From a virus, in IMG/VR virus record IMGVR_UViG_3300046834_000025, positions 13,834-77,833 of that record: a stretch of 64,000 bases of DNA; one strand, 5' to 3'. This document shows positions 1 through 64,000 of the stretch, piece by piece. The first letter of the stretch is position 1. The number at the start of each line of letters is the position of its first letter. The notes beneath the pieces are model-generated. The model saw nothing but the letters and a program-made list of their open reading frames with translations, had not been told where the DNA came from and searched no databases. Both the position numbers and the translations under genes were made by a program.

Positions 1-361
1 GGCCACTCTGGGCCAGTTATGCCGTCTCGTCGAGAGGCCGGTCTGTATCAGCGACCGAGCACGGACGCCGTTGATCTTGAGCGCGGGCTCCTGGTACAGA
101 GTGGCCGTAGGCGGGCATCTCTGGACCTGGACGGTTCGCGCGGTGTGCAAAGACGCGGCATGCCCGAGGCACGGCAGCCCGACCAGGTGCCACCACCGGT
201 GGACAGAGGTGCAACTCGGCACGGTGACAGTCTGTGCCGAAGTACCGGCTGTTCGGCCTCAGTGTCGAGGCACAAGGTTGCGGAACTTGTTTCCTCGCGC
301 CGAGACCCGTTGTCCAGCTTTCAGTTTGGTTGTTGTTGGCGCGCAACGCCGTCCCGACCAG

Positions 362-524
362 GTGGGAGTCCCGTGGGAGTGGGAAGACACTGGGAACAGT
401 CCCGACCGTTCCAAATCGATTCTTATTCTTATCGATGAAAATTTAAATCGAATCTGCGTCCAACCAATCTAATCCCACACACTCCCCACTCCCACCACCC
501 ATTTCCAGGACAAACCAGGACAAA
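362..524. other. Putative replication origin: GTGGGA boxes and inverted TCCCAC boxes flanking an AT-rich core
   Basis: GTGGGA at 362, 373, 379; TCCCAC at 473, 490; AT-rich core ~412-455; CCAGGACAAA x2 at 505-524; adjacent to primase-helicase. Confidence 0.55.
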
Positions 525-612
525 ACGGATCGTTTACTTTTCGATGGTGTACCGCCGTCGAAAGTTATTGCACCGCAGTGAAATATACGCGCGGCGAAAT
601 CGGCTGCGACAG

Positions 613-669
613 AAGCGACCGGCGCTTGATTCTAAGCGACCGGCGCTTGATTCTAAGCGACCGGCGCTT
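613..669 (+). repeat. 21-bp tandem repeat x2.7
   Basis: aagcgaccggcgcttgattct at 613 and 634, partial at 655. Confidence 0.95.
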
Positions 670-944
670 AAACCCGTTGTCCAGCATCCAGTTTGGTGGT
701 TGTTGGCGCGCAACGGCTCTCGCCGTCGAGGTTTCTTCGCGAGTGGCGGTGGTCCGGCTGGCTGGCGGCGTGCTGATTTTGGGGGCTCTGCCAGGTTCTC
801 GGCAGTCCGGTTCACTCCCCCACAGTCAACCACGGTGGGAGTCGATGGAAGTCCTTTGCAACCGAACCACCCTCAAACCGTCATTTCACGGTTGTTAGTC
901 CCGCAACCCCGCGAGCCCCGAACCACTCCCACACAAACCCCTGA

Positions 945-3464
945 TCAGAGCAACTTCGTGTTTGTGTCCACGATCTGCCACAGAGCCGTGTTCGACTTCT
1001 TCCCTGCATCTCGCACAGACAGCCCTCCGGCCCAACGGCCTTCACGGTACCGGAACCACTTCCCCAACGTCTTGGCTGTTGAGGTGTGGTTGCCTCGCTT
1101 CGCGAGCACGTCCTCCGGCAACGCTTCCTCCGGCAGACCGCCTTCCAACCCCACACTGTCGAGCAGCTTCGCGACAGTGAACGGCTTGTCTCCGCACACC
1201 AGGTACGCCGCCTGCAGGAAGCTGCCCCACTCTTCTTCGTCCTCGAGCCCGGTCTCCCGGATCGAGTCCGGGTGGTTGACCCGTCCAACAAGCCCCGCGT
1301 GCTGCAGGATCGAGTCGCAGACCTGCTGCCACACTGCAAACGAGTCCGACCGTGCCGCCTCCACGAGAGGCCGACCGGCCACGACCCAGTCAGACACCAC
1401 ACCGAGCAGCGCAGCGAGCAGCCGACCACGGTTCGCCTCGACCCAACCCTCAAGGTCCGGGTGCAGGAAGTCGACCCGTGTCTCCGGGTGTTCCATCCTG
1501 GGATCGATCGTGACCCAGATCGTCCGGCGTTTCAGGTCTCCCCCGAGAGCCAGGTTGTTGCCCGTGATCGTCCAGAGCCGGTCGTTCCGCATCGTTCGGT
1601 CTTCCGTGCGACCGAGAATCCGGTCTGTCCACTCGCGTGACGTCAACAGGCCGTCCAGAACAGCCGAACGCAGCACGCCTGCCATGTTGTCGAACGTCAC
1701 GACCGGCGCAGAAGTTGTATCCAGGATGGCCGTGATCTGCTTTCTCAGTTCCGCAACGTCGCGCGGCATCTCCGACCGAAACACGCCGCCGTGGATCAGC
1801 CGCATCACAGAGGTACAGAGCGACTTGCCAGCACCGGGCTGAGGTGCGCCGACAGCGATCAGCGGGTACGGTGGAGGCACTAACAGCCGAAGAACAGGCG
1901 TCAACAACGCCGCCAAGTAGTTTGCCTTGTCGTGCTCCGTTTGGAACGGGAAGTCCACCACCAGTTCCTCGAGCAACCCTAAACCGCCGTGTCTCGCAAG
2001 GTCAACCTCGAGCCCTTCGGGCGGCAAGTACAGAGTCCGTGTGTCTTGGTCGTATCCCGGCTTGTCCAGGATCGAACCGTCCTTCCGCACCAACGGAGTG
2101 TGCGTGATCGCTTCGAGATCGCGAACGGCTCGAAGCTCATCCGGCGCAGCGAGGAACATCGAGAACACTTGAGTGGGAAAGACCGCTCGAACACGCTCGC
2201 CGCCCTTCCGCATCCGATAGACCTTGATCTTCTTCGCGACGAAGCGTGCAGCAAGAGCAGCCTCGTTCAGCCGTCGAACCTGTGCTGGCCCGTCGTCGCC
2301 GTCCTTCGGTGGCTCGTATCCATTCTCGCCGACTCTCGGCGTGTGCACCAGATCGAACCCTCTTCGGAACACGCCACCGTGCCGTGATCCCGGCATCCCC
2401 AACGTCATGATCAGCCACTCGGCAGCGTCGACGGCGTTCGTGACATCGACCTCGTGCGGGTTCGGTCCCGTCCGAACCGTCGTCCCGTCTCCCTGATCCG
2501 CGTCATCGTCCCACGCCTCGAAATCGTTCTCGACCGTTGGGCGTCCAGGCCCGACCTCATCCGCCTTCCGGCGTGCGCGTTCCGTGACATACTGGTGCTC
2601 CGACCAAGTCCACGGCTCGTTGCCCTTGGCCCGCTGTGCCGCGTGCCACATCGGCGTTTCGACCTCTTGCAGATCGAGGCACCCGCCGTCGACCAACTGA
2701 TACAGGGTCACCATCATCGCGAACAGAGCGGAGTTCCGTCCGGCGAACTCCTCGCCCGTGTCCTTGCGTTGCAATGTCTCAAGCTGCTTGATGTACTTCT
2801 TCAGGATGCCGTGCGCGCGTTCGACTTGCCTTTCTGTCGGTTCGCTGTCTTCGTCGAAGTCTGTCTCGAGGGCACTCTTGCCCGCCTGCACCGTTGCAAG
2901 CCGTTCCGTGATGCCTGTCGAGTCCGCGATCGCGAGCCAGTCGTCCGCAACCAGGTACGCGCCGTCGAAGACACGGTACTGGAACGCTGACTCGTTCGCT
3001 GCTGGCCCGTACATCATCCGTGCCGGTTCGGCGCACGAGAGATCGAACTGCCCGACACCATGTTGCTCCATGAGAGCCCACACGATCCGGGTGTACTCTC
3101 CTGGCTCAACGTCTCTGTCCAGGGGCAGATGGATTCGGTACCGAGGGTTGACATCTGTGTGCGAGAAGGTTGTGTGCCAGACGAAAGCTGTTCCGTCTCG
3201 TGCCCGTTCAAAACCCTCGATGAACTCGAGCCCTGCTCTGTCAGCGTCCAGGTGAACGATCGACCGTGAGCGAACATTCGCAACAAGTTTGCGAGGCCCG
3301 GACAGATCGCCACCGAAGAACCCGTCGCACTCTTTATCTGCGGCAGGCTGGTCAAGATGAAGTAGCTCGACAAACTCATTCCAGGACAGATCGTGCCCTA
3401 TCCAGTTTTTCGAGATCGCCGCTGGTGCATCTGCCGTCGCGACGTGGAATAGCCTCGCACTCAT
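945..3464 (-). CDS. DNA primase-polymerase/helicase fusion
   Basis: N-terminal AEP-like motifs (LDAD, HTTFSH, PRYRIHLPL); C-terminal P-loop GAPQPGAGKS and VVTFDN; ATG 3464 overlaps the stop of a 10-codon uORF. Confidence 0.85.
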   Translation of the reverse strand: MSARLFHVATADAPAAISKNWIGHDLSWNEFVELLHLDQPAADKECDGFFGGDLSGPRKLVANVRSRSIVHLDADRAGLEFIEGFERARDGTAFVWHTTFSHTDVNPRYRIHLPLDRDVEPGEYTRIVWALMEQHGVGQFDLSCAEPARMMYGPAANESAFQYRVFDGAYLVADDWLAIADSTGITERLATVQAGKSALETDFDEDSEPTERQVERAHGILKKYIKQLETLQRKDTGEEFAGRNSALFAMMVTLYQLVDGGCLDLQEVETPMWHAAQRAKGNEPWTWSEHQYVTERARRKADEVGPGRPTVENDFEAWDDDADQGDGTTVRTGPNPHEVDVTNAVDAAEWLIMTLGMPGSRHGGVFRRGFDLVHTPRVGENGYEPPKDGDDGPAQVRRLNEAALAARFVAKKIKVYRMRKGGERVRAVFPTQVFSMFLAAPDELRAVRDLEAITHTPLVRKDGSILDKPGYDQDTRTLYLPPEGLEVDLARHGGLGLLEELVVDFPFQTEHDKANYLAALLTPVLRLLVPPPYPLIAVGAPQPGAGKSLCTSVMRLIHGGVFRSEMPRDVAELRKQITAILDTTSAPVVTFDNMAGVLRSAVLDGLLTSREWTDRILGRTEDRTMRNDRLWTITGNNLALGGDLKRRTIWVTIDPRMEHPETRVDFLHPDLEGWVEANRGRLLAALLGVVSDWVVAGRPLVEAARSDSFAVWQQVCDSILQHAGLVGRVNHPDSIRETGLEDEEEWGSFLQAAYLVCGDKPFTVAKLLDSVGLEGGLPEEALPEDVLAKRGNHTSTAKTLGKWFRYREGRWAGGLSVRDAGKKSNTALWQIVDTNTKLL

Positions 3465-3671
3465 CGCGAGCGGCACAAGCAAATCGTGAGCATTTCGGTT
3501 TCCCTCTCGTTGACGGTCGGTTTACAGCGATCCTACCAGTATACCCCCGCCGTCCCCGAAATGCTGCAGTTCCCACAAACCTCGACTATTCGTTTTGCTG
3601 CGGAACCCGACCTCCACAGGTTACAATGGTCGAAGTACACCACACGCCGACCAGGAAGGCACGACCTCACG

Positions 3672-4607
3672 ATGCCAGACAACGACTACCCTCTTGCCGA
3701 CAGCGGTGATCGCACACCGCTGCATGGAGGCGCGATGCGCGACCGGCCACGAGGCAAAGGTCGGTTCGACTTGATCAGCCCGATCTTCCTGCAGGACCTT
3801 GCTCTCCTGATGGAGAAGGGTGCCGACAAGTACGCCGTGCGGAACTGGGAGCGTGGGTACTCGATCTCGCTCTGTGCCGACAGCGCGATGCGCCACCTGA
3901 CGCAGTTCCTCGCAGGTGACGACACCGAGGACCACGTCATCCAGGCCGCGTGGAACCTGATGGTGATACACGCGATTCGGCGCATGGTCGAGCAGGGCAA
4001 GCTCCCCAAAGAACTGGCGGAGGGGTATGTCCCGCTTCACGTCGTGAACCCGATCACCGGCTCCATTTCGCACGACGGCGAGACGTATTCCAACAATGCC
4101 GACATCCCCGGTATCGAAGAAGACCCGACTACCCTTCTGGTGACCGAGGGAACGCCTTCTCTCGACGGCAGATTCATCGAGCCGAACGCGGTTCTCTGGG
4201 ACGGCAATGAGGTACCGATCATCGCCTACCAGGGTGGCCGCCAGTACAACATGGGCCGTGCGACCGACATCCGGCGCACGCCGACCGGCGAGATTCGAGC
4301 CGTGATCTTGCTCAAGGACGAGCCTGCCGACACGCCGACCTATGGCGCGTACCTGACCGGCTTGACTACGCACACGAACGCAGACAACGTGATCGTCATC
4401 GAGACTGCAACACTCTTTGCCGTCTCCATGACCCTTGCCCCGCGATACGGTGCGCAGTCGCAGTGTCGGCTCTGCAAGGACGCGATCGGCTGGAACGGCT
4501 CGAGGTGGGTCGACGCCAGTGGAGACGCCGACCAGGCAGGCTTCTGCCGGGAGAGCAACGACCCTGACCCGCAACACATCCCGAACATCGACGCGGACGG
4601 AGTCTGA
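3672..4607 (+). CDS. dATP/dGTP diphosphohydrolase-domain (DUF5664-like) fusion protein
   Basis: KGRFDLISP...KGADKYAVRNWERG...SAMRH...EDHVIQAAWN; AGGAAGG upstream of ATG 3672. Confidence 0.75.
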   Translation: MPDNDYPLADSGDRTPLHGGAMRDRPRGKGRFDLISPIFLQDLALLMEKGADKYAVRNWERGYSISLCADSAMRHLTQFLAGDDTEDHVIQAAWNLMVIHAIRRMVEQGKLPKELAEGYVPLHVVNPITGSISHDGETYSNNADIPGIEEDPTTLLVTEGTPSLDGRFIEPNAVLWDGNEVPIIAYQGGRQYNMGRATDIRRTPTGEIRAVILLKDEPADTPTYGAYLTGLTTHTNADNVIVIETATLFAVSMTLAPRYGAQSQCRLCKDAIGWNGSRWVDASGDADQAGFCRESNDPDPQHIPNIDADGV

Positions 4608-4611
4608 CAAG

Positions 4612-4842
4612 ATGAAGGTTCATATCGGATCTCGTGGCGGAACTTTCGACCAGAGATGCGACATGCCTGCAGTTCCGCATGTCGGAGATAAGATCATTCT
4701 GCCCGACGATGTAGGAACCGTGTTCGAAGTTACTTGGGCTCCGTTCCAAACGCACACGGAAGAGATCTTCGTGCATGTTGATCTGACGAAACCCGAGTAC
4801 AACCCGCCTTCACCCAGGTGGGCAGGGTGGCCCGATGTCTGA
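4612..4842 (+). CDS. hypothetical protein
   Basis: ORF packed directly after upstream stop. Confidence 0.6.
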   Translation: MKVHIGSRGGTFDQRCDMPAVPHVGDKIILPDDVGTVFEVTWAPFQTHTEEIFVHVDLTKPEYNPPSPRWAGWPDV

Positions 4843-4928
4843 CTGGGTGATCGTGAAGCGCAAGGGAAACAAGGTGCGCTACTTCAACACCAAGACCGCT
4901 GTCTGGACCGGCTGGATGCGAGAGACCG

Positions 4929-5195
4929 ATGGCTGAGACTCCTCGACGCAGTACCGTCACCTCCACCGAGACACACGTCTCGCACACCGCCAAGCCACTC
5001 GGCAGGTCCCGAGAGAACCCGCCACACCTCGGCGATCTTCGAGCGTTCGTGGCCGCGTGCGAGGGTCTGCCGGACGACCTATCTGTCTACATCAACAACG
5101 GCTCTCTGGACGAGGGTGGACGGCGTAACATCACCTTCTTTGTCCGGCATCGAGTCACGGACGGCACCGAGGAAGCGGAGCCGGTCGATGTCTAG
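4929..5195 (+). CDS. hypothetical protein
   Basis: ORF with phage-like codon use; GAGAGACCGATG start context. Confidence 0.65.
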   Translation: MAETPRRSTVTSTETHVSHTAKPLGRSRENPPHLGDLRAFVAACEGLPDDLSVYINNGSLDEGGRRNITFFVRHRVTDGTEEAEPVDV

Positions 5196-5451
5196 CTTGC
5201 AGTACCTCACCGTGTTCGGGTGGGTGGTCGGCCACGGCAACATGGCCTTGCCAGAGCCGAAGAAGTACCTCGACAAGCTGTACGCTGGCAAGGGCATCTA
5301 CGGGCGGTTCGTCGACGACGGCGGTGTCCCAACATACCCAACAAACCCACGACCTGACCCGATACCGAGAGGAAAGGTCCCGATCACCCGCATCGCGGCC
5401 TGCATCCATTGCAACCAACCGCACTCGAAACCGTTCGAGTGCCTTCTGTAA
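5188..5451 (+). CDS. hypothetical protein with C-terminal Cys/His motif
   Basis: overlaps upstream stop; CIHC...H...C. Confidence 0.6.
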   Translation: MSSLQYLTVFGWVVGHGNMALPEPKKYLDKLYAGKGIYGRFVDDGGVPTYPTNPRPDPIPRGKVPITRIAACIHCNQPHSKPFECLL

Positions 5452-5464
5452 GGAGAACCCTACC

Positions 5465-5692
5465 GTGGCTACGCCCGCGAACCCTGTCATGATGGCTGTC
5501 GGCAAGCTTGCTCTCGCGCAACGGCGAGACCGCTACGACCCTGCCAAGGTCGCCGACGCTCGAAACGAGTTGGTGGCTGTCAAGCTCGAGCGAGAGATCT
5601 TGCGCGCCATCAATCCCGAATCCAGTTCCGACTACGAGCCGCTGCGCCAGGAGGACCGGGCACGGCTTGCCGACATTCTGTTGAACGGCTGA
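5465..5692 (+). CDS. hypothetical protein
   Basis: AAGGAG RBS, GTG start. Confidence 0.65.
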   Translation: MATPANPVMMAVGKLALAQRRDRYDPAKVADARNELVAVKLEREILRAINPESSSDYEPLRQEDRARLADILLNG

Positions 5693-5695
5693 ACC

Positions 5696-5968
5696 GTGCT
5701 GACGCACCTGGTCGATCGCACGACCCGCGAGCCGTGCCCAACCAACGACAATGCGCTCTGCACGATCACCGATGAGGGACATCGGCACGTGTTCGCGTCA
5801 AACTGCCCGTGCGAACGGCACGAGAATACGAACGCACGCTGCACGTGCTTCTGTCCTCCGAAGGAGCACGTACCGGAGCTATGCCGGAGATGTGGTGGTC
5901 GCGTAGAGACCATGATCCGGCGTGGTACCGGCGTCTGCTCCGGCCCGTGTGCAGACACAGTACCCTGA
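5696..5968 (+). CDS. Cys-rich hypothetical protein
   Basis: multiple CxC/CxxC motifs. Confidence 0.5.
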   Translation: MLTHLVDRTTREPCPTNDNALCTITDEGHRHVFASNCPCERHENTNARCTCFCPPKEHVPELCRRCGGRVETMIRRGTGVCSGPCADTVP

Positions 5969-6127
5969 AGAACTTGCCGTGAAGGCGTCAACGCGTACGA
6001 ATCGAGGTCAATCATGGAGGGACCGCGCGAAGGACGCCCACAAGGGAGCACGACAAAAGGGCCTGGATCTCGAGCCTGCCTTCCGTGCATCATCCCGGCG
6101 TACCTGCGCCTTCACGGCCACCTATCC

Positions 6128-6293
6128 CAGAGTGGCCAGAGGTTGCCACCTCTGGACCTCGTGGGCCTTTCTGGTACCCTGACCATAGGGTGCCCTCGTT
6201 CGGTCGACTCCGGCAAAACGACAGGTCGCGTGGAAGGAAGCTTTCGGTGCCCTCTGTCGCCCTGTCCCGCAACCCCGATTTTGATCATGAAAA
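6128..6293 (+). repeat. Conserved non-coding element copy 1 (second copy 17562-17706, short copy 97-128)
   Basis: shared blocks gaggttgccacctctggacctcg, accatagggtgccctcgttcgg, gacaggtcgcgtggaaggaa, ttgatcatg. Confidence 0.85.
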
Positions 6294-6313
6294 AGTGCCC
6301 CTGATCAGCGGAG

Positions 6314-6342
6314 TTGCGTACTTTCCAAGTACATGGTATACT
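6314..6342 (+). promoter_or_regulatory. SigA-like early promoter P1
   Basis: TTGCGT-17bp-TATACT with TG extension, followed by GAGAACTCGA as in P2. Confidence 0.8.
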
Positions 6343-6456
6343 GAGAACTCGACACCACACCTGCCGCTGCTCAGCGTGCACTGATCTCCGCTGCCGTTTG
6401 AGTGATCTTCTGGCCGGAGGGTACAGAAAGCCCTCCGGCCAGCCGATAGGAGGATC

Positions 6457-6510
6457 ATGACCACCTCGCAGCGCCACCCGCGCATCTCGTCCGGCAAGAC
6501 CTGGCAGTAA
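6457..6510 (+). CDS. 17-aa leader micro-ORF
   Basis: AGGAGGA RBS; MTTSQRHPRISSGKTWQ. Confidence 0.45.
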   Translation: MTTSQRHPRISSGKTWQ

Positions 6511-6521
6511 GGGAGAGCATC

Positions 6522-6752
6522 ATGGAACTGTTTGCGATCATCCGTCTCGACACCAACAAGCTGGTGTGGGCATCGTACACCTCTCAGGAGGTGGCCGACG
6601 ACCACGCCGTTCGTTGGGCCGTGTCCGTGGGCATGATCAGCCTGCTGTCCGGCCAGGAACTCGTTGACCACCTGGTCGACAACATGGACGAGTACGCGGG
6701 CCACCACGGTAGCCCGAAGAACGTCTACGGCGACCTGGACGTGACCCTGTGA
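6522..6752 (+). CDS. hypothetical early protein
   Basis: GGGAGAG RBS, strong codon bias. Confidence 0.7.
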   Translation: MELFAIIRLDTNKLVWASYTSQEVADDHAVRWAVSVGMISLLSGQELVDHLVDNMDEYAGHHGSPKNVYGDLDVTL

Positions 6753-7000
6753 GCCGCTACCCGTGGGAGCAGGTCAGGTACGCCGAAGAGGCTCTGCAGG
6801 AGCAGGCCGAAGAAGACGCCGCCAAGGAAGAGGCCGTCCTGTACGCCGACAAGGCGTGCGAGGCCGGGGACCGCTGCCCCGCCTGCGGAGAGCTCATCGC
6901 CTTCTGCACCGGTCACGGCGAGATCGGCGACCCTACCGGATTCGCGATCATCGAGAAGCACGACAATGACGACCACACCGATTGCTACGGAGACCTCTGA
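6749..7000 (+). CDS. hypothetical protein, CPAC zinc-ribbon motif
   Basis: GTGA overlap with upstream gene. Confidence 0.7.
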   Translation: MSRYPWEQVRYAEEALQEQAEEDAAKEEAVLYADKACEAGDRCPACGELIAFCTGHGEIGDPTGFAIIEKHDNDDHTDCYGDL

Positions 7001-7320
7001 TGTCCTACACCGCCCGCGTTCGCTGGACTGACACCAGGACGAACCGCACCGTCAACAACGCCGTCCAGATCATCACTGGCCACACCACGACCGACGACAT
7101 TCCCGCGATTCTCTCGTTCAGGTACGGCGTGCCTGTCGAGAACATTGCCCTGGTCGAGGTGTCTCAGCCGCCGAAGAGCCGTCCGAAGCAGTTCCAGTTC
7201 TACGTCAACGGTGTTTGCCGGTCGTACTCCATGCTCGGGGCTGCGATGGCTCAGCGGACAATGGTCATGGAGAACGACAACACCGCTGTTGTCTCGCCGG
7301 TCTACACGGTGGTGCTCTGA
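7000..7320 (+). CDS. hypothetical protein
   Basis: TGATG coupling. Confidence 0.7.
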   Translation: MSYTARVRWTDTRTNRTVNNAVQIITGHTTTDDIPAILSFRYGVPVENIALVEVSQPPKSRPKQFQFYVNGVCRSYSMLGAAMAQRTMVMENDNTAVVSPVYTVVL

Positions 7321-7712
7321 TGAAGTATGAACTCAACCTGGACGGCGCGCGCAAGATCCTGCCGGTCGACGGCGACCTGACGACCGGCTTCTGGCAGCTA
7401 GCTGAGGCACTTCCGATCCACTCCATCGTGGCTCTCGGCTGGCCGGACGAGCTCTCCTACTGGGTCAAGGGAAGCAACGTCTCGTTCCACTGGATGCTCG
7501 CTCAGAGCGACAACCCGGACATGCTGGTCGGCTACGTCGAGACGGCAGACCCGGACACGCTGGTCGCTGGTGGTGACATCGAGGTTGCCTACCTGGTGGT
7601 GCCGCCCAACAGGATCGGTGGAGTCTCGCTGACCCTGGAAGACGTACTCGGAGAGGACGGTCTCTCGCACACCGATATCGCCGCGATCCTGGACAGGACG
7701 GAGGCACTGTGA
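7320..7712 (+). CDS. hypothetical protein
   Basis: TGATG coupling. Confidence 0.7.
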   Translation: MKYELNLDGARKILPVDGDLTTGFWQLAEALPIHSIVALGWPDELSYWVKGSNVSFHWMLAQSDNPDMLVGYVETADPDTLVAGGDIEVAYLVVPPNRIGGVSLTLEDVLGEDGLSHTDIAAILDRTEAL

Positions 7713-8122
7713 GCCGCGAACTGGTTGTCAAGGCAACCGCTGTCGAGCCAGGCAAGATGTTGGGCCTGCGCACCAACTGGATCAGTGGCAAGGGCAAGGG
7801 TGTCACCTTCGACCTGAACTCCGGTGCGGGTGTGGGCAACTCGGCTCTCAGCCTCACTGTCCGGCGTGACGGAGAGGTCATCGCCAGAGAGGTCATCGAC
7901 ATGGCGGTCATGGTCGAGGACTGGATCAGGAACATCCTGCGCTGGTCCCTCTTGGGACCAGACACCTGGAAGAACAACGAGACTGGTTTCACCGTTGCCA
8001 GCTTCGCCGATGACTACCTCGTGTACGACGCCGACGATGAGATTCGCGCAGACGGCGGGTTCACCTCCCTGCTCGACGCCCAAGCTGCCGCAGACGCATT
8101 CGCAAAGGAGATCAAGAAGTGA
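7709..8122 (+). CDS. hypothetical protein
   Basis: GTGA overlap, GGAGG RBS. Confidence 0.7.
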   Translation: MSRELVVKATAVEPGKMLGLRTNWISGKGKGVTFDLNSGAGVGNSALSLTVRRDGEVIAREVIDMAVMVEDWIRNILRWSLLGPDTWKNNETGFTVASFADDYLVYDADDEIRADGGFTSLLDAQAAADAFAKEIKK

Positions 8123-8859
8123 GCATCGAAGACACCAAGAAGAAGATTGCGTTCCTGCTCAACAAGGCAGAGAACACCGACAACGAGCACGAGCGCGACA
8201 CGTTCAACGCCGCTGCCGAGAAGATGATGCTGCGCTTGGGCATCGACCGGGCCGAACTCGAGTCCGTTGGGGAGGCGAAGCCGGAAGACATCGTGAAGCA
8301 GTTCCGCACCTGGACGACCATCTACGCTCCGGCCATGAACACGTTCACGTGCTGGATCGCGGACGGCTACGGTGACCTGACGTGCTTGCAGACCCGTCGA
8401 GGCAAGGACCTGATCCTCACGCACATCATCGGCCACGAGAGCGATGTGGCAGAGTTCCTGGTCCTCCTGGACAGCCTCAACCTGCAGGTCTGGGAGGCCG
8501 TGCGACGGTTCCGCAAGGAGTACGCGGAGCTTCGTCGGTTCCACACGATCCACGAAAACTTCGTGGCCGACCGCTCGTTCATCCAGAGTTTTGCGCTGGC
8601 CGTCTCCAACAGGCTCGCTGCGGAACGCAAGGAGGTGTCCGAGGACATCACGCCAGGGACGGCGCTCGTGCTGGCCAGCAAGCAGTCTCGCGTCGACGCT
8701 CAGGTCGCACTCTGGCACCCAACCATGAAGAAGTCGAACAAGGGTCGTTCGAGCCAGTGGAACGGTCTCGGTTCGCAGGCTGGGCACGAGGCTGGCAAGA
8801 AGGCGAAGCTCAAGGAAGACAAGGCCATTACCGGTGCACGTCGAGCGATCGGAGGATGA
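8119..8859 (+). CDS. DUF2786-domain protein
   Basis: KKIAFLLNKAENTDNEHERDTFNAAAEKMMLRLGID N-terminal signature. Confidence 0.8.
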   Translation: MSIEDTKKKIAFLLNKAENTDNEHERDTFNAAAEKMMLRLGIDRAELESVGEAKPEDIVKQFRTWTTIYAPAMNTFTCWIADGYGDLTCLQTRRGKDLILTHIIGHESDVAEFLVLLDSLNLQVWEAVRRFRKEYAELRRFHTIHENFVADRSFIQSFALAVSNRLAAERKEVSEDITPGTALVLASKQSRVDAQVALWHPTMKKSNKGRSSQWNGLGSQAGHEAGKKAKLKEDKAITGARRAIGG

Positions 8860-9341
8860 TCATGGATATGGAGTTCGTCAGAGACGACCACAACCAGATC
8901 TACAAGGTGGAGGAGGTGATGTTCGAAGGCAAGGTGGTTTCGGTGCGTAATGTGCACACCGGAGAGCCGTCAACCTTTGCCGTCGACACCGTCGAAGTGC
9001 TGGACGGTGAAGCACTGCACTACTGGCAGAGTCAATTCCCTCTCATGGAGGGTGGTGACCCGACCAGGTTCAAGAGCCGTGTGGTCGTGGAGAGCCCGGA
9101 CGGCTGGTCCGACGAAGAGATCATCGCGAGTGTCGGTGCACAGTTCTCGGCACAGACGTTCGTCAACGAGATCTCCGTTGCAGCCCTTGGCTCTCGACTC
9201 ACGATTACCACAATCTACCAGGCCGACGACCTGGACCAGGCTCGTGAGATTGCCGACCAGGTGTTCTCCGGCTTCACCGTCGTCCATCGAGCGGACATGC
9301 AGCGTACCAACAAGCGCGGGATGTTCGAGGTGGCACGATGA
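8856..9341 (+). CDS. hypothetical protein
   Basis: ATGA overlap. Confidence 0.7.
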   Translation: MIMDMEFVRDDHNQIYKVEEVMFEGKVVSVRNVHTGEPSTFAVDTVEVLDGEALHYWQSQFPLMEGGDPTRFKSRVVVESPDGWSDEEIIASVGAQFSAQTFVNEISVAALGSRLTITTIYQADDLDQAREIADQVFSGFTVVHRADMQRTNKRGMFEVAR

Positions 9342-9577
9342 AGATGTACCCACAGTTCCGCATCGTGATCACACCGCAAGACCCGTTCGGCGACCGTTGG
9401 GTCAATGTGGAGCGCAAGCTCGAGTTCGCCCGCATCCAGAACTCGATGCCGACCGAACAGGTCATCATCCAGTGGGAACTCATTGAGGGAGAGGTGGTGA
9501 AGGGTGGTGACATCGACCAGGCTGTCGCAATTGCTCAGGAACGGCTCACAGAGATCAACTCCGGTGACTACACGTGA
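9338..9577 (+). CDS. hypothetical protein
   Basis: ATGA overlap. Confidence 0.7.
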   Translation: MKMYPQFRIVITPQDPFGDRWVNVERKLEFARIQNSMPTEQVIIQWELIEGEVVKGGDIDQAVAIAQERLTEINSGDYT

Positions 9578-9833
9578 TGCGCGGATCAGCGAACACGCGC
9601 GGCAACGGTGTCGCGAGATGGGCATTAGTACGAAGGTGGCTAAGCGCATCGCTCGCAACCCAACGATGGTGCTACCAGACTTCGGCGGCATCACGACTCG
9701 CCGCTTCATCTACTCCTCTGATGAGCCGCTGTATGCGATCGTCATTGCAGAGATCGACAACGATCGACCGCTCGTTGTCACCGTCCTGCACTACTCCCAG
9801 ACCTACACACCCCGAAGGAACTCCAATGTTTGA
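9564..9833 (+). CDS. DUF4258-like (RelE/BrnT-fold) small protein
   Basis: RISEHARQRCREMGIS...LVVTVL pattern; start uncertain. Confidence 0.55.
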   Translation: MTTRDARISEHARQRCREMGISTKVAKRIARNPTMVLPDFGGITTRRFIYSSDEPLYAIVIAEIDNDRPLVVTVLHYSQTYTPRRNSNV

Positions 9834-10032
9834 GGCTCTGTACCAGCTTCACAGGACCGTCTACAACACCGACTACGATCCCAACGAGCCGGAGTACCCC
9901 GGCAACTTCTCCTACCCGATGCCGAGTGAAGAGAAGGCAGGCCGAATCGTGGCCGTTGACTGGTCCACGCCCGGACAGGTCACCGTGACCCGCCTCACCG
10001 TCAACAGCGTTGCCGTGGGTATCAGGTCATGA
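9826..10032 (+). CDS. hypothetical protein
   Basis: GAAGGA RBS. Confidence 0.6.
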   Translation: MFEALYQLHRTVYNTDYDPNEPEYPGNFSYPMPSEEKAGRIVAVDWSTPGQVTVTRLTVNSVAVGIRS

Positions 10033-10391
10033 CCATCTACGAGTACCGGCTTGGCCTGCAGGGACCGTGGACACAGGTCGCTGCCGACACCATCGCGTTC
10101 GTCCACAGTGGTCACGTGGTGTTCTCCGATCAGCGCGATAGGCTGATCCTGGCCGTCGACCGACCGGCGAACGTCCGACTGGCACCCGACCAGACACCAC
10201 AGGACACGCCGGAATCGGAGTCGCTACCGATGGCAGAGGAGGAGAACGTCAACCTGGACTTCTACGAGAAGCGCCTTGAGAAGGGCATTACCCCACCGTG
10301 GGAGATCTGGTACAAGCGTGACGTTCCGCGTCTGATCGCAGAGATCAGACTTCTTCGCCAGCACATCCGCTTCCTCAAGGGGGGTCTCTGA
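10029..10391 (+). CDS. hypothetical protein
   Basis: ATGA overlap. Confidence 0.65.
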   Translation: MTIYEYRLGLQGPWTQVAADTIAFVHSGHVVFSDQRDRLILAVDRPANVRLAPDQTPQDTPESESLPMAEEENVNLDFYEKRLEKGITPPWEIWYKRDVPRLIAEIRLLRQHIRFLKGGL

Positions 10392-10786
10392 TGCTGAACC
10401 GCCTCGAGCACCGCTTCAACGAGCCCGTCTTTCTCACCGGCTGGTATCCGTTCTTCGAGGAGGGTTCGCACATCATCCGGCCACTCCTGTTCGGTGTCCT
10501 GGTCGAACTGGCCGAAGGCAAGCTGCAGGAGTTCCGTGGCGACCTGTTCCACGATGCCAAGTGGCTCGAGGAGAACGTCAACGGGCCAATCAAGTTCCCA
10601 TTCATGGTCCGGCACTCTGGCACGCACATCGGTGACCAGGACGTGCAGACCGCGATCGATATCAAGAGCCCTGGCATGATCTACGACATCGAGCTCACGT
10701 GCAGGCGTGGAGCCTACTACGTCACCGTGACGGAGCGCACGAGGGAGAGCGAGACCGTATCAGCGCAATGGGCTACCGTAGCCTGA
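10391..10786 (+). CDS. hypothetical protein
   Basis: TGATG coupling. Confidence 0.7.
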   Translation: MLNRLEHRFNEPVFLTGWYPFFEEGSHIIRPLLFGVLVELAEGKLQEFRGDLFHDAKWLEENVNGPIKFPFMVRHSGTHIGDQDVQTAIDIKSPGMIYDIELTCRRGAYYVTVTERTRESETVSAQWATVA

Positions 10787-10801
10787 AGGAGTACAAGAGC
10801 G

Positions 10802-11101
10802 ATGACTGAGATCGAGAGACTGCGTGCCTGGATTCGGCTCTCCAACAAGGCCGGTCTGCGCACCGAGCACGTCAGGGATGTCGAGACCGTTGTCGACCAC
10901 CTGGAAAGTGCGCGCGACACCATGAGCCGCATGGCAGATACCATGACCGAGATCTGTCAGGCTCTCGGCTTGCCGGAAGCCACACATGTCAACGAGCTAC
11001 CGGCTGCCGTCACCAAGGCTCTCAAGGAGTCCTACGACAAGGGCTACGCGCAGGCCGAATCAGGTGGCCGGATCGATCTAGGGAGAGACACCGATGACTA
11101 A
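10802..11101 (+). CDS. hypothetical protein (shares a segment with 11299-11682)
   Basis: AAGGAG RBS. Confidence 0.7.
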   Translation: MTEIERLRAWIRLSNKAGLRTEHVRDVETVVDHLESARDTMSRMADTMTEICQALGLPEATHVNELPAAVTKALKESYDKGYAQAESGGRIDLGRDTDD

Positions 11102-11306
11102 GATCGGGACGAAGGACCTGACGAAGTGGGCGGTTGTATCGTCATCACCGTTCCTCACCGCCAGTGGGTTGACCGAGGTGGTTGCCTTCACGGTGACAAA
11201 AGCTCAGGCCGAGTCGTTCATCGCTCTCCTTGAGCCGAACCGCAAACACCGACGTGAATGGAAGGCTGTGCGTAAAGACGACCTAGGGAGAAACACCGAT
11301 GGGTGA
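11094..11306 (+). CDS. hypothetical protein
   Basis: AGGGAG RBS. Confidence 0.6.
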   Translation: MTKIGTKDLTKWAVVSSSPFLTASGLTEVVAFTVTKAQAESFIALLEPNRKHRREWKAVRKDDLGRNTDG

Positions 11307-11682
11307 GATCATCCACAACAGGGAGTTCTGCCGTGGCTTCTCAAGCCCGGATGAATGTTGCGGCTGCCCGAACTGCACGGCAACGGAACACGTGCCTGGC
11401 TGCCACTTCGCTCTCGAGCGCGGAGGCATCACGATCACGGTCAACAGCCTTCTGTCGATCCTGACCGATATCCGCAAGGGTCTCCTTCTGCCAGGGACCA
11501 CGCCCGTCGACACGCTACCGACTGCTGTTCGCGAAGCAATGCAGGCAGCCTACACGAAGGGTCGGCTGGAAGGCTTCGCAGAGGCGAACACTCTGTGGCA
11601 GACTGGCCGTGCTGGTCGCTCTGAGAACGAGCCGGACTACCAGGCATGGCTCGCCCAAGCCAAGAGGGAAGGCTGGCTCTGA
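11299..11682 (+). CDS. hypothetical protein, N-terminal Cys/His cluster
   Basis: AGGGAG RBS. Confidence 0.65.
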   Translation: MGEIIHNREFCRGFSSPDECCGCPNCTATEHVPGCHFALERGGITITVNSLLSILTDIRKGLLLPGTTPVDTLPTAVREAMQAAYTKGRLEGFAEANTLWQTGRAGRSENEPDYQAWLAQAKREGWL

Positions 11683-11683
11683 G

Positions 11684-11971
11684 ATGGACACCCGCACCTG
11701 GACAATGGGTTACTATCCCATGCCTGCAAAGAAGCCCTACTCTGATGCCGATCTGGTTGCACGAGCAAGGATGTTCAACCACAACGACATCGCCGATCGC
11801 TTAGAGGCTCTGATCTACAAGGACTTGTGCCTCTGCAACATTGGTGTGCAGGCGTGTCCGGTGCATCCCGGCAACCTCCGCACCAAGGAGGAGAAGATCT
11901 CGTTCCGCAAGAGGTGGGACGAGGATGTGGAAAGGGCTGCGCAGGCCGCACATTCAAGGGATAATGAGTAA
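11684..11971 (+). CDS. hypothetical protein
   Basis: CLC...CPVH motif, packed ORF. Confidence 0.6.
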   Translation: MDTRTWTMGYYPMPAKKPYSDADLVARARMFNHNDIADRLEALIYKDLCLCNIGVQACPVHPGNLRTKEEKISFRKRWDEDVERAAQAAHSRDNE

Positions 11972-12051
11972 TGGGCAAAGCACAACAGTACCAGATGCCG
12001 AACGCTACAGGACCGAGGCCCGTCCGCGTGCCTCCCAAAAGAGGGAAACCG

Positions 12052-12666
12052 ATGAGCAACAACACTGTGCCCGCCGACGGGCGAGAGATCTGCCCTGGCG
12101 ACCCGGAGCACTACAAGGACGCCCACGGACCTGGCCAGGTCTGGTGGGGCGTCCCATTCAGCCACGAGGGCAAGGATGGTGGCAAGGACTACTCGGAGTG
12201 GGTGATCTCAAAGCACGACGCCGCGCCGTCTGCCCTGGTCGAGGACGTTCTGCCGGACTGGCTGAAGGTCGATCCGCGTGCGTGGGTGTACTACAACCGC
12301 GAACTCGATGTCGTGCAGGCCGCGAAGGAGAAGTGCACCGAGTGGTCCTTTGATCAGGACTCTCACGGCTACTGCCACGACCGTGTCGTCCTGCAGGGTC
12401 TCCTGCGCAAGATCGAGACCGTCAACGGTCTGCTGGCCGACCTGCCCGACAGCGTACCACCTCCCGTCTGGACTGACGGATACCGGGAACTGGCCGATGC
12501 CATCCCGTCTGTCCATGATCTAGCTCATCAACTTCTGCGCGCAGCGATGCGCGGCGACAAGGGTGAGACGGCTCGCATCGTGCGAACCCTGGACCGCGAG
12601 ACCAGGGACCACTTCCGTGCGAGCTTCGACCGGGTGATCGAGGCGATCGACCACGAGGACATGTGA
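12052..12666 (+). CDS. hypothetical protein
   Basis: start-associated motif GAGGGAAACCGATG. Confidence 0.7.
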   Translation: MSNNTVPADGREICPGDPEHYKDAHGPGQVWWGVPFSHEGKDGGKDYSEWVISKHDAAPSALVEDVLPDWLKVDPRAWVYYNRELDVVQAAKEKCTEWSFDQDSHGYCHDRVVLQGLLRKIETVNGLLADLPDSVPPPVWTDGYRELADAIPSVHDLAHQLLRAAMRGDKGETARIVRTLDRETRDHFRASFDRVIEAIDHEDM

Positions 12667-12708
12667 TGAGTGCCATCGTTGCCGAGAACTATGGCAGGGG
12701 GAGACCAC

Positions 12709-13113
12709 GTGGCAAGGTGTGAAGGCTCTGGCGACCTGGTTGACCTCGCTTGGGTGCCGGACGACAAGGGCTATCCTGGTGCCGCTGTCTGTCTGCATTG
12801 CAGTGGCGGCATACAGGTCCGCAAGGGCTCTGCCAAGCTGTACACGCTCGAGGACGGTCGAGAGGTCTGGGCCGGAATCCTCAAGGTGCACACCTTCCCG
12901 AAGGCGTGGAAGGACGCCGATGAGCACTTGGAGAAGCACGAGTCTCCGCCGATCGAGTGCTCTGAGCCGGATTGCCCTGAGACTATCCCGAACCACATGT
13001 GGGGTAAGGTCAAGAGCAACTGGTTCTTTCAGAAGGACGGTAAGCAGTACTGCCCCAAGCACACACCGGCTTGGGTCGCAGGTTGGCGTGCACGGAAAGC
13101 AAAACGCAAGTAG
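12709..13113 (+). CDS. hypothetical zinc-binding protein
   Basis: GGGGGAG RBS; several Cys pairs. Confidence 0.65.
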   Translation: MARCEGSGDLVDLAWVPDDKGYPGAAVCLHCSGGIQVRKGSAKLYTLEDGREVWAGILKVHTFPKAWKDADEHLEKHESPPIECSEPDCPETIPNHMWGKVKSNWFFQKDGKQYCPKHTPAWVAGWRARKAKRK

Positions 13114-13156
13114 AGCTTTCGAGACATCCGGTCTCGGAGAAACAAAGGAGAGTAAC

Positions 13157-13342
13157 ATGGCAAAGGGTTCCAGCAGTGGTAGTCGCAGCAGTGGTGGCGG
13201 CTCGCACTCCTACGGCGGCAAGAGCTACCCCAACACGGGTGCCAGTCCCGCCCGTCAGAGCCAGCCGTCCGGCACCACGGTCGGCGGGTACACGAAGGTC
13301 GCGAACCCGGACGGTACGTACCGGATGAAGCCGAGCAAGTAG
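13157..13342 (+). CDS. 61-aa Gly/Ser-rich basic protein
   Basis: AAGGAG RBS, strong codon bias, followed by a hairpin. Confidence 0.7.
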   Translation: MAKGSSSGSRSSGGGSHSYGGKSYPNTGASPARQSQPSGTTVGGYTKVANPDGTYRMKPSK

Positions 13343-13352
13343 CAGTTCCGAT

Positions 13353-13380
13353 GGGGGAGAGGCAACACGGCCTCTCCCCA
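13353..13380 (+). terminator. GC-rich hairpin, possible terminator
   Basis: ggggagaggc/gcctctcccc stem; no U-tract. Confidence 0.5.
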
Positions 13381-13407
13381 CTGCGCCTGGAAGGAGGTGA
13401 TGCCACG

Positions 13408-14761
13408 ATGACCTATGATCCCCGCTTGCACGAATATCAGTTGCGAGCGATCGAACATCTGCTTGGAACCGGCGAACGCGGTTCAGCGTTGTTACTTGAC
13501 ATGGGCCTCGGTTGAAGGCAAGACCGCTACCGTCTTGCAGGCGATCGACGAGCGCCACCTTCCGATGCTTGTGTTGGCACCCAAGAGGGTTGCCGAAGAA
13601 GTGTGGCTGGAACAGCGTGACCTCTGGCGACCTGGTCTGGACATGGTCGTGGCGACCGGCAGCCCGACCACGCGGGCCAACAAGCGTGCCAGAGACGCCG
13701 ATGTCGTCGTCATGACCCGCGACAACGTGGGTGACTTCGGAGACCGGAAGCACCCGTTCCGCACTGTCGTCCTGGACGAGTCGTCCGGCTACAAGGACAA
13801 AGGTACCGCCCGTTGGAGGGCGACTAACAAGGTAGTCAACAAGAGTCACTTCACTTGGGCATTGACTGGCACACCTGCGCCGAACAGCTACATGGACCTC
13901 TGGGCACAGATGTACCTGCTCGACCACGGCAAGCGACTTGAGACCACGTTGGGGGCGTATAGGAACCGCTACTTCGACGCTGGACGCCGGACGAAGATCA
14001 CCAACATCGTCTACGAGTGGTTGCTCAAGCCTGGTGCCAAGGACTCGATCAACAAGAGGCTTGAGGACCTTTGCCTCTCAATGAGAGCCGAAGACTACCT
14101 GACGCTTCCAGAGCTCACCTTCAACGAGGTACGGGTCAAGATACCGCCCGTGGCGAAGCGAGCTTATGAAGACCTGCATAAGGTCTTGGTCGCCGACCTG
14201 ACGCTCATGGGAGGGTATGTCCACACTGCAGCGAACGCGGCTGTCCTCTCGAACCGTCTGCGTCAGGTGTGTGCCGGATTCCTCTACGAGGACGGCAACA
14301 CGGACAACCACACCTGGTTGCACGACGAGAAGATGCGTGCGTTGCAGGAGATCGTCGATGGTACTGGCTCGCCGGTCCTGGTCTTCTACCAGTTCAAGGA
14401 GGAAGAGCGAAAGATCCTCTCTGTCATCGATGGTGCCGTCTCGATCCGCGAGCCAGGCATCATTCCTGCCTGGAACCGTGGAGAGGTACGAGCCCTGGTC
14501 GCACACCCGCAGTCAGCCGGTCACGGTCTCAACCTGCAGCACGGCGGTCACACGATCGTCTACACCACCTTGCCGTGGTCTGGTGAGGAGTGGGAGCAGT
14601 CCGTTCACCGCCTGCACCGCCAGGGACAGCGCAACGCTGTTGTCGTCCACTGGCTCTGGGCAGGCCCGATCGACCGTACCGCCTTCAACACGGTGCAAGA
14701 CAAGAAGTCCGTACAGGACGGGCTCAAGTCGTACCTCCGAGAGACAGACCTGTGGCTATGA
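13408..14761 (+). CDS. SNF2-family (SF2) DNA helicase, reading frame interrupted in Walker A
   Basis: AAGGAGG RBS + ATG 13408 gives LHEYQ...LLDMGLG-stop; next frame resumes GKT, then VLAPKRVA, VVLDESS, LTGTPAPN, GHGLNLQ, RLHRQGQ. Confidence 0.9.
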
Positions 14762-15297
14762 ACTACGATGCAGCACACTATAGTCTTCGCAAGGCGCGAG
14801 GACTCGCTTCCGCATACGCGTGCGTGAACTGCGATGCGCAGGCACGCGACTGGTCATACCAGTACAACGCAGGGGCAGATGAGCTTACAGAAGGTCGGAG
14901 ACGATACTCAGCCAACCCGGATCACTACGTGCCGATGTGTCGGCGCTGCCACAAGGCTTTCGATGCAGAGCATGATCCCTCGATCACAGAAGCTCTAGCA
15001 GCCAGTGGGCGGAGAAACATCGTACACTGCCTAGAGGTGAAGGCTGAACGGTTAGCGACTGACCCTGAATACGCTGCACGAGTTGCCGACCATGCGCGTA
15101 CCATGTGGACACCAGAAGGCAGCCTGGCAGGTGGGCTGGCCGTCATGGAGAAGATCGGTCCAGAACAGTGGAGCGAGAACGCAAGTCGAGGAGGTACAAC
15201 CGTCAGCAAGCAAACACGAGAGTGCGAGTGCGGGTTAATCAGCAACCCCGGAGCAGTTGGAAGACATCTGAGTGCAACAGGGCACTCACTGAAGTGA
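14758..15297 (+). CDS. HNH-type homing endonuclease with C-terminal Cys/His finger
   Basis: CVNC...ARDWSYQY...YVPMCRRCHKAFD; atypical codon use. Confidence 0.7.
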   Translation: MNYDAAHYSLRKARGLASAYACVNCDAQARDWSYQYNAGADELTEGRRRYSANPDHYVPMCRRCHKAFDAEHDPSITEALAASGRRNIVHCLEVKAERLATDPEYAARVADHARTMWTPEGSLAGGLAVMEKIGPEQWSENASRGGTTVSKQTRECECGLISNPGAVGRHLSATGHSLK

Positions 15298-15316
15298 AGG
15301 AGACTGATCTATGGCT

Positions 15317-15544
15317 ATGAAGCTCAAGACGATCTGGACCATGCCTGCGATGAGCTTGCGAGAGCGGTTCGGTCGCACCTACGACCTGGTGCTGATCAAG
15401 CTGGCGCACCATCTGCCTGCCTCTCTCAAGTACCGCGTCTTCCTGGATGTCGGGGCAGCCAACATCCGGCCCGACGAGACCGTGCCCAGCGTGTACTATT
15501 TCGATATCCTGCAGCGCATGGAGGTTGGTCGCCGTGGCGAGTGA
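15317..15544 (+). CDS. hypothetical protein
   Basis: ATGA overlap with duplicated helicase end. Confidence 0.65.
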   Translation: MKLKTIWTMPAMSLRERFGRTYDLVLIKLAHHLPASLKYRVFLDVGAANIRPDETVPSVYYFDILQRMEVGRRGE

Positions 15545-15634
15545 GTGTCCATACTGCCAGTACCGCTTCGAGACGGAAGCCGAGCTCGCAGAACACGTTC
15601 CTTGTCCTGAAACGATCGGTGACCTGGAGGTTCC

Positions 15635-15787
15635 ATGCTAAGAGCCTGGCGAGGGCTAGTAGACGCCTTCAAAGGGGTGCTCAACGGCTTTGTCCGAGCT
15701 ATTTCCATCGAACCACCGTGGGCACTGCTCTACTGCGTGATGGCGCTCGCGTTCGTTTTCGTTGTGGTGTTTGGAGGCAAACGATGA
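15635..15787 (+). CDS. small membrane protein
   Basis: GGAGG RBS; hydrophobic WALLYCVMALAFVFVVVF. Confidence 0.55.
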   Translation: MLRAWRGLVDAFKGVLNGFVRAISIEPPWALLYCVMALAFVFVVVFGGKR

Positions 15788-16497
15788 CCAAGAAGTGTAA
15801 TGCGATCATGACCAGCGAAGGTGGTGTCTGCGAGCTTCACGGCGCTGCCTGGTCGAAGGACGGCTGTACGACAGCCGTTGTACTGGAAGATGTGCGCGAG
15901 CACCGGCAGTGGCAGTTCGACCACCACGGCTCGAACCGGAATGTGCCGGATGGCACTGGTCCGCAGGTCGAGTGGCTGATGCCAGTCCTCGGTGCAGACG
16001 GCGCAAAGCAGGCATACGTCGGCTCTGTCGGTGCAGCCACGATCGAAGCCCTGTTCCGCGAGGACTGGGACTGGCCGAAGGACGGCACCGACCAGGAGAA
16101 GGCCGATGCCTACGCGGCAATGACCTGGTTGGGTCTTGTGCGCGAGGAGACCGCAGAAGCGTTTGCCAAGGAAGACCAGGACGAGCTCTACGGTGAGCTC
16201 AAGCAGCTTGCCTCACTTGCGATCTCCTGGATGGAGAAAATCCGTGAGCGCAAGCAGTGGCAGTACGGCCAGCTTCATGACGACGGCACCGTCTACAGCC
16301 TGCCCTACTGGCACTCTCCCGACCAGGTGATCGCTGCACAGCATGGTCTGATGCCGGTCCCTGGCATGCAAGTCATGGTCGTTCGTCGTCGCCCTGGTCA
16401 GCCGTGGGAGCCGATGCCGGACACCTACTGGGGAGGAAAGCATGAGCCGCCTGATCTGCCCGGTCTGCACAGCACCACACGGCACGCCGCATCGTAA
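15784..16497 (+). CDS. MazG-like nucleotide pyrophosphohydrolase-domain protein
   Basis: TWLGLVREETAEAF...ELYGELKQLASLAISWME helical pattern. Confidence 0.55.
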   Translation: MTKKCNAIMTSEGGVCELHGAAWSKDGCTTAVVLEDVREHRQWQFDHHGSNRNVPDGTGPQVEWLMPVLGADGAKQAYVGSVGAATIEALFREDWDWPKDGTDQEKADAYAAMTWLGLVREETAEAFAKEDQDELYGELKQLASLAISWMEKIRERKQWQYGQLHDDGTVYSLPYWHSPDQVIAAQHGLMPVPGMQVMVVRRRPGQPWEPMPDTYWGGKHEPPDLPGLHSTTRHAAS

Positions 16498-16624
16498 GAC
16501 CTGCGCTGAAGAGGCACGCAGGATGGTCGATCACCTGACCACCGAACTCGAGAGGCTGCGAGCGCAAAACGAGCAGCTACACATCGAGATCCAGAACCCA
16601 GAGATGAGGATCGATTGGAACTGA
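16442..16624 (+). CDS. small zinc-ribbon/coiled-coil protein
   Basis: GGAGG RBS; CPVC...H...C. Confidence 0.55.
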   Translation: MSRLICPVCTAPHGTPHRKTCAEEARRMVDHLTTELERLRAQNEQLHIEIQNPEMRIDWN

Positions 16625-17172
16625 TCAAGCCGTGTCGTCGAGGTCTCCACGATCTCGCCGATACGGTCAACGTCTACGTGCAGCCAAGTACCGGCAAGCC
16701 GCAATGCAAGCGGTGCATGGCTGACCGGCGCAAGAGGAACAGGCAGCGCAAGGCAGATCAGTATGCAGCAGTTACCAAAGCCTGGAGAGAACAGAACAAA
16801 GAGAGGAATGCTGCAGTACGACGCGCCAACAAGGAGGGTGTAGCTAAGTGGAACAAGACGTATCGCCAGAACAACCCGGAGAAGTTCCAAGGGTACCAAC
16901 GAAAGAGACGTGCGCTGAAGGCTAGCCTGCCTTCGGAGCCGTACACCAGGCAGGACATCATCGATCGTGATGGAACGGACTGTGGTCTCTGTGGAGAGCC
17001 TGTCGATCTTGAGCTCAAGTACCCAGATCATCTGTCGCCGTCGATCGACCACGTCATCCCGATCACCAGGCAAGGACCAGATACCCTTGCGAACGTGCAA
17101 CTCGCGCACCTGATTTGCAACATACGCAAGCACAACCACCTGGAGGAGAAGGACCTTGAACGAGCGTCCTGA
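16615..17172 (+). CDS. HNH endonuclease
   Basis: CGLC...SIDHVIPITRQG...NVQLAHLICNIRK. Confidence 0.9.
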   Translation: MELIKPCRRGLHDLADTVNVYVQPSTGKPQCKRCMADRRKRNRQRKADQYAAVTKAWREQNKERNAAVRRANKEGVAKWNKTYRQNNPEKFQGYQRKRRALKASLPSEPYTRQDIIDRDGTDCGLCGEPVDLELKYPDHLSPSIDHVIPITRQGPDTLANVQLAHLICNIRKHNHLEEKDLERAS

Positions 17173-17554
17173 TTGGCATAGCTATTTCTTGATCATCGCT
17201 CAAGCCGTCGCGACCCGTGGCGAGTGCGTCAGGAGCAAGGTAGGTGCCGTGATCGTTCGCGATCAGCGCATCCTCGCGACAGGCTACAATGGCGTGGCCG
17301 CAGGAGAGCCGTCGTGCCTGGATGGCATCTGTCCGCGTGCTCAGAACCGAGTACCACACGGTACTCCTTATACTGGCGCTGGTGCCTGCATCGCCAAGCA
17401 CGCCGAGATGAACGCGATCGAGGACGCAGAGCGCAGAGAGATCGATATCGAAGGTGCCTGGATGTACCTCACGAAGGAGCCCTGTGAGCAGTGTGTCGGC
17501 CAGCTTGACGCCTACAGGCTCTCCGTCATGTGGCCGGACGACCCTACATCCTAG
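17156..17554 (+). CDS. dCMP (deoxycytidylate) deaminase
   Basis: VGAVIV, ATGYNG, HAEMNA, EPCEQC. Confidence 0.92.
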   Translation: MNERPDWHSYFLIIAQAVATRGECVRSKVGAVIVRDQRILATGYNGVAAGEPSCLDGICPRAQNRVPHGTPYTGAGACIAKHAEMNAIEDAERREIDIEGAWMYLTKEPCEQCVGQLDAYRLSVMWPDDPTS

Positions 17555-17561
17555 CTTGCTG

Positions 17562-17706
17562 GAGGTTGCCACCTCTGGACCTCGAGGCCCACTTGAGTAC
17601 CCTCACCATAGGGTGCCCTCGTTCGGGCCACTCTGGCGTTTTGACAGGTCGCGTGGAAGGAACTCCGGCAGGCCGTGCTCCCCCGTGCCCATGTTGATCA
17701 TGGAAA
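17562..17706 (+). repeat. Conserved non-coding element copy 2
   Basis: matches 6139-6293 in colinear blocks. Confidence 0.85.
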
Positions 17707-17833
17707 GGGGCCAAATGGGTGATCTTCCGCCGAAAGACGCGAGGATGCTCGTGCTCTGGCCGATGAGGTAAGTGCAAGCACACACCGAGGAAGGGAGGTC
17801 GCCAGGTCACTGACCTGGTAAAACACCTGAAAG

Positions 17834-17862
17834 TTGCATTTGAGCGAGATTCATGCTATGAT
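17834..17862 (+). promoter_or_regulatory. SigA-like early promoter P2
   Basis: TTGCAT-17bp-TATGAT with TG extension, then GAGAACTCGA; palindrome ccaggtca-c-tgacctgg just upstream. Confidence 0.8.
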
Positions 17863-17923
17863 GAGAACTCGAACAAGACGTGCCCGCCACCAGGGTCGGC
17901 ACACCGAGGAAGGGAAGCCCACC

Positions 17924-18964
17924 GTGGCCCACGAAATCACCGACACCGACACCGTCATCTCCGTCCGTGACGCAGGCTGGCACGGCCTGGCCAAGGTGCT
18001 CGACGACTACGTCACGCCGGAAGAGGCTCGCAAGGCTGCCTTCGACTGGGAGCCGATCACCACGCCTCTCTACCGTGGCGTTCCGGTCATTGGTGACGAC
18101 GGCTATGTCAGCCGGGGATACGAGCTCATCGAGGGCACTGTCGGCGTGGAGCGCAGCGACAACGGCGTCTTCTTCGGCGCTGTCAGCAAGGAACTCGGCG
18201 AGACGCTGGAGCACACCAACAACAAGACCCTGACCGAGGTGGCCGAAGCCGTCGAGGGCATCGCCGCTGGTGATGTCCGGGTCGAGACCGCTGGCAGCCT
18301 CAAGGGTGGCCGGAAGGTCTGGATGCTCCTCCGCCTCAACGAGCCGATTGCCATCAAGGGTGACCCGCACGGCGACACGATCCCCTACTTCGCGCTCCAG
18401 ACCTCCCACGACGGCACCGGCTCGTTCCGTGGGCAGGCTCTGTTCACCCGCGTGATCTGCGACAACACCGCTCAGATGGCCGACCTCGAGGCCGCGAAGC
18501 GCGGCACGGAGTTCACCTTCCGCCACACCTCCGGCATCAAGGACCGAATCGAAGAGGCGAAGGCTGCCGTCGCCATGTGGCGCAAGAGCGTGGAGGACTG
18601 GAACACGCTCATGGGCAACCTGATGGATCTCAAGATCACCGTGAAGCAGCAGGAACTCTTCGTCGACCAGTGGCAGCCGCTGATGCTGCCGGAGGGTCTG
18701 GCCGTCAGCCAGCGCGTGCAGAACAACATCGAGACTGCTCGCGGTGAGTTCTGGGGCATCATGAACGGCGTCACCACGGAGGGCATCGACCTCACGGCCT
18801 ACGGACTGGTGCAGGCCGCGATTGAACACCAGCAACATGTTCGGAGCGTCCGCGCTGACTCGGATCTCGCTCGTGCTGAAAGCCGCTTCAACCGTGCCTA
18901 CCTGCAGCGCGATAGCCTGACCACCCTCGCCGTGAAGCTCGCTCGTGAGGTTGCGGCAGCCTGA
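17924..18964 (+). CDS. DUF932-domain protein
   Basis: ETAGSLKGGRKVW, TSHDGTGS, RVICDNT, FRHT motifs. Confidence 0.9.
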   Translation: MAHEITDTDTVISVRDAGWHGLAKVLDDYVTPEEARKAAFDWEPITTPLYRGVPVIGDDGYVSRGYELIEGTVGVERSDNGVFFGAVSKELGETLEHTNNKTLTEVAEAVEGIAAGDVRVETAGSLKGGRKVWMLLRLNEPIAIKGDPHGDTIPYFALQTSHDGTGSFRGQALFTRVICDNTAQMADLEAAKRGTEFTFRHTSGIKDRIEEAKAAVAMWRKSVEDWNTLMGNLMDLKITVKQQELFVDQWQPLMLPEGLAVSQRVQNNIETARGEFWGIMNGVTTEGIDLTAYGLVQAAIEHQQHVRSVRADSDLARAESRFNRAYLQRDSLTTLAVKLAREVAAA

Positions 18965-19473
18965 TGAACTCCGGCGTGCCGACCCTGGCCAACCTGCTCA
19001 GCAAGTTCGAGCAGGTCGGCTCGGGGTGCTGGGAGTGGGTCAACCCGACTCACAAGCAGGGCTACGGTACGATCAGGTGGGACGGGCGAACGGTCTTCGC
19101 TCACCGGCTGATGGTGGCTGCAGTCTACGGCGTAACGCTCGAACAGATCCGAGAAGATGTAGTCCGGCACTCATGTGACAACACGTCGTGTGTCAACCCG
19201 CTTCATCTGCTCGTAGGAACACAACAGCAGAACTGTTTCGATCGGCTAATCCGTGGCCGACGCGTCGAACGACTAAACAACACAAGGCGTCTCTCCGTCG
19301 ACATCGTTACGGAGATGCGACGTCGAGCACGGCAAGGCGAACGAGGTGTTGCTTTGGCACACGAGTTCGGAATTTCGAAGAGCAGCACCTATCAAGCAAT
19401 CCGAGGCTACACATGGTCATGGATTGAAGAACCACCCGTCACAACACTGAGAGGAAACCGACATGAACAGTAA
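18964..19473 (+). CDS. HNH endonuclease with C-terminal HTH
   Basis: CWEW...GYG...AHR...VRHSCDNTSCVNPLHL.GTQQQN; LAHEFGIS. Confidence 0.9.
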   Translation: MNSGVPTLANLLSKFEQVGSGCWEWVNPTHKQGYGTIRWDGRTVFAHRLMVAAVYGVTLEQIREDVVRHSCDNTSCVNPLHLLVGTQQQNCFDRLIRGRRVERLNNTRRLSVDIVTEMRRRARQGERGVALAHEFGISKSSTYQAIRGYTWSWIEEPPVTTLRGNRHEQ

Positions 19474-19807
19474 GAACACCGGCGCAGTCAAGATGGTCAC
19501 GGACCTGTTGAAGCACGAGTGGGCATCAAGGGAGGTTGGTAAAAGCGTTCTCATCAATCCCGTCATCTTCGCAGCAAAGAACAATCTCTCAGCAGAGGTA
19601 GTCACGGGTGCCTTGCAGGATATCGCTCGCCCCGGTGCACCTCACACCTGGATCACCCGTGTTGCAAAGGGTGTCTATGAGATCGTAAGCGAGCCCATGA
19701 GTGCGCGTGAAGCGAGCGGTAATACCTCGCATCACTCGCGTATCAGTGCGCTCGAAGCTGAAGTCGCAGATCTCCGTGACATCCTTAAGCGTGCTGGACT
19801 CATCTGA
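19463..19807 (+). CDS. hypothetical protein
   Basis: GAGAGGAAACCGACATG start; stop codon lies in repeat copy 1. Confidence 0.7.
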   Translation: MNSKNTGAVKMVTDLLKHEWASREVGKSVLINPVIFAAKNNLSAEVVTGALQDIARPGAPHTWITRVAKGVYEIVSEPMSAREASGNTSHHSRISALEAEVADLRDILKRAGLI

Positions 19808-19869
19808 TCCTGCCGACCAGGATGGTGCCGGTCTTCGGAGAGACCGGCGCTGTCTGGGCCGACTGGCTC
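19803..19869 (+). repeat. Intergenic structured repeat copy 1 (67 bp)
   Basis: same as copies 2 and 3 except a longer central loop. Confidence 0.97.
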
Positions 19870-19895
19870 ACCACCGCCAAGAAGGGAAACCGACC

Positions 19896-20417
19896 ATGAG
19901 CAACGCCGACCGGACTCGCGAAGCGAAGCCAGCCTGCCCGTTCGACGGCGCGACCGTCCGTGACAGCAACGGACAGTGCCACTGCAGGAACGTCCTGTAC
20001 CGTGAGTGGCAGAAGGACCTCTCCATCAAGGACGACATGACCCTGATCTTCAACAAGGCTCTCCTGGACGGCGACTCGATCGAGACCGCTCTCGCTGCCG
20101 TGCGCGCCGAATTCCCTCACCTGGTTCGCACCCGGAAGATCAACGCGACGCCCACGCCCGCTGCCCCGCCTGCCGTGGTCGAGACGCCTGCCGTGGTCGA
20201 GGACGAGAAGAAGCCGACGACCGCCGAGATCATCAAGGACGAGGTGGCCGTGGAGAAGGCGGAGAAGCCTCGCTACGTCCTCGCGTTCGTGCCGTCCGGC
20301 CAGACCACGGAGTACGCTCGCAAGGACGCCGCCATCAAGGCTGGTGTGCGCTCTGGTGGCGAGTGGACCGTCAGCTACAAGGGCAAGAAGGTCGCTCAGT
20401 CCGATGAACTGCTCTGA
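19896..20417 (+). CDS. hypothetical protein (between repeats 1 and 2)
   Basis: GAAGGGAAACCGACCATG; strong codon bias. Confidence 0.75.
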   Translation: MSNADRTREAKPACPFDGATVRDSNGQCHCRNVLYREWQKDLSIKDDMTLIFNKALLDGDSIETALAAVRAEFPHLVRTRKINATPTPAAPPAVVETPAVVEDEKKPTTAEIIKDEVAVEKAEKPRYVLAFVPSGQTTEYARKDAAIKAGVRSGGEWTVSYKGKKVAQSDELL

Positions 20418-20474
20418 TCCTGCCGACCAGGATGGTGCCGGTCTCCGACCGGCGCTGTCTGGGCCGACTGGCTC
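20413..20474 (+). repeat. Intergenic structured repeat copy 2 (62 bp)
   Basis: tctgatcctgccgaccaggatggtgccggtctccgaccggcgctgtctgggccgactggctc. Confidence 0.97.
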
Positions 20475-20502
20475 GATTCGAACCGAGAGAAGGAAACTTA
20501 CT

Positions 20503-20814
20503 ATGAGCACCATCACCACCACCGTTCTCCCCGCCAAGCAGTCCCGTGGCACCGTTGCGATCCTCAACACCGTGCGCTGGATCGGCACCGGCTTCCACCT
20601 CCTGATCGCCGCGATCCTCCTGCTCATGTCCCTGGTCGCGATGTTCACGGCTGACAACGGCTTCCTGGTCTTCCTCGGTGGCCTCCTCGGTGTCGGCATG
20701 ACCCTCGTGTTCGGCGCGCTGTTCTACGCGACCGTGGGTTGGTTCGTCGACACGCTGAGCCAGCTCAACCAGATCGCTGCCAACACTGCTCCCACCAGCA
20801 TCACCGCTCTCTGA
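20503..20814 (+). CDS. two-helix membrane protein (between repeats 2 and 3)
   Basis: two long hydrophobic segments; GAAGGA RBS. Confidence 0.75.
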   Translation: MSTITTTVLPAKQSRGTVAILNTVRWIGTGFHLLIAAILLLMSLVAMFTADNGFLVFLGGLLGVGMTLVFGALFYATVGWFVDTLSQLNQIAANTAPTSITAL

Positions 20815-20871
20815 TCCTGCCGACCAGGATGGTGCCGGTCTCCGACCGGCGCTGTCTGGGCCGACTGGCTC
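20810..20871 (+). repeat. Intergenic structured repeat copy 3 (62 bp)
   Basis: identical to copy 2. Confidence 0.97.
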
Positions 20872-20905
20872 GTGATTGCACCACTCACCTCACGGAAGAG
20901 AGACC

Positions 20906-22228
20906 ATGACTAGGTTCAGAATCGCAACGATCGCCATCCTGGCGGTGGTGATCGCTTGCTTCGCATGGAACTTGACTGCTCCTGCGCAGGCAACCAGCAC
21001 GGACTGCGTGCCGCAGGCTGCCTACGACGAGACCGTCGTGGACAAGGCTGCCTGGGACGAGACCGTCACCGACAAGGCTGCCTGGGACGAGACCGTCATC
21101 GACACGGCTGCCATCGATCGGTGGTACTCCTGGACGGGTGGTCCCTCCGACTCGCACCCTGCTCCGCCTGCAGGCTCGTGGCAGGTGGACAACGGTAGCC
21201 ACGACGGCTTCGACCAGAGCCCTGGTTTGCTGCAGCGGGACAAGGGCAACAGTGGCAACAGCGACTGGTTCTACCACCTGGTCGTTGCGGAGGTGTCTCA
21301 CGTCGTCCACCACGCCGCTGAGACTCACGTCGTCCACCACGCCGCTGAGACTCACGTCGTCCACCACGATGCTGTGACGTGCCCGCCTCCGGCGACCACC
21401 ACGATCACCACACCTCCGGGTGACGACGAGGAGACGACCACGCCTCCGGTCACCACCACGCCGACCGGCCACAAGTACTACGTCTGCAAGTACGTTGGCA
21501 CGCCTGGTGAGGACGAGCGTCCTCAGCCGAGTGACCAGAACCCGATCTTCGTCGACGAGCACTCCATCGCCTCGTTCCCGAACATCGTCATCGGCGCGTT
21601 CTTCGCTGACGCACAGGGTCGCTCGAAGGTGATCGCTGGTCCGTACGACAAGAAGCTCGATGTCGAGCCTGGCATCGAGGCATGTGGCGGAACGACAACC
21701 ACCACGACCACACCGCCGACCACCACCACGCCGAACGGCTTCCCGGTTCCGGCTCTGTTCAACGCTGCGCCGACTCCGGCAACGTGTGTCTCTGCCGGAG
21801 TGTTCAACGATGGCGCTCTCGGTGGTGTCCTGATCGACACCTCTCCCTCGGGTCTGACCAAGGTGTACTCCTTCGCGGACGACGCCTTCCGGCTCGTGGT
21901 CAGCCGCGAGACTGCCGGAGAGGTGGGCCTGTGGCTGGTGCCGTTCGAAGAGGGCCTTACGTTCTCGGGTCTGTCCGATGCCTGGACCGACAACGGTGAC
22001 GGAACATTCTCTCGCACCATCATTCTCCCCGCTCAGTTGAGCGGTGAGGACTGCCCGACGACCACGACCACGCCGCCGACGACGACCACCACGGTCCCGC
22101 CGACGACGACCACGACCGTGCCGCCGACGACGGTGACCACGACCGTGCCACCGACGGAGAAGCCGAAGCCTGCTCCCAAGCCGGTCACGCCCAAGCCGTC
22201 TCGTTCCGTTCTGTCGCACACCCTCTGA
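20906..22228 (+). CDS. secreted Thr/Pro-rich surface protein, candidate sortase partner
   Basis: signal peptide ending AQA; AAWDETV and ETHVVHH repeats; poly-Thr/Pro linkers; ends VLSHTL. Confidence 0.8.
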   Translation: MTRFRIATIAILAVVIACFAWNLTAPAQATSTDCVPQAAYDETVVDKAAWDETVTDKAAWDETVIDTAAIDRWYSWTGGPSDSHPAPPAGSWQVDNGSHDGFDQSPGLLQRDKGNSGNSDWFYHLVVAEVSHVVHHAAETHVVHHAAETHVVHHDAVTCPPPATTTITTPPGDDEETTTPPVTTTPTGHKYYVCKYVGTPGEDERPQPSDQNPIFVDEHSIASFPNIVIGAFFADAQGRSKVIAGPYDKKLDVEPGIEACGGTTTTTTTPPTTTTPNGFPVPALFNAAPTPATCVSAGVFNDGALGGVLIDTSPSGLTKVYSFADDAFRLVVSRETAGEVGLWLVPFEEGLTFSGLSDAWTDNGDGTFSRTIILPAQLSGEDCPTTTTTPPTTTTTVPPTTTTTVPPTTVTTTVPPTEKPKPAPKPVTPKPSRSVLSHTL

Positions 22229-22253
22229 TCCACTAGCCCGAAGGGAGAGCACG

Positions 22254-22886
22254 ATGAAGACAACTGCAGCAGCGATCACCGTGCTCTCCCTTCTGGCCGG
22301 AGGAGCTACCCTCTTCAGTCTTGACCAGCAGGCACCGCCTGCGCGGCGCACTCTGCCCGTTTCTGCACCGCTCTCGGTACCAGCACCCGTCACCATCACC
22401 GTGCCGACCACGGCACACACGACCACGACCAGGGCCGTCTCTGTGCCGAAGGTGAAGGTTGGGCAGCGCATGGCTGTCCTCGACCTCCCTCATGCCGGAA
22501 AGATCACGATCAAACAGGGCACCAACAACCTGGACCGCGAGACCTCGATCCTCAACACTGGCGCAGCAGTTCACTACGTGGACAGCGCGAAGTGGTTCGG
22601 AGACGGCGTGTTCGCGATGTCCGGCCACCGAACGACCTACGGTGCCGTCTTCAACAAGCTAGACAAGATGAAGAAGGGAGACATCGCCACTGTCACGACC
22701 AAGGACGGCGTCTTCAAGTACCGCTACCTGGACACCCGAATCGTGACGCCGGACAAGATGTGGGTGCTCGATCCCACCGAGAAGAAGGAGTACCGACACC
22801 TCAAGGATGGTGGTCTCGTGATGACTGCCTGCCACCCGAAGCACTCAGCCCGTCAGAGGATCGTTGTCCTCTGGAAGGAGATCTGA
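22254..22886 (+). CDS. sortase (class E-like)
   Basis: N-terminal hydrophobic anchor; SGHRTTYGAVFNKLDKM, LVMTACHP...ARQRIVV (His/Cys/Arg triad). Confidence 0.92.
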   Translation: MKTTAAAITVLSLLAGGATLFSLDQQAPPARRTLPVSAPLSVPAPVTITVPTTAHTTTTRAVSVPKVKVGQRMAVLDLPHAGKITIKQGTNNLDRETSILNTGAAVHYVDSAKWFGDGVFAMSGHRTTYGAVFNKLDKMKKGDIATVTTKDGVFKYRYLDTRIVTPDKMWVLDPTEKKEYRHLKDGGLVMTACHPKHSARQRIVVLWKEI

Positions 22887-23029
22887 TGCACGTCAACGGC
22901 CAGGAGGCGACCCGCTGCGAGCGGTGCAGTCACCCGCAGGGTGCCTGGGCCACCTACATCCCCACGGACGAGTGGGAAGCACACGTTCAGTGGCACAAGG
23001 AAACTGACGCAAAGGAGAAAGAAGCATGA
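22886..23029 (+). CDS. small zinc-finger protein
   Basis: CERC...HVQWH. Confidence 0.5.
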   Translation: MHVNGQEATRCERCSHPQGAWATYIPTDEWEAHVQWHKETDAKEKEA

Positions 23030-23256
23030 GCGCGCCAGGAGTGCTCCGCACCAAGAAGAAGCGGTGCGTCTGGTGCGCCAATGAGAAGGCTCGCACGTCG
23101 AAGACGGCCTGGCCGATTGTCGACACGACCGGCGTGGTCATCAGGTGGATCACGCTTTGGGCCTGCCAGCCGTGCCTGTGGGTCAACATGGAGAAGCGAG
23201 AGTGGCTGACTGCGCGTGAGCTACGAATCGCCGAAAGAATGAGGGTACCAGCATGA
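23026..23256 (+). CDS. small zinc-binding protein
   Basis: CVWC...CQPC. Confidence 0.55.
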   Translation: MSAPGVLRTKKKRCVWCANEKARTSKTAWPIVDTTGVVIRWITLWACQPCLWVNMEKREWLTARELRIAERMRVPA

Positions 23257-23567
23257 GTGACAACGTGATTCGGATGGACCGGCTCTCGATCCCGCCGACT
23301 CCTGAGCTCGACAAGCGCAACAAGATCCTGCACAGTAACGCTCACCCGCAGGATACGCTCACGGACTTCTGGGACTGGATGGAGGGACAGGGCTGGCACG
23401 TGTGTGAACTGGTCGTGCGCAACCCCGAGGTCTCCGACACGCGAGAGTTCGTGCCGGTCAGGGAACGCGTCGAGAGCATGTTCGAGCGGTTCTTCGGCCT
23501 GGACGGCGCGAAGATGGAGCAGGAGAAGCGCGCGATCCTGGCGCACTTGAGGGAGCAGCAGGGATGA
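23253..23567 (+). CDS. hypothetical protein
   Basis: ATGA overlap. Confidence 0.65.
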   Translation: MSDNVIRMDRLSIPPTPELDKRNKILHSNAHPQDTLTDFWDWMEGQGWHVCELVVRNPEVSDTREFVPVRERVESMFERFFGLDGAKMEQEKRAILAHLREQQG

Positions 23568-23834
23568 GCCCACAGTGGAGACGGCGCATCATCGCTGTCG
23601 ACCTCGTGATCATCGTGTTCGGCCTGTCCTACATCGCGTACAGGCTGTTCTCGTGAAGCCGGTCAGGGCTGAGGCTGCAGTTCTCCACTGTCCCAACTGT
23701 GGTGCCAAGCCGAACCGTCCATGCACCAAGGCCGCTGAGCGCGGTCGGCGTCCGATTCCCTGGTTGCACCTAGGCAGAGAGCTTGCCGCTGACCGGCTGT
23801 TGGAGCCTGATGACCTCTGGAAGGAGCCAGAGCG

Positions 23835-24284
23835 GTGATCCCTGGTCTGGGTGAGCCAGAATGCGAGCTCACGTACAAGGAGATTGACGCGCGGTTCGTC
23901 AGCATCCCTGAGCTCGCTCAGCTAACCGGCTTCTCTGCCAGGCAGATTGACTACCTCATCCGGTCGGATCGGCTCTACCCAACGCACTACACGTGGAGCA
24001 ATCTGCACCTCAAGGCACCCGTGTGGGTTTGGTTGCCAGGCACCGAGATCAGCAGCGGGTACCGCCGCATCTGGGAGCGAGGCAGCGACCGGCTGAGGTA
24101 CGTGCTCCTGCTTTCCGCCTGGGTGAAGATGGGCATGAGCACTGCGTCAGCCGTTGCTCTGGCCAAGCACCATGTCTTTGGAACGGAACTGCCAGTATTC
24201 CTTCTCCCGCTGGCGGATGTGGAACTGAGAGAGGAAACCGATGAACGACGCAATGAAGCGAGTCAAGAAGGCTCTCAAGGGTGA
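23835..24284 (+). CDS. MerR-like HTH DNA-binding protein
   Basis: SIPELAQLTGFSARQIDY...SGYRRIW. Confidence 0.6.
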   Translation: MIPGLGEPECELTYKEIDARFVSIPELAQLTGFSARQIDYLIRSDRLYPTHYTWSNLHLKAPVWVWLPGTEISSGYRRIWERGSDRLRYVLLLSAWVKMGMSTASAVALAKHHVFGTELPVFLLPLADVELREETDERRNEASQEGSQG

Positions 24285-24516
24285 TCTGGCCGACTTCGAG
24301 GTTGGCACGATCATCACCTGGACACGTGTTGTGGAGAAAGAGCCGTTCCCCTACGCGGCGATCAGAACGCCGCGAGCCTGGCTCACGACGGCTCCCAACG
24401 ATCTCATCGTGAAGCGGGTCTACTCCTTCGACAATCTGCTCGAGGTGCTGTCCCGTGAAGGTATCGCTGACGTGCGGGTCATCGGTCGAGACGATGGCAC
24501 GAAGGTCGAGCCGTGA
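24241..24516 (+). CDS. hypothetical protein
   Basis: exact GAGAGGAAACCGATG. Confidence 0.7.
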   Translation: MNDAMKRVKKALKGDLADFEVGTIITWTRVVEKEPFPYAAIRTPRAWLTTAPNDLIVKRVYSFDNLLEVLSREGIADVRVIGRDDGTKVEP

Positions 24517-24866
24517 GTAGCCTCTACCAGACCGAGACCTGGACGGACAAGGACGGCAACGTCTTCCGGCTCAAGGACATGGACGCGCGCTACTGTGCCG
24601 GTCTGCTGATGTTCCTCGAGCGCAACGCAAGAGCGTTGATGTGGAACGAGTACCAGCACGCTGACGCTGATGTTGTGCTGCACGACGGTGGAGACATGGC
24701 GCACGCTGCCTTGGAGCGAATCGCTGATGAGCTCCTGGACGGATTCTTGGAGGGTGCGTGGGACGAGTGGCTGGCCGAGTTGCCGTTCGTCATCGCGCTC
24801 AAGAAGGCTCTCAAGAAGAAGCGCAAGAAGCTGAACAAGGCGTTCAAGAAGGAGCTAGTGCGATGA
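24513..24866 (+). CDS. hypothetical protein
   Basis: GTGA overlap; basic C-terminus. Confidence 0.7.
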   Translation: MSSLYQTETWTDKDGNVFRLKDMDARYCAGLLMFLERNARALMWNEYQHADADVVLHDGGDMAHAALERIADELLDGFLEGAWDEWLAELPFVIALKKALKKKRKKLNKAFKKELVR

Positions 24867-25138
24867 CAACTACGCACGTCGACTGGATGGAGAGTGGTCT
24901 GTGCCGCCAGGTCGATGTGTCAGATGCCATGTTCGTCTCTGGCAAAGACCAGGCGAAGGCAAAGGTGTTGTGTCGGACGTGTCCTGTCGCACTTCTCTGT
25001 CTGGCTGATGCCCTGGACAACAAGACTGAGTTCGGTGTCTGGGGAGGGTTGACGGAGCGCGAGCGTCGTCGGCTTCTCAAGCAGCATCCGAACGTCACGT
25101 CCTGGAGGCGAGTCTTGGAGAGGAAGTTCGGTGGGTAA
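24863..25138 (+). CDS. WhiB-family regulator, WhiB4/WblA-like
   Basis: 4 Cys, GVWGG, CLADALDNKTEFGVWGGLTERERRRLLKQHPNVTSW. Confidence 0.9.
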   Translation: MTTTHVDWMESGLCRQVDVSDAMFVSGKDQAKAKVLCRTCPVALLCLADALDNKTEFGVWGGLTERERRRLLKQHPNVTSWRRVLERKFGG

Positions 25139-25412
25139 GTACGGGTCTGCAACCTGTCAGACATGCCGCAAGCCCTGCGCGCTGCGCTGGAACGGCAGGC
25201 TGTACACGCACCGCGCACCGAACGGGCGCGTCTGTGACGGCGTCAACCAGATGAGCGGGTTGCCAACTCTCAACGGACACACGGCAACAGTACTTGCCAA
25301 TGGCTCCATCGACTGCAGTTGCGGAGAGGTCTCGCCAGTCTTCTCCGCCGCGAGGTTTCGCGAACGCTGGTGGGGCTGGCACGTAGGTGATACAATCACA
25401 AAAGACGGCTGA
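25131..25412 (+). CDS. zinc-binding hypothetical protein
   Basis: CQTC...H...C; CSCG. Confidence 0.55.
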   Translation: MGKYGSATCQTCRKPCALRWNGRLYTHRAPNGRVCDGVNQMSGLPTLNGHTATVLANGSIDCSCGEVSPVFSAARFRERWWGWHVGDTITKDG

Positions 25413-25537
25413 CGGCGGTTTTCTCGAACGACTCCGACCGGCGTCAGAAGCGCGAAGGGCTTTTCGCGCTGGCCCGGACCCTGCTGTCTTCCCTGGAGCA
25501 GGGTCCGGGTCCTCCCCCTTCCGAGAGAGGAAAACCG

Positions 25538-25675
25538 ATGGCAGGCAAACACGCAGCACTCGGCGTTCTCACACACGACCGCACTGAGCCTGGCAAGCAT
25601 GTCGACACGACCAAGCCAGTGGAAGAGGAACCCGCTTGGCTCGACCCGGACGACTGGGCCGACCTGGACGACTGA
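25538..25675 (+). CDS. 45-aa protein with acidic tail
   Basis: GAGAGGAAAACCGATG; ends WLDPDDWADLDD. Confidence 0.55.
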   Translation: MAGKHAALGVLTHDRTEPGKHVDTTKPVEEEPAWLDPDDWADLDD

Positions 25676-25715
25676 GCCTACCTGGTTCAGTTCCAACAAG
25701 AGAAAGAGGAAACCG

Positions 25716-26477
25716 ATGGATCACATCTCTGTCAAGGGAAGCGAGCTCCGTATCGACCCCGATGCGCAGCGTCTCTTCGAGCAGCACCGCGCCAACAAGA
25801 TCGCAGAGGAGTGGGACGAGCGTTCTGTCGGCGCGATCACCGTTTCCCTCCGGGACGATGGCGGCATGTACATCCTCGATGGGATGCACCGCGTTGCTGC
25901 CGGTCTCCTGGTCGACCCCGACATGATGTTCTTCTGCATCATCCACAAGAACATGTCGGCAGAGGACGAAGCGACCCTGTTCCTGCGCTCAAACAACGAG
26001 CGCAAGAGCGTCAACAGGTTCGACACCTACCGGATGTACCTCCGGGCGAACGACGAAGTCGCACTCCGCATTCAGGCGGAGGTGATGGCTGCCGGACTGT
26101 CGGTCGGACGCAGGGCATCTACCAACCAGGTATCTGCCGTCGTTACCCTCCGGCGCTGGGCAGAGAAGGACGTACCTCCGTACGGTCTGATCACCCGCGC
26201 ACTCAACATCAACGAGGTTGCATGGGGGCGCACCGCTGAGGCATGGGACAACACCGTCATCGCCGCAGTCTGCGAAGTCTTGCACAAGAACCCGCACATC
26301 CAGATCAACCGGCTGGTGCATACCCTTCAGAAGTTCGTCGTGGCTCAGTGGGCTGCAAAGGGTGTGGAGCGCATCGGCGGTAGCGGTGGTTCCGCGTCAC
26401 GTCCGAGCAGCACTGCAGCCTGCATCTGCGACGAGTACAACAAGAGGCTGAGCTTGGCCAAGCGCATCGGTCTCTGA
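25716..26477 (+). CDS. ParB/Srx-like domain protein (DUF6551-like)
   Basis: IDPDAQR...GAITVSLR...YILDGMHR...EATLF. Confidence 0.75.
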   Translation: MDHISVKGSELRIDPDAQRLFEQHRANKIAEEWDERSVGAITVSLRDDGGMYILDGMHRVAAGLLVDPDMMFFCIIHKNMSAEDEATLFLRSNNERKSVNRFDTYRMYLRANDEVALRIQAEVMAAGLSVGRRASTNQVSAVVTLRRWAEKDVPPYGLITRALNINEVAWGRTAEAWDNTVIAAVCEVLHKNPHIQINRLVHTLQKFVVAQWAAKGVERIGGSGGSASRPSSTAACICDEYNKRLSLAKRIGL

Positions 26478-26480
26478 CTC

Positions 26481-26786
26481 ATGAGGGAGACGGCTGTCGA
26501 GAAGCGACTCATCAAGAAGGTCAAGGAAGCTGGCGGGGCGTGCATGAAGATCATGCCCGTCGTCGCCGGTTACCCCGACCGGCTCGTGTTGCTTCCCGGT
26601 GGCCGTCTCTTCCTCGTGGAGACCAAAGCTCCGAAGGGTGCGCTCCGACCAGCGCAAGTTGTCTTCATCGCTCGCGCTGAGGCGATGGGCATCCCAGTCG
26701 CAGTCTTGTACACGAGCAACGAGGTTGACAACTGGGTGAACGAGGTTTCACGTTTGTCAGCGGACCCCCCGCTCGACCAGGTATGA
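26481..26786 (+). CDS. VRR-NUC domain nuclease
   Basis: RETAVEKRL...GYPDRLVLLPGG...VETKAPKG.LRPAQ. Confidence 0.9.
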   Translation: MRETAVEKRLIKKVKEAGGACMKIMPVVAGYPDRLVLLPGGRLFLVETKAPKGALRPAQVVFIARAEAMGIPVAVLYTSNEVDNWVNEVSRLSADPPLDQV

Positions 26787-26838
26787 TGATTCTTGTCAGC
26801 AAGCCTGACCCCCAAGATTCATCGTTGAGAGGAAACCG

Positions 26839-27225
26839 ATGATCATCACCATCGACACGAGCCAGCCTCTGTCTCAGATCGACTTGGACGCGCTCATGGC
26901 GCTCACGGGTGTCGTCGCCCCTTCGCCGAACGGCCAGGAACCGCCGTCTGCGCCGGTCTCCGTCGTGCCCACCAAGAAGGCTGCGCCTGCCAAGAAGGCC
27001 GCTGCACCGAAGGCTGAGCCGAAGCCGGAGACGCCCGCAGAACTCGCTGCGGACGAGGACGAGGCTGCCAAGCTGCAGGAGACCGCTCACGCCAAGGCGA
27101 GTGGCCTTCTCGCCGATGGTCAGCGTGACCGCGTGATCGCGGCTCTCAAGGAGATCGGCGCTGCACGTGTCGCCGAAGTCCCGGCTGACAAGCTGCAGGA
27201 GTTCATCGACGCTCTGGGTGAGTGA
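26839..27225 (+). CDS. hypothetical protein of the exonuclease/SSB module
   Basis: exact GAGAGGAAACCGATG; Ala/Lys/Pro linker. Confidence 0.75.
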   Translation: MIITIDTSQPLSQIDLDALMALTGVVAPSPNGQEPPSAPVSVVPTKKAAPAKKAAAPKAEPKPETPAELAADEDEAAKLQETAHAKASGLLADGQRDRVIAALKEIGAARVAEVPADKLQEFIDALGE

Positions 27226-27231
27226 TCTCCG

Positions 27232-27486
27232 ATGGAGGAGTTCACTCCCTTCGCGCGGAAGTGTCCTTCCTGCGGAGGCCAGATGCGCCTACGTCGGCAG
27301 GCACAGATTCATGATGCCTGTCTTTCCCGTCCGTCACAGACGCCGTGGTACCGGCCACAGAAGTGGGTCGGTGGGGACGACACTTGTGCTGTCTGCCAAG
27401 AGGCACTAGCTGACACACTCTACACATGTGTCCACGGCGACTGTGCCGACTACCTTGCACGGCGTCGACAGTCGGTGCGAACATGA
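27232..27486 (+). CDS. zinc-finger hypothetical protein
   Basis: two CxxC...HxxC units. Confidence 0.55.
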   Translation: MEEFTPFARKCPSCGGQMRLRRQAQIHDACLSRPSQTPWYRPQKWVGGDDTCAVCQEALADTLYTCVHGDCADYLARRRQSVRT

Positions 27487-28676
27487 GCGAGCACATGCGG
27501 CTTCACGCAACGCTCTCACCTTCAAGTGCAGAGCGGTGGCTGGAGTGTCCGGCATCAATCCGGCTCATCAGTACTCTCGAGCGCGGTGAAGACAGCAGTA
27601 CCGTCTACGCCGAAGAGGGTACGCGGGCACACAACCTGGCCGAGATCGAAGCCTCCTACCAGTTCGACATGATCACGGTGGAAGACTACCGGACTCGCCG
27701 GACAGCCTGGTTGCGAATCGCCGAGACACACGGTGACGATGTGGAGGAAATGGATCGGCACGTTCGCGTGTACGTCCGTCTCCTGCAGGACATTATGGCT
27801 AGCAGGCCGCACGCCACCCTACGCCTGGAACAGCGGGTGCAGACCGGCGTTCCTGGTTGTTGGGGAACGGGAGACGCAATCATCATCGCGCCGACCACGA
27901 TCGATGTCGTCGACTTCAAGTACGGCCAGGGCGTCGGCGTCATCGCACACGAGAACCCGCAACTCATGCTCTACGGCCTCGGTGCGCTCGAGATGTTCGA
28001 TGGTGTGATCGGAGACACGCAGTCTGTCACCGTTCATATCTGTCAGCCACGGGTCGGAGGGATGTCACACTATACCATCGGTGCGAAGGAACTTCGAGCC
28101 TGGCGCGACGATGCCGTCATGCCGATCGCACGAGAGACGCAGCACCCTGATGCCCGATTCGGGCCGTCCGAGGTTGCCTGTCGCTGGTGTCCGGCATCAG
28201 GTATCTGCAAGGCACGAGCGCGCTACATCACGGAGCGTGACTTCGGCAGTCCTGACGTGCTGTCGATGGACGAGCTCGCGGAAGCCTTCAAGACACTCAC
28301 CGACATCCGAGACTGGTGCAATGCCGTTGAGGCAGAAGCCTTGAAGCAGGCGTACAGCGAGGGTGAAGAACTGCCTGGACTGAAGGTCGTGATGTCGGGC
28401 GGCAAGCGGTCGATCCCTGATCCTCCGGCTGCCATCAAGAAACTGCAGGCAGCAGGCTTCTCGCTCGAACAGGTGAGCCGTCTCTCCATGAAGACATTGG
28501 GAGACTTGGAGCGCCTGGTCGGCAAGGACAAGCTACCCAACGTGCTAGGTCCCTTGCTAGTCAAGAGCCCTGGCAAACCTGCTCTCGTGCCTGAGAGCGA
28601 CAATCGGCCAGCCGTCACCGCACTAACGGCTGCCGCAGAAGACTTCCAGAGTCCTCTGGAGGATGAGCAAGGATGA
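27483..28676 (+). CDS. Cas4-like PD-(D/E)xK exonuclease (DUF2800)
   Basis: HATLSPSSAERWLECP, GTGDA, VDFKYG, NPQLMLY, CRWCP. Confidence 0.9.
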   Translation: MSEHMRLHATLSPSSAERWLECPASIRLISTLERGEDSSTVYAEEGTRAHNLAEIEASYQFDMITVEDYRTRRTAWLRIAETHGDDVEEMDRHVRVYVRLLQDIMASRPHATLRLEQRVQTGVPGCWGTGDAIIIAPTTIDVVDFKYGQGVGVIAHENPQLMLYGLGALEMFDGVIGDTQSVTVHICQPRVGGMSHYTIGAKELRAWRDDAVMPIARETQHPDARFGPSEVACRWCPASGICKARARYITERDFGSPDVLSMDELAEAFKTLTDIRDWCNAVEAEALKQAYSEGEELPGLKVVMSGGKRSIPDPPAAIKKLQAAGFSLEQVSRLSMKTLGDLERLVGKDKLPNVLGPLLVKSPGKPALVPESDNRPAVTALTAAAEDFQSPLEDEQG

Positions 28677-28692
28677 GAGAGATGAGAACGCT

Positions 28693-29286
28693 ATGGCAGA
28701 GAACGACACCACCGAGGCACGCCGTGTCATCACGGGCCGTGTCCGGCTGAGCTTCCCGTACCTGTTCAAGCCGCGACCCCCGATGGCTGGCCAGGAGGGA
28801 GAGCCGAAGTACAGCGTGATGCTGTTGATCCCCAAGAGCGACACCGTCACGATGGAAAAGCTCCGCAAGGCCGAGAAGCTTGCCCTCGAACAGGGCAAGG
28901 CCGGAACGTTCGGCTCGAACTTCAAGATGTCCTCTCTTGCACCGTCCATCATCAAGGACGCCGACGAGGACGGCACTGCGGAGGACTACCCGGAGCGTGA
29001 GGGCATGTACTACATGACCGTCAACGCTCAGGAAGCCTTCAAGCCGCAGGTGGTCGACAAGAACCTCAACCCGATCATCGACCAGAGCGAGGTCTACTCC
29101 GGCGTCTGGGCCAGGGTCTCCGTCTCCGCGTTCCCGTACAAGTACGGGGACATGAAGCGGGGCATCTCCTTCGGCCTCAACAACGTCCAGGTTCTCGGCT
29201 ACGGTGAGAGCCTGCGCGGTGGCAAGAGCGCCGACCAGGACTTCGACGCGGTCGAGATCGCGGAAGAGGACGCGAGTCTGCTCTGA
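28693..29286 (+). CDS. single-stranded DNA-binding protein (DUF2815)
   Basis: RLSFPYLFKP, KYSVMLLIPK, YSGVWAR, GISFGLNNVQ, acidic tail. Confidence 0.9.
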   Translation: MAENDTTEARRVITGRVRLSFPYLFKPRPPMAGQEGEPKYSVMLLIPKSDTVTMEKLRKAEKLALEQGKAGTFGSNFKMSSLAPSIIKDADEDGTAEDYPEREGMYYMTVNAQEAFKPQVVDKNLNPIIDQSEVYSGVWARVSVSAFPYKYGDMKRGISFGLNNVQVLGYGESLRGGKSADQDFDAVEIAEEDASLL

Positions 29287-29323
29287 TTCACCCCCACGTC
29301 GGGCTCGACGTGGTAAGATAGGT

Positions 29324-29379
29324 GTGGTGCCGCGCGGCGGTTGGGTTATGTCGGTTTCCTCTCCCTCGCGCGGCACTAC
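29324..29379 (+). ncRNA. Candidate antisense RNA hairpin; loop complementary to the start-associated motif
   Basis: 13-bp stem 29324-29336/29367-29379 (one G-U); loop contains atgtcggtttcctctc; TGG-TAAGAT -10 box at 29311-29319. Confidence 0.55.
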
Positions 29380-29400
29380 TCCCTCCCTGAGAGGAAACCG

Positions 29401-29628
29401 ATGACGCAGTACGTGAAGGTCGAAATCGACGAGGGTCGTGCCTACACCTACGGGTGGGACGGCGAAGAGCCTCTCAAGCCTGGCGACCAGGTGGTGCTTC
29501 CTAGCAACATGGTCCGCAATCGGACCTTCTCCGGACGAGTTCTGCGAATTCTGGCAGAGTCGGATTTCAAGGGGCCGATCAAGAACATCCTCTCGAAGGT
29601 CAATGACGACTTGGAAAGCCTTCTGTAG
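29401..29628 (+). CDS. hypothetical protein
   Basis: exact GAGAGGAAACCGATG; YTY...LKPGDQVVLP. Confidence 0.75.
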   Translation: MTQYVKVEIDEGRAYTYGWDGEEPLKPGDQVVLPSNMVRNRTFSGRVLRILAESDFKGPIKNILSKVNDDLESLL

Positions 29629-29631
29629 AGG

Positions 29632-29660
29632 TTGCGTTGTAGCATCAAACATGCTACAAT
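29632..29660 (+). promoter_or_regulatory. SigA-like promoter P3
   Basis: TTGCGT-17bp-TACAAT with TG extension. Confidence 0.75.
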
Positions 29661-29709
29661 GATCGAACGTACCAGTCGACCGGCTGGACGAGTAGTGGAA
29701 GGAATCACA

Positions 29710-30990
29710 GTGTTCAAGAAGAGCCTGCTCTGTCTGTGTTCGAGCGTTGCGCTCATTCTCGGCATGGGCCTCATCGCCTCTCCGGCTGAGGCTGCTCCGG
29801 GTGACGAGTTCATCGTCAACGGCGACTTCAGCGACTACGACCCGGCGACTGGCGCGATCACGGACGGCGTGACGACGACCGACTTCTCGCTCACCACCTC
29901 TCTCGCTGAGGCATCTTCGCCTGGCAACGGGGACATGTACGACCCCGGCGTGTACGCCGTCTCGACCAACGCGGGCGCGCTCCACAACCAGTGGATCGAG
30001 CAGGCGGGCGACAACCCCAAGATGGTCCTCAACGGCTTCACCGAAGGCGTGCAGACCGTCTGGCAGCAGACCGCTGACGGCGTCACCTGCGACACGCCCG
30101 GATCGACCATCGGGTTCGAGTTCACCGCTGATGTCGCCAACGTCCTTCCGCTCGACCAGTACAGCGACGGCGGAGCGAACATTTCGGTCTACATCAACGA
30201 CCAGCTCATCGGCTCCGCCGACCTCACATCCAACGACGGTACGCCCGTGTCGATCTCGAGCGCGATGGTTCCGGCTGCTGATGCGTTCGTCATCGAGGTT
30301 CGGAACAGCGCGACCGTCTATGTCGGCAACGACTTCTCGCTCGACAACCTGTCGCTGGTCCAGACCGGCGATTGCACCGCTCCGGTGGCCGTCCTGTTCG
30401 ATGTCGCGCCGACCGACCCGACGTGTGAAGCCGATGGCTCGCTCGACACCTCGCTGTTCCCGATCGTCCGCGAGGGCTACACCCTCACCGTCGACCGGGC
30501 CTTCGACGGTCCCGGCGACTACGTGATCACTGCCACCGCTGCTGACGGCTTCTTCTTCTCCGGCGACGGCGACCCGTTCGTCCGCTCCGTGACTGTCACC
30601 GTGGGCGAACGTCTGCCCGCTGCGGAGTGCCGTGTTGGTGGGCTCACGATCGGCTACTACAAGAACCACGCCGTCTCCGAGGCTACCTGGGATGCGGCAC
30701 GCGCCGGTCTGAACACCCTGTTCGGGGCGTACCCGAACTGGAACAACGCGCTCGCGGTGCTGAACGCCAAGCCGACCAATGACGGCTCGGTGCAGTTGCT
30801 CCGTCAGGCAATCGCGTTCGCTCTGAACGTCGAGACCATCGACGGCTTCGCTGAGAACATCATGCCGAACGGCATGACCGCCGAGGCGTACCTCGACTAC
30901 CTGAACGCCACGCCGACAGCGTGGGACACCAGGTCGGAACGGCTCGCGATCGCTGCGATCCTCGACGCTGCCAACCAGCACGTCGTCTGA
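29710..30990 (+). CDS. secreted acidic beta-rich protein (moron-like)
   Basis: signal peptide ending AEA; IVNGDFS...SLDNLSL jelly-roll-like domain. Confidence 0.75.
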   Translation: MFKKSLLCLCSSVALILGMGLIASPAEAAPGDEFIVNGDFSDYDPATGAITDGVTTTDFSLTTSLAEASSPGNGDMYDPGVYAVSTNAGALHNQWIEQAGDNPKMVLNGFTEGVQTVWQQTADGVTCDTPGSTIGFEFTADVANVLPLDQYSDGGANISVYINDQLIGSADLTSNDGTPVSISSAMVPAADAFVIEVRNSATVYVGNDFSLDNLSLVQTGDCTAPVAVLFDVAPTDPTCEADGSLDTSLFPIVREGYTLTVDRAFDGPGDYVITATAADGFFFSGDGDPFVRSVTVTVGERLPAAECRVGGLTIGYYKNHAVSEATWDAARAGLNTLFGAYPNWNNALAVLNAKPTNDGSVQLLRQAIAFALNVETIDGFAENIMPNGMTAEAYLDYLNATPTAWDTRSERLAIAAILDAANQHVV

Positions 30991-30998
30991 CCCGAACT

Positions 30999-31031
30999 GG
31001 GCCGGAGCATCCCACGGGGGTGCTCCGGCCC
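30999..31031 (+). terminator. hairpin terminator
   Basis: gggccggagca/tgctccggccc. Confidence 0.65.
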
Positions 31032-31052
31032 TACACCATTGAGAGGAAACCG

Positions 31053-31238
31053 ATGAGCTACCTCGATAGACTCCTGACAGAGCCTGCCGTCAAGTGTCAG
31101 TGCCCGTCCCGCGACTCTGGTGCTGCAGCCTTCCACGGCGGCAAGCCGGACGGCTGCCCACGGGATGCCCTGGTGCCACGCGGAGTGGTCACCAGTCCAG
31201 CACTCTGTGCCGCCTGCCTGCACGGCTGCATGGACTGA
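31053..31238 (+). CDS. small Cys-rich protein
   Basis: exact GAGAGGAAACCGATG. Confidence 0.65.
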   Translation: MSYLDRLLTEPAVKCQCPSRDSGAAAFHGGKPDGCPRDALVPRGVVTSPALCAACLHGCMD

Positions 31239-31241
31239 CCG

Positions 31242-31781
31242 ATGGACCTCACCCCGGCAAAGACCTACGAACAGATGCACAGTGGTCTTCACTGGGCCTT
31301 TGGACGGGCGAAGGACTACGTGTGCATCGAGTGTGGCCAGCAGGCTGAAGATTGGGCGTACCAGTATACTTCCATTGATCCTCAAATAGATACGAAGAAC
31401 AGAGTCTACAGCGAGTCTTTCGATGATTACGCGCCCATGTGCCGTAGCTGCCATCGTCGGTTCGACATGCTCAGACCCGAACGGCGCGAAGCTCAGCTAG
31501 CCCACCTAGCTCGAGTGCATGCTGCGATCGCAGCCGATCCTGTTGCGCAAGAACGACGCCGCGAAGCAGGAGTCAAGGGACGACAGGTAATAGCTGAAAT
31601 GCGGGCACAAGGGGTGCCTATGGCTAGAGGACGGAGAACGGACACTGCAAACCTACGCGTACTAGGGAAGATGGTTGGGAGTATACGACGACGTTGCAAC
31701 ACTTGTGGACTAGAGACGGCGGCAGGCCCGCTAGCGCGTCATCAGACTAAGTCTGGACATACAGGCTGGACGGTAGCATAA
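31242..31781 (+). CDS. HNH-type homing endonuclease (paralog of 14758-15297)
   Basis: CIEC...AEDWAYQY...YAPMCRSCHRRFD; C-terminal CxxC...H...H. Confidence 0.7.
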   Translation: MDLTPAKTYEQMHSGLHWAFGRAKDYVCIECGQQAEDWAYQYTSIDPQIDTKNRVYSESFDDYAPMCRSCHRRFDMLRPERREAQLAHLARVHAAIAADPVAQERRREAGVKGRQVIAEMRAQGVPMARGRRTDTANLRVLGKMVGSIRRRCNTCGLETAAGPLARHQTKSGHTGWTVA

Positions 31782-33571
31782 TGGATCTACTAGATTGTGA
31801 CGTGGAGACTTTCAGTACCGTCAACATCAAAAAGACGAACCCGTATGCTTACGTAGAGTGTCCGTCGTTCGAGGTGTTGATGTGCGCGTGGAGTCTCAAT
31901 GATTCGCCGATTGAGATCGCCGTGGGCGAAGCTGCAATACGAAAGATTCCGGGACTGCTTGACCCCGAAGTGAAAAAATGTAGCTTTAACGCGGGCTTCG
32001 AGCGGATCGTTTTCTCTGCCATGAGCGGTATGCCAGTCGGCTCGTATCTTCCTCCTGAGATGTGGTTCGACCCGGCTGCTGTCGCTGCGGAGTATGGACT
32101 ACCGCGCTCTCTCGAAAAGGTAACGGAAGCATTGAACCTCGAGCGCAAGGATTCAGCAGGCACCAGACTGATCAACCTGTTCTGCTCTCCCTACCGTGGT
32201 CGGCGGGTGTTCGGCCACGAGCGACCGGAAGAATGGGCTCGCTTCCAAGCCTACTGCATCCAAGATGTTGTCGCACTTCAGGATGTCCGGCGCAAGCTGA
32301 AAGGCTGGCCGTCTACCTTCGAGCGGGACCTCTGGTACGTCGACCAGCGCATCAACGATCGTGGCTTGAGGGTCGACCTGGACATGGCTCGTGCAGCCGT
32401 CAAGGCAGCGCAGGCCAACGCCGAAGAAGCCGAACACGAGCTCATCGAACTAACCGGCGTCAAGAATCCCAACAGCATTCAGCAACTCATGAAGTGGCTC
32501 ATCGACAACGACTGTCCTCTTGCAGACCTGAAGGCTGAGACGGTCGCTATTGCCCTGGAAGCACCGTTCCCAAAGACGATCATCCGTGTGTTGGAGCTTC
32601 GCCAAGAGCTAGCCCTGGTCGCGTCGAACAAGTACATCGCGGCTCTGCGTAGCGTCTCGACGGACGGCAGGCTTCGTGGGCAGTTCAAGTTCCACGGGGC
32701 TCATACTGGGCGATGGAGTTCCAGTGGAGTACAGTTGCATAATCTTCCTCGACAGTCCGATCCCCGTGAGGCAGAAGCGATTCTCGATCTGGCGCTAGGT
32801 CTTGGTGCCCCACCTGAGATGCTGAAGTCTCTCGTGCGACCGATGTTCCTCGGACCCTTCACGATCTCCGACCTTGCCGGAATCGAGGCCCGCATCCTGG
32901 CTTGGCTGGCCGGACAGCAGTGGGTGCTCGATGCGGTTGCAGCCGGTCGAGACATCTACGAGGAAACCGCCAAGCGTATGGGGGGCATGACCAGGCAGCA
33001 GGGTAAGGTTGCCGTCCTGGCACTCGGCTACCAGGGTGCCGTAGGGTCGATGCGGAACATGGGCTACGGTGGTCGAGCCGATCCCAAGAGTGACGCTCAG
33101 ATCAGGATCATTGTCGATCGCTGGCGAGAGGCAAACCCGAAGATCGTGCAGTTCTGGTACAACCTCGAGCGCGCGTTCCGTAGTGGTGGCAAGGCGGGTC
33201 GCATCATCGTTGAGGCACAGGACAAGGAGCGCCGGATTCTCCTGCCGTCCGGTAGGAAGCTCTACTACCACAATGTGACTGCGGGGCAGCGTCTGACGTA
33301 CCGCCACATCCGTGGGTACCAGGAGGAGACCTACGGTGGTCGGCTGACAGAGAACGTCACGCAGGCGGTTGCACGAGACGTGTTGGCTGACGCGATGATC
33401 CGGCTCGACCGAGAGGGCTACCCGATCGTGGCCCACATCCACGACGAAGCCGTGGTCGAGAGCGATGCCGTGGAAGAGATTCGAGCCATCATGAAAAAAG
33501 TGCCGGACTGGGCAGAGGGTCTTCCTCTGGACGCGTCAGCCGATTACGTTCAACGCTACACGAAGGGATAA
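31781..33571 (+). CDS. DNA polymerase family A with 3'-5' exonuclease
   Basis: DVETFS, FNAGFER, YCIQDV, HTGRWS, DLAGIEAR, RQQGKVAVLALGYQG, HIHDE. Confidence 0.95.
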   Translation: MDLLDCDVETFSTVNIKKTNPYAYVECPSFEVLMCAWSLNDSPIEIAVGEAAIRKIPGLLDPEVKKCSFNAGFERIVFSAMSGMPVGSYLPPEMWFDPAAVAAEYGLPRSLEKVTEALNLERKDSAGTRLINLFCSPYRGRRVFGHERPEEWARFQAYCIQDVVALQDVRRKLKGWPSTFERDLWYVDQRINDRGLRVDLDMARAAVKAAQANAEEAEHELIELTGVKNPNSIQQLMKWLIDNDCPLADLKAETVAIALEAPFPKTIIRVLELRQELALVASNKYIAALRSVSTDGRLRGQFKFHGAHTGRWSSSGVQLHNLPRQSDPREAEAILDLALGLGAPPEMLKSLVRPMFLGPFTISDLAGIEARILAWLAGQQWVLDAVAAGRDIYEETAKRMGGMTRQQGKVAVLALGYQGAVGSMRNMGYGGRADPKSDAQIRIIVDRWREANPKIVQFWYNLERAFRSGGKAGRIIVEAQDKERRILLPSGRKLYYHNVTAGQRLTYRHIRGYQEETYGGRLTENVTQAVARDVLADAMIRLDREGYPIVAHIHDEAVVESDAVEEIRAIMKKVPDWAEGLPLDASADYVQRYTKG

Positions 33572-33645
33572 CTGATGAAGCTCATCATGTTCGCGTTCCT
33601 GGTCGGCGCGATTCTTTCTGTCAGTATCACACCGAGAGGAAACTG

Positions 33646-33813
33646 ATGAGAGTTGCAGCGCGGGTCACCATCGTCATGCCGGACGGCACTACCTACGACT
33701 ACGCTCCTGGTGAGGCACAGGTCCAACTAGTTGACACCGTCGTTGAGGACAAGAACACCAAGAAGAAGTCGCCGGTCAGGTACTTCAACATCGTTGCGCC
33801 GGTTGTGCCATGA
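33646..33813 (+). CDS. hypothetical protein
   Basis: GAGAGGAAACTGATG start. Confidence 0.55.
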   Translation: MRVAARVTIVMPDGTTYDYAPGEAQVQLVDTVVEDKNTKKKSPVRYFNIVAPVVP

Positions 33814-34031
33814 AGGAGTTATGGCCACGACCAGCTAAGCCAGTGAAGGCTCAGGTCTGGCGGAAGTGGCGGGTCGACTATCAGCTTGCTTACGACGGTG
33901 GAGAACTGGCGATGTTCTCCACCTACCACCGGACGAAGTTCGGTGCCTACGTTGCTGCCTGGTGGCACTACAACATCGCTTCCTACGGTGGGACAGCGAC
34001 TCTCTTTCTGAATCAGGAGGACCGGGCATGA
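33810..34031 (+). CDS. hypothetical protein
   Basis: ATGA overlap. Confidence 0.55.
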   Translation: MKELWPRPAKPVKAQVWRKWRVDYQLAYDGGELAMFSTYHRTKFGAYVAAWWHYNIASYGGTATLFLNQEDRA

Positions 34032-34216
34032 GCTACCAGTTCACCTCTATCGAACGGAGGCATGTGCTTCCAGACATCTCAGTGCGCGATGGCAAGGCGT
34101 ACTGGGCCGACACGGACACGCTTATCAACTGGGAGGAACTGAAGACTCTCGGATACGTCATCGAGATTGCGGACTGCCCGACATGCGGACAGCCGTTGCC
34201 GCAGAAGGAGGAGTGA
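34028..34216 (+). CDS. small zinc-ribbon protein
   Basis: AGGAGG RBS; CPTCGQ. Confidence 0.6.
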   Translation: MSYQFTSIERRHVLPDISVRDGKAYWADTDTLINWEELKTLGYVIEIADCPTCGQPLPQKEE

Positions 34217-34575
34217 TGCCGTCTCGCGCTGAGCTCGCATTGACGGTGCGGTGTCCGTTCTGCCGTGCCCGACCAGGTGCGCCATGCCTGTACTCCGATG
34301 TCAAGCCGAACAAGTACCGCTACGACTGGAAGAAGGACCGGGAAGCTCTCAACGGCACGCCGACCAAGATGCCTCACCAGCAACGCTTCCATGCTCTCTT
34401 TGACAAGGAGACTCGAGATGCGATGCGAGAGCGGTACAGAGACGTGATGGCTATTCGGATGCTGCCCTACCAGGTGGCCAACATCCGGGCCTTGCGTGAG
34501 TTCGATCGGCATGAGGCAGAACAGCTTGCGACCTGGTTCCGTACCTACGGCAGCATCTTCGAGGAGATCCGATGA
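34216..34575 (+). CDS. zinc-finger hypothetical protein
   Basis: VRCPFCRARPGAPC...HQQR. Confidence 0.65.
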   Translation: MPSRAELALTVRCPFCRARPGAPCLYSDVKPNKYRYDWKKDREALNGTPTKMPHQQRFHALFDKETRDAMRERYRDVMAIRMLPYQVANIRALREFDRHEAEQLATWFRTYGSIFEEIR

Positions 34576-34590
34576 CCAAGAGAGTGCTTC

Positions 34591-35064
34591 ATGGCTAAGA
34601 AGGGCGAGCGGACTGCTGACCGGGTGCAGGTCACCTGTCCGTGTGGCACAGAGTTCGAAGTCACCAGACGCCGGTTCGAGGAAGGCCGTGGTCGGCGGTG
34701 CTCCAAGCCGTGTACCTACAAGTACATGGAACGCCCAAGTGGTTTGACGTACAACATCGTTCAGGAGAACGCAGCCTGGAAGAAGCCTGGCGATGAGCCC
34801 TGGAACAAGGGCATGGTCATGAAGGACGAGATCACCTACAAGGAGCTTCACAAGTGGGTTGCACGACACCGTGAGAAGACTGGTGTGTGCGAGCACTGTG
34901 GAGAAACACGCAAGACCGAGTGGGCAAACAAGAGTCATACGTACCAACGCGACCTGGCCGACTGGCTTGAGTTGTGTAAGAAATGTCATGGCAAGCATGA
35001 CAGCGGAGAGAATCGAGGCAAAGCCGTGGAAAAGTTCGGAGTGAAGCAGGTGGCTTGCAGATGA
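34591..35064 (+). CDS. HNH-type homing endonuclease
   Basis: PWNKG; YKELHKWV...CEHC...EWANKS...WLELCKKCHGKHD. Confidence 0.7.
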   Translation: MAKKGERTADRVQVTCPCGTEFEVTRRRFEEGRGRRCSKPCTYKYMERPSGLTYNIVQENAAWKKPGDEPWNKGMVMKDEITYKELHKWVARHREKTGVCEHCGETRKTEWANKSHTYQRDLADWLELCKKCHGKHDSGENRGKAVEKFGVKQVACR

Positions 35065-36155
35065 CCAAGCGCGTACTCCTCAGCGGAGCGGGTGGCTTCG
35101 CTGGCTCGCACGCTCTGCGGCACATCCTGGCGACGACAGACTGGGATGTCGTTGCGCCGGTCACGTTCTCTCACAAGGGTCTCAGCGACCGTATCCGACT
35201 TGCGATGGACGACATGCCGGAAGCCGCCACACGAGTCAAGGTCCTACGCTGCGACCTGGCCGCGTCGATCAGTCCCGTGACGGACGACGCCTTCGGCCAC
35301 ATCGACTACGTGCTGAACTTCGCCTCTGAGTCGCACGTCGATCGCTCCATCCGGCAGCCTGGTCCGTTCATCCGCAACAACGTTGCACTCATGACGCACC
35401 TGCTCGACTGGGCGGCCAGCCGTTCAGAGCTCCAGGCTTTCATCCAGATCTCGACGGACGAGGTGTACGGTCCCGCGCCAGTCGGCTACAACCACCACGA
35501 GTGGCACGACCAGCACTTGCCGTCGAACCCGTACAGTGCGAGCAAGGCTGCGATGGAGGACATCGCCTTCGCGTACTGGCGCACCTACGATCTGCCGATC
35601 GTGATCACGAACACGATGAACCTCGTCGGCGAGACGCAGGATGCCGAGAAGTTCGTGCCGATGACGATCAGCAAGGTTCTCAACGGCAAGCCGATGACCA
35701 TCCACGCCAGCAGGTCCGGCAAGCCTGGCAGTAGGTTCTACCTCCACGCTCGCAACCAGGCTGACGGCGTGCTGCACGTCCTAAAGTACCTCACGCAGGC
35801 AAGGACGGTCGAGTTCCAGGGCAGCACCCGCCTCTCGTGGGATCACGTCACCGACCAGGAGACCGGCGAAAGCCTGCTCCATAGCGAGGGTGGCACCAAG
35901 CCGTTCCGCTACCACATCGTTGGTGAGCGCGAGGTTGACAACCTCGAGATGGCACAGATGATCGCTCAGGCAGTTGGAAAGCCGCTGCAGTATGACCTCG
36001 TGGACTTCCATTCGAGTCGTCCTGGACACGATCTTCGCTACGGGTTGGACGGCGAGAAACTGGCAGGCATCGACTGGGCACCTCCGGTGCCGCTGGACGA
36101 GAGCCTGCAGCGCATGGTGAAGTGGACCCTCGATCACCCGGAATGGCTGCTATGA
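35061..36155 (+). CDS. rmlB: dTDP-glucose 4,6-dehydratase-like NAD-dependent epimerase/dehydratase
   Basis: GAGGFAG, ASESHVDRSI, STDEVYG, PSNPYSASKA, RPGHDLRY. Confidence 0.85.
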   Translation: MTKRVLLSGAGGFAGSHALRHILATTDWDVVAPVTFSHKGLSDRIRLAMDDMPEAATRVKVLRCDLAASISPVTDDAFGHIDYVLNFASESHVDRSIRQPGPFIRNNVALMTHLLDWAASRSELQAFIQISTDEVYGPAPVGYNHHEWHDQHLPSNPYSASKAAMEDIAFAYWRTYDLPIVITNTMNLVGETQDAEKFVPMTISKVLNGKPMTIHASRSGKPGSRFYLHARNQADGVLHVLKYLTQARTVEFQGSTRLSWDHVTDQETGESLLHSEGGTKPFRYHIVGEREVDNLEMAQMIAQAVGKPLQYDLVDFHSSRPGHDLRYGLDGEKLAGIDWAPPVPLDESLQRMVKWTLDHPEWLL

Positions 36156-36671
36156 CCAAACGGTGTCCCCGGTGTACGCGAGATCTTCCACACTCTGAGT
36201 TCGGAAGGGATAGCTGGAAACGAGACGGCCTTCAAACCTACTGCCGGACATGTTGTTCAGCGAGAATGCAAGAGCACAAGATTCGGACAAACAAGCGTTG
36301 TCCAGACTGTGAGGCTCTCATCAGCCCCTATCGAGATCGTTGCCGCAAATGTTCTACTCTGGGTGAGAGAAGTGCTCGTTGGATCAGTGGACGGCAGAGG
36401 GATCGGAAGGGCTACGTTATCCTCAGCATAGCACAAGCACCGGGTGCTCTCAAGACACGACAGGGGGGGACAGATAGCTGAGCACCGATACGTCATGGAG
36501 CAGATCCTTGGTCGCGCTCTCCTCCCAACAGAAACCGTCCACCACAAGAACGGGGTCCGGGATGACAACCGACCTGAGAACCTCGAGCTCTGGTCTACCA
36601 GTCAGCCACCAGGCCAGCGAATCGAGGACAAGCTCCAATGGGCTCGTGAGTTCATCCGGCTGTACGGTTGA
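36152..36671 (+). pseudogene. HNH endonuclease split by a frameshift at a G7 tract
   Basis: zinc-finger half 36152-36481; AEHRYVME...VHHKNGVRDDNRPENLEL half in another frame; G7 at 36463-36469. Confidence 0.75.
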
Positions 36672-36828
36672 TCACCCGGAATGGTTGCGTTGAGGCAGGT
36701 CACCGCGTTATGATGACGAACAGCAGGGTCCGTGGTGGCCCGGAGGCAACGAAGACTACGAGCACTAGAGGTACACGTAGCTCGCTTCCCCTGTTACTAG
36801 TCTCCCTTTCAAAGACGAGAGGAAACCG

Positions 36829-37131
36829 ATGTCAACTGCCTCAATCTCAGGCACCATCGCCGGTTCCCGTCCTCTGTCACTAGGTTTCAACGTCGCCACT
36901 CCTCCACTTCTCATGGGTCGCAGCGTACTTCCGTGCGCCGGTCGTGCGAGCTTGTTCTTCCCCGCCACCTACCGAAACTGGGCACGAGTCCGAGAGGCTT
37001 GTGCCCTCTGTGACACTTGTCCTGTAGTTCGCGAATGTCTGGCATGGGCCGTCGCCAGACCTGACCTCGACGGTATCTGGGGCGGGACCACACCGCCTCA
37101 ACGTCGCCGAATACGAACAGGGAAAATCTGA
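36829..37131 (+). CDS. second WhiB-family regulator
   Basis: C...LFFP...CDTCPVVREC...GIWGG; exact start motif. Confidence 0.88.
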   Translation: MSTASISGTIAGSRPLSLGFNVATPPLLMGRSVLPCAGRASLFFPATYRNWARVREACALCDTCPVVRECLAWAVARPDLDGIWGGTTPPQRRRIRTGKI

Positions 37132-38207
37132 TGCCAAAGCACGTCGTTGTGATCCCTGCCGACCACGGCGGATGCGGCCAGTACCGGCTTGTCTGGCCAG
37201 CACAGGCAGTCGCACACGCCCGACCAGACTGGCACGTCACGGTTCTTGAGCCAGATGGAATCCAGGCAGGCTTTCGCGACGGCATGTTCACTGGTGTTCG
37301 AGGCTTTCCGAACCCGCAGCCAGACTTGCTCGTAATGCAGAGAGTTGGCACGCCTGCGCAGTTCCACATCTTCAAGTGGGCGAGCGAGCAGGGTATCGCT
37401 ACCGTGGTGGACTTCGATGACGCTATGTGGTGCATCGACAAGGACAACCTCGCGTGGAGAGCGTGGAACGTCCGCAACCCTTACAACCAGCACTGGCGCA
37501 CCTGTGAGGACGCCGCGAGGATCGCGGACCTGGTGACCGTAACAACTGTTGCACTGGCACAGCGGTATGGCAAGAACCACCATCGTACCGAGGTCATCCC
37601 GAACAGGGTGCCGATCGCGGCGACCGGTCTTCCTCGCCACGAGGACAACGAGGTCTTCACGGCAGGGTGGTGCGGGTACACCAAGACGCACCCTGGCGAC
37701 TGTACGGTGAGCGCGCCTGCAGCCCACGCCGTCTTGGACGACGGCGGTGCTCTCCGGGTCGTGGCCGACCCCCTTGGTGCCGCGACCGAGTGGGGCATCG
37801 ATCCGGCCAGGGTCGACCCCATCGGGCCGCAGAAGTTCGGGCCGGAGTACTACCGTTCGATCTCGAGGCTCGACCTCATGTTGGTGGGCCTCAAGGACAC
37901 ACCCTTCAACAGAGCCAAGAGCTTCCTCAAGGTACTTGAGGCTGGTGCCGTAGGCACGCCGTCGATTGCACCGGACAACCACCCGCACCGAGCCCTTGCC
38001 GCCACGGGTTACCCTGTCATTCTTGCGAGCTCACCGAGTGAGTGGGCCGATGCTGCAAAGCAGATCAAGGGCATCTGGGAGGCAGACGGACCAGAGTATA
38101 TGCGCGAGCTTGTGTCTGACGCAACCGCCGCCAACTGGACGATCGAAGGCAACGCTGAACACTGGGCACAAGCTTGGGAGCGCGCGATGCAAAGGAAGCA
38201 CGGATGA
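37131..38207 (+). CDS. glycosyltransferase (GT-B, GT4-like)
   Basis: GCGQYRL, VDFDD, FNRAKSFLKVLEAGAVGTPSIA. Confidence 0.8.
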   Translation: MPKHVVVIPADHGGCGQYRLVWPAQAVAHARPDWHVTVLEPDGIQAGFRDGMFTGVRGFPNPQPDLLVMQRVGTPAQFHIFKWASEQGIATVVDFDDAMWCIDKDNLAWRAWNVRNPYNQHWRTCEDAARIADLVTVTTVALAQRYGKNHHRTEVIPNRVPIAATGLPRHEDNEVFTAGWCGYTKTHPGDCTVSAPAAHAVLDDGGALRVVADPLGAATEWGIDPARVDPIGPQKFGPEYYRSISRLDLMLVGLKDTPFNRAKSFLKVLEAGAVGTPSIAPDNHPHRALAATGYPVILASSPSEWADAAKQIKGIWEADGPEYMRELVSDATAANWTIEGNAEHWAQAWERAMQRKHG

Positions 38208-38788
38208 AGAGACTGAAGTTCGCTGTCATCACAACGCACAACCGGCCAAGAGACTACCGGGACTGCTTGGCAGCGATTCGACCTCAAGTCGACCAGGTCT
38301 ACACCGTCAGCCACCATGCGCCGTACACCAAGAAGTACCACGACCAGACAGCGGTGATCACGTTCCCGGATGCCCTGATCAACATCTCTGAGGCATGGAA
38401 TCTCGGCTTGCGCGCGGCTGCTGTCAGAGCCAACTCTCATCCCTACGATGTTGCCGTCCTGAACGACGATGCGATCGTGCCGGAGACTTGGTTCGAGACT
38501 GTAACAGCCTCAATGCGTAGGCTCAAAGCTTCTGCCGGTGCAGCACGTCGTAGGGACGATCCTCGCATGGCAGGCTTCGCCTTCATCCTGGACGGCGGAG
38601 CAGGCATCTACGCCGACGAGCAGTTCCAGTGGTGGTATGGCGACACTGACATCGAGCGCCGTGTCGGCACGGTCGCTCAGCCCAACGGACTCGTGGTCGA
38701 ACACCGGCATCCGAACTCGACCACGATCGGTGCCCTGGCCGAGATCGCCAAAGCAGATGCCCGTCGCTACGATCGGAAGTGGGCCTGA
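38204..38788 (+). CDS. glycosyltransferase (GT-A, GT2-like)
   Basis: VITTHNR, AWNLGL, VLNDD, DEQFQWWYGDTD. Confidence 0.75.
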   Translation: MKRLKFAVITTHNRPRDYRDCLAAIRPQVDQVYTVSHHAPYTKKYHDQTAVITFPDALINISEAWNLGLRAAAVRANSHPYDVAVLNDDAIVPETWFETVTASMRRLKASAGAARRRDDPRMAGFAFILDGGAGIYADEQFQWWYGDTDIERRVGTVAQPNGLVVEHRHPNSTTIGALAEIAKADARRYDRKWA

Positions 38789-39288
38789 TGCACCCTGAAG
38801 CGCGAGAGGGCTTCGCACGGATGCTGGTGGATTCCGGCATCGATCCGTCCGACCGGATGCAAGTTCTCGATCTCGGTGGCCAGAACGTCAATGGGACGGT
38901 TCACGACCTGTTCACGCACCCTGGCACTGTCGTCACTACACTCGACCTGGAGAACGCCGACATCATCGCTGACGCGACGAGGTGGTCATCCGGCAAGCGG
39001 TACGACCTGGTGATGGCGACAGAGGTCTTCGAACACGTCAAGAACTGGCGTGCCGTGATTGAGACGGCATGGTCTGCACTGCGACCGGCTGGTGTCCTGA
39101 TCGCCACCTGCGCCTCGACCAACCGGCCAGTCCACGGTGCGACCGGCGCACCGGCTCCGGCACCAGGGGAGTGGTACGAGAACGTCACGCCGGACGAACT
39201 GTCCGATGTGCTTGTCTACCTGTTCCACCGCTACAACATCGAGTACCGTTATCCTCCTGGCGATGCGTACATGTGGGGTGTCAAGTGA
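38788..39288 (+). CDS. class I SAM-dependent methyltransferase
   Basis: VLDLGGQNVNG, YDLVMATEVFEH, LRPAG. Confidence 0.85.
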   Translation: MHPEAREGFARMLVDSGIDPSDRMQVLDLGGQNVNGTVHDLFTHPGTVVTTLDLENADIIADATRWSSGKRYDLVMATEVFEHVKNWRAVIETAWSALRPAGVLIATCASTNRPVHGATGAPAPAPGEWYENVTPDELSDVLVYLFHRYNIEYRYPPGDAYMWGVK

Positions 39289-39485
39289 GCGTTCAAGAGT
39301 CGATCGTTCGCGTCCAGAACCACGTCTGGACTCTCGACCTGGCCACGAACATGTGGAGCCTGTACGACATGACTTTGCACCAAGTCAATCACTACTGGTG
39401 GTTGACGTGTGGCGATGGCTCGCAGTACAACTGTGGACCGGAGTCCGGTCCTGCATTCGAGCGAGCAACCCGCTATGCACAGTGA
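39285..39485 (+). CDS. hypothetical protein
   Basis: GTGA overlap, fills the gap. Confidence 0.45.
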   Translation: MSVQESIVRVQNHVWTLDLATNMWSLYDMTLHQVNHYWWLTCGDGSQYNCGPESGPAFERATRYAQ

Positions 39486-40056
39486 CGTGACGGTTGTCAT
39501 ACCGACCATCGCACCTCGTGCGCACATGCTCGAGCGCGCGCTGAGAAGCGTTGACATCCAAACCTACTCTCAGCTAGGTACCATCGTGGAGACCGACACG
39601 CAGCATCTCGGCGCAGCCATGACCAGGCAGCGCGGACTCGAACAGGTGCATACCAAGTGGGTTGCGTTCCTGGATGACGACGACGAGTTTGAGCCGTATC
39701 ACGTTGAGTCCCTTCTCGAACACGCTTGGAAGACAGACGCAGACTTCGTCTTCTCTTGGTACCGTGTAATCGGCGGAACCGACCCTCGTGCAGACGAGTT
39801 CGGCAAGCCGTGGGACGAGTACAACCCCCGCCAGACCACGATCACGACCCTCGTTCGCACGGAACTCGCTCTGGCCGTTGGAGGATTCGTCGACCCGGAC
39901 GACGATCTGCTGTCACCTGGTCGGCAATGTGCCGGAGAAGACTTCCGATTCACTAAGCGGATCAACAAGGCGGGCAAGATCGTTCATTTGCCAGAGAAGA
40001 CATGGCGCTGGTACCACCACAGTTCGAACACGAGCGGTCTACCAACTCGCTGGTAG
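39475..40056 (+). CDS. glycosyltransferase (GT2)
   Basis: VTVVIPT, RALRSV, WVAFLDDDD, GED. Confidence 0.88.
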   Translation: MHSDVTVVIPTIAPRAHMLERALRSVDIQTYSQLGTIVETDTQHLGAAMTRQRGLEQVHTKWVAFLDDDDEFEPYHVESLLEHAWKTDADFVFSWYRVIGGTDPRADEFGKPWDEYNPRQTTITTLVRTELALAVGGFVDPDDDLLSPGRQCAGEDFRFTKRINKAGKIVHLPEKTWRWYHHSSNTSGLPTRW

Positions 40057-40089
40057 TCTGTGTTACAATGGAAGCGAAGGGAGACCGAC

Positions 40090-40368
40090 ATGATCTTACG
40101 CCCGCACCCACGGTTCACCACAGCGCGCTTCCGCGCGATTCAAGAGGTAGAGGAGGGCCGAGTCACGTACTGGCATGGCATGATCTCCGAACACGAGCAC
40201 CAGGAAAACTGGCTCGTGGATGGCCAGCGAGTCAACCCGACGGCATACAACTGGTTGCGCGAGTTGGATCTTGTCAAGCGCGTTCCAGGTATCGGCCAGC
40301 CGCACGCGATGATGCTCACCCCGCGCGGCCTAGAAGCCCTCGAACGAGAGACGGTGCGTACCGCATGA
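40090..40368 (+). CDS. hypothetical protein
   Basis: AGGGAG RBS. Confidence 0.6.
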   Translation: MILRPHPRFTTARFRAIQEVEEGRVTYWHGMISEHEHQENWLVDGQRVNPTAYNWLRELDLVKRVPGIGQPHAMMLTPRGLEALERETVRTA

Positions 40369-40727
40369 TCCAGTACAAGACAATCAATCTCGGTGAGATG
40401 GTTGCTGCGTTGCAGGCATTGCCTGCCGATGCAGTGATCCTCGACACTGATGGTACCATGTTCTCCTACCGTGGCTACTACGATCAGTTGGCACTCAATC
40501 TCGCCCCTGGTGAGCAGGCCGACAAGGACGTGCTGTTGACCTTCGCCACGGCGGCTCTCGCCGGACAGACCTTCCACGGGTACCGAGGTGGTGAGTACTT
40601 GGCAACTGACACCACCGCTGTCTTCGTGGCTGCATTCGGTGAGACGAGCGACCTGCGGCTGATGGGCTTCCGCCCGTCAAATGCAGCCTACGAAATCGAG
40701 GTAGTCAGCGTGGTACCGATCTTCTAG
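40365..40727 (+). CDS. hypothetical protein
   Basis: SYRGYYDQLA...TFHGYRGGEY; ATGA overlap. Confidence 0.65.
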   Translation: MIQYKTINLGEMVAALQALPADAVILDTDGTMFSYRGYYDQLALNLAPGEQADKDVLLTFATAALAGQTFHGYRGGEYLATDTTAVFVAAFGETSDLRLMGFRPSNAAYEIEVVSVVPIF

Positions 40728-40933
40728 AGGCTACCACGACGGCGTAGCTGCATCAGCGACAGCACCAGAGTGGCCACCAGGGCAGCCGCCACCGTCCTGA
40801 CGGCACCGGCATAGACTGCGCTGGCCGCGATCAGACCGACCACCAGGGCGACCGCCAGGAGCCGTCCGACCAGGGTGCTGATGACTTCGCGTGTCGTCAG
40901 TGCCTCTCGCCAGCCTCGAAGTTCGTCGCGCAT
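40724..40933 (-). CDS. small two-TM membrane protein (possible holin)
   Basis: two hydrophobic helices, basic tail, end of late operon. Confidence 0.55.
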   Translation of the reverse strand: MRDELRGWREALTTREVISTLVGRLLAVALVVGLIAASAVYAGAVRTVAAALVATLVLSLMQLRRRGSL

Positions 40934-40935
40934 GA

Positions 40936-41256
40936 TCAGTCCAACCTAGAACCGATATGTCCCGTGATGTAGTTCAGCGCGAAGACGCCGGTCATCCACC
41001 GCCACCACTCGGCAGCCTCACCAGGACCGCCGACCAGCCAGAGCGAGATGCAGGCGGCAACGCCGATCCAGAAGCCGACGCAGAAGGGACACTGCAACCC
41101 TTCAACGTACTTGGCCCACCGTGACTCCTTGCCTCGGTAGGCTCTCTTGGCTATCGGCTTGTAGAGCCACCACTGGCCGATACTGTCCGTGGTCACGACT
41201 CGCGTGAGGCGAAGCGTGACAAGGACCAGGAGCACAAGGTCTAGTGCGATGAACAT
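40936..41256 (-). CDS. DUF1360-family membrane protein
   Basis: RLTRVVTTDSI...LQCPFCVGFW. Confidence 0.8.
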   Translation of the reverse strand: MFIALDLVLLVLVTLRLTRVVTTDSIGQWWLYKPIAKRAYRGKESRWAKYVEGLQCPFCVGFWIGVAACISLWLVGGPGEAAEWWRWMTGVFALNYITGHIGSRLD

Positions 41257-41265
41257 GTTCCCACC

Positions 41266-43125
41266 CTATATCTTGATGATGTACTGCACCGCTCCAGATG
41301 GCTGGAACGAGTTCTGGCTGTCAGTGTTGCCCATCAGGCCGATGCCGAACGAGTGTGTAACATTCGAAACCGTTCTGGTGGCTGCATAGAACACTTCGGA
41401 AGTCCATGAGCCAGTAGCCGCACCGCTCTGTACGCGGAAGCCGGAAGTCGTGTTCGATGCGAGCTTGGCTGCACCGTCGTCGGATAGCGGATGCGTGTGT
41501 GTCTTGGTGCCATAGTACTTGCCAACTGCCGGAAACTCTGTGGAGCCATCGAAACCGACAGCGGTACGACCTCTGAAGTTCGGCAGGCGGAACTGATCGG
41601 CTGTTTCACCACTAGTATTCCAGAGAGTCCCGATCACACCGAACAGATCTGGATAGGCCTTACGGCTTAGAACGGTACCATCGCAGAGGAGCCAGCCTGC
41701 TGGAGCCGTGATCCCGCCGAACATGGTGATCGAGCCAATCGGCGGAAGCACACCGACCGGGGCCGTTTCAGTCTTGCCTGTTGAGAGGTCGAGCCGCACA
41801 AGACGAATGCGCTCACGCAATGTGTTCGGGTTGCCGACCGTTTCGACCAAGGCGGAGACAGACCACGGACTCCAGTCTACGTGAGCACCCTTGGTTCGCA
41901 CCTGCCATTCGATCTCGCTGTTGTCAGGGAACGTGTTCGCGGCCATGCTTGCTGATGCCGACGAGGACGCAATCTCTGCCTCGATCGTCCAGGCTGGTGC
42001 ACCGACGACACGCCACTGTATCTGTTCCTTCGTCTGTGCCGTGGTGTCCGAGGTGTTGTACTTCCAGGAGAATGTGTTCGCCGTGGTCGGACTGATGATC
42101 GAGCCATTCGGCGCGAGATTCGTTGGAGCGAATGGCGCAGAGGTGATGCCAGCCGTTTCTGTTGTCTCACCCGTATAGGCACTGTAGAGTGTGCCCTGGA
42201 TACCAGTAGTTGTCTTGGCTCGAAGCTTGTACTTAGTCTTCTTGGCGGCGTTGGCCGTTGTGTCGATGTAACTCTGAGAAGAACCAAGGCCAGTGTGCGC
42301 GATCGTGGCCAAGAGTGCGTACACGCCGTCCTGTGCTCGCCACACCTCGATAGAGAACTCATCGTAGCCACCGGACTTGTTCTTCCACGAGACGGTCTGT
42401 TGTGCGCCAGATGGCCCGTCATAGCGAGCTGGTCCCAACGGAGGAGCTGGAGCAGTGTAGATGTAGCTCGTGTAGTCCCAGGCCGATGATCCCTTGCTGT
42501 TGGATGATCTGACTGCGTACCTGTACTTGCGATCCTCGAGAACACTGTCGGTGATCGATGTGCTGGAGCCGCTTGTCGTACCGAGATCGACGTAGTCGCC
42601 GTCGAGTGTCTGAACACGGGTAAGAACTGACTCCCACGGCCTCTCGGGAATGCTCTTGTTCGACCAGGTGATCTTGTGAGCGGTCGAGGAAACACGAGCC
42701 ACTTCACCGTTGGTCGGCGGGTTCGGTGCCGCGATCGGACGGGCCGGAATCGTCGTGGTGACAGAGATCGTCGGCGTGACGCCATTGAATGCACCACTCA
42801 GTGTTGCAACGAGAGTCCATGTGCCAGGAGACTCACCGTAGGAACTATCAGAGTAGTCACGGAAGAAGGAAACTAGGTCTCGCTGAACCGCTGCAGTGCC
42901 ATCGTTATTGGTGAACGAGATCGATGAGCGGCCCTGGAAGTTGTTGTCCAACTGGTTCGAGTAGTTGATGACCTGGCTGTCGTTGTACGGGTCTGTGTTC
43001 TGCGAGTAGATCTTTACGATGAGGTGGGCCTCGTCGTCCGAGGTCTGGACTGCATCCCATGCGACATCGAGCCCAAGGCGGATACCGATGCCGCTGGACT
43101 CGTAGCTGCCCCACTGGATAGCCAT
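41266..43125 (-). CDS. tail fibre/minor tail protein with FN3-like repeats and tail collar domain
   Basis: YRYAVRSSN, APFAPTNL; PIGSITMFGG..APAGWLLCDG...FRLPNFRGR. Confidence 0.85.
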   Translation of the reverse strand: MAIQWGSYESSGIGIRLGLDVAWDAVQTSDDEAHLIVKIYSQNTDPYNDSQVINYSNQLDNNFQGRSSISFTNNDGTAAVQRDLVSFFRDYSDSSYGESPGTWTLVATLSGAFNGVTPTISVTTTIPARPIAAPNPPTNGEVARVSSTAHKITWSNKSIPERPWESVLTRVQTLDGDYVDLGTTSGSSTSITDSVLEDRKYRYAVRSSNSKGSSAWDYTSYIYTAPAPPLGPARYDGPSGAQQTVSWKNKSGGYDEFSIEVWRAQDGVYALLATIAHTGLGSSQSYIDTTANAAKKTKYKLRAKTTTGIQGTLYSAYTGETTETAGITSAPFAPTNLAPNGSIISPTTANTFSWKYNTSDTTAQTKEQIQWRVVGAPAWTIEAEIASSSASASMAANTFPDNSEIEWQVRTKGAHVDWSPWSVSALVETVGNPNTLRERIRLVRLDLSTGKTETAPVGVLPPIGSITMFGGITAPAGWLLCDGTVLSRKAYPDLFGVIGTLWNTSGETADQFRLPNFRGRTAVGFDGSTEFPAVGKYYGTKTHTHPLSDDGAAKLASNTTSGFRVQSGAATGSWTSEVFYAATRTVSNVTHSFGIGLMGNTDSQNSFQPSGAVQYIIKI

Positions 43126-43128
43126 GCG

Positions 43129-46100
43129 TCACCTCAGAAGGTAGGACTGTTGCGGATGGAAGTGGAATGTCGTTTCGTCAGAAGCAAAGCCGACCTGTTG
43201 GACGATCTGCCCGACTGCATTGGGGTTCTTCGTACCGATCTGGCCGGGTTGTGTCTGGAGGAATTGCAGACCGGGCTGCAGTCCGACCAGGGCTGGAACG
43301 TAGCCAAGAGTGAAGACTGGGACGGCATCTCCTGGCTCGGCATCCTCCAAGACGAAGCCGTGGGCCTCATGCGGTTCGATGGTTCCGGCATGATAGGGTG
43401 AGAGGACCGAACTTGCTTCCACCATCAGCGCATCCCAGTACACGAGCTCTGTGGGGATGTTGGATCCATTGAAGATTCGAATCAGCGCACTTGTCGTGTC
43501 TCCCGGCAGAGTTACAGTTACGGAGACTCTATAGGTGCCTACAGCATTGGCTGCAGCGACCCCCGGTACAGTGTACTGCACACCGCCGTTGTTTGATGGA
43601 GACGTGATGTATACCCAGATGTTTCGTGCTGCCGCACTGAGAGACCCAGTCTGGACGTTCGCCACTCTGATAGTGCCAGAGATAGTATACGTTCTGCCTG
43701 GAACCAGGAAGGAGGGCATGCCAGCAGAGACACCGATGTAGGCACTGCTGTTGACAGTCGCGCCATTCGGCGTGATCAGCAATGAGGCGACTCCATCAGC
43801 CGCAAAGCTAGTCGACCTGGCTATGGTTGCGTTGCTAGCGATGTATCCACTGGCGTCTGTTTCGATCGATGGGTTCGGAAGCAGGTTCATGGCACCCGCC
43901 TGCGCTGGTCGAACGAAGAACACTCCGTTGTTGTCCCATGTGTTCACAAGCATACCATACCGAACGGCGTCACTGACCCGCATCGAGTTCGTCAGGAGCT
44001 TGTACGGCGGCAGGCTGTTGTATGCGATGCGATCTGGGTCCAGAATGCCGGTCGTCAGGTCGCTTGCGTCAGAGTCATACTGCGTGGAGCCCGTGAAGTC
44101 TAGTGGGAGCCAAGCACCGTCGTAGAGCTCGTAGACAGCGGTGATCTTCCCGCCGACCAAATGGGATGTCGAGGCGTGCGGTGCGCCGTCCCACACGGCA
44201 TCGTAGGAGTCGCCATCGAAGTACCGACCAGTGGCCTCTTCCTGCTCGATCAGGGCAGCGTTGATGCGCCAGACGGCGCTTGCATTCGGGTTGACAACCT
44301 GGATACCACCGAGATATGCTACAATGCCGCCACTGGGAACCGGCGCTGCGACTTTCAGTTCCACCCATTCATCTGTCAGCAGAGTGACTGGTGGGCTGTT
44401 GAAGTGCTCTACGAGGCCTGCAGCGGCATCGTAGTAGCGAAGGCTGACATAGGACCCCACGCCAGAGCCGGACTCGAGACGGGCAAAGACGGTGATCGCC
44501 CACGACTGTCCCTCGCTCACCGGGAAGCCAGGAATGCCGCCGTCCCACGAAATCGAATGCAACTCAGCGGCAGCCGTGTTCAGCGCCCGCGCGTCATGGG
44601 TGCCCGTGCCAGGAATCGGCACGGAGACATCAGTGAGTTCTCGTGTGAAGGTACCTGTGCCGGTCGATGTCCAGCCTGCCAGGTCGAGTTCGAACGACGG
44701 GTTGGAGCAGTGGTTCTGCCTCGCACGGGTACGAGTGTACCACATCGAGCCTGGCTCGCGACCCTTGATGAGCGTGTTGGCTCCGACACCATCAACAGCG
44801 TGGGCCGGGTCGGCAGCCTCAGCGATGTGATACGAAACTGTCCACGGCGCAACCTCACTGAATGACGAGACCGTCCAGGTGCCGTCGTAGGGTGCCCCTA
44901 CGCGGGTAACGACGATCAGGCCACCGATCGGCATTGTCATGCCGCCCACGTCGTCCAGGGTCAGCCTGGCGACACCGCCTGTGGATGTGCCCTCGATGTA
45001 CGTGTCCAGGCCGGGAGCTACCTCGAGCAGGGCTGCATCCACCTGCCAGACATCTGCGTTGGCTACACTCGGAGAGGAGACACCTGGTGCCACCGTCACG
45101 GCAGTGGCCGGGACTACTGCCGTGACGTATGGTCGCACCCAGGTACCATCAGCGGGTAGCTGAACCGGCGCACCGGAGATACTAACGCCGCCAACGATTG
45201 CGCCGACTGAGTCGTAGAACCACACCGTCGCAGTGTAGTCGGCTCCACCGATACCAGACATCAGTCTAGCGTAGGCAGAGAACGTGATTGTCTGGCCGAC
45301 TGTAACTGGGATGCGATTTGCAGTTGCAAGAGTAAGATAGTGCGTGTTGGCAGTTCCGTCGTTAGTCAGTTGTGCTACGGCAGTACCAGACTGCATGCGC
45401 GCCGAAGGCGTTCGGACCACGGGTGGTATCACCCTGGTCAAGGCTGCACGCACGCCCGACCAGCCCGCTGTGTCGATCTCGAAAGACGGATTGGGGAACA
45501 GGTTGGACCTAGAGCCTAGAATCTCTGCCTGCACGATCCGCCACAAGCCATCCGGCAGAAGGTTGCCACCATCGGAGCTCGCGTAGTAGAGAACGTCCTC
45601 TGCCGTAGGCTCGTAGTCAGAGATCGAGATTCGACCATCAGCCGTGTTAGCGAGGTTGTGTGCGTCAATCGCCGTCACACCAGAGATCGCGGCCTTAATC
45701 GCAATCTCGTTCAGGGTCGAGTCACCGACCACGAGATCGCCTGCGTTCTCAATGATCTCATCAACCTTTGGGTCTGAGGCATCGACCCAGATCATGTTGT
45801 CGGCGTCCCAGACCCACGGTTTCATGTTGTCGTTCGTGTCATACCAAAGATCGTTGTCTGGCATATCCGGTGTGCCGTCCGGCCACGGCGGCTCGTCCTG
45901 GCGATAGATGTCATTGCCACCATCACCGCCAGATGGTGTGGGTGCGGGTGGCAAGGAGTCAGGCGGGATGTACTCACCAGAGATAACCGGCTGCGCACCA
46001 GGGAGATCGATCACACGCTGATAGTCATCGCTGATCAGAATGGTGACTGGCTGCTCATACGGGCCTTCAGGCATGACAGCGAGATCGTGGATCGTAAGCG

Positions 46101-46419
46101 GAACCTCGATCGGTTCCTCTGCATCGATGATCGTGACCTCTGCGACCCATCGCTTTCCGGGTGCGCCACCGATGTCGGGAGAGACGTTGGTGCTCTCCTC
46201 CCAGGTCTCGATGAGCGGTGACTCGATGGTGATGGTGACGGCTTCGTCGTCGTTCTCTGTGACGATGAATGGACCTTCACTGCCAACCCAGACACGCTCA
46301 CCAGCAGAGATTTCTGCGAAGTCTAGCTCGAGGATCGTTGAACCAGAGGGCATGTCTACTGCCAGTGTGGGACCGATGTACTCCCACCTGACCTCGTTGA
46401 GAAGCCCTTCGATCGCCAC
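43129..46419 (-). CDS. large minor tail protein with three carbohydrate-binding-like modules
   Basis: NxxxNPS(F/I)ExDxxG modules x3; position in tail module. Confidence 0.8.
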   Translation of the reverse strand: MAIEGLLNEVRWEYIGPTLAVDMPSGSTILELDFAEISAGERVWVGSEGPFIVTENDDEAVTITIESPLIETWEESTNVSPDIGGAPGKRWVAEVTIIDAEEPIEVPLTIHDLAVMPEGPYEQPVTILISDDYQRVIDLPGAQPVISGEYIPPDSLPPAPTPSGGDGGNDIYRQDEPPWPDGTPDMPDNDLWYDTNDNMKPWVWDADNMIWVDASDPKVDEIIENAGDLVVGDSTLNEIAIKAAISGVTAIDAHNLANTADGRISISDYEPTAEDVLYYASSDGGNLLPDGLWRIVQAEILGSRSNLFPNPSFEIDTAGWSGVRAALTRVIPPVVRTPSARMQSGTAVAQLTNDGTANTHYLTLATANRIPVTVGQTITFSAYARLMSGIGGADYTATVWFYDSVGAIVGGVSISGAPVQLPADGTWVRPYVTAVVPATAVTVAPGVSSPSVANADVWQVDAALLEVAPGLDTYIEGTSTGGVARLTLDDVGGMTMPIGGLIVVTRVGAPYDGTWTVSSFSEVAPWTVSYHIAEAADPAHAVDGVGANTLIKGREPGSMWYTRTRARQNHCSNPSFELDLAGWTSTGTGTFTRELTDVSVPIPGTGTHDARALNTAAAELHSISWDGGIPGFPVSEGQSWAITVFARLESGSGVGSYVSLRYYDAAAGLVEHFNSPPVTLLTDEWVELKVAAPVPSGGIVAYLGGIQVVNPNASAVWRINAALIEQEEATGRYFDGDSYDAVWDGAPHASTSHLVGGKITAVYELYDGAWLPLDFTGSTQYDSDASDLTTGILDPDRIAYNSLPPYKLLTNSMRVSDAVRYGMLVNTWDNNGVFFVRPAQAGAMNLLPNPSIETDASGYIASNATIARSTSFAADGVASLLITPNGATVNSSAYIGVSAGMPSFLVPGRTYTISGTIRVANVQTGSLSAAARNIWVYITSPSNNGGVQYTVPGVAAANAVGTYRVSVTVTLPGDTTSALIRIFNGSNIPTELVYWDALMVEASSVLSPYHAGTIEPHEAHGFVLEDAEPGDAVPVFTLGYVPALVGLQPGLQFLQTQPGQIGTKNPNAVGQIVQQVGFASDETTFHFHPQQSYLLR

Positions 46420-47666
46420 TAGACAGCCGCACCTCCAGCCGTCTTCTCCCTGATCTTCGATCCGGCATATGTGGCCTTCTGGACCGTGACGCCTGCGCTC
46501 ACGATATTGGTGCGACCAATGGTCATGTTCCCGCCTGTGCCGAGTGGGATGCTGATGTTGTCGAACAGCACCTCACCGACACCCTGCGGGAGAACAAACT
46601 TGTCGTACACGTCCATGTGGAAGAACGGGATGATCTCGTAGGACTGGTCACCCTTGATGCCGGACGAGCCTTTCAGCGTGGAGATTGCGCGCTTGGTGAG
46701 CTCAGACGGCGTGTCCAGGTTGTCATCTTGAACCACGATCGGCAGATAGCGGTACTTCCCGTTGCGCCGGAGCGCGTACGCGCTCAACGGGTGAGAGCTA
46801 ACGAGTTGCGCCGTCGATACGCGTAGGGTTGAAAACGTGTAGTCGTCTGCGATCTTCTTCTCTGCCTTGGTGAGGTTGCGTTCCTCGATCTGGCGCTTCG
46901 AGGTTACTTTTGCGTAGTTCGAGAAGTCGGTGAATGATGTACTCGCACTAGGAAGAGCCAGCAAAGAGTTGACCACGACGGGATACTTCGCGGTGTTGGT
47001 CGGCTCACACGTTGCATAACCGTCTGCGGAGTAGTACGACCGCCAGCCCATCTCGCTACCTGCGATACGCCGGAACAGCTTCCACGGCGTCAGTGCGTCG
47101 TCGCCCATGCCCATCGCGTATACCTTGGAGGTTCGCTTGGTGGTCGTGGGGATACGAAACTTCTTCTCTCCCGTGGAACCGAGAATATCCAGGAGAGCAG
47201 AGCGGACGTTCGTACCAGCCTTGTAGGACTTCGGTAGTGTCCCGTGATGGGAGACAGCGGACTTGTCGTTGAGTTCGAGACCAACCTCTGCGCCTTCACG
47301 GCTTACGGCAGTCGGCAGGCCGACGAATACGGTCGTGTAGATGTTCTTGTTCAGCTTGGGGACAAAGATCATGTGCATGATGCGCAACAGGCGGTTCACC
47401 CACAGCACGCCATCGTCGTCTGTGGTGTAGCTGTTGCCGTAGCTGAGCCGACCCTCCGGGTCGCTGATCGTGATGCTGGCCGTTCGCAGCGGGCCGTCCT
47501 CACCAATCGTGAGGTTTACCTGTCCGTCCAGGAGCTCGAGCGTATCGACTTCTACCTCTTCGAGAGTCAGCACCTCCACCCACACCTTGAAGTCGTGGTC
47601 CGACTGCAAACGCTCATGATACGCCGCGCGCTCTGCGGCGTCCTTGAGAACGGGATAGGTCTGCAT
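46419..47666 (-). CDS. minor tail protein
   Basis: TAATG coupling; position after tape measure. Confidence 0.75.
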   Translation of the reverse strand: MQTYPVLKDAAERAAYHERLQSDHDFKVWVEVLTLEEVEVDTLELLDGQVNLTIGEDGPLRTASITISDPEGRLSYGNSYTTDDDGVLWVNRLLRIMHMIFVPKLNKNIYTTVFVGLPTAVSREGAEVGLELNDKSAVSHHGTLPKSYKAGTNVRSALLDILGSTGEKKFRIPTTTKRTSKVYAMGMGDDALTPWKLFRRIAGSEMGWRSYYSADGYATCEPTNTAKYPVVVNSLLALPSASTSFTDFSNYAKVTSKRQIEERNLTKAEKKIADDYTFSTLRVSTAQLVSSHPLSAYALRRNGKYRYLPIVVQDDNLDTPSELTKRAISTLKGSSGIKGDQSYEIIPFFHMDVYDKFVLPQGVGEVLFDNISIPLGTGGNMTIGRTNIVSAGVTVQKATYAGSKIREKTAGGAAV

Positions 47667-49471
47667 TAGGAGTTCGACAACCTCTCCCACCAGTTGAAGC
47701 TGATCAAGAGTCGGTCAGGACCGCAGTTCTCCGAGTAGAAGTCATCCACAGGTGAGTAGTCTCCGATGATGACTGACATGTTCACCTTGCCGAAGATGAG
47801 GCGGTACTTGCGTCCGCTGTCAGCCCGTGTCCAGTCGTCCAGAGTCTGCTCGTCCTGATCGAATACCAGGCCGGTGACGCTGCCAGCCCTGGTGGTACGC
47901 ATCAGCCTACGCCGGACGACCTCGATGCGGAGATCGCCGTGAACTGGTGCATGGAGAATCGCGCCTTCTTGTGTCTCCTGTTCGACAGTGGGGACATCGC
48001 CTGCGCCGAAGATCTCGATCTTCCTGCCATCGGTCGGATCAACAATCCAGACGCTCTGAGTCCATAGCTTCGCTGTCACGGTCGGGCCGTCGCCATCTAC
48101 GATGCCCGCGTTGCGAACCTTGACACGCCATGTGTGTTCGTGCCGGAGGTCTGCCGTGAAATCTGCGATGTTGGCGAAGTTCACGTTGTCCGGGAAGAAA
48201 ACCGAGCCAGGCGCCCACTTGTAGTTGACACCGGTTTCTGGATCCCAGATGTCTACCTGTACGTTGTCACGGAACAGGCTGATCTCGTCCGGGATGCCTT
48301 GTGTGCGTGTTCCTCTGAACACCGGGATAGGATCATTGAAGTCCATCGCGAGTGTCGAGACAGCGAGACCAGTTGTCGCGGAGATCGTTGTGAAGTCGTG
48401 CGAGACAGTAACCTCAGTCGGTGCATCATTGGCTGCGACCCGTGGAGCTACGTTGTCACGCACCCGGACTGTAACCCTGCCGATGCCGCCGGGAACCTTA
48501 ATGCCCTTCTGAGGATCCCATTCCTTGTCCGTGCCGCTCTTCAAGCCGCTGATGTCCTTGCGGACAGCACCCTCGTAAAGGGCTGCCTCCCATGCAGTCT
48601 GGGTGTCCGGCGTGACCGTCCAACGCACCGTGGGTTCGCCGTCCTGAGAGGTAGCAAGCGGAGAAGTGATCACGACAGCAGGCAGGCTCTTGTACGAGTA
48701 GTCGGCAAACTCGCTCCACTTGCTCTCACCCTCTGGTCCGTTGGTCATGGCACGCCAGAAGATGCCAGGCCCGCCGTCGATCAGGGCAGGGTTGGCACCA
48801 GGGTCCAGCACTGGGTCGTACATGCCGTCTGTGGCAGCCAGGAAGCCGGTGTCGTAGGTGATGTCCGCTGCGCTGCCCGTGGGGGAGAACTGGATGCGCT
48901 GCTGTGTCATGTCCTGGTCGCCTGCGAACTGCAGGACCGGCTCTGGCACGGAGACCGCTCCGCCGTCCGGCTTCAGACTCGTGGGCACCTTCGGGATGAT
49001 GGTGTAGGTGACCTCGACATACGGCTTGTTGACCGAGGCTGCAGAGCCCTTGATCCAGCCGTAGGAGTTCGTGTTGGTGCTGACGCGCAGGCCGTACCGT
49101 GGCCGAGTCTTCACCCAGTTGGTGATGTTGAGCGCGATCGCTGTTCCACTGACCGGACTCGGAATGGTGATGCCAGTGAGCTGAGAACCGTAGGTCGGCT
49201 GCGTCTTCCAGGTGACCTTACTGTTCCACGTCTTCGTGATCGGAAATGCATTGATGTGAAAAGGGTTCGCTGCAGCCTTGTGGAACCACATGCGCAAGAT
49301 AGCTGACGTGATCGTCGCGTCGGCAGGAATCACGTTGGTATCGAACTTGACCGACACCAAAATACGGTGCGTGTTGACCTTGTTCGGAAGCGCACCAGGA
49401 GAGCCGAAGGCGTAGGTAGGCTTGGGTGACTGGATGGAGTACGTAGAGACTGGAACTCGCACTACGGCCAT
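47666..49471 (-). CDS. minor tail protein
   Basis: directly after tape measure; IPADATITSAILR N-terminal domain. Confidence 0.75.
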   Translation of the reverse strand: MAVVRVPVSTYSIQSPKPTYAFGSPGALPNKVNTHRILVSVKFDTNVIPADATITSAILRMWFHKAAANPFHINAFPITKTWNSKVTWKTQPTYGSQLTGITIPSPVSGTAIALNITNWVKTRPRYGLRVSTNTNSYGWIKGSAASVNKPYVEVTYTIIPKVPTSLKPDGGAVSVPEPVLQFAGDQDMTQQRIQFSPTGSAADITYDTGFLAATDGMYDPVLDPGANPALIDGGPGIFWRAMTNGPEGESKWSEFADYSYKSLPAVVITSPLATSQDGEPTVRWTVTPDTQTAWEAALYEGAVRKDISGLKSGTDKEWDPQKGIKVPGGIGRVTVRVRDNVAPRVAANDAPTEVTVSHDFTTISATTGLAVSTLAMDFNDPIPVFRGTRTQGIPDEISLFRDNVQVDIWDPETGVNYKWAPGSVFFPDNVNFANIADFTADLRHEHTWRVKVRNAGIVDGDGPTVTAKLWTQSVWIVDPTDGRKIEIFGAGDVPTVEQETQEGAILHAPVHGDLRIEVVRRRLMRTTRAGSVTGLVFDQDEQTLDDWTRADSGRKYRLIFGKVNMSVIIGDYSPVDDFYSENCGPDRLLISFNWWERLSNS

Positions 49472-49472
49472 G

Positions 49473-52043
49473 TCAGAACCCCCGCCATTCGAGCGAGTCT
49501 CGCGCACTGATTCGCTTGTCTGCAACCTCAGTGACATACGCCACGAAGTCTCTCGCACCGATGCGCAGGATCACAGTCTTCGGCAGTCTGCTTTCGTTCT
49601 GCGCCATGCCCCTACTCTCCTGATTGGAGTGGACACGGCTGCCACGTGGCAAGGTCACGATCTCTGGCCCCTTCTCTCCGACCAGGGCTGCGCCACCTGG
49701 AGCCACACCACCAGTGGCGAACGAGGGGATCGTGAACTTGAGCGGTCCCTTGCCGATGGTTCGAGGCAGGCCCAGCATGCTGTTGATGGCACTGCGGATC
49801 TTGCCCACGATGTCAGAGGCGAAACCGCCTGCGGCAGAGAAGCCGTCCTTGATCCCCTGGATCACCTTGCCGCCCAGTTCAGTCCCAGCATGGAGGAAAG
49901 ATGATGCCATGCCAGCGATCTTACCAGGTAGGCCCTTGATGAAGTTCACGACCGTGCGAATGCCATTCTGTACCGTTCGACTCAGACCGCTGATAGCGAA
50001 TCGTGCGCCAGCCACCAGGTTGGTCCAGACAGTAGAGACAAAGCTTTGGATGGCCCTGAAGCCGTTACGGAAGAGGCCACGTATGAAACTGATGCCGCCG
50101 CTGATAACTCGCCGGATGACCGACCAAGCAACGCGGATCACTCGCACGATCACATTGAAGACAGTCGTGATGATTGTTCGGTAGACAGTAAAGTACGTGC
50201 GAATGATAGTACCGATGACACGCACGGCACCGGAGAAGACACGGCTGATGATGCGCCACCCAACACGGATGACAGTCATGATAATTCGCATGACGGTGCT
50301 GACTGTGCCTTGAATGACGCGGAATTGGCTAGTGATGATGCGAGTGATGATACGCATCACAGGTGGAATGATACGGATAAGTCCACGGAAGACGAGAGCC
50401 ACTCCACGGAACAAGACACGGAAAGCTGGACCCAGGATGCGAGTCAGGAATTGGCCTAGGTTGACTAGTGGCGCAAGGAATCTCCCGATGTAGGGAATCA
50501 ACCGAACGAACCCGCCTGCCAGTCCTTGTGGACCAAGCGAGAGAATGAGAGTGGCGATGATCGGTGCGAATTTCTTAAGGATCGGACCAAGGATTTTCGA
50601 CAGGAAGCCTACGACCGGCGTAAGAATAGAAGCAATGGTGCCGACCATGCCGAGAGCTTGTTTGACGATCTGACCGATAACGGCTCCAACCCCGCTGAGC
50701 AGGGGAGCCATTGCAGCGACCAGACCAGCGATCTTGGGTCCGTTCTCCTTTAGGGCTTCACCGATGGTCTTGAGGACAGGAGCCAGAGCAGACTTGATAA
50801 CGCCAGAGACGGTTGAGATGATTGGCATCAGGCTCTCGAAGATCGAAAGGAAGCCACCGACGATGGCAGGGTCGAACAGCTTCTTGACGAAGGGAATGAT
50901 CGGCTTCAGGATGCGACCGAGAGTCTTGAAGGCTTCGACACTAGTGGTGATCCAGCCTGAGATCTTCTCTTGCCCGCCAACACTTTCAGTGAACTTGCGG
51001 AACTTGAGAGATAGGTCCTCAAAGGTCTTCATCAGACCATCGCCCTCTTTGGCCCCCAATCCAAAGACGTTGATTAGACCGATACCGAGGTTCTTGATGA
51101 CGCCCCACAGATATCCGGCTGAGACGAATGCTCTGTCCATAAAGTCTCTGATCTTGCCAACTGTTCCAGGAGCCGATGCCCAAGCACCAAACTGCTTGCC
51201 CGCCTTCGCGATGATCCCAGCCAGCCGCTGTCCGGAAGGCATGAGCGCGTTCATCACGTTGAGAATACCCTTGAAGACTGGGACGGCTGCCGTCCCCAGG
51301 GTCTTGATGATCTTGGTGTTACCAGACATGATGGTAGCGAGAGACTTTGTAGTCTTCGCCGTTGAAGCGAATCGAAGAAGGCTTGAGATGATGCCGTTGA
51401 CTGCCGTACCCGTTGCACCAAGCTGTGTCTTGAGCATCGGCAGCAGATTCGTTCCAAGGGCTTTGAAGTTCTTGTCCAGGCCCTTGAAGACGTTCTCCTG
51501 CACCGTTTTCTGCATGTCCTTGAAACTCTTGCCTAGGCCGGACATGGCCTTCACGGCAGAGCGTGTATTTGGGCCAAGCGCCTTGAGAGCCTTCTCATCT
51601 CCCTTGAGTGCCTTACCAAGACCCTTGAAGGCGATCATGGCCACAACGCCGGTCTGCGCCAGCGCGCCGACCACATTCACGAGAGATGCAGCAGAGGCTA
51701 GGCCCTGGCCGATCGAGCCGACCAGGGCCGTGATCACTCCAGCGAGAGCCGAAGCACTAGAGGTGATGAGTGGAAGCAGGGCACCGAGAGCCGGAATCTT
51801 GAGCTTAGCCAAGCCAGAGAACATGCTTGACATTTCCTTCTTGACTCCGCCTTGCGCCTTCTTCAGCCGCCTGCGAAAGCCTCTGACGAAGCCACCGCCC
51901 ATGTCGTCGCCAGCGCGCTCACCCTCGTCGTTAGCCGACCGACGCCCACGGCGACCACCTCGCCGGATTTCCTCATCAATCTCATCCGGGATTTGGTCGC
52001 CGTTGATGTGGAGGTCCACATAGGCATCAGCGATGGAGGCCAT
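49473..52043 (-). CDS. tape measure protein
   Basis: IADAYV start, amphipathic repeats, FATGG...LVGEKGPE...LPRGS end. Confidence 0.92.
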   Translation of the reverse strand: MASIADAYVDLHINGDQIPDEIDEEIRRGGRRGRRSANDEGERAGDDMGGGFVRGFRRRLKKAQGGVKKEMSSMFSGLAKLKIPALGALLPLITSSASALAGVITALVGSIGQGLASAASLVNVVGALAQTGVVAMIAFKGLGKALKGDEKALKALGPNTRSAVKAMSGLGKSFKDMQKTVQENVFKGLDKNFKALGTNLLPMLKTQLGATGTAVNGIISSLLRFASTAKTTKSLATIMSGNTKIIKTLGTAAVPVFKGILNVMNALMPSGQRLAGIIAKAGKQFGAWASAPGTVGKIRDFMDRAFVSAGYLWGVIKNLGIGLINVFGLGAKEGDGLMKTFEDLSLKFRKFTESVGGQEKISGWITTSVEAFKTLGRILKPIIPFVKKLFDPAIVGGFLSIFESLMPIISTVSGVIKSALAPVLKTIGEALKENGPKIAGLVAAMAPLLSGVGAVIGQIVKQALGMVGTIASILTPVVGFLSKILGPILKKFAPIIATLILSLGPQGLAGGFVRLIPYIGRFLAPLVNLGQFLTRILGPAFRVLFRGVALVFRGLIRIIPPVMRIITRIITSQFRVIQGTVSTVMRIIMTVIRVGWRIISRVFSGAVRVIGTIIRTYFTVYRTIITTVFNVIVRVIRVAWSVIRRVISGGISFIRGLFRNGFRAIQSFVSTVWTNLVAGARFAISGLSRTVQNGIRTVVNFIKGLPGKIAGMASSFLHAGTELGGKVIQGIKDGFSAAGGFASDIVGKIRSAINSMLGLPRTIGKGPLKFTIPSFATGGVAPGGAALVGEKGPEIVTLPRGSRVHSNQESRGMAQNESRLPKTVILRIGARDFVAYVTEVADKRISARDSLEWRGF

Positions 52044-52656
52044 CAGTCTCTACCTCCCAACGCGGCTGCGAGTCCATGCAGCGCAGACTCTTCGTTCTCC
52101 TTCGACCACGGGGAGGACTGAACGATCGCCGCAGTGGGCCGCTTTGCACGAGTACGAGCATCCGGCATGTTCAGCCGGATGTCGAACTTGTCCTTCTCCT
52201 TATCCTCTGCGTCTTCGGTTGCCCAGAAGTAGACCAGATTCAGGAAGCGGTTGAACGGCAATGCCATCGGGTCCACTCCCTTCGATGCTGTCCAGCCGTC
52301 AAACGTGGGCCAGTTCTGCTCTGCGAGTCCGACCAGGCGACTCGCTACGTAGTAGGGCGTCCGCTGACTGCCTCCACCAGTCCTTCGACGATCTCTTCTA
52401 GAGTTGGGATGTCGAAGTCATCCTTGGGATCACGGAGACGAGCCTCCATGTGTGCCCTGTCGTCTTCGGACATGCCCGTGTCGAGCCAGGCAAACGCCGC
52501 TCGCGCAGCTTCCATGTCGCTGTCCGCGTCCAGCATCGGCAGGACCATTGCAGCCTGCTTCGGCGGGACGAACGAGTACACGTGTTCGTCACCCTCGAGA
52601 TCGAAGGTGATGGTGTCCGTGACTCGCTTTGCAACCTTGAACGAGAGATCAGCCAT
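52043..52656 (-). CDS. tail assembly chaperone with -1 frameshift extension (short form 52345-52656)
   Basis: short ORF ends SGRPTT; overlapping -1 frame continues YYVASRL...PFNRFLNLVYFW up to the tape measure start. Confidence 0.8.
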
Positions 52657-52668
52657 GTTAGTCGCCCC

Positions 52669-53625
52669 TCACCAGGTCGTAACGCGGGTCTCGGATTTGG
52701 TGATGGTCAGTTCGGAGTCCGCGAAGCCCTGCACGCGGAGCCACTGACCCTTACTGAGGTAACCCTGCGCTGAGTAGGCGAAGTGCTGCGGGCCAGTGTC
52801 AGTCGCGCCGTACTGCGCGATCGGGTGTGAGGCAACAGCGTTGTCGGCGTCACCCTCCGTGTTGACGGCGCGGATCATGACGCTCCGACCGGCAGGATAC
52901 GGGTCGGTCGTGATCGCGAAGTCGAGGATGAAGTGGCACGGCCCGGTCACGATCCCGAACTGCGCGTCAGCAGTCGGCTCATCCAGCCGGAGCTTGAGCC
53001 ACTTGCCAGGTGTGAGCTTCTGCTCCTGCGCGCTACTGATCCTCTTCTGTTCCGCCATGAATCCGTCCTCCTGGTCCGGGTTGCTCATGTAGTCCTTGAC
53101 CAACTTGCGGATGGAATCACCGGACAGCCCACCCGTGTCCCATTTGCCTGTGGTGCTGGTCTCCTCGTGCCTTGTGGCCCAAGTGTGATCGTGCCCGAAC
53201 CGCTTCAACACGGCTGCACTAGCCCGTGTAGCAGCGTCCTTCTGTGCCGCCGACATCGGTTGCGTTCCGTCGTAGTCGATCTCGAAACCGACCATCTGGT
53301 CGTTGCCGTCTCGGCTCGACGTGTACGGTCCCCACCCACTGTGATTGCCTGCGTGGTTGGCTCGACCGGCTGCGATCACGTGACACACGCCGTCATACCC
53401 GATCAGCACCTGGCACAACGGTCCCGGCAGGTCGCTCCGACCGTTGATGCAGGTGTTCAGAGTCGGATGCGGGTTGCTGGCACTCGATGTAGAGCCGGTG
53501 TGATGCCAGCACGGGCCGTCCGGGTCGAACGCGCCGTCCCGACCACGAGCCTTCCAGTTGCCCTCTTCCTTGACCTTGCAACCCTCAGCGCGAAGGGCAT
53601 CAGCCAGCCAGTCGAGGTCACTCAT
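52669..53625 (-). CDS. endolysin, N-acetylmuramoyl-L-alanine amidase
   Basis: WHHTG, AAGRANHAG, GFEID, RHEE...KWD. Confidence 0.88.
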   Translation of the reverse strand: MSDLDWLADALRAEGCKVKEEGNWKARGRDGAFDPDGPCWHHTGSTSSASNPHPTLNTCINGRSDLPGPLCQVLIGYDGVCHVIAAGRANHAGNHSGWGPYTSSRDGNDQMVGFEIDYDGTQPMSAAQKDAATRASAAVLKRFGHDHTWATRHEETSTTGKWDTGGLSGDSIRKLVKDYMSNPDQEDGFMAEQKRISSAQEQKLTPGKWLKLRLDEPTADAQFGIVTGPCHFILDFAITTDPYPAGRSVMIRAVNTEGDADNAVASHPIAQYGATDTGPQHFAYSAQGYLSKGQWLRVQGFADSELTITKSETRVTTW

Positions 53626-53879
53626 TGGGGCACCTCGGGAAACAGCCGGTCGCGCACGTCTTTGACCGTGAGAGTGGGATTTTCCTCGCCGGTGTCCTCG
53701 ATCAGATCCTCGAGGTAGTGTTCGATCCGGTTCACGATCACCCGTTCGCGGGCATCGCGGATGGCAACGACAGCGCGTGCCACCTGCGTCCAGTCGCCGC
53801 CCGACTCAGTCCAGACCTGGATCAGCTTCCTTCGGATGACCTCGTTCTGGCCATCCTCGAAGCCCTCTTCAGCCGCCAT
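53622..53879 (-). CDS. hypothetical protein
   Basis: coupled at both ends. Confidence 0.6.
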   Translation of the reverse strand: MAAEEGFEDGQNEVIRRKLIQVWTESGGDWTQVARAVVAIRDARERVIVNRIEHYLEDLIEDTGEENPTLTVKDVRDRLFPEVPQ

Positions 53880-54007
53880 CAGCGAGGCACCTGCTCAGCA
53901 GGCGCAGCGGGCGTCGGCGTGCTCGCGCCTTTGCTCGCCGCCGAGGCTGGAGGTCTTGCCTCCTCGGGTCTCGTCCGGCGACTCTTGTTTCCGCAGTTGC
54001 AGCCCAT
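53879..54007 (-). CDS. 42-aa MGCNCG-type small protein
   Basis: MGCNCGNKSRR start, AGGGA RBS. Confidence 0.55.
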   Translation of the reverse strand: MGCNCGNKSRRTRPEEARPPASAASKGASTPTPAAPAEQVPR

Positions 54008-54070
54008 GATTCCCTACCCACCCTTCTCAGGGGTCCGTGAAGACCCTCCTTGACCCTATTGTACCCCGGA

Positions 54071-54463
54071 TCAGAGAAAGTCATTCGGAGTGAACTCGTC
54101 GATTGCACGCTCGAGGTACCTCACTGCCGGAACACCTCTAGTGCTCCTCGTACGAATGAGATGACCACGGTACATGAACACGAGGAAGGGAGCCCGCCTC
54201 GCGTGGATCGGCCCGGTGCCCTTCTCTTGAATGATCGCGTAGGGCACCGAGCTACCGATCTTCCACGTGATCTTCGTCGGTGTCTGCTCTGAGATCACGC
54301 TGACGATACTGTTGCGCAGCAGGCCGGTCCTGACTGGTGCGTAGCCCTTGGCACGATCGCGGATGCGACCAGCTCCACGAGCTACTGCGACACCAATCTC
54401 TCCTGCAGGAGACATCATGAGTGCGAGCACTTCTGGATGGAAGACAACTCGAGTCCGAGGCAT
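54071..54463 (-). CDS. HK97 gp10-like head-tail completion protein
   Basis: APVRTGLLRNSI, YAIIQEKGT, RYLERA. Confidence 0.8.
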   Translation of the reverse strand: MPRTRVVFHPEVLALMMSPAGEIGVAVARGAGRIRDRAKGYAPVRTGLLRNSIVSVISEQTPTKITWKIGSSVPYAIIQEKGTGPIHARRAPFLVFMYRGHLIRTRSTRGVPAVRYLERAIDEFTPNDFL

Positions 54464-54978
54464 CAGCAACCCCTACACATGAGCAGGCGGAAGCTCAACG
54501 TCCAGGCCCAGCCTCCACATCCTCCCTCTGGCCCAAGAGGAGAGCCGCTTTCGATTCTGAGGCTCTTCCAGTTCACGAACTTCGACCAGGTGCCTGGCTC
54601 GTCGTTCCAGGTTCGGATCGTTTGCAGGAGGATATCAGCATCCTTCGCCTGTCCTCGTGCATCCGTGAGCATTTCCTCTGGCGTTGGCGGAACGTAATCT
54701 TCGCCCTCTTCATCCAGATTGTGACGACATCTGATGACGCCTACCTCAGCCCGCACCAGGAGATCGGTGATGTCGCAGGGCTGCGAGGGTGTAGGTTGAG
54801 GCGTGATGAGGACGACACGGACCCATAGCTGCCCACCAGCATCCGCTTCGCACCCACAGTCGTCCCAGGCGACCGCCCCTGCCACGTAGACGACCCGGCT
54901 GACAGGACGCTGGCACACCGTCAGTGCAGCGTCACTCTTGGCCAACAGGGCTTCCAAGACAGGGCTGACGGTGTCCAT
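54463..54978 (-). CDS. tail terminator-like connector
   Basis: AWDDC, QLWVR, VIRC, GPEGGCGG; synteny. Confidence 0.65.
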   Translation of the reverse strand: MDTVSPVLEALLAKSDAALTVCQRPVSRVVYVAGAVAWDDCGCEADAGGQLWVRVVLITPQPTPSQPCDITDLLVRAEVGVIRCRHNLDEEGEDYVPPTPEEMLTDARGQAKDADILLQTIRTWNDEPGTWSKFVNWKSLRIESGSPLGPEGGCGGWAWTLSFRLLMCRGC

Positions 54979-54984
54979 GAGCCT

Positions 54985-56046
54985 CTACCTCCGTGAGCCA
55001 ACGATGGACGGCGCGTGGAGGATCCTCGCGGCGGAGGACGTGAGGTTGGTCGTGTTGCCTCGCAGGACAAGGAGCGCACGCAGGATCGAGTTCTCGGCGA
55101 TGTTGTCCTCTGGCGCGAACGGGTCTTGCCACGCACCGCTCACAGCGTCGTCCAGGGATGAGTAGATGCGCTGGCCGTACTGGATGCGCACGATGCCAGA
55201 GGCGAACAGGCTCACGCGCTGCACGGAGAACTGTGCGGAGGTAACCGTGGTCAAGGTGCCGTTGTTGTCCCATCTCGCAGGGTCGAGAATCGTCCTGTCA
55301 GCACCGAACTCGTTCACGCGGTCTCGGTAGCGGAACGACACGAGAGGCTGTGCCGGGAGCGTCACCTGGTGTGGCGAGAACGGATCCGATGAGACACCTG
55401 CCTTGAACATCGAGCCTGCGCTCATGGAGAGCGAGAGAGGCCCACCAGGAGTGAAGATCAGACCGTCTCGCCGGATCGGGCCGATTGCAGAGAATAGGTC
55501 GTAGAGTTGCGAGAGTACACTGTTGCCGACCTGCGCACCGGAGTCGACACCGTTGATCGTGCTCTTGTTCGAGTGCACGACCAGGCCCAGAGGCACGATC
55601 TGCCGTCGCTGCATGTCGGTCGGCGGGTTGGTGTGCTGGATGACGTGTCCGTTGACCGTCAGGCTGACGTAGGTCACCAACTGGTTGGCGATCTCTGTGA
55701 CTGCGATGCCGGTCTTCGCAGGCACAGTGACGATCTGCTGTGAGGTGTTTCGCGGGTCGGTGATGTCGTCGTAGACCACCAAGGTGGCCTCAGAAACATC
55801 GAACTTGGTGTCGTCGGTCGCGTTGACAGAAAGTTGCCCTCCGGCCACGATCGACGTACCGAGGTACATCGGACGTGCTGATGGGACGGCGTAGGCTAGC
55901 ATGTCCCATGTAGTCTCGCCGTCGCCGATCTTGAACCGGCCCGTGTCATCCTCAACGCCGATGACCGCGATCGGCACGACAGGGTTGTCGTTCGCCCATG
56001 TCGCGGCGCTCGCGTGCATCTGAGTCAGGTACCCACCCTGTATCAC
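54985..56046 (-). CDS. fibre-like virion protein with Mtd/hyaluronidase-type N-terminal domain
   Basis: WANDNPV...IGVEDDTGRFKIGDGETTW.LAY. Confidence 0.7.
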   Translation of the reverse strand: MIQGGYLTQMHASAATWANDNPVVPIAVIGVEDDTGRFKIGDGETTWDMLAYAVPSARPMYLGTSIVAGGQLSVNATDDTKFDVSEATLVVYDDITDPRNTSQQIVTVPAKTGIAVTEIANQLVTYVSLTVNGHVIQHTNPPTDMQRRQIVPLGLVVHSNKSTINGVDSGAQVGNSVLSQLYDLFSAIGPIRRDGLIFTPGGPLSLSMSAGSMFKAGVSSDPFSPHQVTLPAQPLVSFRYRDRVNEFGADRTILDPARWDNNGTLTTVTSAQFSVQRVSLFASGIVRIQYGQRIYSSLDDAVSGAWQDPFAPEDNIAENSILRALLVLRGNTTNLTSSAARILHAPSIVGSRR

Positions 56047-56047
56047 T

Positions 56048-56863
56048 TTATGCCCTCCACGTAGTCTGTCTTCCGACCGAACGGTAGTCCGGCGAAGCCA
56101 TCGAGAAGCCGATGTCAGGCTTCATCACACTCGCCACCCAGGAGTCCACGAGCCAGATGCCGGTTCGACCCTTGTCCATGTCGTCAAACGTCTGCACCAG
56201 GAGGGAGACGGAGACACCTTGTCGGGTGATCGATTGCACACGTGAGGGAAGCTCACAGCCCTTTGCGCCGCAGGCAGCCTTGGCGAACTCACACGCCAAC
56301 TTGCCTGCGGCGATCTGACCACCGACCGGAACCGGCTCACCCGTGAGGAGGGTGATCGCCCAGGTGTCCGGCTCTCCGAGCGCATGACTCATGTTCTGGC
56401 AGAACGGCCACTGCTGGCCATCCTCGCGAACGAGAAGAACGTTGTTGTCCACCCTGTAGGTCGTGGGATCGATCACCACGCCGTCGATCTCGATGCTTGC
56501 GATGCCGGACACCGGCTTGTCGAATCGCAGAGCGCGACCAGAGGAGCAACCACAGTTGTCGCCACAACCACCGCAGCCGATGTTGAACCACGAGCCACCG
56601 ATCAAGGTTGGGTGCCACGGGTTGCCATTGTGAGAGGAAGAAGTTCCACCCGTCATGCCGCCGTGATACGTACTGAGACCTGCCGTGCAGTCCTGACGGC
56701 AGGGACGAATCGTTGCCTCACACTGACCGAACCGCTGACCCGTCCAGCGCCACAGGAACTCTGTGGCCATGTCTTCCCACATCTCGACGCCGGAAGGAGG
56801 CAGGGAGGTGAGCGGTTCGCAAGGGCCACATGAGGTGTAATCCACCGGCCACGTACACTCCAT
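56048..56863 (-). CDS. head-to-tail adaptor
   Basis: LWRWTGQRFG, LACEFAKA...CELPSRVQSITRQGVS, TGIWLVD. Confidence 0.8.
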   Translation of the reverse strand: MECTWPVDYTSCGPCEPLTSLPPSGVEMWEDMATEFLWRWTGQRFGQCEATIRPCRQDCTAGLSTYHGGMTGGTSSSHNGNPWHPTLIGGSWFNIGCGGCGDNCGCSSGRALRFDKPVSGIASIEIDGVVIDPTTYRVDNNVLLVREDGQQWPFCQNMSHALGEPDTWAITLLTGEPVPVGGQIAAGKLACEFAKAACGAKGCELPSRVQSITRQGVSVSLLVQTFDDMDKGRTGIWLVDSWVASVMKPDIGFSMASPDYRSVGRQTTWRA

Positions 56864-56885
56864 TGCCTCTCCTCTCAGGTACTAC

Positions 56886-56925
56886 CAGTCCGGGCCGACC
56901 GGGTGGGAGTGGTCGACCCGGACTG
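56886..56925 (-). terminator. hairpin after major tail gene
   Basis: cagtccggg..cgacc/ggtcg..cccggactg. Confidence 0.6.
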
Positions 56926-56931
56926 ATAGGT

Positions 56932-57621
56932 CTATGCGGCGTCGTGCGCCTTGCACCCGCATTGCACGGGCGGTGGCGCAACGCCGGTCTCCAGGATGAG
57001 CAGAGGCTCACTCGGCATGATCGGAGTCGGAAGCAGAGCCGGGACAGCGCCGTTGAGAACGACCGGGTAGAGGCCGACTCCCCAGCCGTGGCCGGACACT
57101 GTGTACGCACCCTGCATGGTGAACGACACCGCGTTCTCGCCGTCGACCGTGATGTCTCCGAGGACACCCGCGTTGACGCAGCCGAGAACGATGTAGCCCG
57201 AAGCCTCTTCGACGCCGGTCGGGCAGGCATCCCCTGCCAAGCCGGTCCAGACCTCGAGCCCAAACTTCTGGTCCACGACCCCCTCGTAGGCCGTGGCACC
57301 CGCGATGTCGCCGTTCCAGTCGGTGTACGGGCTCATGTTCGTCATGAAGGACAGCAGGTCAGGATCGACACCGCAGAACTCCATCTCGAGCGTGAACCGC
57401 TTGAAGGAGTCGGGAGCCTTCTGCTGGAAGCAGACTGCACCGGATGCCTTCTTGACGACGACCTCTGCGCCGTCCTCGACCTCCGATGAGAGCGAAAGGC
57501 TGATGAAGCCGTCCGTCACCACTTCCGCGCAGTTACCGCCCGTTACCGGCAGGCAGCAGGAGTTCATCTTCGTGACGCGCATCCTCTTTCCGAAGATGGG
57601 CTTGAAGCACCGTGTAGTCAT
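56932..57621 (-). CDS. major tail protein
   Basis: GKRMRVTK..C, VTDGFIS, FCGVDPD, FGLEVW; strong codon bias. Confidence 0.8.
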   Translation of the reverse strand: MTTRCFKPIFGKRMRVTKMNSCCLPVTGGNCAEVVTDGFISLSLSSEVEDGAEVVVKKASGAVCFQQKAPDSFKRFTLEMEFCGVDPDLLSFMTNMSPYTDWNGDIAGATAYEGVVDQKFGLEVWTGLAGDACPTGVEEASGYIVLGCVNAGVLGDITVDGENAVSFTMQGAYTVSGHGWGVGLYPVVLNGAVPALLPTPIMPSEPLLILETGVAPPPVQCGCKAHDAA

Positions 57622-57646
57622 CTTTCTGTCACTTCCTTTCCCGCAC

Positions 57647-58750
57647 CTAGACGGTTACCATTCGGACAGCGGCCACGCCGCACGGGTCGAACCCGACGAC
57701 GTACTGACGTTCGGCGAGCGCATACATGTCGTTCTGCCTCTGGTCGAACGCCTGGTGCGAGAGAACTGCACCCCGGTAACCGAAGAGGGCAGGTGAGGCG
57801 TACACCCAGGTCTCGCCTTCGACGACTGGTGCCGCACCATCGTTGAGAATGGTGTGGTTCCACGAAGCATCTCCCGCTCCGATGCCGTCCACCTGAGAGA
57901 TATCCAGACTGATGTTCGGCTGTGGTCCGGGAGACTGCCAGGTGAGAACGAGAGTTGTAGGGGCTCCCGTAACGACAACGTTATCAGGAGCCTGAAACAC
58001 GCTCATCGTATTCAAGGCTGCCTGAGCATCTGCAAGCGTGCCAGCCAGGTAGATCGGTGGGGAGGTTTCACCCTTGAAGGTCAGCGTGTAGCTTCCCACG
58101 CCAGATGTGTAGCTCACCAGTGATCCACGCTGAGACGCCAGTGAACCAGCGGCATCGGGACCGATGCCATTGTAGCCTGCGCCTGCAACGATCGGCGTTC
58201 CGAGCATGGAAACGAGACGCGAACCCGATGCCCTCAGATGATTGCTGCCGTCCCAAAGGGTGACAGCACCACGGTCGCCGTGGAGCACACCGAGAGAGCC
58301 GTAGACTCCTCCCAGCCACTTCTCAAGCGCAGCAAGCGCCGCATCAGGATCGAGGGCACCTGCCGGATTCAGATCGGTCGCCTGCGCAGCGAGCATGGAC
58401 CAGACGTACCGTTCTGCCTGCGCCTCTTCACGAGCCAACAGGTGCGCCGTCGCAGCCTCTTCCGCCTGCAAGTCGGCACGCCCACCGGGCATCCCACATT
58501 TTGCAGAGCCATAGACTACGAAGGAGTCTGCTTCACCCCTCTCCACCATACTGGTGAAGAACTTCTCCTGCGGGTCTGTACAGTTCGGATCGGCGAAGCC
58601 TGACGCCGGATCACACGTCATCGCCTCCCACTCGATGCCGTTGGTCCAGTGCTGATCCTCCGCATTGCGAAGAGAAAGCACGGAGAACAGCCCGAATGGT
58701 AGGCCGATGCGAGGCTGTCCTGCGACAACCTGCCTGGCACCGTATCCCAT
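57647..58750 (-). CDS. major capsid pentamer protein with inserted domain
   Basis: FGLFSV, HWTNGIEW, GTPIVAGAGY, NDMYALAERQYVVGFD; follows hexamer gene. Confidence 0.75.
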   Translation of the reverse strand: MGYGARQVVAGQPRIGLPFGLFSVLSLRNAEDQHWTNGIEWEAMTCDPASGFADPNCTDPQEKFFTSMVERGEADSFVVYGSAKCGMPGGRADLQAEEAATAHLLAREEAQAERYVWSMLAAQATDLNPAGALDPDAALAALEKWLGGVYGSLGVLHGDRGAVTLWDGSNHLRASGSRLVSMLGTPIVAGAGYNGIGPDAAGSLASQRGSLVSYTSGVGSYTLTFKGETSPPIYLAGTLADAQAALNTMSVFQAPDNVVVTGAPTTLVLTWQSPGPQPNISLDISQVDGIGAGDASWNHTILNDGAAPVVEGETWVYASPALFGYRGAVLSHQAFDQRQNDMYALAERQYVVGFDPCGVAAVRMVTV

Positions 58751-58776
58751 TCTGGACCTCCAGATCTAGGGTGTAA

Positions 58777-58812
58777 CCTGGCCGGGAGGGATGTAAGCCG
58801 CTCCCGGCCAGG
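58777..58812 (-). terminator. hairpin after major capsid gene
   Basis: cctggccgggag/ctcccggccagg 12-bp stem. Confidence 0.7.
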
Positions 58813-58819
58813 CTACGAA

Positions 58820-60607
58820 TCAGAAGGTGCCGTCGGCCTTGATCTCGATGCCCATGTGCGTGGCACCGTCAGCCTGGACCGGCACCACGACACGCCGCGC
58901 GTCGTGGTTGCGCTGCAGGACCAGGTACGGGTCCTCCGTGAAGAGCGCCGTGTAGTCGTTGGTGCCCAGGAGCACCGAGTCGTAGATGTTCTCGAAGGTG
59001 ATGCTGTCCGAGACACCCTTGACGAACGTGCCTCCGGCGTAGAGCAGGAACTCGACGCCGGACGGCGCAGCGATGAAGTTCGCGGCAGGCACGGTGGAGA
59101 TGTCCTGCCAGTCGACGACGTACTGCGCGTTGACGTTCCGGTTGGTGAACCAGGAGTTGATGCGCTGGTCGCTGACCTCGAACTCCGCCAGGCCGAGACG
59201 ACGGGCCAGGTCGGAACGGAGGACGGCCTTGACCCAGGTCGGCAGGACGATCTCGAGGGTCGCCTTGTCGTCCATGCGGTTCACCGCACGGTAGTGGGTC
59301 GCCTGCAGGTCGACGGCGGTCAGGAGCGGAGCCGCCGCACCCGCCTGCGGAGAGGCGAAGTTGACCAGGGTCGAGGCAGCGGCGATGCTGTTGATGACGG
59401 CAGCCGAGACGCGGTGGGCGTGAGCGTTGAGCGTCTTGTTGATGTAGTCCTCGATGACCTCCGGGTATCCCCTCTGCTGCAGGAGACCCGCACCGATGCA
59501 GACGCCGCAGTAGCCGAGGCGCACGTCCTCGAAGTCGGGGCACGGGACGGTCGCGCACGGCTTGGAGCCGCCGCCAGCGCCGTCGTAGTCCCCGGCCAGG
59601 TCCTCTTCCTCGGTGTAGCAGAAGCCGGTGTCCTCGAACACCGTCCGGTAGTCCGGGCCGAGGGTGTGCCGGACGCCGCCCCTGTTGATCTGCATCTCGG
59701 GGACGGAGAGCAGGTTCGCTGCCTCGCTGATGTCCACCAGGTCGTACAGGGTCTCGGACGGCGCGCACCAGCCACCCGACGCCACGAGGCTCTTGCCCGG
59801 CAGCTTGGACTCGTCGGTTACGAAGGCCATCGCACCGCGTGGGTCCTCCGTCTGGACGATGGCCTCGTCCTTGAAGGTGCGCTTGAACTTCGCGATCGTG
59901 AACCGCTCGCTCTGGCGGACGCCCTTGCGGCGCGCGGTGTCGTAGGCCGACCCGTTGAAGCCGCCGAGACGGCTGTTGATCGATGCCGCCATGTCGCCGA
60001 TCGTGAGCTCACGGCCCACGTCGAACCCCGCCGCACCCTGCGCGGCCAGGGCAACGAGCTTCTTCTCCTTGGCCACGGTGGTGTCCTCTTCCTTGGGAGC
60101 GGGCCGACCTGCGCTGAGCTCAGCGAGGTTGATGTTGATCGCCGCGCGCTTGGCAACGGGCGGAGTGGTCTGCGTACGCGCAGCGGCAGCGCGTGCACGA
60201 CGTGCAGCCAGTGAGCGCGGGTTGGGCTTGGTGGCGAGTTCCTCGACGGGCTGCTCGTCCTCGCCCTCGCCCTCGCCCTCCTCGCCTTCCGGCTTCTCGG
60301 TGTCGACGGGGGTGTCGTCTCCGAGAGTGAGCACCTTGTTGGCCAGTTCCTTGGCCGTGTTGGAGCGGGCCAGCGCAGCCGCGTCACGGGTGCCGACCTC
60401 GCTCTTGACCGCCTCGATGCCGTCCGCAAGAGCGGAAAGCGCGGCCAAGACCTCGTCGTTCGGCGCGGAGCCGTCCTCGGGCAGCATGGCGCGGAACGCG
60501 TCGACCGCCGTGTCGTGCAGGGTTGCCAGGTCAGCGTCATTGAGGCCGGTAAGGTCCTCGGGGATCGTGATACTGGTGTCCTGCGGCTTGTCCTTGCGGG
60601 GTGCCAT
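58820..60607 (-). CDS. major capsid hexamer protein with N-terminal scaffold region
   Basis: SLVASGGWCAPSETLYDL, CPDFEDVRL, LQQRGYPE, NDYTALFTE; strongest codon bias; AGGAGG RBS. Confidence 0.88.
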   Translation of the reverse strand: MAPRKDKPQDTSITIPEDLTGLNDADLATLHDTAVDAFRAMLPEDGSAPNDEVLAALSALADGIEAVKSEVGTRDAAALARSNTAKELANKVLTLGDDTPVDTEKPEGEEGEGEGEDEQPVEELATKPNPRSLAARRARAAAARTQTTPPVAKRAAININLAELSAGRPAPKEEDTTVAKEKKLVALAAQGAAGFDVGRELTIGDMAASINSRLGGFNGSAYDTARRKGVRQSERFTIAKFKRTFKDEAIVQTEDPRGAMAFVTDESKLPGKSLVASGGWCAPSETLYDLVDISEAANLLSVPEMQINRGGVRHTLGPDYRTVFEDTGFCYTEEEDLAGDYDGAGGGSKPCATVPCPDFEDVRLGYCGVCIGAGLLQQRGYPEVIEDYINKTLNAHAHRVSAAVINSIAAASTLVNFASPQAGAAAPLLTAVDLQATHYRAVNRMDDKATLEIVLPTWVKAVLRSDLARRLGLAEFEVSDQRINSWFTNRNVNAQYVVDWQDISTVPAANFIAAPSGVEFLLYAGGTFVKGVSDSITFENIYDSVLLGTNDYTALFTEDPYLVLQRNHDARRVVVPVQADGATHMGIEIKADGTF

Positions 60608-60712
60608 CTTGGTACCTCCTGTAGTGATGTTGTCACCCAGTCGGTCTCAGGCCCTCGCGCCATACAAGACTTATGCTCATACTCATCATACCCTGCTTTC
60701 GCAGGACGTGGT

Positions 60713-63700
60713 TCAGATGCTGATCAAACTGTGACCACCGAGCTTGATGCCACGCCGACCCAACCACTGCCGGGTGTACTTCCTCGCGGCGAACGGCGGT
60801 GCTTCCGTGCTGCCCTGGAGCAACTGCGCGAGGTTACCCAGATCGACGAACATCTCGTCCAGCCTGGTGCCGATCTTGTTCGCGTGGTCGTCGTCCAGAC
60901 CGGGCTTCTCGGCGACCGACATCAGGACCGCCTCGAGCCGGGACAGTTCGGCCTGTGCAGCCTTGAGGTGATCGGCGTTGTACGCTCCCTCCTGGATGCC
61001 CTCCGTGAGCGCATCGAGCGCCTTGCCGAAGGTGCCCAACGCTTCCTCAGCCTGCAGCGAGTCTTCCTCGGAGAGACCACCGTTGCTCGCAGCGTCCGAC
61101 AGCGTGCCCTGCAGTCCGACCAAGGTCTCACCGGACTTGGTGGCTGCCTTCTGCTGAGCAGAACCGTTACCGGCCAGCGTGCCGCCGCTCATACGACTGT
61201 CTGTTTTGGCGATGGATGCCTCACGACCGGCTTGCAGTGCTTCATCGATCGAGCCGCCGTCGTCCAGCACCTTATCGAACGCCTCACGAGCTTCGCCGTG
61301 AGTGTCTTCCGGGAGTTGGCTCTTCAGGCCCTCCCAGTAGCCTTCGCGCTGCTGGCTGTCCTGCAGCCTGGTGTCCACCTCGCCGACACCACGAGCCGCA
61401 GTCATCGCCTCGTCGATCGTACCGCCTTCGTCGAGAACCCGATCGAACTCCTTGCGCGCTTCGTCTCGCGAGCCTTCGGGAAGGTTCGGTCCCAGACCCT
61501 TCCAGTAGTTCTCACGATCCTTGCTGTCCTGCGACTCCGGCACCTCCGGCAGATCGCCGGAGTCCTCGCCGACCATCGCGGCCTCGAACGCTTCCTGCTG
61601 TGTGTCGTAGCCTTCCCCCATATCGTCCCACGTACCCTCCGTGGGCTGCACATCACCGCCGTCGCCTTCAGCGTGCAGTGGGTGCCACTTGCCGTCGTCG
61701 GTCTGCGTGATGCCCACGGTGCCGGTCTCGTTGTAGAAGGTCGGAGATGGTGCCTTGTCGTCCTCGCTCCAGCCTGCCGGAAGACCGGCTTCGGGTGCCT
61801 CACCATCACCACTGCCGCCGCCGCCGCTCATGGCGTCGGCAGCCTCTTCCAGGGTGTCGTAGCTCTCATCGGAAGTCGAGCCGTCCGGTTCGTAGACGAC
61901 GAAGCGACCACCAGAGGTGTCTCCTGCCGTCCGGCCCGTGTCATCAGCGATTGCGAACAGGTCGCCGTCTTCGCTGCGAACCTCGTACATCCCCGGCCAC
62001 TTGTCGGACTCCGTGATGATCTCCGTGCCGTCCAGGCCGAGAGCATCCTTGGTAGCCATCGGAAGGTCGTCAGGATCGACGTACGGAAGGCCGCTTTCGC
62101 TTGTGCCACCACGGCTCAGTGCATCGGCAGCCTCTTCCAGGCTACCGTAGTTGGCCGACACCTCACCGTCCGGCTCGTAGATGGCAAAGCCACCGCCAGA
62201 AGTACTTCCGGCAGTCCGACCTTTGTCGTCAGCGACAGCGAACAGGTCGCCGTCCTCGCTGCGAACCTCGTACATCCCAGGCCACTTCTCGGACTTCGTG
62301 ATGACCTCGGTGCCGTCGAGACCGAGAGCATCGTTGGTGGCCATCGGAAGGTCGTCAGGGTCGACACGTTCGCCGCCGCCGCCGCCGCCGCCGTCGCCGC
62401 CACCGACACGCTCGACCGTCATGTCCACGTCACCGGGCTCGTACATCCCGCCGCCGTCGAACATCGCCTGCTCTTCGGGAGTCGGATTCGCCGGAATGGT
62501 CTCGCCGTCGATGTCGGCCAGGGAGGACTCGATGTCCCAGGAGCCGTCTTCGTTCTTCGTGTAGGTCGAGATGAATTCGCCGTCGTTGGAGGTGATCTTC
62601 GAGCCAGGAGGAAGCGACTGTGCTTTCGTCCAGGCGTCATCGTTGATGTCGATCGAGTCACCGACCTGGTATCCACCTTCCGGTACAGCCGCAGGCTTGC
62701 CGCCATCACTCTCGCCGCCATCGCCGACACGGCTCACCTTCATGTCCACGTCACCAGGCTCGTACATCCCGCCGCCGTCGAACATCGCCTGCTCGTCCGG
62801 CGTGGGCTGCGCAGGAATGGTCTCGCCGTCGATGTCACCCAACGTGGACTCGATGCCCCAGGAACCGTCCTCGTTCTTGGTGTAGGTCGAGATGAACTCA
62901 CCGTCGTTGGAAGTAATCTGCGAGCCAGGAGGAAGCGACTGCGCCTTCGTCCAGGAGTCGTCGTTGATGTCGATCTCGTCGCCGACCTTGTACCCGCTCT
63001 CCGGTACAGTCGCAGGCTTGTCGCCGCCACCCTCCGGGATGTCACCAACGATACTGGTGTCCTCGCCGCCGATGTCACCAGCGTCCTTGCCGACCGCCTT
63101 CTTGCCACCAGGCAGATCGAGTTCTCCCCCACCGATGTCCGTGACATCGTCGTCGCCGATGCCCTCATCTCCCAGGAGGCTCAGGTCGCTGTCCTTGACC
63201 ACCGCGACACTCTCGCGAGCGTCTTCCAGAGCCTTCCCGATGCGCTCCACGTCAGGACCGTTGATTGCACCAGTGTCGATGCCGTCCTGTAGCTTCGCCT
63301 CGAGCTCAGAGAGCGCCTCGTCGGCTTCCGTCGCATACCGCTTGGCGGAATCGCCGTCGAGGTCCTTGAGCGAGACACCTGCTGCACCGGCTGACTCGAT
63401 CGCTCTGTCCAAGGACTCGCCGATGCTCCCTGCGACACCCTCGTCGATGCCGCCGTTGTCTGCGGAGTCCATGAGGATGGCTTCCAGGGCATCGAGGCTG
63501 ACACCCGGCATGTCGATCCACTGGCCACCGCGCTCGTTGCCACGCGGGACACGCCACTGGTTCGGGTTGTAGGCGAACTTGATGCCGACTCGCGCGGCAA
63601 GCTGCCGTGCCTTTCGACGTGCAACGGCTGCCTGCAGTTTCCCGCTACTGGTCATCGTTTCGGCTCTCTTGTCGGTTTCCAGCGAACCACTCGCCACCAA

Positions 63701-64000
63701 CGATTGTACCATGCCGGAGGCCACAAGTGCAAGCTTTCTGGGAACTGGGAATCCGGGGACGTTGACGGAAAGAACTCCGACAAGTTCCAGTTTCCCACCG
63801 ATGGTACGCCAGTCGCCGGAAACCGGCGCTGCCTTGAGAGAGGTCAGATCTGCGTTCGGGTGGGCTGCGCCTGCCACCCAGATACCGAAGCGGTCTCTGC
63901 CAGCGGAGACATACGCGCCGACCGTGCCGGTGTGCTCGTAGTGGTAGATGGTCTCTGCTGCCGACAGCTTGGCTCCGGCGTGCAAGGTGTTCATGGTGAT
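60713..64000 (-). CDS. capsid maturation protease fusion with long acidic repeat region (5' end outside window)
   Basis: HYEHTG...GIWVAG...SGDWR...LELVGVLSVNVPGFPVPR; directly upstream of capsid gene; frame open to window edge. Confidence 0.75.
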   Translation of the reverse strand: MTMNTLHAGAKLSAAETIYHYEHTGTVGAYVSAGRDRFGIWVAGAAHPNADLTSLKAAPVSGDWRTIGGKLELVGVLSVNVPGFPVPRKLALVASGMVQSLVASGSLETDKRAETMTSSGKLQAAVARRKARQLAARVGIKFAYNPNQWRVPRGNERGGQWIDMPGVSLDALEAILMDSADNGGIDEGVAGSIGESLDRAIESAGAAGVSLKDLDGDSAKRYATEADEALSELEAKLQDGIDTGAINGPDVERIGKALEDARESVAVVKDSDLSLLGDEGIGDDDVTDIGGGELDLPGGKKAVGKDAGDIGGEDTSIVGDIPEGGGDKPATVPESGYKVGDEIDINDDSWTKAQSLPPGSQITSNDGEFISTYTKNEDGSWGIESTLGDIDGETIPAQPTPDEQAMFDGGGMYEPGDVDMKVSRVGDGGESDGGKPAAVPEGGYQVGDSIDINDDAWTKAQSLPPGSKITSNDGEFISTYTKNEDGSWDIESSLADIDGETIPANPTPEEQAMFDGGGMYEPGDVDMTVERVGGGDGGGGGGGERVDPDDLPMATNDALGLDGTEVITKSEKWPGMYEVRSEDGDLFAVADDKGRTAGSTSGGGFAIYEPDGEVSANYGSLEEAADALSRGGTSESGLPYVDPDDLPMATKDALGLDGTEIITESDKWPGMYEVRSEDGDLFAIADDTGRTAGDTSGGRFVVYEPDGSTSDESYDTLEEAADAMSGGGGSGDGEAPEAGLPAGWSEDDKAPSPTFYNETGTVGITQTDDGKWHPLHAEGDGGDVQPTEGTWDDMGEGYDTQQEAFEAAMVGEDSGDLPEVPESQDSKDRENYWKGLGPNLPEGSRDEARKEFDRVLDEGGTIDEAMTAARGVGEVDTRLQDSQQREGYWEGLKSQLPEDTHGEAREAFDKVLDDGGSIDEALQAGREASIAKTDSRMSGGTLAGNGSAQQKAATKSGETLVGLQGTLSDAASNGGLSEEDSLQAEEALGTFGKALDALTEGIQEGAYNADHLKAAQAELSRLEAVLMSVAEKPGLDDDHANKIGTRLDEMFVDLGNLAQLLQGSTEAPPFAARKYTRQWLGRRGIKLGGHSLISI

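Follow-up and report, generated by a model that had tools for sequence, protein, structure and literature searches.

The window, i.e. the whole stretch of 64,000 nucleotides that was analysed, contains the gene for a SNF2-type helicase of a soil phage, and inside the ATP-binding loop of this gene there are seven extra bases, led by a stop codon. All features described here are on the plus strand. The 5' segment of the gene (13408..13512) begins with an ATG at 13408, comprises codons 1-35 (MTYDPRLHEYQ...SALLLDMGLG) and aligns with the N-termini of intact relatives; it ends with GGT (13510-13512), the candidate take-off codon. Then follows the coding gap TGAAGGC of 7 nt (13513..13519), made up of the stop codon TGA (13513-15), a spacer A (13516) and the candidate landing codon GGC (13517-19). 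The 3' segment (13520..14761) holds the SNF2-related core; decoding would resume with AAG, which codes for the Lys of GKT, and the stop codon is at 14759-14761. The 35-codon ORF (...SALLLDMGLG*) is in one frame and the remaining 414 codons (GKTATVLQAIDE...) are in the +1 frame.

An earlier note on this DNA had read the site as GAC ATG GGC CTC GGT (13510) TGA A GGC (13517) AAG ACC, where a skip of 7 nt restores DMGLGKT, and this reading was confirmed letter by letter at 13510-13519. The rest of the gene is intact, as had also been claimed: the 414-codon downstream ORF matches the Pfam family SNF2-rel_dom (PF00176, E 6e-10), PF00271 weakly, and PHROG 62, 'DNA helicase', with an E-value of 9e-108. 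The 3' segment is 45.7% identical to the helicase of Glutamicibacter phage Montesquieu. At the point of interruption intact relatives read ...LLLDMGLGKTA..., therefore removal of the 7 nt restores the family motif exactly. The features of a SNF2/SF2 helicase, i.e. an ATPase core with a Walker A motif (motif I) and a C-terminal helicase domain, are found here, with the Walker A motif whole only if the 7 nt are skipped.

Downstream of the helicase there are two ORFs with some relation to HNH endonucleases. The first (14758..15297) overlaps the stop codon of the helicase and is weakly HNH-like: it matches phrog_4160, of unknown function (E 1e-18), and more weakly phrog_1271, 'HNH endonuclease' (E 7e-4), and no Pfam family was matched. 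The second (16615..17172) is a clear HNH endonuclease gene of the PF01844 type (PF01844 E 1e-8; phrog_338 E 5e-25), and it falls outside the family that is linked to inserts. No HNH_3 gene adjoins the window helicase; relatives have one immediately upstream. Six nucleotides before the helicase start lies GGAGGTGAT (13393..13401), a consensus Shine-Dalgarno sequence.

GGT at 13510 and GGC at 13517 are both codons of tRNA-Gly(GCC). The nascent chain at take-off, 35 residues long, is the conserved N-terminus of the helicase, and most relatives take off at codon 29-31. A stimulatory mRNA structure is not evident, the fold of 13480-13560 being no stabler than shuffled sequence (z-score -0.48). The only pairing that can be drawn around the gap is GCCU/AGGC, of 4 bp.

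Several ways of decoding the gene were considered and rejected. The whole 77.8-kb contig contains no tRNA or suppressor tRNA genes, therefore a phage-encoded decoder is not the explanation. An alternative genetic code does not help, since a change of frame is needed and all three stops occur in relatives. Transcriptional slippage was rejected as there is no homopolymer run, and a split, two-chain helicase made by termination and reinitiation because the frame in which translation resumes has no start codon and the P-loop would be halved. A micro-intron is implausible at the 1-17 nt of the gaps.

Gaps of this kind recur in related genes. Two samples anchored on homology contain 160 related helicase genes. 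Of these 13 are interrupted, all within the codons M-G-L-G, and no frameshifts were found elsewhere in the genes. Judged by this site-specific recurrence, the interruption in the window is far beyond chance. Further, 137 of 160 HNH-anchored loci have an HNH_3 gene directly upstream of the helicase, and of the helicase genes directly downstream of this one endonuclease family, 112/137 are interrupted at the same four codons. Among the interrupted genes 109 contexts are distinct; they fall into about 63 insert alleles, whose gaps range from 1 to 17 nt. A search for the insert in related phages had been suggested in the earlier note, and similar inserts are indeed present at the same motif in more than 100 related genes. 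In IMG/VR a query with a single protein found no relatives; an alignment query found them. A megablast of the region against cultured phages gave no match.

The gap of the window is itself shared. It is present letter for letter in L005/L278, with L005 coming from a phage that is only about 39% identical. The same 7-nt gap is implied by out-of-frame gene calls in P0007, P0011 and P0048 (49-60% identity); the gaps of these three, as well as those of P0003 (97% identical), P0105 and P0121, are taken from such gene calls only. Moreover, three cultured, viable phages (Glutamicibacter phage Montesquieu, Bacillus phage Carmen17 and Paenibacillus phage Pd_22F) have gaps of this type.

In general the interrupted genes keep both half-motifs and full-length downstream ORFs, and dN/dS between relatives with the same insert is 0.018-0.08. 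This purifying selection, together with the retained half-motifs, suggests that the interrupted helicase genes are functional. In one pair, L010 (interrupted) and L013 (intact), the proteins are 100% identical at a DNA identity of about 96%. A second stop is seen in L051, and a few interrupted members, such as this one, may be true pseudogenes.

These observations bear on the possibility that the window contig carries a null allele or an artefact. The 7 nt would then be a recent inactivating insertion, for instance from error-prone repair after an attack by a nuclease, or an assembly error, and the helicase would not be made. The contig is a metagenome assembly, the window helicase has no adjacent HNH_3 gene, L051 with its further stop is possibly decaying, and cut-and-repair would account for the site-specificity. 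Among Logan contigs of four runs, from related soil and rhizosphere samples, none spans 13405-13570. However, the 414-codon downstream ORF is intact, the same gap is found in L005 and apparently in P0007, P0011 and P0048, dN/dS is low among relatives that share an insert, and cultured phages have such gaps. We therefore regard a null allele or artefact as improbable, and the recent null mutation that the earlier note had kept as a fallback is unlikely given the shared gap.

The interrupted alleles have a common architecture. A stop lies directly 3' of the take-off codon in 94 of the 109 contexts (86%), and in the remaining ones this place is taken by CCA, a rare Arg codon, UGG, UCR or CUA. Among the Gly take-offs (n=99) 84 are GGT and 15 are GGC, while GGA and GGG are absent; GGT has a background share of 23.5% at the corresponding positions of intact genes (binomial p 6e-38). 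When the gap is at least 6 nt, the first two bases of the landing triplet are those of the take-off codon in 52/56 cases. Random indels would not yield such stops, GGT take-offs and matched landings, which also argues against a null allele. The proposal that a single tRNA-Gly(GCC) serves both take-off and landing, with a stop in the A site, gains support from the recurrence of this architecture in about 63 independent alleles.

Removal of the gap gives x-x-G-x-G-K-[ST] in all parsed cases. Among 147 intact genes none has extra residues in the loop and none has a residue other than Gly before the Lys. Therefore, what readthrough or a simple frameshift would produce is evidently not tolerated.

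This is of importance for the reading of the window as a simple +1 programmed frameshift of the prfB/Ty1 type. At GGU-UGA-A such a shift would read GAA GGC AAG and give DMGLG-EG-KT, a loop that is two residues longer; the peptide GSALLLDMGLGEGK would be expected, as opposed to GSALLLDMGLGK for a hop. The GEGKT product would still contain a G-x-G-K-T string, and +1 shifts are classically stimulated by a stop in the A site. There is also a textbook CUU-CGG-C with a 1-nt insert in L112, and gaps of 4-5 nt often have AGC or GAC before the AAG, where a +1/+2 shift would give Ser or Asp. However, in the window re-pairing from GGU to GUU is poor and no Shine-Dalgarno-like element is present 3 nt upstream. 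The products would further differ between alleles (GEGKT, GSKT, GDKT), at odds with the uniform loop of the 147 intact members, and hopping, as one mechanism, would yield the canonical loop for all parsed gaps of 1-17 nt, including the in-frame ones. A +1 frameshift is thus an unlikely explanation for the window.

Two further features of the relatives concern their landing sites and frames. Many gaps of 4-5 nt land on the near-cognate AGC, AGT or GAC and not on GGN, therefore either the rules of re-pairing are less strict than those of T4 or decoding takes another form in some members. In addition, the site in L112 and those in L010, L125 and L217 (CUC +2) resemble the prfB/Ty1 class.

The inserts are associated with one family of endonuclease genes. 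At six interrupted loci an HNH_3 (PF13392) ORF detected by Pfam overlaps the start of the helicase, and a seventh, L007, was found by a local profile search. The association between insert and HNH_3 is significant (Fisher p 6.7e-7), in line with the 112 of 137 interrupted genes behind such an ORF. The link to an HNH gene drawn in the earlier note is accordingly supported for the HNH_3 family, but not for the ORF at 14758 that it had pointed to, as nothing connects this ORF with the insert.

The inserts also appear to move together with the nuclease gene. In Carmen17 the HNH gene (gp4) is accompanied by a 10-nt gap, whereas its sister phage Wes44 has neither; the two are 54-86% identical in the surroundings of the HNH gene, and 90-100% farther away. 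Among the relatives this pair thus provides a presence/absence polymorphism with a co-conversion tract. Between L010 and L013 a patch of differences spans from the start codon to the insert.

In relatives the upstream HNH_3 endonuclease has GGDA as its C-terminus, encoded by the letters of GGAGGTGAT, and for this reason the copy in the window is a probable relic of the 3' tail of the HNH_3 cassette. Nine interrupted alleles, the window included, have no HNH gene; the GGAGGTGAT motif occurs in 6 of these 9 and in only 6 of 145 intact alleles (Fisher p 4e-6).

The persistence of these nine alleles would also fit a regulatory role, in which the gap is bypassed and acts as a translational throttle for a low dose of helicase, with no part in immunity to an endonuclease. 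Bypass would be expected to be inefficient, and the cassette brings a consensus Shine-Dalgarno sequence, which suggests that the level of expression matters. On the other hand, a throttle could use any Gly codon, yet all the interruptions are in four codons of the most conserved DNA, and the statistical and physical link to HNH_3 is tight. Further, DMGLGKT is found in none of the 25 HNH-linked intact alleles, compared with 85 of the 147 intact ones in general, which points to a DNA target and not to dosage. We give little credence to the throttle.

In the reading that we prefer, the 7 nt in the window are probably an insert that gives immunity to an endonuclease and is bypassed in translation over a short range; the system would be a small counterpart of T4 mobA/gene 60. 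Ribosomes most likely hop the inserts, since more than 100 related genes carry similar ones at this place, mostly beside an HNH gene. The peptidyl-tRNA-Gly(GCC) would sit on GGU (codon 35) with UGA in the A site, where decoding would be slow. It would then release GGU, with which it forms a G.U wobble pair, the mRNA would slip by 7 nt, and the same tRNA-Gly would re-pair with GGC, so that AAG is decoded next. The expected product is one helicase with a canonical DMGLGKT P-loop, containing the junction peptide GSALLLDMGLGK. Among the points against bypass are the lack of an evident stimulatory structure and the low efficiency of synthetic stop-hops. Early work on such constructs in E. coli is said to have found them inefficient, about 1%.

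As for its origin, the gap would be the immunity scar of a mobile cassette with a free-standing HNH_3 homing endonuclease gene. The insert, about 100 nt downstream, would break the conserved Walker A DNA, the presumed target of the nuclease, and we propose that the genome of the carrier is for this reason not cut. In the window the nuclease gene would have been lost, leaving the 3' tail GGAGGTGAT and the gap.

In a wider sense, phage helicase genes may well be a natural library of short hops, with about 63 alleles whose gaps of 1-17 nt bacterial ribosomes of the ordinary kind would cross without help from long-range RNA signals. Many of the landings would be near-cognate (AGC/GAC for tRNA-Gly), so that two G:C pairs may be enough for re-pairing in the P site. 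Such alleles would have arisen repeatedly via a homing endonuclease that targets Walker A, and the gap in the window would have outlived its nuclease.

To our knowledge, very few natural systems of translational bypass exist, namely T4 gene 60 with its homologues and one yeast mitochondrion. If the gaps are hopped, natural selection has supplied dozens of variants that differ in the length of the gap, the identity of the stop and the take-off/landing pair. The sequence rules of short hops could then be read from the alleles and tested in cultured phages, e.g. Carmen17 and Wes44. It would also be a general route by which the otherwise untouchable coding DNA of Walker A can be mutated, escaping a homing endonuclease while the protein is unchanged. 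Current annotation truncates interrupted helicases and omits the ATP-binding loop, as in gp3 of Carmen17, in Pd_22F and in MONT_59 of Montesquieu. Our literature searches turned up no account of such gaps in the Walker A motif of phage helicases.

Among known recoding systems, prfB (RF2, CUU-UGA-C) and Ty1 (CUU-AGG-C) are similar in that the P-site tRNA is made to shift when the A site is occupied by a stop or rare codon. In contrast to these, the window needs a move of 7 nt to a non-overlapping codon, and it has neither an upstream Shine-Dalgarno stimulator nor an autoregulatory logic.

The 'byp' elements in the mitochondrion of Magnusiomyces capitatus are GC-rich and 27-55 nt long. As is proposed here, they are many short inserts neutralised by bypass; their take-off and landing triplets frequently match only in part, and the A site is occupied by an undecodable codon. 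They differ in being scattered over many mitochondrial genes, read by specialised mitoribosomes and without a link to a nuclease (summarised in PMC5009743). The gaps studied here are instead confined to one motif in one phage gene; the hosts are bacteria, and there is a tie to a homing endonuclease.

Synthetic stop-hops share the geometry of a stop flanked by matched codons: after the peptidyl-tRNA has let go, it pairs again a few nucleotides farther downstream, and 6-10 nt specify a single amino acid. Stop-hop and short-shift constructs in E. coli were reportedly described by Weiss et al. in 1987 and O'Connor et al. in 1989. They are laboratory constructs of low efficiency, whereas the gaps in phages are natural, recurrent and under selection. 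A 2016 review of recoding (PMC5009743), which credits its reference 54, describes stop-hops in synthetic E. coli reporters together with short shifts of +2, +5 and +6. According to the same review no natural in-frame stop-hop is known, and short counterparts are "long presumed".

Another close system is T4 gene 60 with MobA. The bypass mechanism of gene 60 is reviewed in PMC5009743, and the MobA element and its homologues have been described by Manning and Atkins (bioRxiv 10.1101/2022.08.31.505936), who cover only homologues of the topoisomerase gene 60. In both systems a free-standing HNH endonuclease gene is immediately upstream (here in relatives), and the gene after it, an essential gene of DNA metabolism, is interrupted by a non-coding insert after a few dozen codons. 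Both have a Gly take-off, followed by a stop or 'hungry' codon and then a matched landing codon. Insert and nuclease gene travel together, and there are 'hit and run' alleles without the nuclease.

The differences are also clear. The gap is 50 nt in T4 and 1-17 nt here (7 nt in the window), no take-off stem-loop is evident in the window, and the decoder reads GGA in T4, compared with tRNA-Gly(GCC) on GGU or GGC here. The gene is a topoisomerase there and a SNF2-type helicase, interrupted in Walker A, here; the nuclease belongs to the HNH_3 (PF13392) family, unlike MobA, and the hosts are Firmicutes, Actinobacteria and others, compared with T4-like myoviruses. Judged by its sequence, the system in the window is an analogue of the gene 60/MobA cassette and not a member, as homology to it is not seen. 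While T4 has one conserved cassette, the helicase genes have dozens of independent alleles with a putative bypass.

The parent IMG/VR contig of the window is 77.8 kb long and, according to CheckV, 94% complete. A consensus Shine-Dalgarno sequence, GGAGGTGAT (13393-13401, +), lies 6 nt ahead of a helicase ORF that starts at 13408 on the plus strand, reads MTYDPRLHEYQLRAIEHLLGTGERGSALLLDMGLG and then meets a TGA at 13513-13515. The 3' part (GGC AAG ACC and onwards to 14761, 414 codons, +) is in the +1 frame, one base past the TGA, and is that of an SNF2-type helicase (PF00176, E 6e-10; PHROG 62, E 9e-108). When the seven nucleotides TGAAGGC are omitted, by passing from the take-off codon GGT to the landing codon GGC, the Walker A motif is regained letter for letter, matching the ...LLLDMGLGKTA... 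of uninterrupted relatives; the earlier note had described this 7-nt skip exactly. No stimulatory RNA structure was detectable around the gap, and there are no tRNA genes anywhere in the 77.8-kb contig. Between the stop of the upstream gene (13340-13342) and the Shine-Dalgarno sequence there is a 10-bp G+C-rich hairpin (13353-13379, GGGGAGAGGC ... GCCTCTCCCC); as no T-run follows, it is not a canonical terminator.

Inserts of this kind were found in related phages, where the earlier note had proposed to look. The nearest cultured relative of the helicase, from Glutamicibacter phage Montesquieu (45.7% identity), has a 9-nt insert that begins with a stop codon at this motif, GAT ATG TAG CTA ATC GGA CTT GGA AAG ACC, with an HNH gene directly upstream. 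Of the 120 top-ranking relatives in the database, several have gene calls that start out of frame (..WVSVEGKT, ..WGWVEGKT); judged by the reading frames of the proteins, P0007, P0011 and P0048 (49-60% identity) imply the 7-nt gap of the window and P0105 a 4-nt gap. An exact-pattern scan of IMG/VR recovered the identical gap, GGT TGA A GGC AAA, in L005, a phage of 49% G+C whose protein is about 39% identical to that of the window.

For a wider census, 80 IMG/VR and 80 metagenome loci were sampled by helicase homology and the motif DNA was read in all. The gene is interrupted in 13 of these 160 loci, every time in the M-G-L-G codons of D-M-G-L-G-K-T, and over about 420 codons none has a frameshift outside the motif. 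In every intact gene the motif spacing is exactly seven residues. A +1 frameshift in the window's gene would also enter the frame of the 3' part, giving the product GLGEGKT; we regard this as unlikely.

Some related sequences deserve separate mention. In L051 the Walker A codons contain a 5-nt tandem duplication (TTAGG TTAGG) and there is an extra in-frame stop about codon 292 after GKT (..ANGKPV*IAYWF..), so that this may be a genuinely decaying copy. The protein P0121 has a stop-free, in-frame insertion of three residues, DM-LPI-GLGKT, at the same place as DM-*LI-GLGKT in Montesquieu, and is the only case seen where extra loop residues are apparently translated. A second, distant helicase subfamily (L206-L228, for example L215 and L224, and including the complete genome AP025576) has 24-28% identity to the window's protein and the motif EMG-TGKT; it stands behind the same HNH_3 family and has similar gaps, such as GGT TAGC ACC and GGC TGA CAA GGC ACA.

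The interruptions are associated with one nuclease family. In a Pfam scan, HNH_3 (PF13392) was found in 7 of 86 ORFs flanking interrupted genes versus 2 of 147 flanking intact ones, and per protein it lies immediately upstream, overlapping the interrupted helicase start, in six loci (L002, L005, L036, L073, L091, L112). A profile built from these six proteins adds L007, and also shows this HNH neighbour at two intact loci. With the HNH gene there are then 7 interrupted and 2 intact alleles, without it 9 and 146 (Fisher p 6.7e-7). The reverse test used loci anchored on the HNH_3 family (alignment A4) from GTDB genomes and IMG/VR: a helicase is directly downstream in 137 of 160, and its Walker A is interrupted in 112 and intact in 25. 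None of these 25 encodes DMGLGKT (in the general sample, 85 of 147 genes do); instead they read EMGLGKS, DCGLGKS, ACGLGKT, GLGLGKT and similar (loci L166-L325). Here immunity to the nuclease seems to come by a second route, substitution. Whether by insert or by substitutions, all HNH-linked alleles thus depart from the canonical target DNA, which is the prediction of homing-endonuclease self-immunity. That the gap is bypassed for dosage control rather than immunity we consider improbable; this was judged separately and not as a share of one total, since it accepts the hop and disputes only the purpose.

The window itself has no HNH_3 gene adjoining its helicase: no family matches the upstream ORF (12719-13342), and the downstream one (14758-15297) is only weakly HNH-like. 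The HNH link suggested in the earlier note holds as an association with HNH_3 in relatives, but the relevant nuclease sits upstream of the helicase there and is missing from that position in the window. A trace may be left. In HNH-bearing loci the same letters as in GGAGGTGAT, which precedes the window's helicase start, encode the nuclease C-terminus (GGDA) and double as the helicase Shine-Dalgarno sequence. This motif occurs in 6 of 9 interrupted HNH-less alleles versus 6 of 145 intact ones (p 4e-6). The simplest reading would be a "hit and run", in which the nuclease gene is gone while its tail and the immunity gap are left.

Two other HNH genes are found in the window. The sole match in the contig to the HNH profile of the cassette (E 2e-9) is an HNH_3-like endonuclease gene at 36122-36671 (+), some 23 kb away from the helicase. 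Its two halves are overlapping ORFs that lie in different frames (36122-36481 and 36444-36671), which might mean a pseudogene with a frameshift or a further site of recoding. The second, a clear PF01844-type HNH endonuclease gene (16615-17172, +), is found 1.9 kb downstream of the helicase. Genes of this type show no enrichment around interrupted helicases (1 of 86 flanking ORFs, versus 5 of 147 near intact ones).

Several results indicate that the interrupted genes are alive. Both half-motifs and full-length downstream ORFs are kept in essentially all members, and dN/dS is 0.018-0.08 between close relatives sharing an insert (L176/L274, L155/L323, L309/L313, L317/L318/L320, L224/L226, L322-L325). 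The helicase proteins of L010 (TA insert) and L013 (intact) are 100% identical while their DNA is about 96% identical, with the differences clustered from the start codon to the insert. Gaps are also present in cultured, plaque-forming phages: Montesquieu, Bacillus phage Carmen17 (GGT TGA CGTA GGC AAA) and Paenibacillus phage Pd_22F (GGT TAGGT AAA). Public annotation starts at a downstream ATG in all three (MONT_59 in L002, gp3 in L326 and QVQ56245 in L327, respectively), and the deposited helicases begin 35 to about 75 codons late, without the Walker A loop. Because the half-motifs need to join in one chain, the gap would have to be skipped during expression. A null allele, or an artefact in the window's contig, we consider unlikely.

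Over most of the region, Carmen17 shares 90-100% identity with its sister phage Wes44. Wes44 is without the HNH gene of about 470 nt and has an intact Walker A (GAT ATG GGA CTT GGG AAA ACG). Immediately upstream of the HNH gene the two are no more than 54-64% identical, and over roughly the first 150 nt of the helicase, motif included, 78-86%. A mobile cassette with a co-conversion tract would look like this, the cassette being made up of the HNH gene, the helicase 5' end and the gap.

The anatomy of the gaps was studied in a dereplicated set of 109 distinct contexts (about 63 alleles). Lengths range from 1 to 17 nt, most commonly 4, 5, 6, 7, 9 and 10, and all three frame classes are present. 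A stop directly follows the take-off codon in 94 of the 109 (TGA 48, TAG 32, TAA 14); the others have CCA (6), CGG or AGG (3), UCR (3), UGG (2) or CUA (1), which we interpret as slow or rare codons. The 99 glycine take-offs are GGT (84) or GGC (15), never GGA or GGG, and GGT makes up 23.5% at the same positions in intact genes (binomial p 6e-38). Both are codons of tRNA-Gly(GCC), the preferred GGT pairing by a weak G.U wobble. Where the gap has at least 6 nt, landing triplet and take-off codon share their first two bases in 52 of 56 cases, most commonly as GGT to GGC, the window's own pair.

In the window, a UGA in the A site would provoke peptidyl-tRNA-Gly(GCC) to leave GGU and hop 7 nt to GGC, and we consider this the probable mechanism. 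The bypass proposed in the earlier note is supported in substance by the recurrent gaps, the matched landing codons, the dN/dS values and the HNH_3 association. Genetic-code change, transcriptional slippage, reinitiation and a split protein were rejected, as they do not fit the sequence. The shortest inserts resemble classical shift sites (CUU-CGG-C for +1; CUC-UC and CUC-UA for +2). The main loose end is the 4-5 nt gaps (GGT TAGC AAG, GGT TGAC AAA, GGT TGAGC AAG, GGT CCAGC AAG), where landing is on the near-cognate AGC, AGT or GAC: either two G:C pairs are enough in the P site, or decoding is of another kind.

In the literature searched we found no description of helicase Walker A gaps of this type; they bear on the study of both recoding and mobile elements, and cultured phages allow direct tests. 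The configuration in the window matches the synthetic "stop-hop", of which no natural example is known according to a review of recoding (PMC5009743). The system would operate in the manner of T4 gene 60 with MobA, for which a mobile cassette with a co-conversion tract has been described (PMC5009743; bioRxiv 10.1101/2022.08.31.505936), a pattern similar to Carmen17 and Wes44. It does not belong to that family: it has another gene, another type of HNH nuclease, another gap length and another tRNA, and unlike gene 60 the window's gap is without an evident stem-loop.

Follow-up and report, generated by a model that had tools for sequence, protein, structure and literature searches.

Results

Genes at the repeat locus

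Three short, near-identical repeats (R1 to R3) are interspersed with small genes on the plus strand of a viral genome. The window analysed here is a stretch of 64,000 nucleotides, corresponding to bases 13834-77833 of the 77,833-bp IMG/VR record IMGVR_UViG_3300046834_000025, and positions are given in window numbering. Upstream of the array, a free-standing HNH homing-endonuclease gene (18964-19473, GC3 0.63) is followed by an open reading frame of 114 amino acids without a family match (P0001; 19463-19807, GC3 0.60), which ends inside R1. Gene A (19896-20417, 173 amino acids) belongs to a conserved family of small phage proteins whose members have a Cys-rich N-terminus and, at the C-terminus, a conserved SDDLL motif, and gene B (20503-20814, 103 amino acids) encodes a predicted small membrane protein. 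Gene C (20906-22228, 440 amino acids) has no family match and encodes a protein with a signal-peptide-like N-terminus and Thr/Pro-rich repeats. It is followed by a sortase-domain gene (22254-22886; Pfam PF04203, E = 9e-20). All these genes are on the plus strand, and P0001 and genes A, B and C are unrelated to one another.

Homologues of gene A were present at the same locus in two of the relatives described below (G001 and G003). Its closest homologue was P0007 (62% identity), and tblastn against 50,697 phage records gave no match. For gene B, three homologues were found in 5.8 billion proteins, the closest being P0021 (60% identity). Searches of IMG/VR yielded no relatives of P0001, gene B or the sortase. 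The sortase gene is located directly 3′ of gene C, whose product is predicted to be secreted and has no obvious C-terminal LPXTG-type sorting signal. At the start of the sortase gene, a hairpin was predicted (22236-22303, within 22229-22304; −42.7 kcal/mol, z = −5.3) in which the ribosome binding site (RBS) and start codon pair with codons 8-17. As a candidate element, it may control translation or stabilise the 5′ end of the mRNA.

The HNH gene and P0001 probably constitute a recently inserted homing-endonuclease unit, since their GC3 (0.60-0.63) is lower than that of the neighbouring phrog_1221, gene A and gene B (0.84-0.89). Both were missing from this locus in the relatives. The start of the HNH gene overlaps the stop codon of phrog_1221 (TGATG), and the end of P0001 provides the stop codon inside R1.

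The viral record is ∼94% complete, without terminal repeats, and has a GC content of 61%. Between ∼3.5 and 41 kb, the plus strand carries early and replication genes, encoding a helicase, an exonuclease, a DNA polymerase, a ParB-like protein, a Gp2.5-like annealing protein and an endonuclease/resolvase. The top matches among cultured phages were those of Microbacterium, Streptomyces, Gordonia and Arthrobacter, with protein identities of at most 46%, and neither megablast nor blastn against the 50,697 phage records gave a match to the region. The source is therefore an uncultured actinobacteriophage without a close sequenced relative. Following recombinase family searches of the record, no lysogeny or plasmid features were apparent.

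Anatomy and copy number of the repeats

R1 (19802-19870), R2 (20412-20475) and R3 (20809-20872) are direct copies of 62-67 bases, all located on the coding (plus) strand and all within 1.1 kb. R2 and R3 showed 100% identity over 64 nt, confirming the initial annotation, which had listed three copies, two of them identical. R1 departs from both at three places: its central loop carries a 5-nt insertion, its first base, ahead of TCTGA, is A and not C, and its last base is different as well. The variation had been placed in the central loop, and the indel is indeed the sole internal difference; the edge bases of R1 differ as well.

Each copy opens with the last codon and the TGA stop of the upstream reading frame (P0001 for R1, gene A for R2 and gene B for R3), and a purine-rich RBS and an ATG are found 26-34 nt past its end. 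The flanking genes being unrelated, the earlier description of each copy as holding the TGA of one gene and preceding the RBS of an unrelated one was found to be correct. The stretch from repeat to start codon has a different sequence at each of the three junctions. The similarity stops abruptly on either side of each repeat, where the flanks are unrelated, and orientation and register to the stop codon are the same in all copies. The centre of the repeat is a perfect 7-bp inverted repeat, the palindrome GCCGGTC/GACCGGC, with half-sites 3 bp apart in R2 and R3 and 8 bp apart in R1; conservation extends ∼25 nt to each side.

A 24-nt and a 28-nt half of the repeat each occurred three times exactly in the window, versus 0 expected from shuffles. 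In the whole 77,833-bp record, R1 to R3 were the sole copies detected, whether by BLAST or with a covariance model of 18 base pairs; elsewhere in the record and in three relatives, the covariance model gave nothing below E = 0.3. The stop codon of gene C lies in the 9-mer CTCTGATCC (22223-22231, plus strand), which corresponds to no more than the opening 9 nt of the repeat; the remainder is absent. Its recurrence at 22223, reported earlier, was confirmed; it is not unique, five copies being present on the plus strand of the record, including that at 22223 and two others outside the repeats and gene C. The copy at 22223 may be a remnant or a junction and is not a fourth copy of the repeat.

Searches outside the record gave no further members. 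The repeat had no match by megablast or blastn in the 50,697 phage records, and exact-pattern searches of IMG/VR returned no sequence matching three different parts of the repeat. An exact 21-mer gave 18 matches in metagenome and genome contigs, all attributable to chance and confined to the 21-mer in unrelated sequence, and no true copy of the repeat in 185,579 species genomes. BLAST and a pattern search allowing 3 mismatches, each on a sample of 401 Actinomycetes genomes, revealed no multi-copy family; matches were single and at control level. The sampled genomes contained no CRISPR-like array of the repeat either, and mimicry of a CRISPR repeat was not supported.

Predicted folds

Two folds of nearly equal energy were predicted for the plus strand, in agreement with the two alternatives proposed at the outset. 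In the first, a long stem, 14 bp in R2 and R3 and 16 bp in R1, contains four G-U pairs and is extended by 2 + 2 pairs across symmetric 1 × 1 internal loops, giving a length of approximately two helical turns. In the second, three small hairpins are formed (−32.3 kcal/mol), and two of the loops display the same CCGAC motif. In silico, the repeats fold with −34 to −40 kcal/mol (z = −2.5 to −2.9). The 5-nt indel of R1 keeps the stem and lengthens it by 2 pairs, which fits a hairpin and argues against both a coding extension and a dimer site of fixed spacing. A coding extension by read-through of the stop codon was ruled out, 5 nt not being a multiple of 3.

The G-U pairs had been taken to favour plus-strand RNA. 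This applies to the inner stem but not to the repeat as a whole: next to the 7-bp GC core, an outer 7-bp stem with two G-U pairs is found on the minus strand only and evens out the energies (plus versus minus, −32.3 vs. −30.3 and −34.2 vs. −34.0 kcal/mol). Three near-identical copies give no covariation in favour of any fold, and hence none of the folds is proven. An Rfam scan of positions 19000-23000, with E-values up to 10, produced no match falling on any repeat, leaving the suggested antitermination or self-cleavage function without support.

Promoters and transcription context

The promoter type of this phage consists of TTGCRT, a 17-nt spacer and TAnnnT, with CATGn before the TAnnnT, and occurs at 6314-6342, 17834-17862 and 29632-29660 only. 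The TTGCRT/TAnnnT family is specific to this phage group. The early promoter at 17834-17862, P2 (plus strand; TTGCAT, 17-nt spacer and TATGAT with TGC upstream), is the nearest recognisable one upstream of the array, which lies ∼2 kb downstream of it. After the array, no promoter-like site was found for 5.5 kb; the next plus-strand sites after 17834 are an extended −10 box at 25388 and the full promoter match at 29632. No sigma-70-like site was detected in 15000-27000. A promoter within the repeat was rejected, as it contains no sigma-70-like site and the phage promoter type lies elsewhere. The repeat hairpins are not followed by a T-run, and a terminator scan did not list them. An intrinsic (Rho-independent) terminator was likewise rejected, the GC-rich hairpin being present and the U-tract absent.

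Because there is no plus-strand promoter between 17834 and 25388, ∼12 downstream genes would depend on transcription through the repeats. These comprise genes A, B and C, the sortase gene and ∼8 further small genes, none with a promoter of its own. Judging from the sequence, the array would thus be read through, and a strong-terminator role for the repeats appears unlikely, since the downstream genes must be transcribed through them.

Other conserved sequences accompany the promoters and start codons. The promoters at 6314 and 17834 are both followed by a conserved GAGAACTCGA, and a 101-nt direct repeat (84% identity; 6139-6239 and 17562-17662) lies upstream of them. A start-associated sequence, GAGAGGAAACCGATG, was found at 19449, 24229, 26827, 29389, 31041 and 36817, together with variants. 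With 7-9 plus-strand copies versus ∼0.1-0.3 expected, it is among the most over-represented words of the genome. Similar start-associated sequences are known from Cluster K mycobacteriophages, and a form of GAGAGGAAACCGATG precedes genes in G003.

Comparison with related phages

Three distant relatives, G001 (L004), G002 (L005) and G003 (L032), were used for comparison. A backbone of helicase, phrog_1221, w26481, exonuclease and annealing protein is common to them and to the present phage, with 52-66% protein identity, lower in a few smaller genes. The stretch from phrog_1221 to w26481 measures 7.5 kb here versus 2.0, 2.7 and ∼2.7 kb in the relatives (that of G003 measured across the record ends), and its gene content is largely different, gene A alone recurring, in G001 and G003. 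The array sits in a hypervariable (hyperplastic) locus rich in accessory genes and ORFans. It had been proposed to check whether the intervening genes vary in related phages; this was done, and the content differed in all three. Such variation does not show repeat-mediated swapping, because the relatives are distant (∼55-65% protein identity) and none carries the repeat, as searched with the covariance model.

Among the relatives, L004 and G003 have a long GC-rich hairpin without a U-tract directly after the stop codon of their phrog_1221 homologue, and G003 has another after that of its gene A homologue. These junction hairpins are unrelated in sequence to R1-R3, and each is different. In the present genome, unrelated GC-rich hairpins of 13-17 bp, also without a U-tract, were found after the stop at 30998 and ahead of the RBS at 6403 and 25473. 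Given such hairpins of other sequence at equivalent places, neither the fold nor its position is out of the ordinary in this phage group; what is unusual is only the sequence common to three junctions.

Discussion

Proposed role of the repeats

The best explanation, held with about as much confidence as doubt, is that R1-R3 are sense-strand intercistronic hairpins serving as a barrier, processing site or leaky attenuator, one hairpin having spread to three junctions through homologous recombination or gene conversion; the phage is termed lytic in this explanation. In the operon transcribed from P2, each repeat would be transcribed as the sense strand and would fold just past the upstream stop codon, either into a rod of ∼20 bp or into three small hairpins. 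On the mRNA, this hairpin may act as a 3′-end barrier, a processing site or a leaky attenuator, dividing the polycistronic message. The unique GC-rich hairpins at equivalent junctions in the relatives presumably serve the same purpose. The near-identity of the copies would then be a matter of history, not of functional requirement: one hairpin would have been copied by homologous recombination or gene conversion while accessory genes entered the hypervariable locus, and the resulting 62-bp identities may now be usable as crossover points for the exonuclease and the Gp2.5-like annealing system of the phage. Of the functions proposed in the initial annotation, a sense-strand RNA element agrees with where the repeats lie and how they are oriented, with the restriction of the indel to the loop and with the absence of both promoter and U-tract; its integron part was not upheld, as set out below.

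GC-rich stems without a U-tract are common after stop codons in high-GC Gram-positive bacteria and their phages. In Actinobacteria, I-shaped hairpins are found at mRNA 3′ ends, and whether they serve termination or 3′-end protection is debated. R1-R3 resemble these hairpins in having a GC-rich stem directly after a stop codon and no U-tract. Such hairpins are normally unique in sequence, whereas the three described here have one sequence.

Alternative explanations

Alternatively, a sequence-specific factor may recognise the repeats, and selection for this recognition would have kept the copies perfectly identical. On that account, the repeats would be a cis-acting RNA signal, such as an RNase III-type site, a site for a phage or host RNA-binding protein or a put/nut-like antitermination element, and this is the main rival, although we consider it unlikely. 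It is favoured by the long stem (14-16 bp plus 2 + 2 bp, with 1 × 1 internal loops and approximately two helical turns), by the occurrence of the same CCGAC motif in two loops, by the perfect conservation outside the loop and by the position of the elements inside a polycistronic unit that needs read-through. In phage T7, the early RNase III sites (R0.3-R1.3) leave, after cleavage, a 3′ hairpin that stabilises the upstream message. The repeats are similar to these sites as hairpins of about two turns with internal loops, placed between the cistrons of an early polycistronic mRNA, but have no sequence similarity to them, differ in number and host, and are known as predicted folds. A T7-like double-stranded RNA of ∼20 bp with an internal loop is matched by the long-stem fold, but the three-hairpin fold is equally stable. 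Further points against a recognised RNA signal are the lack of an Rfam match on the repeats even up to E = 10, the failure of the covariance model to find diverged copies in this genome or in the three relatives, and the presence of three copies without covariation. In addition, unrelated hairpin sequences at the same junctions in the relatives imply that no recognition sequence is conserved in the group. If neither history with a function nor selection is invoked, the copies would be neutral leftovers: a hairpin-bearing intergenic segment duplicated along with gene insertions and having no more function than any spacer. Only three copies exist, within 1.1 kb and with none elsewhere in the record or the searched collections, and their identity may mean that they are young. 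This reading is nevertheless improbable, as hairpins right after stop codons are consistent in this phage group, so that the fold itself is likely used, and as, in a phage with an annealing-protein system, direct repeats of 62 bp are unstable if there is no selection for the genes between them.

Explanations at the level of DNA fared less well. A double-stranded binding site, either an operator or a centromere-like site for the ParB-like protein (25599-26477), could use the GCCGGTC/GACCGGC palindrome, and the perfect 7-bp inverted repeat at the centre, the clustering of three sites and the location of the ParB-like gene 5 kb downstream are in its favour. It is nonetheless quite improbable: the half-site spacing (3 bp in R2 and R3 versus 8 bp in R1) is unlike that of a fixed dimer site and like a hairpin loop, conservation runs ∼25 nt beyond the palindrome on each side, and the phage lacks lysogeny or plasmid features. 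The sharp boundaries and the unrelated flanks on both sides would also suit a small non-autonomous mobile element, MITE- or REP-like, inserted three times and mobilised in trans. Such an origin is very improbable, given that the ends show no terminal inverted repeats at the DNA level (∼6 of 15 end positions match by hand comparison) and no target-site duplications, that neither a Y1 nor a RAYT transposase is present in the record, and that all copies have one orientation and one register to the stop codon. Moreover, the element was not multi-copy in the samples of 401 Actinomycetes genomes and had no true copy in the 185,579 species genomes.

Hardly credible, finally, is an integron-like array of attC sites, with cassettes exchanged by a site-specific recombinase acting on the folded single-stranded sites. 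The arrangement does recall one, single promoterless genes each being followed 3′ by one structured imperfect palindrome in a single orientation, and the gene content of the locus varies among relatives. The defining tests nevertheless failed. No tyrosine recombinase (PF00589) was found in the 77.8-kb record, whereas 14 of 14 control genomes matched, and serine recombinase (PF00239) and Y1 transposase (PF01797) were absent from the record as well, with controls again matching. The remark in the initial annotation that no recombinase was visible thus extends to the whole record, for these three families, and the record is 94% complete. Read from its sequence, the repeat contains no GTT, and the conserved attC core sites GTTRRRY/RYYYAAC are accordingly missing; without an integrase, no attI or Pc is identifiable. 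Sites of the attC type typically have structure and not sequence in common, whereas R1-R3 are near-identical in sequence.

Possible recombination between copies and the PeSL analogy

Recombination genes are located 6-9 kb downstream of the array and encode an exonuclease (phrog_69), a Gp2.5-like annealing protein (phrog_112) and an endonuclease/resolvase (phrog_93). An identity of 62 bp is long enough as a substrate for recombination by an exonuclease and an annealing protein, so the copies can in principle mediate deletion or exchange of gene A or gene B. Homologous recombination of this kind between the copies is plausible. That the repeats are promoterless cassette-boundary modules which actively drive gain, loss and exchange of single accessory genes through the exonuclease and annealing system, perhaps together with the candidate Chi-like word CCGACCAGG described below, seems rather unlikely, slightly more so than the sequence-specific RNA signal.

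Promoter-early stem-loop cassettes (PeSLs) have been described in T4-type phages (Arbiol et al. 2010, PMC2839356; Comeau et al. 2014, PMC4122927). They start at the upstream stop codon, contain stem-loops with G-T pairs, occur in hyperplastic regions and mediate indels and the formation of mini-circles (PMC2839356; PMC4122927). PeSLs are the closest described analogue, but an early promoter is part of their definition and R1-R3 have none; by this comparison, R1-R3 would be a functional analogue or variant and not members. The two kinds of module have in common a length of ∼60-75 bp, their repetition between genes, a start at the upstream stop codon, a stable stem-loop with G-T/G-U pairs (here in silico) and a place ahead of the next Shine-Dalgarno sequence. 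In both cases the surroundings are a hypervariable region with small accessory genes, and no dedicated recombinase is needed. In contrast to R1-R3, which are without a promoter, PeSLs carry a strong sigma-70 early promoter, and they number ∼50 per genome with similarity at the motif level only, compared with three near-identical copies here. The host in the present case is an actinobacterium, and terminator activity and mini-circles belong to PeSLs, whereas R1-R3 have been read as sequence alone. In L004, the promoter type described above forms an intergenic repeat family of four copies (9913, 11843, 12416 and 18318), placed directly after stop codons; this family is closer to true PeSLs than R1-R3 are.

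If the repeats serve as crossover points, PeSL-style shuffling of accessory genes would also take place in high-GC actinobacteriophages, with no promoter needed in the module, and this would help to account for the mosaic genomes in the very large actinophage collections. Should they be RNA hairpins only, they would be a matter of routine annotation, illustrating the way in which early operons are divided in this phage group and offering a defined element for 3′-end formation without a U-tract in Actinobacteria.

A polar word in the repeat

The 9-mer CCGACCAGG occurs once per repeat and is present in 22 plus-strand versus 3 minus-strand copies in the record. With ∼2 copies expected, it is roughly 10-fold over-represented. 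Copies in the window were located at 179, 354, 3647, 4528, 9060, 9253, 16088, 16319, 19813, 20423, 20820, 29231, 34269, 35851, 40866, 43283, 49678, 51718 and 52329. The three relatives lack this skew. For CCGACCA, the 7-mer core of CCGACCAGG, the corresponding counts were 53 vs. 12, and the word or its core was the most strand-skewed one at each length from k = 6 to 9. The skew was found in the plus-transcribed arm (27 vs. 8) and in the minus-transcribed arms (26 vs. 4) alike, and is thus not a codon effect. CCGACCAGG is a candidate polar signal at the DNA level, Chi-like or similar.

Follow-up and report, generated by a model that had tools for sequence, protein, structure and literature searches.

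A hairpin behind the SSB gene of actinobacterial phages carries the antisense of the phage's own start tag: a candidate multi-gene antisense RNA

In phage T4, early messages are shut off at their ribosome-binding sites (RBSs) by proteins, the repressor RegA and the endonuclease RegB. Bacterial hosts act on similar sites with RNA: 6C of Actinobacteria and RsaE of Firmicutes are small RNAs with C-rich loops, and they use short seeds against generic Shine-Dalgarno (SD) sequences. The closest phage RNA is the c4 antisense RNA of P1/P7 (RF01695), which is cut out of its precursor by RNase P and uses two loops against one target region (icd/ant) in immunity (PMC12197685). A 2025 review of phage small RNAs gives c4 as its example of loop-to-RBS antisense control, and mycobacteriophages and actinobacteria go unmentioned there (PMC12197685).

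The closest described sequence motif is the start-associated sequence (SAS) of Cluster K mycobacteriophages, an asymmetric 13-bp motif with an SD core that lies a few bases before ATG (PMC3203893). It is found in one orientation at about a dozen non-structural genes and is private to its phage group; each K1 phage also has one reverse-oriented SAS away from a gene start, which was left unexplained (PMC3203893). Pope et al. (2011) left open whether the partner of the SAS is a host or phage RNA or a protein, and the 17-bp extended SAS (ESAS) repeats were judged likelier to be protein sites on DNA (PMC3203893). The role of the SAS was still called ill-defined in 2024 and 2025 (PMC11373665, PMC12699233).

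Here we analyze a 64-kb stretch of DNA (the window), bases 13834 to 77833 of a 77.8-kb IMG/VR virus record. It has 61% G+C and actinophage-type genes (exonuclease, Gp2.5-like SSB, DNA polymerase and WhiB). The carrier is an uncultured soil actinobacterial phage, and the 15 sequencing runs listed with it are soil or rhizosphere DNA contigs.

The start tag, its antisense copy and the fold around it

The 13-mer GAGAGGAAACCGA occurs six times in exact form on the + strand of the window (19449, 24229, 26827, 29389, 31041 and 36817), and each of these copies ends in or immediately before an ATG. With up to two mismatches allowed, there are 11 tag sites against 2.1 expected, a number reached in none of 100 shuffles. 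Imperfect copies followed by a start codon are found at 19881, 25525 (with one additional A), 25704 and 33634; another, at 40076, has three mismatches. One further exact copy in the full 77.8-kb record, on the − strand at genome position 12931, stands before a 103-aa minus-strand ORF. Taken together, about 12 starts in this phage are tagged (six exact and about five near-exact in the window), which is the number that the initial annotation of this DNA had given. The tagged genes are non-structural and lie near the exonuclease, SSB, polymerase, WhiB and small ORFs. Tagged starts other than that of the 75-aa gene, which is listed with the element below, include the following.

19449–19465, + strand: GAGAGGAAACCGACATG, start of a 114-aa ORF; longest complement to the loop, 16 nt
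24229–24243, + strand: start of a 91-aa ORF; exact tag
25525, + strand: one-base-longer tag copy before a 45-aa ORF
25704–25718, + strand: start of a 253-aa DUF6551 protein; one mismatch
26827–26841, + strand: start of a 128-aa ORF; exact tag
31041–31055, + strand: start of a 61-aa ORF; exact tag, with a GC-rich hairpin upstream at about 30999–31031
33634–33648, + strand: start of a 55-aa ORF; one mismatch
36817–36831, + strand: start of a WhiB-family gene (100 aa); exact tag

With a sole exception, tag copies are read in the same direction as their gene. The exception is the only exact − strand copy in the window (29351–29363), which sits in the loop of a hairpin behind the SSB gene. It is followed by CATAACCC, which offers no ATG, GTG or TTG. 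The initial annotation had called it the only antisense copy that does not precede a start codon, and this holds for the whole genome. It had also named a real minus-strand gene, with the loop copy as its RBS, among the findings that would overturn an RNA reading. We rule out such a gene, as no start codon follows in the instances inspected. A decoy RNA from the minus strand was dropped as well: no promoter-like box was found on that strand near the element, and the conserved −10 box belongs to the + strand.

The element and its neighbors are laid out as follows.

28663–29286, + strand: gene for a Gp2.5-like ssDNA-binding/annealing protein (SSB); PHROG 112, E = 5e-50
29294–29313, + strand: small 8-bp hairpin, CCACGTCG / CGACGTGG with loop GGCT; from the fold
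29311–29319, + strand: extended −10-like box TGGTAAGAT; TGnTAnnAT pattern
29324–29337, + strand: 5′ arm of the main stem; from the fold and compensatory changes
29338–29365, + strand: 28-nt loop; start-tag antisense in its 3′ half
29351–29363, + strand: anti-tag TCGGTTTCCTCTC; exact complement of the tag GAGAGGAAACCGA
29366–29379, + strand: 3′ arm of the main stem; from the fold and compensatory changes
29380–29388, + strand: pyrimidine-rich linker UCCCUCCCU; no U-tract
29389–29403, + strand: neighboring tag GAGAGGAAACCGA (29389–29401) and ATG of the 75-aa gene
29401–29628, + strand: 75-aa gene downstream of the element

The SSB stop codon (29286) precedes the element in every locus that carries it, and behind it the order is small hairpin, TGGTAAGAT, main hairpin, linker, tag and 75-aa ORF, with the genes on both sides on the + strand. 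The 3′ arm of the small hairpin overlaps the TG of the −10 box. This hairpin may be the end of the SSB transcript, and a comparable one adjoins the −10 box in five relatives (L145, L148, L147, L150 and L113). The main stem has 14 bp, including two G-U pairs, between 29324–29337 and 29366–29379. The initial annotation had come close to this with 13 bp and a 30-nt loop, and it had correctly placed an extended −10 box before the hairpin. The hairpin has a stability of −34.8 kcal/mol (z = −5.4 against shuffled sequence), and RNAfold predicts weak pairing of part of the anti-tag within the loop. The loop segment ATGTCGGTTTCCTCTC at 29348–29363 is complementary over 16 nt to the start at 19449. The same annotation had reported this match (16 of 16 positions, 19449–19464), together with 13 of 13 for five other starts including 29389, and both hold, the latter as exact + strand copies.

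Box and hairpin may give rise to a transcript of their own. TGnTAnnAT is rare, with only seven + strand copies in the whole 77.8-kb record; five copies lie in apparent gene gaps, and the other two are at 40451 and 44317. A TAnnAT-type box, usually TGnTAnnAT, stands 4 to 10 nt before the stem in 12 of the 13 instances of the element described below. In the window, transcription would start near 29325–29328. Because the box of the hairpin is of the same class as those of the tagged genes, timing does not imply a simple early-to-late switch. With its 28-nt loop followed by UACUCCCUCCCU, the hairpin lacks the short loop and U-tract of an intrinsic terminator, and a terminator scan of the window returned nothing at the hairpin. 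Since a U-tract is absent, a discrete small RNA is not assured for this phage, and the hairpin may be only a 5′ leader.

The 75-aa protein has no Pfam or PHROG match. In structure clusters it reaches TM 0.69 to 0.77 to the PriA_3primeBD and PSP1 clusters, a structural lead only, which would suggest a PriA 3′-DNA-binding-domain-like fold. We had considered this protein as an RNA chaperone partner and dropped the idea, as the structural leads point to that fold instead.

Relatives and the match between loop and tag

Relatives were retrieved from IMG/VR and metagenomes with a profile of SSB homologues; the SSB as a single-sequence query of IMG/VR returned nothing. Nucleotide searches contributed little. 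Megablast of 28600–30200 against cultured phages gave no match, and a distant-mode search of the same interval matched the SSB gene alone. The exact inverted-repeat pattern had no match in IMG/VR. The exact 15-mer of tag plus ATG occurred there in 102 contigs, of which the 80 listed (L010–L089) had a single match each, at chance level and with no relative among them. The one IMG/VR match to the 75-aa protein, in an AT-rich unrelated phage (L009), was rejected as spurious. The SSB homologues P0002–P0014 are 60 to 72% identical, and the cultured relatives closest by SSB have Brevibacterium, Glutamicibacter and Corynebacterium as hosts.

The module lies directly 3′ of the SSB stop in 13 loci: the window, L112 (genome G001), L113 (G002), L114 (G003), L144–L148, L150, L180 and two cultured phages, Brevibacterium phage LuckyBarnes and Glutamicibacter phage Montesquieu. 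In LuckyBarnes, which grows on Brevibacterium iodinum ATCC 15728, the hairpin occupies L226:934–969, and in Montesquieu L239:1068–1119. Such an element was absent from L115–L132 and from most metagenome loci whose SSB identity fell under about 50%. Each of the 13 loci has a perfect GC-rich stem of 12 to 18 bp, a loop of 12 to 41 nt and a pyrimidine-rich linker, which is C-rich in the relatives, and the hairpins score z = −3.4 to −7.1 against shuffled sequence. The stems include at least five unrelated sequences, and pairing is kept in all of them. Among the seven closest relatives, compensatory changes occur at 5 of 13 pairs and 95.5% of cells are paired. On four of five covariation measures 0 to 1 of 500 shuffles reach the observed value, and 108 of 500 do so for further pair types; slid controls collapse. 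Note that covariation was counted on these seven close relatives, as MAFFT/RNAalifold on all 11 instances misaligned four divergent stems.

The loop is conserved beyond what its surroundings would suggest. It is near-identical in L145, L146 and L148 despite SSB identities to that of the window of only 59 to 65% (best tblastn segment), and its 5′ half (GGUUGGGUUA) is conserved like the anti-tag half. A soil strain variant has eight substitutions in flanking coding sequence and none in 29221–29405, where a 1-nt insertion in the linker is the sole change in the element. This pattern suggests constraint on the element, as weak evidence from a single low-depth contig. The gene downstream varies among relatives and can be a member of the 75-aa family, another small gene or, in six of them, DNA polymerase. 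The module thus goes with the end of the SSB gene and is not tied to one cis target. A covariance model of the element recovered its training set and matched L144 and the copy in G003 weakly; no genome yielded a second copy, which leaves one per genome.

In all six whole genomes, the loop behind the SSB gene is the antisense of whichever start tag that genome repeats most often, and five versions of the tag are represented. The tag was taken as the most repeated 10- to 12-mer of each genome, and in G002 as a clearly enriched 9-mer.

G000 (the genome of the window) and G001: tag GAGAGGAAACCGA
G003: tag GAAGGAGACCA
G002: tag AAGGAGACC
LuckyBarnes: tag AAAGGAACCGAAATG
Montesquieu: tag CCGAAAGGAACCAC

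In each genome the tag stands before many starts as an extended RBS, and in many cases an extended −10 promoter precedes it by about 25 nt. The antisense match between loop and tag extends over 9 to 16 contiguous bases, and the loop is the only antisense copy of the tag away from a gene start. Each of the six genomes has 7 to 12 targets complementary to its loop. Complementary sites of at least 11 nt number 7 in G000, 11 in G001 and 7 in G003, against 0.2 to 1.9 for shuffled loops, and 24 of these 25 sites adjoin a start codon. At a threshold of at least 9 nt, LuckyBarnes has 10 sites against 0.3 for shuffled loops and Montesquieu 10 against 3.6. The loops of L147 and L150 depart from the tag by one substitution or extra base. 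Corynebacterium phage SamW serves as a negative control: behind its SSB gene stands a plain hairpin, and both a repeated tag and an anti-tag loop are missing.

Loop and tag therefore change together from phage to phage, the co-variation that the initial annotation had proposed to look for. Because the closest relatives share their loop by descent, the independent tag changes behind this co-variation number about three to five rather than 13. These comparative data (13 syntenic loci, compensating stems and five tag versions) support a central part of the initial claim, namely an RNA loop whose complementarity to the common start motif is maintained.

A parallel exists in Cluster K. The reverse SAS of Anaya (K1) is found in the loop CCUCCUAUCC at the apex of a strong hairpin (z = −4), without a neighboring SAS, and this hairpin is kept in 128 phage records. 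In Adephagia it occupies the gap between genes 92 and 93, at 58,654–58,727, where late transcription appears to begin (PMC11373665). Amgine, Ekdilam and SirPhilip retain the stem and the canonical SAS, with diverged loops, and in TM4 and Pixie the SAS is present and no anti-SAS hairpin was found. The annotation had held that relatives with the motif and without the loop would count against it: we found none in the SSB-linked family, whereas these five Cluster K phages are of that kind. Evidently, SAS-type tags can work without an anti-tag RNA, and the RNA would accordingly be an added regulator rather than a general reader of the tag.

Proposed action and competing readings

The reading we favor, at about even odds, is that an antisense RNA hairpin occludes the tagged starts in trans and, in this phage, the neighboring one in cis too. 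Sequences, fold energies, conservation and the co-variation of loop and tag are what we observed; that the RNA is made, that it pairs inside cells, that this represses translation and when it would do so are inferred. A + strand stem-loop RNA would arise from its own extended −10 promoter at 29311–29319 or from a read-through transcript of the SSB gene, and its loop would present, base for base, the antisense of the phage's private ribosome-binding tag, GAGAGGAAACCGA(TG). This loop would pair with the tags on messages of about 10 to 12 non-structural genes (replication module, WhiB and small ORFs). The duplex would cover the SD core, the spacer and sometimes the AUG and so block 30S binding, whereupon translation of the whole tagged set would drop together. 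In this phage the loop could also pair over 15 bp with the tag 25 nt downstream, as a pseudoknot or alternative fold at the 75-aa start. The GC-rich 5′ hairpin should outlast ordinary messages, and by accumulating it could time or restrain the early proteins.

In the window, 29389–29403 can pair with 29349–29363 through 15 bp (13 Watson-Crick and two G-U), AUG included, with a duplex energy of −25.2 kcal/mol. The alternative nested fold, at −32.1 kcal/mol, is 4.5 kcal/mol less stable than the hairpin fold at −36.6 kcal/mol. The geometry for a pseudoknot is a 2- to 3-nt junction and a 9-nt linker, and the ViennaRNA folds score no pseudoknots. A cis effect on the 75-aa gene is credible in this phage, given the 15-bp pairing and an alternative fold so little above the hairpin fold. 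One could go further and read the element as a cis-only leader switch, in which the loop pairs with the neighboring RBS only, through an H-type pseudoknot or an alternative fold, and sets the translation of one gene; matches to other starts would then arise because the neighboring RBS is itself a copy of the tag. The pairing just described speaks for it. So does the arrangement in most instances, where the anti-tag abuts the 3′ arm and an 8- to 14-nt pyrimidine-rich linker follows, as in a pseudoknot, and pairing of loop and adjacent RBS has a strength of at least −10 kcal/mol in every instance. As a pseudoknot needs only 5 to 7 bp, a cis-only role is possible even where the neighboring RBS deviates from the tag.

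We nevertheless regard the cis-only switch as unlikely. In three phages the loop is clearly a better match to the genome-wide tag than to the neighboring RBS. In G001 it matches the tag over 11 nt and its neighbor over about five contiguous nt; the loop duplexes are −27.2 against −22.7 kcal/mol in L148 and −22.9 against −10.6 kcal/mol in Montesquieu. This contrast speaks against action in cis alone. Different genes follow the element in different relatives, there is a single leader per genome although many genes are tagged, and the Anaya hairpin adjoins no SAS. The three drifted RBSs, the one copy per genome and the variable downstream gene thus favor selection for pairing with the dispersed tags. 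To this extent the trans silencing proposed in the initial annotation is favored, with a possible share of cis action.

The element could also be a structural RNA only, an SSB terminator or 5′ stabilizer in which the complementarity of the loop has no pairing function; the loop might, for instance, be bound by an RNA-binding protein or be a relic of copied RBS sequence. In LuckyBarnes and Montesquieu a U-rich run follows the stem much as it would in an intrinsic terminator, and a discrete 45- to 60-nt RNA is plausible in these two phages. SamW has its plain hairpin in the same position, and GC-rich hairpins stand before other tagged starts (at about 30999–31031 and at genome position 12931). 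We think this reading quite unlikely. A terminator has no need of a 12- to 41-nt loop, and the window hairpin has no U-tract; unlike a relic, the loops track five tags in six genomes, and they are more conserved than the flanking coding sequence.

A third possibility combines cis and trans partners, which compete for one loop. The leader would shut the neighboring gene in cis, abundant tagged messages would titrate the loop and open that gene, and its early expression would thereby be coupled to the replication genes. Such a switch shares its sequence facts with the antisense RNA that we prefer, and the presence of DNA polymerase downstream in six relatives would suit it. It is entirely inferential, however, and the pairing of loop and neighboring RBS is weak in Montesquieu and L180; we rate it very unlikely. 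Highly improbable, finally, is an element acting as DNA, with the reversed tag as an operator or the inverted repeat as an ssDNA hairpin in replication (for example, a priming signal): its place between SSB and polymerase or primase genes and the judgment on extended SAS repeats (PMC3203893) are in its favor, but it leaves unexplained why a −10 box is always followed by a compensating stem whose unpaired loop holds the reversed tag, the tags occupy RBS positions on the coding strand only, and no promoter-like box is near on the minus strand.

Comparison with described systems

The tag of this phage is of the same kind as the SAS and not of the Cluster K family. The likeness extends to a repeated motif of about 13 bp, whose six exact and about five near copies here end 0 to 5 nt before ATG, to the single orientation on genes and to the confinement to non-structural genes. 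The differences lie in the sequence (consensus GGGATAGGAGCCC in Cluster K against GAGAGGAAACCGA here), in the lineage and in the place of the hairpin, which is near the right end in Cluster K and after the SSB gene in this phage. The antisense hairpin is not described in the SAS papers. The initial annotation did not recognize the system as a described one; the motif itself is of a kind known from Cluster K (PMC3203893). For the anti-tag hairpin, no description was found in Rfam or the literature searched. Rfam has no family at gathering score in the window, and up to E = 10 there were chance matches to miRNA hairpin models only.

More broadly, we tentatively suggest, at somewhat less than even confidence, that actinobacterial phages give their early or non-structural genes a private RBS "address tag" and lower that set in trans with one master hairpin RNA, which would also explain the SAS of Cluster K. 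Such an RNA could work as a stable-RNA timer or as an immunity-like control. The SAS has been named and unexplained since 2011, and a hairpin RNA that mirrors the tag is a concrete, testable candidate for its binding partner. LuckyBarnes and Montesquieu are cultured, and tractable phages of the Anaya and Adephagia types have an analogous hairpin, so the idea is open to experiment. If true, private pairs of tag and anti-tag would offer orthogonal translation controls for actinobacterial genetics.

T4 RegA and RegB resemble the proposed system in that a phage function acts at the SD and start regions of many early messages and turns them down jointly. The effectors there are proteins, in contrast to the RNA proposed here, which, if it acts as we suggest, would be the RNA counterpart of the T4 protein-based early shut-off. 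With 6C and RsaE the element shares a C/U-rich loop that would pair with the SD regions of several messages, Hfq not being needed. It differs in that the complement here spans 9 to 16 nt and takes in the private spacer, which should single out the tagged genes of the phage. The likeness to c4 is that the loop of a phage RNA is complementary to an RBS region in a message of the same phage, and that a target lies downstream on the same transcript, so that cis and trans action are both possible (here through 15 bp, 29349–29363 with 29389–29403). One loop faces about a dozen dispersed targets here, in contrast to the two loops and one target region of c4. Antisense RNA at ribosome-binding sites is thus known, and the distinguishing feature here is the private multi-gene tag.

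Hairpins upstream of tagged starts

A hairpin followed by a tagged start, that is, a start codon preceded by the phage's repeated 13-mer ribosome-binding sequence (the tag), is a layout that recurs in this phage. Two strong GC-rich hairpins with small loops lie 9-11 nt upstream of a tag, and both are without the anti-tag, the antisense copy of the tag carried in the loop of the main, post-SSB hairpin.

Window about 30999-31055: hairpin, then tagged start
Genome position 12931 (outside the window), - strand: hairpin, then tagged start

In the main hairpin, GGUUGGGUUA (window 29339-29348), which makes up the loop's 5' half, falls outside the anti-tag and is kept in the window and in three related loci (L145, L146 and L148).

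The 75-aa gene and its flanks

Homologues of the 75-aa protein (window 29401-29628) are encoded downstream of the hairpin in four related phage loci (L112, L146, L147 and L150). Searches of Pfam and PHROG gave no match for this protein; in the atlas its modelled fold is similar to those of the PriA 3'-DNA-binding domain and PSP1 (TM 0.69-0.77). A soil metagenome strain variant, represented by one low-depth contig (run X3, window 29133-29514), carries six substitutions clustered in a 13-nt stretch immediately 3' of the start codon of this gene, while its promoter, hairpin and tag are free of substitutions. Two features follow the gene, a promoter-like box and an inverted repeat that may serve as an operator covering a promoter.

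Window 29652-29660: second promoter-like box, TGCTACAAT, immediately 3' of the gene
Window 29639-29645 and 29651-29657: inverted repeat GTAGCAT/ATGCTAC, with this box lying within it

Repeats and start sites in other phages

In LuckyBarnes, a cultured Brevibacterium phage with the post-SSB hairpin, a repeated block of ~25 nt (AGTGAGTTATAGTTATTACATCA; L228-L230) lies ~25 nt upstream of five tagged starts and is probably the early promoter of that phage.

LuckyBarnes 45687, 45289, 42964, 36581 and 31896, - strand: block copies before tagged starts

A different repeat, CACAAGGGAAAGC, occurs seven or more times as an array in purine-rich surroundings close to the end of G002, the genome of the L113 phage (L138:91-563), and the array is present again at 55892-56294, inside the terminal repeat region.

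The ribosome-binding site of gp97 in the Cluster K1 mycobacteriophage Anaya (GAGAGGAAACGCC-ATG; L224:35045-35070) is similar to the window tag and unlike the start-associated sequences of Cluster K, and its likeness to the tag is possibly a coincidence.
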